Assembly: GCF_040938485.1 (NCBI RefSeq)
Contig: NW_027271846.1
Location: 620,001 to 684,000, forward strand
Direction: 5' to 3'
Length of the DNA stretch: 64,000 nucleotides
From: Diadema antillarum
Lineage: Eukaryota
Position 1 is the first letter of the stretch. Every line of letters starts with the position of its first letter. The translations under genes and the position numbers were made by a program. Shown piece by piece: positions 1 through 64,000 of this stretch. The notes beneath the pieces were generated by a model. It was not told the origin of the DNA. It saw only the letters and a list, made by a program, of their open reading frames with translations, and ran no database searches.

Positions 1-1663
1 CTTCTCAACAGTTGCAATCAGATCTGATAAAATGTTTGCACATACCAGACTGTACTTCCTGTCTCTAGGCACCTGCAGTTAGCTTCAAAGCAACCAATTT
101 GCTTTCATTGGAGCTGATAGCTCATTCTTTTTCCCTACATAGTTCTTTTCCCCATCCTTTCCCCACCCCCCTTCGTATTGACCTTGGGTGTCGTACTTAA
201 CGAGCATATAATCTCGTTGATTTGCGAACACTTTCCGTTAATAATTTGCGCGCTTATTGGGTTTTTGTTGTTGCTGTTGTTGTTGTCGTCGGGATTATTA
301 TTTGTTGTACTTAATTTCGCGCGTCACAAACTTGAGGAATAGATTACTTCAGGCCTTCAATCATTCATCCAATGTTGGCGATCGGCGATCATGTGCGCCA
401 ACGCGAGTTATTTCGGTAGAGACACCAGTGTCGCGTCTCGCGCGCGCCGACATAGTTTAATTAACCTCGTTAATCATCCGTGCCGTTCTGAGCTGCGCGC
501 CATCGCCGTATGCAACGGCCTCCGGGCCGACACACCTGGTTTGGCGCTTTGATGAGATGCTTGTCGCACACACTCACAGAAACACACACACACATTCGCA
601 CACACCGACAGATATTGTTTAGTATACAAAGATGACCGTAAGAACAAGAACAAAACAAAACAAAATAAGTTGAATCTGTTACCTATGAAAAGGGCAGTCA
701 TTCTGCATGGAACCGTATCATACTTGGCTGTTGTACATAATCCGCAGGTTAGTGGCCATACATACCATTTTCACTATAGACGCATCAAAATGTCTTACAT
801 GCCAATTTTCAACTCTTTCAAGCTCAACATTGAACTGTATAGGTCGCACTCATATCAGATTTATGACCAAATGGGAAATTTCACCTAAATTGGCGTTGGT
901 ATATTCTAAGAAGTCCCCTGAAGAAATATCTGTATCCGGACGAGGCTAACTTTTATGGTAGTGAAATGTGCTATAGACACGGCGACAGAGGTGGAAATAG
1001 ATCCTGTGTAATGCCCTTTCACAACGATTATTTCAAGAAGTTCTATCTTGTTGAATAAGTAGAACCCTCACAAATTTCATCTTCATCAATATCTCTCTTC
1101 GAGAGACACGACGGGGAGGATTTGAGGGAATTGTTTGAAAACATTGTTGCATTTTTCCAGTGAAAGAAAAATACCGGTCTCTTGAGAGTTGAAGAGTCGA
1201 GTCTTTCAAGATGTAATGATAATGATAATAATAGAGAGACTCTCATAAAGACATCTCTGTAAAATTGACCTGGCTTCTCTCTGTCAAGATTAGCCTGGAT
1301 TCTACTGACGTCCCTTTCCACTTCTTCTCCACTGAAAGAATGACCTTTCTTTTATTTTGGTATCATCTGAATACCACGGAATTCTTTGCGTTACTATGTC
1401 ATCCCAGGTCACCTTTTTTTTTTTTCACCGTCCTTACAACAATCTTAAGCTGTGGGACTAAAGCCATCGTCTTGCCTTTAACAACTGCCGCTATTTTCGC
1501 AGATTAATGGAGTTGCATTAGCGAAACCAATCCAGTGCTCAGGAAGCCCTACACCAAGTCCTTGTGTTTGTTGGACTAGACAATACACCTTACCTCCTAC
1601 AGAGATTTTCCTCTTTATCCCTTCTCTCTCTTTCTTCTTCCCTATCTATCTACCTATTATACA

Positions 1664-1666
<3 letters not shown>

Positions 1667-1732
<66 letters not shown>
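1667..1732. repeat. (TA)n microsatellite, about 33 units
   Basis: Seen directly. Confidence 0.98.
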
Positions 1733-1734
<2 letters not shown>

Positions 1735-3779
1735 ACGACTATTTCTAACTCTCCAGCCCTCTAAAGTGGCGTGTTCTCAGGATAAGTTTCCTCAGTTGAG
1801 ATGAAATTTGTTTCTGACGTCATTATGTTTGGAGAGTCGTTGTAGAAACGGGACCTCAATAATATGCAGAGAAAAGTAGAAAATGATTACTCCAGAGAAT
1901 CTTACAAATGAGGGGACGGGGCTCTTACGTCATAATGACTTGTATAGAATTCATGTTTGGGGATTCATCATCGACCCAGTTGCATGCATTAGTTTGGCAC
2001 CCACATTTCTTTGATGCGTAAACAGGTGAAGGTTAAAGGTTATTTATGGCAGATTCTTCGTAAGAAAGTAGTTCATGTGTATAGTGATTGGTAAACATAC
2101 CGATTGGATAGTGTAATCGAAGGAATGTGTGTCGAGTTATACCTTAAAGTATCTGAGGAACTTTGTAAGTTTGTAATGTCTTGACGACCGAGGTTTACGT
2201 ACTCATTACACAGTCCACTCTAACCTCTGGTTTAGTCTCTGCACAGAAAACTAAAGAAGCCACATAAGTGCACCAAATACGACAAGACGTTGAAATGGAG
2301 GATATTATGACAATCCCGTTCTTGACGACATTTTGATTTCATTTATTGCCTACATCTTCGGCTCAAAATCATATCTCTGGAAACGGCACACACAAAGTCA
2401 TATTTACAGTTATATACATATATTTGAATTCTATCTATCAGTTAGTAAGCAATCTAAAAATTACTCCTTATTGTCTTTTTTCGTCATTTTCGTCATCAAA
2501 AGGTATGTTGTCTACATAATTTTTTTTTTTTTTATCGTTAGAAATACGAGATCATTGCATTAGACGAATATACATTTTTCTTTAAATCGCATTGCTCACT
2601 AGGCAATGTTTACCGTTGGGTTTTATATTCTTTTACGGTATGATTATGACGGATTCTCGCAATTGGCTGACGACACTGCCTGCTGACGACATCTCTCAAC
2701 CCAGAATAGCCCGATATGTCTCCATTGACATCCATCGACCCTTTCCCCCTCAGTCTCAATAAACCGGTGGCTTGTCACACAATATTTACACTAGGTGCAC
2801 TGACCGCATCTTATACAACTGTGCATATTGCGCGTATTGACATCCATAAGTCGTCCCCCATACTTCGAATGTGCCTCTTAAGAATGTGCCCCATCGAATG
2901 CATGACTTTTTTATGTCTCTCTAAGCTTCTTCCACAGATATTAATTGCTATGCATCGGTTATCCTCCATAAGACAAAGCTTTGTGGATCTTTGTTGATTT
3001 GTCAAAGTTTTTATGAATGTTGTTATTATTCCTCAAGGAAAGGGAATATATAAAAAAGTAGCATTATGTAGTCAGGTCCGCGGGTACTGTTTGAATGTGC
3101 TCTTGTGCATCTTTTTGGCTTTGTTTGATACGTGATTATCTTTATCACTGCCCGAGGCTGGTACAGTGGGGGATTTGATAAGTGGAGTCTAGATATATGA
3201 TTACACCCCAAGAAAAGGAACCGCCGAAATATGAGCGGGTGATCCTCTTCCGTTGGTGCTCAGTAATGATACGCGATACCGGAAATACACTCATATGAGC
3301 CTGGCATTGACTAAGTTGTAATATGTTGCCCGATACAGCCTTTCTTGCTCTCTTTCCCTCTCCATTCATCTATCTATGCATCCATCTGTTTATCTCTTTC
3401 TCTCTCTCCTTCTCCCTCTCTCTCCAACTATTACTCATTCTCTCCCTTTCCTTATCTTCCTCTCCGTCATTCGATCACTCTACCTTCTTCTCTTCCATCC
3501 CCCCCTCTCTCTCTCCCTCTTAAATTCTCTCCCCAGCTTTCATTCATACCCCTTCCCTAGATCTCCCTCTCCTGAACTCACCCCTCTCCTTTCTTCCCCT
3601 CCCTTTCTCTCGCTCTCTCATCGCCCTTAAACACCTGCTCGATATCTAATGCTGACCAGGGGTAACAAAATGGAATGACATTAACCCATAGCCTCCGGCA
3701 AACCTTGTAAGCCTTGTATTAAGTCTATGGGGATTTCGGGATCTCTTGGAGAGCGGACTCATACCAATATGTCCTTACA

Positions 3780-3880
3780 CACCCAGGGCAGCATCCTCGT
3801 AAGAGTTGAATATTGCTCAACTTTTCCAGAGGCCCGTGGCGTTATCTATTATCCTAGCTTGTCAGATATCCATTTATGGT
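3780..3880 (-). mobile_element. 3' fragment of the same SINE family
   Basis: Minus strand ATAAATGGATATC...GGGCCTCTGGAAAAG...GCTGCCCTGGGT resembles the tail of the 30911 copy. Confidence 0.4.
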
Positions 3881-3882
3881 TA

Positions 3883-4260
3883 CAGTTCATTGTTCCGAAG
3901 GTTCGTCATTCCAAAGGTTCGTTCATTCGAAAATGAAATAAGGTTTGTTATTCTAAAGTTTTGTTAACCCGAAAATTAAAAAAAAGATTCGTTATTCCGA
4001 AGGTTCGTTAATTCGAAAACAAAGTAAGGTTCGTAATTGCCAAGGTTCGTTAGTACGTACCTTCTTTTCATTTTCGAACTAATAAACCATCGGAATGTAC
4101 TGATGTAACGAACCTCATTTCATTTTCGTATTAACTAACCTTCGAAACAATGCCACAAATAGTCGGATTAACGAGCCTTATTTCATTTTCGGAATAACGA
4201 ATATCTCGGTTTAGGGAATAAGAGTGTTTCGGCATAACGAACATTTGAAATAACGAACTT
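3883..4260. mobile_element. Foldback/MITE-like element built of ~16-bp subrepeats (GGTTCGTTATTCCGAA) in inverted halves
   Basis: The left half repeats ttccgaaggttcgttatt and the right half repeats its reverse complement (ttcggaataacgaac). Ends are TA|CAGTTC ... GAACT|TA, possibly a TA TSD. Confidence 0.7.
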
Positions 4261-7200
4261 ATCATCCCCATTTACAAACCTGATGTAGAAGTCCTTCACG
4301 GTTAAAACACACCACTTATAATATGACACGAAAAAAAACAACAAATCCTCGTCCCACAGCGCTCCTATTTCATATCTGAGCTCGGCGTTAATTCGAACAC
4401 GAAAACATGGAGATTGGATTCAAACTGCAAAAATGTATAAGTAGTTATTTTAGAATCTTGTTGAAACTATAACGTACTTTATCTATTTTTTTCTAAACTA
4501 AGCAAATTGTTGCTGCTTTGATTCAAAGGTAATCACGGCCTAAATGATGACGTCAGTTAGTCGAGAGCGAGGTTATATCTTTTTTTCCCCCTTTACTCTC
4601 AAACTCAATAAATACTGCATGATTTCTGGTTCGTTTGATCAATCTCTAAGGAGAGGAATTGAGTCGTAGTTGCTGTTTCAGGATACGATTTGCATGATAC
4701 CCTTAATCTCATATTCTATTGCTTCCCAACCACTTCGATATGATTAATATTCCGGAGCTAATTTGTTTGGTATCCCTATTGCGGATTGCATGTTTTCGTC
4801 AGCTTTGATTACATTGGCGCCAGGACAATCGACTTCCCGCAGGAGTATACTCCAAGACAAGTTGACTGTATCAGGTCTGCTTATTTACTTCCCCTGACCA
4901 TTCCTTTCCGTTAAACTAACACATTTTTAAAACTCTCTCCCATCAGTCCTTGGGGCTGCAGAAGGAAAACAGTAATACAAAGCACGAGGAGGTTCGTTGT
5001 CCCATTGCGCTCATTCGCGCTTCTTTGCAAAGTCACCATGACGACTGGATGTTGCAGGGAGCGCGCATCAGTGATGGGAGAAGGGTGGATCAGCGACATG
5101 TTCTCTTATACATTCAGGTTCGGTATGTCCGCATAGTCCCTAATGGCCCGAACCAGATTCATTCCAAATGGTGTTGTGTAGCCTAACATGATCCTGATGC
5201 GAGCCACAAAACAAGTGAATCGAGGACATGGTTGTACACAGCGGGGCGTCTTCTTTCATCATCTGGTCGCCTAGTCGTCCCCCTGGCATACATTTCGCCC
5301 GACTTAAATCAGAGGAGGCTTTCGGGAATCACGAGAATCGATTCTTGAAGATGTCATTACATGGACAGATGAATAAATTAAAACGAAATATTAGCGCGCG
5401 CTCCGGAGCAGAGGAGGCTCGAATCGTCGAGAAAATCAACCCTCGATCTGAAAAAGGGATGATGCCCGAGCAGCCTCTGTATTAATGTATCGCACGGTCC
5501 GAAATAACACCCTGCCAAGCGAAGGTCGCAGAGATGATTAAGATGCTATCTGATCGTCATCCAAACGAGCTTCTCTTCTCCTTCATCCATTCTACTTCTC
5601 TCTCACATCCTCCTTGTCCTTCTCGTATACCTTCATCCCGTTACCCACTCCCTCACCAACAACATCATCATCATCCTCATCATCATTATACTCTTGTACG
5701 GCTTTGTGTTGATGGACAACATGAGACTTCACTGATAATAAAGAATTTGGTTATTTCAGAAACAGGATGGCACAGCGTATGGCGGTTGACAGTGACTATA
5801 ACTGAAATTGAGATGAGAAAATCAGACAAGACGACAAATTCCATCATTTTCCAATCAGTCATGTCGATTTCAAAATTCCTGATAGCAACATTCTTAGGCT
5901 CAAGGTCACATCAACCAAGTTGAAGGTTGTCGTCTTTGTTTGCATAAAACGACAGTCCCCACGGCAAGGACGAATTACAAAGACAAACACAAAACCGAGA
6001 ATGAGAAACCATAACGACGATCGTTTATCTTACTGATGGCGGCGCTGTCGCTGATGATAGCAACGCGAAATTTGAAAAGATAGTAATCATCAAAATCATT
6101 GAGAGTTATTGTCATGAAAAGCCTAAAAGATGGCAGGTCAATAATTTCTGTCAGTTCTTATCTCAACTTGACGTTTAAATGCACTTCTTTTCTTCGAGTT
6201 TTGCTACAGTATCTGGTGGCACATTCTCTCGTCTTGCTTGTCGTAGTGCGACTATGGAAATAAAATAGTAAGATACAACAAATGTTATGAAACTGTCTTA
6301 ACGCGAAGGACATAAACAACCAGAGATAGTTAATGTTAGAGGATATATTATTGGTGTGTAACGTATTTCAGGGGTGCAGACAAGCATGGCTATTCGTACC
6401 TTTCTTGACACCCCTGGAAATGTTGTTTTAATTTGTCTAAATGAATACAACACAATACAATACAATACGATATAATACAATCATGGGATGTATTTATTTG
6501 TTTCATTTTTTTAAACGTGTAGTTCAAATATGGAATATGATTGAAATGTTCCGTACTTTACATTTTTGATTGTATGTAGTACTGCTGTTCAACAGTCTTT
6601 TTCGGCAGTTCAAATGTGTTTCCTTGATGGGAATTAATAGGTGTGATCACATTGAGCCAAATTAATCACACCTCCACATAAAGGCCTAGTCAAGGCCTAC
6701 ACTTGTTTTATTGCTACAGATCTTGCTGATGTAGTAACCTTGGCAAGAAAAAGTCTATTACCCCACGCAGATTCCTTTGTGATCCTCCTTACGGTGTATC
6801 CAAACTGGGTTACCTGTATGGAGAAGGGGGATTCCAGGAGTGGTAAGGGGGTATAACAGAGAGATGGACGCAGGAGGTGCGCAGACCTGGATCAATATTT
6901 CGTCTTGCGTCAGAAATAGTCCCATGTGGTCCTCAGAGGTTGAACGAACAAAGGGGAGTATCGCCGCCAGAGAATAGGGGGCTCAGATGAATGGACACCC
7001 GCACCCTTTCAGCCACTTTCCTTTTTTTTTGGGGGGGGGGGGGATGGGTGGGAAGGGGGGGGGGGGCTTACGCGCTTCGAAAGGGTCAAACCGCAAACAG
7101 ATACAAGTTGTTCAATGGTATTTTCTCTGTAGTTATCTTCTCACACGTCTCTCTATCATTTGTAACTTTTTGGGACATCAATAACTTTTATTAAAAATGG

Positions 7201-9859
7201 TGAGAGGCGGTGATGAACGATGAATGCAGAGTATACAAGGGCCATTTTGGTTGTCTTTGTTAGAAGGGTCCAAATGTCGCTCACATCTTTAATCAGCTGT
7301 TCCATTCTTATCAACCTTATTGCAACTATCTGTACTTGAGCAGATTCACAAGTAATCATGATGACATAATATCATTAAAAGATGTATAATGATCACAGGA
7401 AACTGCATAAACGCAGTTTACATACGCCAATGAACACAAAGTATTACAGTTTTGAATTGAGCTATCTGCATTATAATGCTCTGAAGTGAATGTATGAACC
7501 CTGCAAAATTTTCTGCAAGGACATTGTGTTGTTGGCACATCCTGCCTGTTTCTCTGTTTGTCAGTCTTTCAAGTTATTGGATTTGGTCTTGCAACATGTT
7601 TTGCAGATTTACGAAGGCTCTGTTATGATCACATGAAGATTTCTCCTTGTTTTATATGACATAGTAGTGAGGAAGCATACGGTGCTATTTTGTTAACGTG
7701 AGCCCGTGTATGGGACACAGCCCAATGAATGAAATGATGCAAGTTCGTCAGCAACAATTGTCATAACCAGTCAGTTGCTTTTGGCTTTGTGCAAAGACAT
7801 ACAGTCCATCTCAAAGAGTTTACCTTTCGGAATTCCTGGAAAATGTCAAAAAATGTATTGAACACGGAAAGTATGCATTGACCTACAGAGGCTGTTGTTC
7901 AGTGACAATGTCCACAGCATGTCCTGAACACTGCTGAAAGGAGGCAAAGAAAGGCTTTCTGCATGCATTGTAAAGTACAGTCAAAAGATTATTCAGTGGG
8001 TAGTTGCGCCAGAGTGAACGCATATTTGTGCTATATCGGTAAACCTCTCGTCCTCAGATTCCCATATTTGATCGTATAGAGCTGTACAGTGATCACATCA
8101 AAAATAGCCGAGTTGTAGGGAGCAATTCGACGACTGTCGTCTGACGGGGTGCCGAACGATAATTAGAGGATCGATGGCCTTTACGGATGACTGTTTGCTT
8201 TGACGATCTGCCTCTCGATCGATCGATCGCGTGCTCCGATTTTCCCGTAATTTTTGGATCAAGAATGGCAAATATCGACGGGCTGCGCGCGAGTCATGGA
8301 TTATGGCGAATTATAGTTTTGTGTCTCGTGAAGGAAATAAACCTTGGAGCATTCCTTACCTGACAGGTCACAGTAGTTATTTTCTCTTTTCAAGTACGTC
8401 TCCGCGGTGAATGCTTGTAGGATTACAGATGTCCAGGGCAGTCACATCACTTCGTTAATCCTTACTCATCAATTCCAAAAGTTGACTTTGAAAACACCTC
8501 GGTAAAATCAACGGCCACTGATCCTATCGTTACGTAACAAAGTCCTAAAGAAAATCGTAGAGGACTATACAGCATTTTCCCAAACGAAGAACGATAAGCG
8601 TCCCGATGGAGATTTTCTGAAACACTTGAAATCTATTGCATGGCATAAAATTTATCTATTTCTTTGTTGCAACTGTTTTGATTGAGTATTTGTTTTATTC
8701 GTTGAAGTCATAGGACGGTAGGGTTTAAGTATTTTTTTTTTCATATCTAAAGTTTTCCATTGTGAAATGCAAGACCTGCTTTCTACCATTTGATTTTGTG
8801 CGAGAAGAAGAGTGGGACTCCCTCTTGAACCCCATGATAATGTTTTGAATTACCAGCATGTAAAATATGAGAGTATCACTGCTTCCTGTCTGCCTGGCTT
8901 TTAGGCGTGTAACTGAGGACAGCGTGTGTCGTCGAATTTGCCTGAAAGTGAACGTTATGTCCTTAGAATCTTTCTTGAGATACTCATAGTAAGTTAATCT
9001 TCAGTGTGAATACGGCTCCTCATACGATGAACCTCTAAAAGCATGATATACTTTTTTACGACAAGGATTAGGTTCTCGCTATGCAAAGAGTCAACATCTT
9101 CTCTTTTCAACATCATCTCTCTTTATTAAAAAAAAGCACACAATCATAATGATTTCCAAACTTTATCTAAAAAGACGATCTTGGCGTTGTTTATCCAAAT
9201 CTCTAATATACATCATATAATTATTCTTAAACCCCTCCATTATCATTTCATTGCAATTCATAGCATGATAATGTTAGGTCTGTCTGCATTAAATTGGTAG
9301 AAGACCAGCCCTGAACAATCCACCGCTGAGAAGTTACTTCATAGGGTATCAACAGTCCAAGTCGTCACGTGGAACATAACAGAATAAATTAATCAGCAGG
9401 AGAGAAAACAAAGAATGAGGGGTAGGAAAGGAATGACTTTTGAGAATGAACACATATTGGAATAACCAGCAATGATATGCAAAAGTTTGGACAACGTATG
9501 TTCACATGATACGTGTGGTAGCATCAGGACCCACGTGATAAAAGAACAAAAAAAAAACAATATGGATGAATTAAAGTACACTTTAGTAGCATTCTTGTTA
9601 AATGCTAGTGGTATGTAATTTTTTTTGGTGTAGCATGAAAGTGAAAGCTACAGTTTTCAACGCATCATTCTTCTTTTGGCTGCATGGTAATCATTTTCTT
9701 GTCACAGAGGCAAAAGGAGGGAGTACCTTTAATGCGTTTCTTCAAATGTGTGTGAAATGTTATGTTGCATGTTTGGCCCGCTCAATCAGAGCCGGACGGA
9801 ACTTCCTGGAAGTGTGGCGGCGACGTAAATATGGCGCAGCCGTGACATACGGCTGACTG

Positions 9860-9955
9860 CCATCGCAAAGACTGTAAGGCGCTGTGTTTGGCGTGACGAC
9901 TGGCTACCATTGCAAAGACTGTGAGGCGCAGGCTGTGTTTAGCGTGACGACTGGC
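9860..9955. repeat. Two-copy tandem duplication, period 47 bp
   Basis: CCATYGCAAAGACTGTRAGGCGC..TGTGTTTRGCGTGACGACTGGC at 9860 and 9907. Confidence 0.9.
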
Positions 9956-12900
9956 AGTCGTACATGTTTGGTGACAGAAAGGCGTAAAGATAGAATGAGT
10001 TCAGAGACAGAGAAAGAGGGAGAGAGAGAGAGACAGACAGACAGACAGAATAGAGGAGGAGTATGTATGTGAATTGTAGCATACGAGTGGAATCCAAGCT
10101 TTGAGGGATCATACGTTTTATACATGGCTATACCTTTCCATTCCGTAAAACGTGCATCTTCTTCAAACTAACGAGATGTTTATTGAGATACAAATAGAAT
10201 ATAGATAGGCCTACTTGATATTGATAATACTATGTAGATTTCATTTGTAACTTCTTGTTAAAGGAAAATCAAGAATCCTACACATCTACAAGGGCAAATA
10301 TTTAGGTAATCATTCCATGTAAATGAGCTGCTTACAGAATCGTTGCTAAAGAGGTAACACAGCCTTTTAGCTATTTGTAACTCAAAGCCACCGTATCCAG
10401 TTCAGCTCACAGAGACTAATCTTCTTGTAGCGGTGTATAGCCAACCCCTCCCCCTAGAGATATAGGCCGTGCTTAGAGTAGAATGCGGTGGATTTGTTTG
10501 GTTTATCATTCGAGCCGGTTGCATCCACTTGACATTGCTTAATGGAGATTCCCTCACCCCCCCCCCCCCCGCCCTTCCCCCTGACTTTCTACCCCCGATG
10601 TAGACTTATCCAGCTGTGCGGAGAGAGAGAGAGGGGGAGGGAGAGAGAGCGGAGTCGCTGCCCTTACAAATGGGCATAGCCGACAGGGAGGAGTTGGGCA
10701 AATGGACTTATTCCCTGGTCTTTACTCGTGTGACACGCCATAAAATCAAGCTACAATCTCGTTCAGCTCGTGTTACCCCCCTCGGCCATTGCCATGCCCC
10801 AGAAAAATCTGAGGGCCCCCTCGCATACAACTCGCTATGCTCCCCGTAAAGTGTGTAAACCTCGACTGGGTGTGTGTGCGCGCACGATCTGCCGGGGTAC
10901 GACGGATCAATGGAGAATGCGATACGGAGACACAACGGAGCTAAGCCTAGTTTATCTTCCCCTTGTTTTATGAGATGTTCTTTATTTAGCGCAGTCACCA
11001 TCAGAAGTTACTGTTAAAGACGACTGTGTAGAGTTTCGACCATACTATTAGAGTCTTCTGAACATATCTTGACACCCCCTTTATTATTGCGAGCTATCAT
11101 CTGACAACAAAGTTATTAAAACATACCGAAAGTTGAACAGTATGGAAATAATAGAACTGAAAACAATATACGGTGCTTATTCATTTTATTGTTACGTAAT
11201 TTAGATTTAAAAAAACCCCACAAAGTTTAAAAAAAAGATGAGGCGGAGCACTCAAATTCTATCAATTATCAAAACTGTGCAATTCAAAACATTCATTACG
11301 TGTTGCTTACATTCAATCCTCTTTACTATTATTTTTCTTTTTATTCGTTATTCCAAGTTTTAACTGATTGACACATTTCAAGATATAGGACTAATGATCA
11401 ATGCCTCTTGGTGTGAGATTCGAATTTGTTGATGAAAATAAATTCCATGTTGTGAAGCATATTCGGGATACTACATATTCACGAAGATCACAATTTTGTT
11501 TTACAAGAAACAGCTCAAATCTTTGAAAAAAAAAAGATATCAAATTTATGACGTTCAATCTATGACGCTTCCAGTGAGATCAAAGTGTTGGTTTGTGTTG
11601 TGATATTCTAAATCACACAGTAGCTTGTGCCAAACTTTCACGGTATTTCTTCAATTCATTTGTTTTATTTCAAAACGTTATTTATGAATACACCTTGGGT
11701 ACAAAAGCAGAATCCAATCAATCGATGAATTAGGAGTATGGTTTACAGATTACAAATTCACAGATTTTGAAAATGGCAACGTCTCCCGTAAGTTCGTGTA
11801 CTTGCACGAATGAAATCAAAACCGCACCATGCAAGCTTTTCACTGATAATACACAGGGTGTCGAGTGTACACAGTGTAATACAGAAGTGCGCTTTTCACT
11901 CCTACATGTATTACTAGTAGGCCTACAACTACATCTACACACACGTACACGAAGATGTTTTGTGCATGCGGTTACATAAGTTTGAGACTCTATCAAAATC
12001 TTCCAGTCTTTAACCAATATGGCAGTTTGTGTCTGCGCGCGCGTTTATGTCGAATGAAACCACAATAGCTGAATAAGACCATCGGCCTAGCACTAATTGT
12101 TTTGGTCCTCACTTGTCACGCACCGACTGCTAAGTGGTTGCGCCAGCGGTAGCCCGAGGAATTTTTGGTATTATGCACGAATTTGTTAGGCTTCGAGATT
12201 TTGAGTTAGCGGTAACTAACGGTACGATAGAGATAACAAGTTACCTCCTTATACAGACATTCTGACAAGGTCGCTGACTCGTTTGTAATTGTCCTTCTTC
12301 TTCTCTATAATGCGATTGATTCGCTCTCCCGGACAGAAAGGAGAGAGTCCTGGTTCGTACATTTCTTCTATTTCAATTTATCCGATGTTAGGCAACATTC
12401 GGATCGCATTAGCAGTCGATTAATGCAACTTTTCGCATTCTTCCGTAATCTATTCCAAAAGAAATGCTCCAAGGAAAGGCTTTATAGTGTCAGTACTTCC
12501 TCAATGGCTACATTGTTTTGTGTCCCCGCATTCTGTAGTCTTCAGTATACTTGCGATTACTTGAAAAAGTAGACGGACAAAAATAAAGTGATTTGTTATA
12601 GCTTGGGGTATGAGAGCTCGAGGCGGACACAGTGAAATGGCCTTTCCGTAAATAGACGCCATTAAATGCGAGTGTACTAGTAAAACATCCAAACATAGCA
12701 CACTGTATACAACATAGGCTACAGGATTGGAAAGCATGATTATGCCAACACAATCTCGTACGCCCGTATCCGGACTTCACTCCACGGAACTTTGTGGAGA
12801 GTTTACCATTGTTCATGTGAAGGGTGTTTCCAAAGTTCCTTGTGACTGTGCCTTAGCTGCTGCAGTTTCACCGGGCATTTCTCCCGGTTGTGCCTGGCGC

Positions 12901-14224
12901 TGAGGGACAGGCCATCTGGCGATCGAACCAGTAGAATGACTACGCCTCCACCGATCATTTTGAAACCCAAGGCGACTGTGGGATAGTCAGTGGTCATAGA
13001 TTTGAAATGTAACGCTTGCGCTGAAGATTATTTCCTCTGAACTTTGGTCTTATGAGGTGGGCGTTGAGGAATCTGTCCACTCGATCCCCCAATTAATCAA
13101 ACCTAGCACAGTCACTTTGTCTTACAACATCTCTTTTGAAGTGTATCGGCATCACGACGCTACACAGAGGGCGGAAAATTAAGGACAATCCGTGAAGCGC
13201 CCCCTCGGGAGCAACACGAGAGAGCATTAACGGCCCAAAAAAACCGATGAAAACAAGAGCAGAATTACAAATTTGCGACAAACGATTCATCATGGTCGAC
13301 TGGGAAAGAATCCCACAACGCCAATCGTGAAATCGATTCTGATGTATCAGGCTTTTCCGTCCACTTTTAACACCCCTCCCCCTCCGCCTTGATAAACATG
13401 GAACCCTTCATCACTCTTTACTGCACTTTTTTTTTTTACCAGACTAACCTCATGCAAGCAGTCGTTCCCTCGGATGTGCCACTTTCCGGTCCGTATGATT
13501 AGCAAATGTACCGTTAATTTTGCCTATTTTGTTCGAAAGATGAGGCAGACCGAAAAAAGGCAAAAAAAAAAAAAAAGGAAAGGAAAGGAAAACGCAAGTT
13601 TGCGAAGACACGCTAGTTTCTAGCATACACTTACACGTACAGTGTACCTGTATACGCGCGCATGCACATCATACCGCACACGCATGTCGAAACGTGTATT
13701 TATAGATAAATAAGCCTTCATTTTTCATGCCCTGAAAACAAACAAAACAAAACCAGCTACAGCATGGGCTCTTCTGAAAAAAAAAAGTGGAAATGTTTAT
13801 GGTCTATACGTATTCTTTGTTTATTACAATGATTTTTTTTTTAAATCTTGATATCAATGTAAATGACCAGCTTAAAGCTATACGGTCCGATAAGATATTC
13901 GAATGGAAAGATGAATCCCTAAAACACTGTTATAACAACAGCAGGTATCGACCATGATAAGTATCAGTACAATCTGAGACTGTTTATTTAAAGGATATTT
14001 CTATCCACTTTATCCTTTCACTTGGCGTTAACCGCAGAAACAGCTCAGTGTTCTGAGCTTCACACCAAACAACTAAGAAAACAGACGGAAGAAAGACAAT
14101 TCTTCGAGGACGGTTGCGGACAAGTACCAGTTGCCCAAACTATAATCCATCTTGAGAGTACGATACAACCAAACAAGAGGAAGAAGAAGGCGACCGCATC
14201 GAGAAGAGCACGTCCTCCCGCTGC

Positions 14225-14238
14225 GTTGCTATGGCAAC
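14225..14238. promoter_or_regulatory. RFX X-box GTTGCTATGGCAAC
   Basis: One mismatch from the palindromic X-box GTTRCCATGGYAAC. Confidence 0.5.
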
Positions 14239-39800: not shown

Positions 39801-42800
39801 CCGCATCTTGTAAGTACGGCAAGGCAATGGCGTCATCACCGACATTATGTCCATTGGTTTCTTTTAAAGACATTTCAAACAAGTCTCGTGTATAGTCGAT
39901 GATTTTAGCAATTACTGCCGCCTCTTGAAATATGTCGCTGCTAAGACGTCACAACTCGATCTGCGATGTTTCGACCGGAAGGTTATAATGAATTAGTTTC
40001 TTGATTCCGTAAAAATCATAAATTCAGTGAAGATTTCAGTGCAGTTCATAGGGAAACTTGTGACGCAATGGCAACATCACTTCATCTGATTTCAGTACAC
40101 ATGTATTGTGATTTGGACCAATACACGTGTATAACCCAATTTACCGTGAATGTATAAGTTTCAAATTTCATAATGTCATTATGCGCGTGTAAAATTCCAT
40201 AGAATATTCCTACCATTCCATTGGTTTAATTTCATTTAATGTAACTAACTTCAATCACTTTTACTTGAACGTTCTATCTTTGACTTGACGCAAGTACTTG
40301 TCTTGTTTTCGTGTCCAATTTAAGTTTGCTGTCCGCGGAAAATCAGGGAAGCATTTCCATCCTGTAGAAAGATTGCGGGTAGGGATGAGATGATACGCTA
40401 AGTTACGCATCTCTTCGATTCCACTGCCTCAGACCTTCTTTACATCTTCCATTATGGGTGTTTAATCCGTCAAGTACGCCCTCCATCCTCCATCTCCCCC
40501 CCCCCCCCCCCTCCCCCCTCCCGTCATCCATCCACTCCTGGTGTTTTTTACCCCCCACCAATGACTCTCATCAGAGGCTGGCTGTCTGCGTCACCAGCCC
40601 ATCGCGTCGAGTACTGCCCCGTGGGCCGTCGTGTTCAGCGCTGCCATTCCAGCCTGGCTGGATTAACTTGGTACACACCAAATACTCGCAGCCCTTCCAT
40701 CCCTTCCTCCTATACCTCCTTGTACAGTGTACATACCGACATGATGCTGGAGGAACGGTGGTGTGGTGAGAGCAACTCGCTTCACAGAGCAACCCCGGTG
40801 TAGCTGGCTCTCCCCGGGGCGAAAATGATAAAAAGAAAGATACCTACACACGCAATAGACTGACTGAAAGAGAGGGAAAGGAGAAGGGGATGGGGAGACA
40901 GACAGACAGAAAAAACAGACAGACAGACAGACAGACAGACAAGCAGGGATGGTGGGAGAGAGATATGAGAGAAGGGAAAAAAAGGGGGGGTGAGACTCAG
41001 AGGTGTTAGGGTATGTACGAATGAGATGTAATGAACAATTAGTTTCTTGATGCCCTGCGGTGTAACAGCTTTAGCATTACGTCGATGCGCGGTACATAAC
41101 ACACCCATCACCACAAAAGTGCAGAAACATGCACTCACATTTAAACATGCTAACACACGTCACATCCATAAATAAAGCACGTTTATTATCAGGTATGACT
41201 GCCAGGCCTTTAGCGTTTCTTGTGTCTACATTGTACACTTGGCCTATATATAAATAGTATAAACTAATATAAAGTATCCTTGACTTTGATCCTACAGCAA
41301 TTCGACTTTGTCGACTCATACTTCTCTTAATACTTCTGTACCTTGTTCCTTTAATAGGAATGAATAGTACAAGCCCTGCTGTTTAGCTTTCGCTCCCGAA
41401 ATGCATCTTTGCTTTAAAACCTATCATAGTGTGTATTTAAACTAAATTTTGCCATATGTGTAAAATATACATATATACATATTTTTTTTCCGGTAACATG
41501 ATATGCTTTGAACATTTAAATATATCAAAAAAATGGTAAATGGAATAAATGAAATGAAATGAAATGAAATGTAAGGTAATGAAATGCTATCAAATGAAAT
41601 AAAATTTCATACGTGGATGGCACACTATTAGAAAATCCAGGTCCTGCATTCCAGACCCTGTTTTTCTTTTCTTTCTTTTTTTGTCGTGTTTGTTTTCACA
41701 TCCGTCCACATACTCGTCAACGAAACTTGTAATGAGTTGTATAGTTTTTTGTTTTGTTTTGTTCTATTCCTTCCCATACACTGTCCAGTTTAAGTTCCTT
41801 TGCGATTTAAATTGAACAATAGAATCAAATGAATAATCTGCAGCATATAGTATCTTATGTTTTTATGTTACACACTAGTATCCGCAATCATAATACTATA
41901 AATGTATAATATGATCTGATTATATGTTTCCTTATTTTGTATTCTCTTTCTTTCTCTTTTCCTTCATCTTCCTCCAGGACGAACGGAATCAGATTTTGAC
42001 GACCAATGTATGGATTGAACAGGTGAGATGAAGTTTAAACAGAAAAAAAAAAACAAATCACATAAACAAAACGAACACAAAACATGAAAGAAACAACAAA
42101 AATTTCAAAACGCCTTTTGATGAATTATGATGAGAATATACCCGTGGGATATCAAATATAAAAAAGTCACAAACATAATAAATTCTGACTAAAATGTGTC
42201 AAAGATTCTGATTGGCCCAAGGAAGTTAAGAGCTGGCATTTATAGTGTTAATCTGCAAAATAATTTCCAAAAGTTCAAAAGTGATGGCATGATTACTTTC
42301 AATATTTTGCTCAGCAATAAGAGCATCTGCATCCTCTATGACGGAAGGCTATTACCACTTTGTCGATATGGGTGACCACGTGACATCTCCGCGTGCTCAC
42401 GAAGATGATGCTACATCTCATCATTAAAGCACACCAACACATGATTTGTGAATAAAGCATGGGCCCAGAGGGAGCTATCCCACCACTGCGTAATAGCCGG
42501 TGAGGGCATCTATTGCGAACATCAAAAAGAGGGCGCCATAACGTTATCTTAAGATACCACCTGATGAGACGGGAAGGGGGGGGGGGGGGGGGGGTAATTG
42601 AACACCTTCCTCAGTCTGGACATAGCACCGGAGTCGTTGCAAACAAGACTGGTTACCGGCACTGAAATGAAGGAGACATTATAGCCGCAACGTTCCATGA
42701 AACATTCAATCATATGGGATAACAGATACACACTCCACTGGCATGCAATCGAAGGGAAACGGTAATTACGCTGTGCAAACGGGAAATGTGCGAGTACAGT

Positions 42801-45800
42801 GTATAAGAATTCAAAAGGGTATTGTACTTTTTTAAACTTGAGGGCATTTTGCGGAAAATGTACATTTTTTATAATCAATTTTTCACTGAAGGTCACGAGA
42901 CAAATGTTTCTGGATAGCTGCATTGCAAGGTAGGTTTTAGTAAACATTTAAATACTTTCCTTCAAGTGATTAAAAAAATTAGATGCACTAAGAGAGCCCA
43001 AACCTCCGCCAAGTCAACAGTATCACACTTGCCAAGAACTGTGAACGAATCACGAGTTTGATCTTAATCATCATTATCCGGATCACCACCCAAAGCAGAA
43101 AAAAAAAAATCGGATGCTCCTTTTTCCATAACAGACGTATCCTCAAAACTTCACCCAAATATGCCGATATCTTTTCGAGTAATATAGCTAACATTCATAC
43201 TAGGAAATAAACAAACGCCGGCAATGACATAAAGTTTGAGGAGGCACATGATGGTATTTCCGAAATAGTCGCTGACATCCTCGTAATCTGTTCTTATTGA
43301 TCTGTTTCGTCACATTCAGCATTGGCACGACGAAAAATTGGTCTGGGATCCAGACGCCTATGAAGGAATCAACATTCTGAGGATTCCCGCCACTGAAATC
43401 TGGATTCCTGACGTCACACTTTACGACAAGTAAGTATATTGACCGGACCGGGTCCAAGTCGTCTGATCTTGAGGAAGCGAACGAATTCCTTGAGAGCGCT
43501 AATGTGAGAACATGATTATAAGTCCATGTGATCCATGATAAAGAATACTGTAATGGTTAACTTTAAGAGCCTGCAGCTTTAAACACAAGTGAGAGTATTT
43601 TGGAGGACCTCAACCAGGAACCAAAAGCCAACAACTCATTCCTCCTAAAGTAATTGTCAATGAAAGCTATTAAAGTTAGAGCTACAGACCAGAGAAAATG
43701 AAACGAACAAACCTTTTTTGAACGATGTGAACAATTCAATTCAATTCAATTCAATTCAATTCAATTCAATTCAATTCAATTCAATTCAATTCAATTCAAT
43801 TCAATTCAATTCAATGCATTAACTCTTGTGTCTGCTTAACGTGACTAACTAGAGCTCTATTCAGACATCAGAAGTGACTTTCATTTTGCTCAAACAAACG
43901 AGGTTCCCATTTCAGGTGGAGTTTGTTTGTGGCAGTCAGGTATTGTCAGGTGACCGATTTCACTTGCCCACAAATAAATCGTGAAATCTGACTCAACATT
44001 GAATGTTCTTCATTAATACTCCGATATTGAATCTCCCCTGTGGTATCAAGTTTTTTAAATGTATGATAAAATTAATTTCAGGCAGACTGAGATTCGCTTT
44101 GAAAAAAAAAAGAAAAGACACAAATATTTGATACATTCAATTTCGCTGACGATTCCCAAACGCAGACATAATTAAATACTAAGTTGCTGTATTGTTTGTC
44201 GAGGAGTGTACATACTGATATCTCCGATCATCGAACACAATTTGTAAATAATGTTGAAAATGAAAGCGATGGATGGGAGATGGAGTTCTAAAGTTAAGAT
44301 GAATCTCACTTCAAACAAAGCTGTGGTTATCAGAGAGGTACATTTTGCGGAATGTATCTGAAATTAGACCACATGGCACTGATATAAGCTTATCGATAAA
44401 TTGCGATCCTTTCATCATTTTTTATGTCTTCTTCTTTCACCTGTCTTTGAATGAGATAAAGATGTTTGAAGTGCCGCATATGGACGGACAAGTTATATAA
44501 TGTTTTCTTAGGAAATGTTGCATACATCATACTTTTAATAATATCATTTGTCATATCACGAACACACTTTGAATAGCACTGGTTAATGTGACTTCTACGA
44601 AGACTCTTTTTCATTACTGACACGACATCTAGCCCCAGGTGGTACATGTCGACTGAATTGTTAATGGCATCAAACGGGGTCGAACGTCGTTCGCTCCGTG
44701 CGTGCTCCCCATAATTGATGCGATATGGCTGTGCGGTGTGTGAGTTGCTGTGAGCATGTTCGGGTGATGTGACACCTGCTTTTCGTATTCATTCCTACCA
44801 CCTTCTCACTCACTGCTTGAGATCGGTTTTGAAGACATTAGTACAGAGGCGAGGTTCACGTCAAAATGACTTTGCCGATAGACTTTAAGGTGTAAGAGCA
44901 GATCAAAGCGCGTGTGTAGGTTGGGAAAACAAAACCCGTCTCCAGATAAATAGTAAATGAACAATGCAAAATGATGTCATCTAGTAGCTGTAAAATAATG
45001 GTAGTATAATTATTACTTTTTGAGTCTCATTTCTTGACAGTCAGGACTGTAACAGGTGAACTTTGACCGAGAAGTAATAAAAAGAATGTGTGCAAGCAGC
45101 TTCACACGTATACAAGGCAAGTTGAGGAGAATGTTAAGGTAACATTCAGTTTGAACGTTTTATTGTAGGGCATCAAAAAGCTACACAGTTGGATTCACCT
45201 GCTCAAAGGGCGCCTACACGTTTCTTCACTGAAAGTTGGCTGGTCAAAAAGGGTTCGCATCTTTCAACAGCTTGGAATGTATAAAGCTTCAGCAAAAATA
45301 TAGATTCATCGGAACATTATAAATTCGCACTTTCTCGATCTTCAACTTGCGGTATACAATACTTATACTGTAGTCATGAGAACGTAATTGTCATTGTTTC
45401 TCTTTTTTGTTGTTTCTTGCTCATCAACCTCAGCGCTGATTCCAATGACTATGTGGCCCATAGTCGCTCTTCAAACGCCCTGGTGAACTACAACGGCAAC
45501 GTTGACCTCTGGTCCAAGCCCACGCTGGTCAAGAGCACCTGCAAGATCGACGTCAAGTTCTTCCCCTTCGACGAGCAGATGTGCTCGATGAAGTTTGGCT
45601 CCTGGACCTATAACAGTTTCCAGATGAACCTCGACAAGCACACCGATGACCCCGACCTCTCGACGTTCGTGGCGAACGAACAGTGGCACATGAAGTACGC
45701 CGTGTCGCGACGTCACAACGTGAAGTACGAATGCTGCCCAGAGCGCTACCACGACGTCACGTTCTACATCGGTCTCAAGCGCAAACCGCTTTACTACATC

Positions 45801-47797
45801 TACAACCTCGTCATGCCCTGTATCCTCCTCTCCTCGCTATCCATGCTCGGCTTCTTCATGCCCTACGACGTCGGCGTCGTCAAGGTGTCGCTCAGCGTCA
45901 CGCTCATCCTCTCGCTCACCGTCTTCTTGCTGCTCGTCGCCGAGATGATGCCGCGGACGTCGGAGGAGGTGCCGCTTATAGGTAAGCGGCTGTAAAACAG
46001 TCTAGCTCCTTGGAAGTCTGGGCAATTATGTAACACAGCCACATAACGTTCAACATAAACCCATGTGCCAAGCCTTTTGTTGTTGTTGTTGTTTGCCGTA
46101 TTTTCCTTTGCTCATTGCTTCTTGTCAATTTCAGATTATTATCCGGATGACAGAAACGGGCATAATTCTGACAGAGATGAAATGCTAATCTGTTGCTGCA
46201 AGATACTATCCTTGCCATAGTAATCGTCGCTTGTCTAATGAATTGACTCCTATTTAGAATTTGAATAAGTGCTTGGTACTGAAAAATCGGAAAATAGCAT
46301 TCACAACAGACTTTTAGNNNNNNNNNNNNNNNNNNNNNNNNNNNNNNNNNNNNNNNNNNNNNNNNNNNNNNNNNNNNNNNNNNNNNNNNNNNNNNNNNNN
46401 NNNNNNNNNNNNNNNNNNNNNNNNNNNNNNNNNNNNNNNNNNNNNNNNNNNNNNNNNNNNNNNNNNNNNNNNNNNNNNNNNATAGCTTATGATAGAAATA
46501 CACAATCAGGGTTTTTTTTAAATCAAAAGTAACAATTACCGACTACAAACTATGTTTGCCTTTGATAGGCAGATGGAAGAGGTTGGAACATCTGAAGACC
46601 AAATTAACGATATCCAATTAACTCTAATGAGCAACATTGCTGTTTCATATCATAATTTGATAAATACTGATCTGTTCATGAATACACTGTGTCCGACGAA
46701 ATGTGTTGGACAGTTGAAAAGCATATGCTTCCGTAAAAGGGAAACCACACTGAGATAACACATTATCAATGAAAGTCCTTGATTTCCTGTTGGAAATTTT
46801 TTCATACCACTGAAGTGTCACTGTGCCTGTCTGGACTGGTTTTCGTTAATTTCTAAATCCCCAATCGTAACACTTGGTTAATACACATTTCTCTTTTCGA
46901 GACAGTCGGAACGTAGTTCAGATGCTTTAACAATACGATTGAGATATAGTTACGTAACATTCCTTGTCCTTTCACCTATGTTGCCAGTTTCGAGTCATCA
47001 TAAGTGGGTATGAATCGCAGTTCTGGAGTGACAATAATTAAAATCCGTGCTCGGAAAAACTGCCGATATTAGGTTTATCAAAATTTGCCTTAGCATTTAT
47101 ACCAATATCTGTGCTTACCATTGCAGGTCAATATTACGCGGCCACTATGTTCCTCATTTCACTCTCGACGGCGATGAATGTGCTAGTGCTCAACGTGAAC
47201 CAGCGTGGTAAGATCGAAGGCCAGGACGTGCCCCGGTGGCTGCGCATCATCGCACTCGACTACGCGGCCAAACTGCTCTGCGTCACACCCTGCACGGGCA
47301 ACTCCTCGCGTCGGTCCGGACGCGATGCGTCCGACTACCGGCAGTACGCCGGTCACTACTCATCGCAGAATCATCACGTGACCTTCAACGGCACGCATCA
47401 ACGCATGGAAAGCAACGCGCATGGCACGCTAAATACATACGGCCAGGCGCTCAGCCGCAACAGCATGCACGTGCGATTCGGCACCGCCACGTCCCCGGCG
47501 CCTACCGAGTCCGATATGCTGTTGGAGGACCGCGATGTTAGCGGAGGAGAACTGGAAACTATGCAAGAAAAGCGCCTGGCGCGGCTTGAAAGAACAGTCA
47601 CCGATATATTAAAGCACATGAAAACTCTACAAAAGAGGCGAGAACGACAAAACCAGCTTAAGTCGGACTGGGGCAAAGTGGCGCAGGTTCTAGACAGAGT
47701 GTTGCTGCTTGTCTTTGTGCTTTGTACTATGGCAACGGCATTGGTTTTACTGCTCAGGAGATCACCGGGTGTGCTAGCGCCACCAGACGACGAATGA
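30212..47797 (+). CDS. CHRNA9/10-like: Nicotinic acetylcholine receptor alpha subunit, alpha9/alpha10-like; join(30212..30348,41978..42022,43320..43429,45434..45981,47127..47797); 5'-partial (signal-peptide exon not located)
   Basis: Five GT-AG bounded exons join in frame (phases 1,0,0,2,1) to 502 aa. Cys-loop CKIDVKFFPFDEQMC (C-x13-C, 45540-45584), loop B GSWTY, loop C KYECCPERY with vicinal Cys (45732-45737; defines an alpha subunit), M1-M3, intracellular loop, MA/M4 (DWGKVAQVLDR), TGA at 47795-47797. The PLIG|xYY junction matches vertebrate CHRNA9/10 as recalled. Confidence 0.95.
30911..31101 (-). mobile_element. Degenerate tRNA-derived (CORE-like) SINE
   Basis: Minus strand reads GGGGCACTGTGG..TAGTGAATAAG..TTCGAT (tRNA-like head), CTCAACCCAGGTGTAAAT (CORE-like) and a CTACCCTGGGTA tail. 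Confidence 0.55.
33703..33813. repeat. (GAAT/GGAT)n tetranucleotide array
   Basis: Seen directly; a similar (CTGA)/(TGAA)n array lies at 38480-38612. Confidence 0.9.
35382..35466. repeat. (TCTG/TCTA)n array
   Basis: Seen directly; a complementary (ACAG)n array lies at 40895-40942. Confidence 0.9.
38171..38274. repeat. Two-copy tandem duplication, period 54 bp
   Basis: TTGCGACACTCRGCTTGTCATATCCGTTG at 38171 and 38225. Confidence 0.9.
41978..42022 (+). CDS. CHRNA9/10-like: nAChR 45-nt exon: DERNQILTTNVWIEQ
   Basis: Long CT tract + cctccag acceptor, GTGAG donor; the classic 45-nt nAChR exon with DE.NQ.L.TN.W. Confidence 0.95.
43320..43429 (+). CDS. CHRNA9/10-like: nAChR 110-nt exon: HWHDEKLVWDPDAYEGINILRIPATEIWIPDVTLYD(N)
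   Basis: attcag acceptor, GTAAG donor; the classic 110-nt exon with W.D..L.WDP..Y.G and IW.PD..LY (loop A). Confidence 0.95.
43733..43815. repeat. (AATTC)n pentanucleotide array, about 16 units
   Basis: Seen directly. Confidence 0.97.
45434..45981 (+). CDS. CHRNA9/10-like: nAChR exon: Cys-loop, loops B and C, M1, M2, M2-M3 loop (ADSNDY...EEVPLIG)
   Basis: cctcag acceptor, GTAAG donor, 548 nt open frame matching ORF 45417..45995; strongly C-ending codon usage. Confidence 0.97.
47127..47797 (+). CDS. CHRNA9/10-like: nAChR last coding exon: M3, intracellular loop, MA helix, M4, stop
   Basis: ttgcag acceptor; QYYAATMFLISLSTAMNVLVLNV (M3) ... DWGKVAQVLDRVLLLVFVLCT (MA/M4); matches ORF 47111..47797. 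Confidence 0.96.
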
Positions 47798-48948
47798 AGG
47801 GAGGACTTCAGCTGTTTCACGTTTACAGACTACTCTAAAATTTGCTGTCGAATGTACATAAGTCGCTCTGTGACTCACAGTCGATCCTTGTGCGAAAAAA
47901 GAGAAAGAATTTGGACTTGCTTCCTTTCTCCAAACCAGTGCCCCCTCCCGTGATGTTCGTGAAGTTATTTAACAACATTTAACGACAGTAACCGTTGTTA
48001 TGGTTTCCTGTAAGGTTGAACGCAACAAGAAGTTCGTGGAAAATGTATGTCTAATGTAGAAAATACTGATGCTTTCCGGTATCAAGGCTGTGAGATACGC
48101 CGATGCAATCAACATTACTGTATTGCCACGAATTGACTTCACTGCAACTCATATTCACCGCTCAATAGTAGTGGAAATGATGTGGCGTCATGTCAAAAGT
48201 AAGCTGAATAGTTATTTCACCAAGCGTCTTGACGGGTGATGAATTTAATATATTGGGCTCTTTTGACCTGAACGAAAGAGGGAGCTTTACACTTGGTGTT
48301 TGTTAGTCTGGTTCCATTTTTGAGAGACAGCCTTCTTACAAACATAATCAATAGACAACAAATTAGCCTCTGGAATTGATATTATGGGGTAGAAAATGCA
48401 AATGCTATTGAAAATGAGACAAGCATTATTTATATACAGGGTGTCAAAATCACTGCAGAACATTTTAGTCCTTAGAAAAGGCGTGTAAGACTTAGCATGC
48501 AACATCGATTTGATATTAAAGTCTTACTGGAATTGATTGTACCGGTATCACATCAGAATGATAATGTACGAAACGTTATTCTTGTTGTAGCATTTCACTT
48601 CTTCTTTCCGTATCAACACGAGGTGCAATTTCATCTAGCGTAGATATATTATATATCTATATCACTCTGCCTTACGTGAATCCATTAGGCAAATTTGTGT
48701 GCTTTCTTCCCCTTAACAAGTATTTTCGTGTGCCAAATGCCCATCTCTTATTGGGGAGAATAAGCGATAGTATCCTATAACTGTTCGGCCTGCAATAATA
48801 TTTTGCTCATTATACGGGACGTTTCCTATGGAGAAAAAAATCACTTTCGATTATGGTCTTGCATACATTTGCATGACATGAATTACGTTGTGTTTTTCCA
48901 TTGTACCACTGTGATGTCATGGCCTTTATGTCGCCATTTAGTTATGCC

Positions 48949-48978
48949 AATAAATTTTACACGAGACAAATGAATAAA
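48949..48978 (+). terminator. Tandem AATAAA polyadenylation signals, candidate 3' end of the nAChR mRNA
   Basis: AATAAA at 48949-48954 and 48973-48978, the first AATAAA hexamers seen after the stop at 47797; no transcript evidence. Confidence 0.4.
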
Positions 48979-50925
48979 CTCATTACTTTCACGAGCACTG
49001 GCTCACTCTTACGTCATGCATCCCACTTTAATCCAGCTAAGACACGTATTGAAGTGTAAATCAGATAGAGCATTTCTCCCCCTTTTTAAATCAGAATTTT
49101 GTCTGAGAAATGAAACCCATAATAATGTATTTTATTGCCTTCTGTAAATACCCTTTGCATGCTTTGAGTAATAAATTCAGGAAGTCTATCAAACAGGTTT
49201 ATGCATTTTGGCATGGAAGGAGATGAGAGGTAGAAAAGTATTTCCTCATTTCTGCCTATGGTACTGGTCTTTGTCCTTGCCCATGTGATTATTCTTAACC
49301 ACTTTTGTGATTGTGATCTTTTGGCGAATGCATTTCTTACTGTCCAATTCGCCATGTACTGGCGTACAATTAACGTAGGGTTCGCCAGTCAACACTGACA
49401 ATTCTGTATTGGAATTGCTTAATCTTTCTATGATTATGATTGTATGACAATTGTGCTTTGTCTGGCTGACGAACCAAAATGAATGCTACAATGTTAAAGA
49501 GTTAGGCCTCTGTTATGATGATTATGCAGTTGACATACACTTGTGTATCAATGGTTGGAATATGACAACGCATCGTGTGGTTGCTTTACATTAACAAATC
49601 AATGATATTTTATGTCACTTGCGATAAAGTTTTGATGAGTAGGTGGAACATTTTATTAACCCATACATTTAATCGATGTGTGTCATCAGACTGCAAATTA
49701 TTCATTACTCGACAAGCTTACGATTCAACTCTCGCAATCGAACCGAGATATTAACGTGTCTGGAGATTATAACGAAATCGCAACAAACGCTGTGAACGTT
49801 CACACCGGTGGCTAATGCTGTAGCTCTGTTGTGCAATAAGATTTATCCATCCATATTCAGCGAGGCAGCCTGAACAGCGCGCTGATGATCATGACTTTGT
49901 GTCATTTCGTGCGTACTTGTGTTTGCGTGTGTTCCTGTATATACGTTAATCTTCTTTTTGTATGATACCAACCTGTACATGTTATCAAATATTGTCTATA
50001 AGATTTGTTGTATTTTTATAAACTCCACGTTCTGAATCCAACTGGCGAGCAATTTTTGCGCATTGTAAAAGATACTATTTGCATAATCAGTGTGTCAAAG
50101 TAAGAATTTACTCATTTTACAATTAGCCTGTGTACATTACGCATGTGAGGAGTGATAATGAAGCCACGATTTTGTTGAAACATTAAACGAGTTGCAAACA
50201 TTTATACTCTCATAGCAGCATCGAAATCTGACAGGAATATTGAAGTAATCTGTAGCCTTGGTTACTCATTGGCGTTGTCAACATAGTATATTTGATGTAG
50301 TGATACATATTTCACACAGCTTCACAAAAAAAAATGCATGTTTTACGAGTTTTATTGATGCGAAATATCTCAACCAAGGCAAGTTTTAAACAGCAAATAT
50401 TCTCGTTCGTTCTCTCTTCCTCGCGTTTGTTCAATTTCGACGTATCTTTCGGTGTAACTAGTTGATGTTTTAAATCAACAGTTGATAGATTCGTGGCAAG
50501 AAAAAATGAAAAAGGTGATGAGTATTTTGCGAGGCTGCTAGAATACGGAAGTGGACGAAAGTTGGCGTGCTGCCTCAAATTTGTATACAATTTAATCGAG
50601 GTCTTTTCTTTTCACCATAAATTTCGATACAACTGCTACCCGTAAGATGAATCTAACAGTAGTGAACTGAAATGCTGTTTTCACGTGATTGGAATTGTCC
50701 CCAGTTACGATAAACTCGTGTCATTTTACCCACGACATAAAAATTGAAACTCTTTCCCTTTATGCAATATCATTCTTCTTTTTATATTTTTGTTTCCTTC
50801 TTTGGTTGTTCTTCCGTTTCTCTAGTGTGGCTTCGGTTTTTTGTTTGTTTGTTTGTTTTTGTTTTTTTTTTAAGTAAAGGCAAACGAAGAAAAACATATC
50901 AAATGAAAGAATGATATTATTCAGA

Positions 50926-51015
50926 GGGGTGAAGGTTCAGGTGCGAGTTTCTTCACTTTGTCTCCCTCTACAAATTAACTTTGTTAAGATCGCAACTGCT
51001 GATCTGTAAATCAAC
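50926..51015. repeat. Third, partial copy (terminal ~90 bp) of the same repeat family
   Basis: GGGGTGAAGGTTCAGGTG...TCTCCCTCTA...AAGATCGCAACTGCTGATCTGTAA matches 20341-20410 and 20631-20680. Confidence 0.75.
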
Positions 51016-61900: not shown

Positions 61901-63057
61901 CAATATAGGTCAAAAATCAAGGTCAAAGGTCAAAGAAGTCAAAGGTCAAAATTCTGTGTAGAAGTTTTGAAGCCCTCACCTAGTGCCATCACATAAAGCA
62001 AGCGGAATTGAAATCGGGTTAGAAATGGCGAAGGAGTAGCATTTTGAAGCAAAATGTACAATATAGGTCAAAGGTCAAGGTCAAAGGTCACAACTGAAAT
62101 TCTGTGTAGAAGTTTCAAAGCTCCCATGTAGTGCTATCATATAAAGCAAACAGAATCAAAATCGGGTTAGAAATGGCGAAGGAGTAGCAAATTGAACATT
62201 TTGATCACACACGGACGCACAGACGGACGGACGGACGGACGGACAGACGGACAGACGGACGGACACACAGACACACACACGTACGGAGCCCGTTTCATAG
62301 TCCCCTGCTCGAACTCATTCGGCGGGGACAAAAAAATTCACCTTCATAATCTGGATCTGATTTTCTTGCAGTTCCTCAAGCTCTTTCTTTGAAGATGAAA
62401 TGGAGCACATCAGATCCAGCGTCACCCTTGAATTAGCCATAGTCGACAGCTTCAGCTCCGCACTTTTGTTTGTTGTCATGGAAAACAGAATGGCTGCCTC
62501 ACTACGGAAGGTCTAAAGATTACTCAAGTTCCCCCCCCCCCCCCCATTTACCTGTTGCTGAAGTTGTTGTTGGGTTTTTCTCTTCTTTTTTTTTTGGAAG
62601 AGGGACATTCAAACCAAGGGCCCTCCTCTCAGCCCTGATTACATCTCATTTCTGAGAAGCCTGATACTATAAAAACACATATCATTTTTTTTTTTCTCGT
62701 GAGCATAATATCAGAATGATGAACAATGCAAATGTACATTTTATTTTCAATTCTTCCCTGACCAGTATAACAGCCTCAACACATGTCAGTATTTTTTTTT
62801 TTCAATCAACATTCCACACAAGCATGCAAATAAACTGTGCTATGCACGAAATACGTTTAGGTTGGTTTGAATATAGAAGTATTAATTGTTCTGTACTTGA
62901 ATTTTCCAGAAGAGAGAATTTGTGCATTCAAAAATGAATTGTACACTACATAGTTATAAAAAAAGTAAAAATCTTATCTATGCAATTTCACATTGTTTTC
63001 ATAACATAGGATACATCTTCAGAATGAAGTCATTGATGGTTGGAAAAGGAGATTCAC
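54172..63057 (-). CDS. SIX6OS1-like: SIX6OS1/C14orf39-like coiled-coil protein (putative synaptonemal-complex central element), 5'-partial; complement(join(54172..54404,55569..55629,56560..56628,57421..57602,57954..58062,58810..59043,59739..60189,60876..60973,62342..62510,63015..63057))
   Basis: Ten exons join to one open 548-aa frame; all junctions are GT-AG except 63015/62510. ESPFPTINDFILKI..FRSE resembles human SIX6OS1 PAPFPSLTKWTLNIVNLRCE (recalled, not aligned). It is followed by a coiled coil, a long S/P-rich disordered region, F-rich motifs (KSPGSEFSYSF, GFSLNF) and a C-terminal FCLF* (human QFTFF*). Confidence in coding is higher than confidence in orthology. Confidence 0.6.
54897..55290. 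mobile_element. 386-bp palindromic MITE with TTAA target-site duplication (Kolobok/T2-like or piggyBac-like)
   Basis: TTAA|AGGGATGGTACAGTATTGGT ... ACCAGAACTATACGATCCCT|TTAA; the interior is an imperfect palindrome centred on AAAGTGTGGGTCCCACACTTT (about 55090-55110). Confidence 0.85.
55569..55629 (-). CDS. SIX6OS1-like exon MEKDSRQSNYCTGPKAMLGD
   Basis: ttgtttgtttcag acceptor, GTAAGC donor, 61 nt, phase 0 to 1, fits both neighbours. Confidence 0.75.
55918..56002. repeat. (ATC)n microsatellite
   Basis: Seen directly. Confidence 0.95.
56560..56628 (-). CDS. SIX6OS1-like exon DEHMTLDSSSFQENPFFSTMFGM
   Basis: gcttttcag acceptor, GTATGT donor, 69 nt, phase 0-0. Confidence 0.75.
57421..57602 (-). 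CDS. SIX6OS1-like exon GYPYTPK...KSPGSEFSYSFRPMFDETIQESGTK
   Basis: NAGNAG acceptor (CAG CAG, start 57602 or 57599), GTGGGA donor; lies within ORF 57334..57615. Confidence 0.65.
57954..58062 (-). CDS. SIX6OS1-like exon PSPSRDPMPEEMDFDSSSQPSVISDVGATGDFEMGE
   Basis: GTAGGT donor is clear. The acceptor (gaaaag) was chosen because it restores phase; an upstream aattag acceptor at 58092 would be out of phase. Confidence 0.55.
58810..59043 (-). CDS. SIX6OS1-like exon DPQHFAMSSSS...PGGDAQ
   Basis: ctctttgttag acceptor, GTAAGC donor, 234 nt, phase 0-0; GC-rich; overlaps ORF 58747..59025. Confidence 0.8.
59739..60189 (-). CDS. SIX6OS1-like exon RKGQENKSSNQPGMYKFGQ...AGRAAT
   Basis: tttatctag acceptor, GTAGGC donor, 451 nt, phase 2 to 0; overlaps ORF 59658..60149. 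Confidence 0.8.
60876..60973 (-). CDS. SIX6OS1-like coiled-coil exon KAEEEKQLAEAEKKRKEQEKIQREKAQQEELA(R)
   Basis: ttaaag acceptor, GTAAAG donor, 98 nt, phase 0 to 2; charged helical sequence. Confidence 0.8.
61379..62331 (-). mobile_element. Non-autonomous Helentron-associated element (HINE / DINE-1 / pearl-like) with internal tandem array
   Basis: 11-bp subterminal inverted repeats TGTCCCCGCCG (61405-61415 and 62320-62330); a short IR partner GTCCCCTGC (62300-62308); a (GACG/GACA)n microsatellite at 62210-62280; five core repeats; a terminal hairpin ATTACGCAGTGCGTAAT (61385-61401); T-rich flanks on the minus strand and no TSD. Confidence 0.85.
61419..62190. repeat. Tandem array of five 144-159 bp units inside the HINE
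   Basis: Units begin at GTAGCA at 61419, 61578, 61722, 61879, 62036 (next at 62184). Length differences come from the number of (A)GGTCAA heptamers. Confidence 0.95.
62342..62510 (-). CDS. SIX6OS1-like exon FRSEAAILFSM...KKELEELQENQIQIMK
   Basis: Open frame ending at a GTGAAT donor (phase 0). The 5' boundary is ambiguous: AG at 62514-62513 or AC at 62512-62511. Confidence 0.7.
63015..63057 (-). CDS. SIX6OS1-like exon GESPFPTINDFILK(I)
   Basis: ttctctttgtttag acceptor; donor GTATCCT (U12-like); carries the PFP motif. Confidence 0.6.
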
Positions 63058-63145
63058 CTAAACAAAGAGAACAGAACAAGGGAAGCATGATTATTACAAA
63101 CCAGTTTACAAAGACTGAAAGCAATATCAGAACACTACATATTAC

Positions 63146-63330
63146 CACAAATGTTTTGCATGCAACAAATGAGAAGTTTATGGAATAAGATACTGTAACA
63201 AAACAGACAACAGCTCAACAGTCCGCATAAGGACTTCAGCCATGCATCAATATTTTCTGGACCAACCACCCTCGAAGAATATGGTTCTTTAGCGATCAAG
63301 GCATCACTCTGTTTTGTGGTCATTTGTTTA
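63146..63330 (-). CDS. Possible further upstream exon of the minus-strand gene (KQMTTKQSDAL...MQNIC)
   Basis: Open frame with an AG acceptor and a GTAATA donor in phase with the next exon. The Cys-rich second half looks intronic and may hide another small intron. Confidence 0.25.
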
Positions 63331-63534
63331 CTTTAATAGGTACATAAAGTCAGATGTACATAGGTGATCCTGCATCTCAAAATCGATAAAAGTTGCCAGG
63401 TAAGATTTTTGATTAGCAATTCAATTCTGACAGAGGAAATTTTCTGCATAGAATGACATGCATTTCATTAAGATCAGATATTCATAAACCAGCAAAATCT
63501 TAAATGGTAAAAATAGATAGGAATACTTCTCAGA

Positions 63535-63634
63535 CAATTTTATTTATTTATTTGTATTTATTTATTTATTCAGTTTTCTTTACCCAGGGTAGCCCCATCA
63601 GTGGTTTACACACTGTTATCCTAGGGGGCCCCGC
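63535..63634 (-). mobile_element. SINE/LINE 3' tail with (TAAA)n
   Basis: Minus strand GGGGCCCCCTAGG...GGGGCTACCCTGGGTAAAG followed by (TAAA)n; shares CTACCCTGGGTA with the 30911 copy. Confidence 0.5.
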
Positions 63635-64000
63635 AACAGAATGACAAAATATAACAGTTCAACAAACACAAAATAACAAATCAAAGACATCCCTTTCTGC
63701 ATCGTAACATCAACAATGGGATTTGAATTGATGTATTGGATTTATCAATTTGCACAGTGTCACCATTTCTTGTGTGTGGAAGAAAAAACGGATCTATAAT
63801 TGCAATCACTCTTCATTCTTTAATAACATTCTATTCAAGATTCTAACACACTATCACAGCTGCTGATAGCTGCTTTTACCATTTCTGTGCATGCTCTGAA
63901 TGCTTACGACATGGGTGGAAATTAAAAAAAAGCAACCAGGCATTCAGATAATCAGTCTTAAAAAAAAGTTAAATACATGTAAATGCCACATGCTTACAAG

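What the first reader, a model, noticed from the sequence alone, without database searches (positions are those of the whole stretch)
45861..45953. nAChR alpha subunit with a rewired ion-selectivity filter (G-V-V-K instead of G-E-K): candidate ACh-gated anion or Ca-impermeable channel
Seen: the M1-M2 linker and M2 read P-Y-D-V-G-V-V-K-V-S-L-S-V-T-L-I-L-S-L-T-V-F-L-L-L-V-A-E-M-M-P. The near-invariant -1' Glu (GEK in alpha7/alpha9) is Val and the linker is one residue longer (tandem GTC GTC at 45876-45881). The agonist site is intact (loop A Y, loop B W, loop C Y-x-CC-x3-Y), and the MA helix is basic (KHMKTLQKRRERQNQLK). Established: in alpha7 mutagenesis (Galzi, Corringer, Changeux and colleagues), neutralising -1' Glu removes Ca permeability. 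Adding a linker insertion (Pro) plus V13'T inverts selectivity to anions. Natural nAChR-derived chloride channels are known in Lymnaea and Schistosoma. Inference: this may be an independent, probably deuterostome, origin of an inhibitory nicotinic receptor with a non-Pro solution. Caveats: the inserted residue is Val, V13' and E20' are cation-type, and partner subunits may supply Glu.
Basis: partly seen in the sequence, partly recalled or inferred. Interest (0 to 1): 0.85.

Follow-up and report, generated by a model that had tools for sequence, protein, structure and literature searches.

The report
Sea-urchin nicotinic receptor lacking cation filter
A sea-urchin acetylcholine-receptor gene really has two valines where nearly all relatives have the glutamate that selects for cations, and the change is conserved across echinoderms and acorn worms together with other positive charges along the ion path, so it may be an acetylcholine-gated chloride channel, which no one has yet tested.

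Summary
Window 45861-45953 encodes P-Y-D-V-G-V-V-K...; Val-Val (GTC GTC, 45876-45881) replaces the single -1' Glu of G-E-K.

The five-exon gene (30212-47797, + strand) is 100% identical to the annotated 'alpha-10-like' protein of Diadema antillarum.

It is not an assembly error or a recent slip. All 30 aligned clade members (48 clade sequences and fragments among those fetched), from 11 echinoderm and 3 hemichordate species, carry V-V/I-K. Lytechinus and another relative use different Val codons. The carriers sit on one side of a 100/100 branch. GEK paralogs from the same animals lie on the other side.

Three further clade-specific shifts point the same way:
- 24' is Arg/Lys in 30/30 clade members (Pro/Ala in the others).
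- The -5' Asp is no longer conserved.
- The MA helix has a net charge of +5.2, against -1.6 in the others.

The acetylcholine-binding aromatic residues and the loop C Cys-Cys pair are intact.

An anion-selective ACh-gated channel with a Val-Val rather than Pro-Ala filter is plausible (about 45%) but untested. E20', V13' and an acidic extracellular ring remain cation-type.

I found no paper on this clade in the held library.

The parts
30212..30348 (+). First identifiable coding exon (annotated ATG at 30214). Encodes ..MYGGNEQKLFEDLFRHYNKLVRPV.. Acceptor AG, donor GT. The signal-peptide exon upstream was not found.
41978..42022 (+). 45-nt exon DERNQILTTNVWIEQ (loop D Trp at 42011-42013)
43320..43429 (+). 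110-nt exon HWHDEKLVWDPD...WIPDVTLYD (loop A Tyr)
45434..45981 (+). 548-nt exon holding the Cys-loop (45540-45584), loop B (45594-45611), loop C with vicinal Cys (45723-45749), M1 (45786-45857), the M1-M2 linker and M2
45858..45884 (+). M1-M2 linker M-P-Y-D-V-G-V-V-K. Glu of the G-E-K motif is replaced by Val-Val.
45876..45881 (+). The two Val codons GTC GTC (-2' inserted position and -1')
45882..45944 (+). M2 pore helix from K0' to E20' (S2', T6', L9', V13', L16', E20')
45954..45956 (+). Arg at 24' (R/K in 30/30 clade members, P/A in 25/25 others)
47127..47797 (+). Last exon: M3, disordered cytoplasmic loop, MA helix, M4, stop codon
47555..47671 (+). MA helix (residues 423-461). The 34 residues before the conserved Trp carry a net charge of +7.

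Best explanation
SHOWN. The feature is the genuine M1-M2 linker and M2 helix of an intact five-exon gene. The gene is identical to the protein annotated 'neuronal acetylcholine receptor subunit alpha-10-like' of the sea urchin Diadema antillarum. It belongs to an old nAChR clade found only in Ambulacraria (echinoderms plus hemichordates). In this clade the intermediate-ring Glu (-1') was replaced by two valines, which makes the linker one residue longer. Further changes occur only in the clade: a basic residue at 24', loss of constraint on the cytoplasmic-ring Asp, and a charge-reversed, strongly basic MA helix. The ACh-binding aromatic box and the loop C Cys-Cys pair are kept.

INFERRED. The subunit forms ACh-gated or choline-type pentamers, either alone or with the second echinoderm subfamily that also carries V-V-K. 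The permeation path of such pentamers has lost its cation-attracting charges and gained positive ones. V-2'/V-1'/K0' would then play the part of P-2'/A-1'/R0' in glycine and GABA-A receptors, or of the Pro-Ala in molluscan and flatworm nicotinic chloride channels. The channel would conduct anions (inhibitory or shunting) rather than Na+/Ca2+. The confidence figure is for this anion reading. That the rewired filter is real and conserved is about 0.97.
For: Translation and the alpha7 alignment show one extra residue and E->V. The gene model has canonical splice sites and is 100% identical over 502 aa to P0177. 48 clade sequences and fragments among the 276 fetched carry the longer linker without an acidic -1', and all belong to this clade. 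The 217 other linker motifs scanned all have an acidic -1'. Named members come from 11 echinoderm and 3 hemichordate species. The clade is one side of a 100/100 branch with the linker and 24' columns left out, so the trait changed once (quick tree). The window's subfamily follows the species tree from crinoids to hemichordates. Val-Val is encoded GTC GTC here, GTG GTC in Lytechinus pictus and GTG GTA in another relative. Column counts: -2' V 30/30; -1' V29 I1 versus E 25/25; K0' in all; -5' D10 N13 S5 A2 versus D21 E2 N1 G1; 24' R25 K5 versus P18 A7. MA helix net charge is +5.2 (sd 2.0, n=29) versus -1.6 (sd 2.2, n=25). Loop A Tyr, loop B Trp and loop C Y-x-CC..Y are 30/30, and the window also has the loop D Trp. 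The AF2 model has mean pLDDT 80, with M2 starting at G-3' and a long MA-M4 helix. Its best structural matches are nAChR chains. Literature: the intermediate Glu ring sets almost the whole electrostatic potential at the narrow end of the nAChR pore (PMC2217203). Converting alpha7 and 5-HT3A to anion channels needed an insertion at exactly this place plus neutralising the Glu (PMC6800317). Natural nicotinic Cl- channels replace the Glu by Pro-Ala (PMC4055736). [quoted passage not shown]
Against: No electrophysiology exists for any member. E20' is kept in 26/30 and V13' in 30/30, and both are cation-type. In alpha7 the insertion plus E-1'A was non-functional without V13'T or L9'T (PMC6800317). 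The extracellular Asp that aligns with muscle alpha1 D97 is D/E in 29/30. Two rings of beta-branched Val might make a hydrophobic constriction of unknown conductance. The review read here describes ACh as the main excitatory transmitter at echinoderm muscle and records no inhibitory nicotinic response (PMC10603993). GEK subunits exist in the same genomes and could co-assemble. The charge comparisons are not phylogenetically independent.
Confidence: 0.45

Rival explanations
1. It is a cation channel with altered permeation. Without the -1' Glu ring and with basic MA portals it conducts monovalent cations poorly and Ca2+ hardly at all. This would resemble an alpha7 E237A-like filter combined with 5-HT3A-like low-conductance portals, giving a slow or weak excitatory or modulatory ACh response.
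For: E20', V13', L9' and the extracellular Asp ring are cation-type and conserved. In alpha7, E-1'A and V13'T without the insertion stay cationic (PMC6800317). Ring charge correlates with cation conductance rather than with a switch of sign (PMC2217203). From memory: 5-HT3A has basic MA residues and is still cationic.
Against: The insertion, the neutral -1', the lost -5' Asp, the R/K at 24' and an MA helix of +5 to +7 all shift the same way. A cation channel stripped of every attracting charge near its narrow end would be a very poor conductor. Yet the motif has stayed invariant since before the echinoderm/hemichordate split.
Confidence: 0.3
2. It is an obligate heteromer partner. The V-V-K subunits never form the whole ring. 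They co-assemble with GEK subunits, as the muscle gamma/epsilon subunits with Gln at -1' do, and merely tune conductance and Ca2+ permeability of an ordinary excitatory receptor.
For: GEK paralogs occur in the same species (P0203, P0210, P0211, P0229, P0248). One neutral position in the muscle intermediate ring is normal: four of five subunits contribute Glu (PMC2217203).
Against: The window's subfamily has complete principal and complementary binding faces, as homomer-forming alpha7 and alpha9 do. At least two old subfamilies both carry V-V-K. The echinoderm-only subfamily lacks the loop D Trp, which suggests partnership within the clade. A one-residue register shift in only some subunits of a ring would be structurally awkward (inference).
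Confidence: 0.17
3. It is gated by a ligand other than acetylcholine (choline, betaine or another quaternary amine), or it has no channel function, as a decoy or structural subunit would.
For: nAChR-type proteins with other ligands exist, for example the betaine receptor ACR-23 among the PDB matches. No ligand data exist for this clade.
Against: All five canonical aromatic positions and the vicinal Cys pair are present in the window's subfamily. The pore-lining 2', 6', 9', 13' and 16' residues are strictly conserved, as expected of a working channel.
Confidence: 0.07
4. It is an artefact: an assembly or sequencing error, a recent tandem GTC duplication, or a pseudogene.
For: The two Val codons are identical (GTC GTC).
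Against: The same V-V/I-K occurs in 48 clade sequences and fragments from at least 14 species, with other Val codons. The reading frame is intact, splice sites are canonical and the model is identical to an annotated protein. An independent sample of the same species label holds 53% of the sampled words of the stretch.
Confidence: 0.01

Closest known systems
Nicotinic-type ACh-gated chloride channels of Lymnaea stagnalis (van Nierop et al. 2005, cited in PMC4055736) and Schistosoma mansoni SmACC-1/2 (PMC4055736)
   Same: They are nAChR-family subunits, some alpha-type with YxCC. The single intermediate-ring Glu is replaced by two uncharged residues ahead of a basic 0' residue, so the linker is one residue longer.
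   Different: Those use Pro-Ala and this clade uses Val-Val. They are lophotrochozoan or flatworm proteins, while this clade was found only in echinoderms and hemichordates, which implies a separate origin. Their sequences could not be fetched, so neither a joint tree nor their MA-helix charge was tested. Anion selectivity was measured for Lymnaea and supported indirectly for SmACC. Nothing has been measured here.
Engineered anion-selective alpha7 (Galzi 1992; Corringer 1999) and 5-HT3A (Gunthorpe & Lummis 2001), as summarised in PMC6800317
   Same: A residue is inserted between the Gly and the -1' position, and the -1' Glu is neutralised. E20' is retained.
   Different: The mutants needed V13'T or L9'T to work, and this clade keeps V13' and L9'. 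The inserted residue is Val, not Pro. This clade adds R/K at 24' and a basic MA helix.
Glycine, GABA-A and GluCl receptors (P-2' A-1' R0' filter; PMC7385131, PMC9962794)
   Same: The linker has the same length between the conserved Asp and the basic 0' residue. The -2' and -1' residues are uncharged and 0' is basic. From memory: these receptors have a basic residue at 24' (the LPK motif), and GABA-A beta subunits have Ala-Ala-Arg, which shows Pro is not obligatory.
   Different: The branch of the superfamily, the binding site and M2 are different. In this clade M2 is otherwise nAChR-like (V13', E20'), and a long MA helix is present.
Vertebrate alpha9/alpha10 and alpha7 nAChR subunits (the names given by automatic annotation)
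   Same: These are the best-scoring relatives outside the clade in the profile search (about 400-420 bits against 626-854 inside). alpha7 is the best PDB sequence match. The fold and binding-site residues are the same.
   Different: All of them have G-E-K. In the tree, chordate alpha9/alpha10 group with the ambulacrarian GEK paralogs and not with this clade, so 'alpha-10-like' is a similarity label and not orthology.

Membership tests
Cys-loop pentameric ligand-gated channel, nAChR alpha-type subunit | Neur_chan_LBD plus Neur_chan_memb domains | tested here: met
   Pfam PF02931 at 2.3e-30, and PF02932 at 1e-15 and 1.9e-13, on the two large exons
Cys-loop pentameric ligand-gated channel, nAChR alpha-type subunit | Cys-loop C-x13-C and vicinal Cys pair in loop C (YxCC) | tested here: met
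   C133...C147 and Y195-E-C197-C198. All are invariant in 55 aligned sequences.
Cys-loop pentameric ligand-gated channel, nAChR alpha-type subunit | Aromatic box: loop A Tyr, loop B Trp, two loop C Tyr, loop D Trp | tested here: met
   Y95, W154, Y195, Y202 and W57 are present. The first four are 30/30 in the clade. Loop D Trp is 22/30, missing only in the echinoderm-only subfamily.
Cys-loop pentameric ligand-gated channel, nAChR alpha-type subunit | nAChR fold with four TM helices and an MA helix | tested here: met
   AF2 mean pLDDT 80, with helices 216-238, 244-268, 278-309 and 422-488. Foldseek top hits are alpha4beta2, alpha7 and muscle nAChR chains, TM by target 0.85-0.93.
Cation-selective nAChR (functional class) | Acidic residue at -1' (G-E-K intermediate ring) | tested here: not met
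   Val at -1' with an extra Val at -2'
Cation-selective nAChR (functional class) | Acidic extracellular ring at 20' | tested here: met
   E267. The clade has E26 Q3 D1.
Anion-selective pLGIC filter (Pro-Ala-Arg / Pro-Ala) | Linker one residue longer than in cationic channels, uncharged -2' and -1', basic 0' | tested here: met
   P-x-D-x-G-[VV]-K against P-x-D-x-G-[E]-K in the alignment
Anion-selective pLGIC filter (Pro-Ala-Arg / Pro-Ala) | The residues are Pro-Ala | tested here: not met
   Val-Val in 29/30 clade members and Val-Ile in 1/30
Anion-selective pLGIC filter (Pro-Ala-Arg / Pro-Ala) | Measured anion permeability | not testable with these tools
   Needs electrophysiology with ion substitution
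Vertebrate alpha9/alpha10 orthology group | Falls inside the alpha9/alpha10 clade in a tree | tested here: not met
   Chordate alpha9/alpha10 plus amphioxus CHRNA9 group with the ambulacrarian GEK paralogs. The V-V-K proteins lie on the other side of a 100/100 branch. The root was not inferred.
Lymnaea/Schistosoma nicotinic chloride-channel clade | Shared ancestry with those subunits | not tested
   Their sequences were not obtainable here. No non-ambulacrarian protein reached the clade's score range in the profile search.

The most novel reading that the evidence does not exclude
Before echinoderms and hemichordates split, deuterostomes independently evolved a family of ACh-gated anion channels from nicotinic receptors. 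They did so with a Val-Val rather than a Pro-Ala filter, together with co-evolved basic cytoplasmic portals (MA helix) and a basic 24' residue. This would be the first inhibitory ionotropic ACh receptor family in deuterostomes, and a natural test case for which residues really set charge selectivity.
Probability: 0.4. Interest if true: 0.85.

Novelty: new variant of a known kind. Interest (0 to 1): 0.65.

Why it matters
Charge selectivity decides whether a transmitter excites or inhibits. In nicotinic receptors it has been attributed mainly to the -1' Glu and the length of the M1-M2 linker, largely from engineered mutants. This clade is a natural variant, conserved since before the echinoderm/hemichordate split, with the same two changes made in a different chemical way (Val-Val). 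It also carries charge reversals at 24' and in the MA helix.

If the channel is anionic, echinoderms and hemichordates would have fast inhibitory cholinergic transmission. The echinoderm muscle review read here says no general inhibitory transmitter has been identified (PMC10603993). It would also show that Pro is dispensable in the filter.

If the channel is cationic, it would show that insertion plus neutralisation is not enough in a natural background, which is equally informative for models of selectivity.

The genes are already in the databases as 'alpha-9/alpha-10-like'. The finding therefore costs only cloning and oocyte recording to test.

Tried and rejected
No letters of that stretch were sent to any search tool afterwards. 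There is no read or cDNA evidence.

2. Assembly error or recent GTC slip. Rejected on cross-species conservation with different Val codons.

3. Pseudogene. Rejected: the frame is intact, all four introns are GT-AG and the model is identical to an annotated protein.

4. Signal-peptide exon. A motif scan, tblastn with ortholog N-termini and tblastx against 10 kb upstream of the Lytechinus pictus ortholog found nothing convincing.

5. Other genes near the finding. Ten further long ORFs of the window had no Pfam match.

6. The protein-atlas search gave only generic nAChR clusters.

7. Earlier scan notes. Only an unrelated note on 54172-63057 turned up, and there was nothing on nicotinic receptors.

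8. Literature. van Nierop 2005 (PMC6725845) and Cymes & Grosman 2016 (PMC5111664) are not held. Searches for papers on echinoderm or hemichordate nAChR selectivity returned nothing relevant.

9. The sequences of the Lymnaea and Schistosoma anion subunits could not be obtained, so there is no joint tree and no comparison of their MA charge.

10. The look-up of encoding contigs gave no organism for the closest unnamed fragments and no record for the Asterias ortholog.
Full report
**1. The observation**

The two valines are GTC GTC at 45876-45881.

The enclosing 548-nt exon matches Pfam Neur_chan_LBD (2.3e-30) and Neur_chan_memb (1e-15). Its best solved-structure relative is human alpha7 (E 1.5e-47). 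There the alignment reads ADSG-EKISLGIT against YDVGVVKVSLSVT.

The conserved P-x-D-x-G and the Lys at 0' anchor both sides of this stretch. The difference is therefore precisely 'Glu replaced by Val-Val': one extra residue and loss of the -1' charge.

**2. The gene**

Five coding exons on the + strand give a continuous frame. All four introns have GT-AG borders.

| Exon | Coordinates |
|---|---|
| first found | 30212-30348 |
| second | 41978-42022 |
| third | 43320-43429 |
| fourth | 45434-45981 |
| last | 47127-47797 |

The N-run at 46318-46481 lies in the last intron.

The 502-residue product from the ATG at 30214 is 100% identical to P0177, 'neuronal acetylcholine receptor subunit alpha-10-like [Diadema antillarum]'. 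The window is therefore sea-urchin DNA and the gene is already annotated.

That model has no signal peptide. Orthologs read ...EFA(L/M)YGGNEQ after a signal peptide, so the annotated Met is internal and a 5' exon is missing. I could not find it.

An AlphaFold2 model built on a 52-sequence alignment has mean pLDDT 80. It shows M1 at 216-238, M2 at 244-268 (starting at Gly -3'), M3 at 278-309 and one long MA-M4 helix at 422-488. Its best structural matches are alpha4beta2, alpha7 and muscle nAChR chains, with TM by target 0.85-0.93.

**3. The change is not an error: it marks a clade**

A full HMMER scan of 1.84 billion representatives with the exon gave several hits carrying G-V-V-K.

A profile of these hits, searched against 5.8 billion proteins, separated two groups:
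- The clade scores 626-854 bits for full-length proteins and 464-501 bits for fragments.
- Everything else scores 421 bits or less. This group includes vertebrate alpha9/alpha10, lophotrochozoan subunits and GEK paralogs from the same animals.
- The only exceptions are double-length fused gene models.

Named members come from 14 species:
- Echinoids: Diadema antillarum, D. setosum, Lytechinus pictus, L. variegatus, Strongylocentrotus purpuratus.
- Asteroids: Asterias amurensis, Patiria miniata, Acanthaster planci.
- Holothurian: Apostichopus japonicus.
- Crinoids: Antedon mediterranea, Anneissia japonica.
- Enteropneust hemichordates: Ptychodera flava, Saccoglossus kowalevskii, Glandiceps talaboti.

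Among the 276 fetched proteins I scanned the linker motifs. 48 clade sequences and fragments carry the longer linker without an acidic -1', and all belong to this clade. All 217 other linker motifs have an acidic -1'.

In a maximum-likelihood tree of 55 proteins, the 30 V-V-K proteins form one side of a branch. Support is 100% SH-aLRT in the quick tree. It is 100/100 in the careful tree with the linker and 24' columns removed. One change of the trait suffices.

The window's subfamily has one ortholog each in crinoids, echinoids, holothurians, asteroids and the three hemichordates, branching as the species do. The change therefore predates the echinoderm/hemichordate split.

A second subfamily is echinoderm-only. 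Hemichordates have further expansions.

Val-Val is encoded GTC GTC in the window, GTG GTC in Lytechinus pictus and GTG GTA in an unnamed relative. The amino acids are conserved, not the DNA repeat.

**4. Other changes that go with it** (30 clade members against 25 others)

| Position | Clade | Others |
|---|---|---|
| -2' | V 30 | gap 25 |
| -1' | V 29, I 1 | E 25 |
| 0' | K 30 | K 25 |
| -5' (cytoplasmic-ring Asp) | D 10, N 13, S 5, A 2 | D 21, E 2, N 1, G 1 |
| -4' | V/I | S/A/T/C |
| -6' | Y/F | A/P/S |
| 24' | R 25, K 5 | P 18, A 7 |

These positions do not differ between the groups: S/N2', T6', L9', V13', L16', and E20' (the clade has E26 Q3 D1).

For the MA helix I counted the 34 residues before the conserved Trp. 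Net charge is +5.2 (sd 2.0, n=29) in the clade and +7 in the window. It is -1.6 (sd 2.2, n=25) in the others. The Mann-Whitney p is 1e-9, but the sequences are related, so this is descriptive only.

The segment that reads EEED in the ambulacrarian GEK paralogs reads KRRER here.

Every charge that changed thus moved in the positive direction, at four separate places along the ion path.

**5. Ligand site**

Loop A Tyr, loop B Trp, loop C Y-x-CC...Y and the Cys-loop are invariant in the clade. Loop D Trp is present in the window's subfamily and in the hemichordate groups. It is replaced by H, Q or I in the echinoderm-only subfamily.

This pattern resembles a pair in which one subunit supplies both binding faces and the other only the principal one. 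Heteromers within the clade are therefore plausible, and because both partners carry V-V-K the ring would have no Glu.

**6. Mechanism**

Established knowledge:
- The Glu ring accounts for nearly all the negative potential at the narrow end of the open nAChR pore. It is -230 mV with four Glu and rises by +57 mV for each Glu removed (PMC2217203).
- alpha7 and 5-HT3A became anion-selective after an insertion at this very place plus neutralisation of the Glu, together with V13'T or L9'T. The insertion with only one of the other changes was non-functional (PMC6800317).
- The nicotinic chloride channels of Lymnaea and Schistosoma replace the Glu by Pro-Ala (PMC4055736).
- In GlyR, Pro-2' and Ala-1' line the lumen, Arg0' determines anion selectivity, and linker length matters (PMC7385131).

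Inference: V-2'/V-1'/K0' has the same geometry as P-2'/A-1'/R0'. With the added positive charges, an anion-preferring ACh-gated channel is the single most likely reading. I put it at about 45%.

Evidence against: E20', V13' and the extracellular Asp ring stay cation-type. A double Val ring may behave differently from Pro-Ala. No inhibitory nicotinic response is recorded in the echinoderm muscle review I read (PMC10603993).

Rivals:
- a low-conductance, Ca2+-impermeable cation channel (about 30%);
- a tuning subunit in heteromers with GEK partners (about 17%);
- another ligand or no channel function (about 7%);
- an artefact (about 1%).

**7. Comparison and novelty**

The protein is a member of the nAChR alpha-type family by domains, Cys-loop, vicinal Cys, aromatic box and fold. 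It fails the defining acidic -1' of the cation-selective class.

It meets the length and charge pattern of the anion filter but not its Pro-Ala residues.

It is not an ortholog of vertebrate alpha9/alpha10. In the tree those group with the ambulacrarian GEK paralogs.

I found no paper in the held library that describes this clade or its filter. That does not prove none exists.

I rate it a new variant of a known kind: a natural, non-Pro solution at the charge-selectivity filter in deuterostomes. The sequence feature is solid. The physiology is unknown but easy to test.

Noticed in passing
window 30212-30216 and upstream: The annotated protein (P0177, 502 aa) starts at a Met that is internal in orthologs, which read ...EFA[L/M]YGGNEQ after a signal peptide. 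The exon begins in phase with one base supplied from upstream. A 5' signal-peptide exon is therefore missing from the model, and I did not find it within the window. The Lytechinus pictus model has the same truncated start.
   Followed up: partly
P0186, P0188 (holothurian type), P0187 (Glandiceps), P0009 (Saccoglossus), P0052 (Antedon): N-terminal 20-85 residues: Several clade members carry a small Cys-rich module (C-x2-GEVFDP-x3-KC-x2-C-x2-IC-x-F-P-x4-C-x2-C) between the signal peptide and the ligand-binding domain. No counterpart was found upstream in the window by tblastn.
   Followed up: partly
P0163 (Diadema setosum, 976 aa): The echinoid subfamily-2 V-I-K subunit is annotated as one protein with immunoglobulin domains (PF07679, PF13895, PF13927, PF00047) in front of the receptor. 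This may be a merged gene model or a real fusion.
   Followed up: no
P0167, P0052, P0015, P0164, P0155, P0178, P0174, P0179: The echinoderm-only V-V-K subfamily has lost the loop D Trp (it is H, Q or I) while keeping loops A, B and C. This suggests it needs a partner for the complementary face.
   Followed up: partly
P0169, P0019, P0199, P0200 (VAQMMP) and P0006, P0152 (VSQTMP): Some hemichordate paralogs have also lost the 20' Glu (it is Gln). P0006 and P0152 have a strongly diverged M2 (GVMLLLSLGVFNLQVSQ).
   Followed up: no
P0198, P0201 (Rodentolepis/Hymenolepis tapeworms); P0043, P0060 (unnamed metagenomic): Other natural linker variants turned up among the fetched nAChR-type proteins. The tapeworm subunits have S-G-G-K, with Gly at -1' and no insertion. 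The two unnamed proteins have G-S-I-D-K and D-S-I-E-K, in which the acid at -1' is kept.
   Followed up: no
window 46064-46102: A TTG-rich stretch in the last intron tripped the reads tool's filter. It was left alone afterwards.
   Followed up: no
window 16155-16361, 24617-24781, 30442-30625, 31176-31340, 35133-35293, 35774-35937, 46318-46481: There are seven runs of N, 161-207 bases each, all outside the coding exons of this gene. They were not filled.
   Followed up: no
window 41978-42022 and 43320-43429 versus 45434-45981: The 45-nt and 110-nt exons have, from memory, the same sizes as the corresponding exons of vertebrate alpha7-type genes. The 548-nt exon, in contrast, joins the region from the Cys-loop to M2, which is split over several exons in vertebrates. 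I did not check this against a vertebrate record.
   Followed up: no
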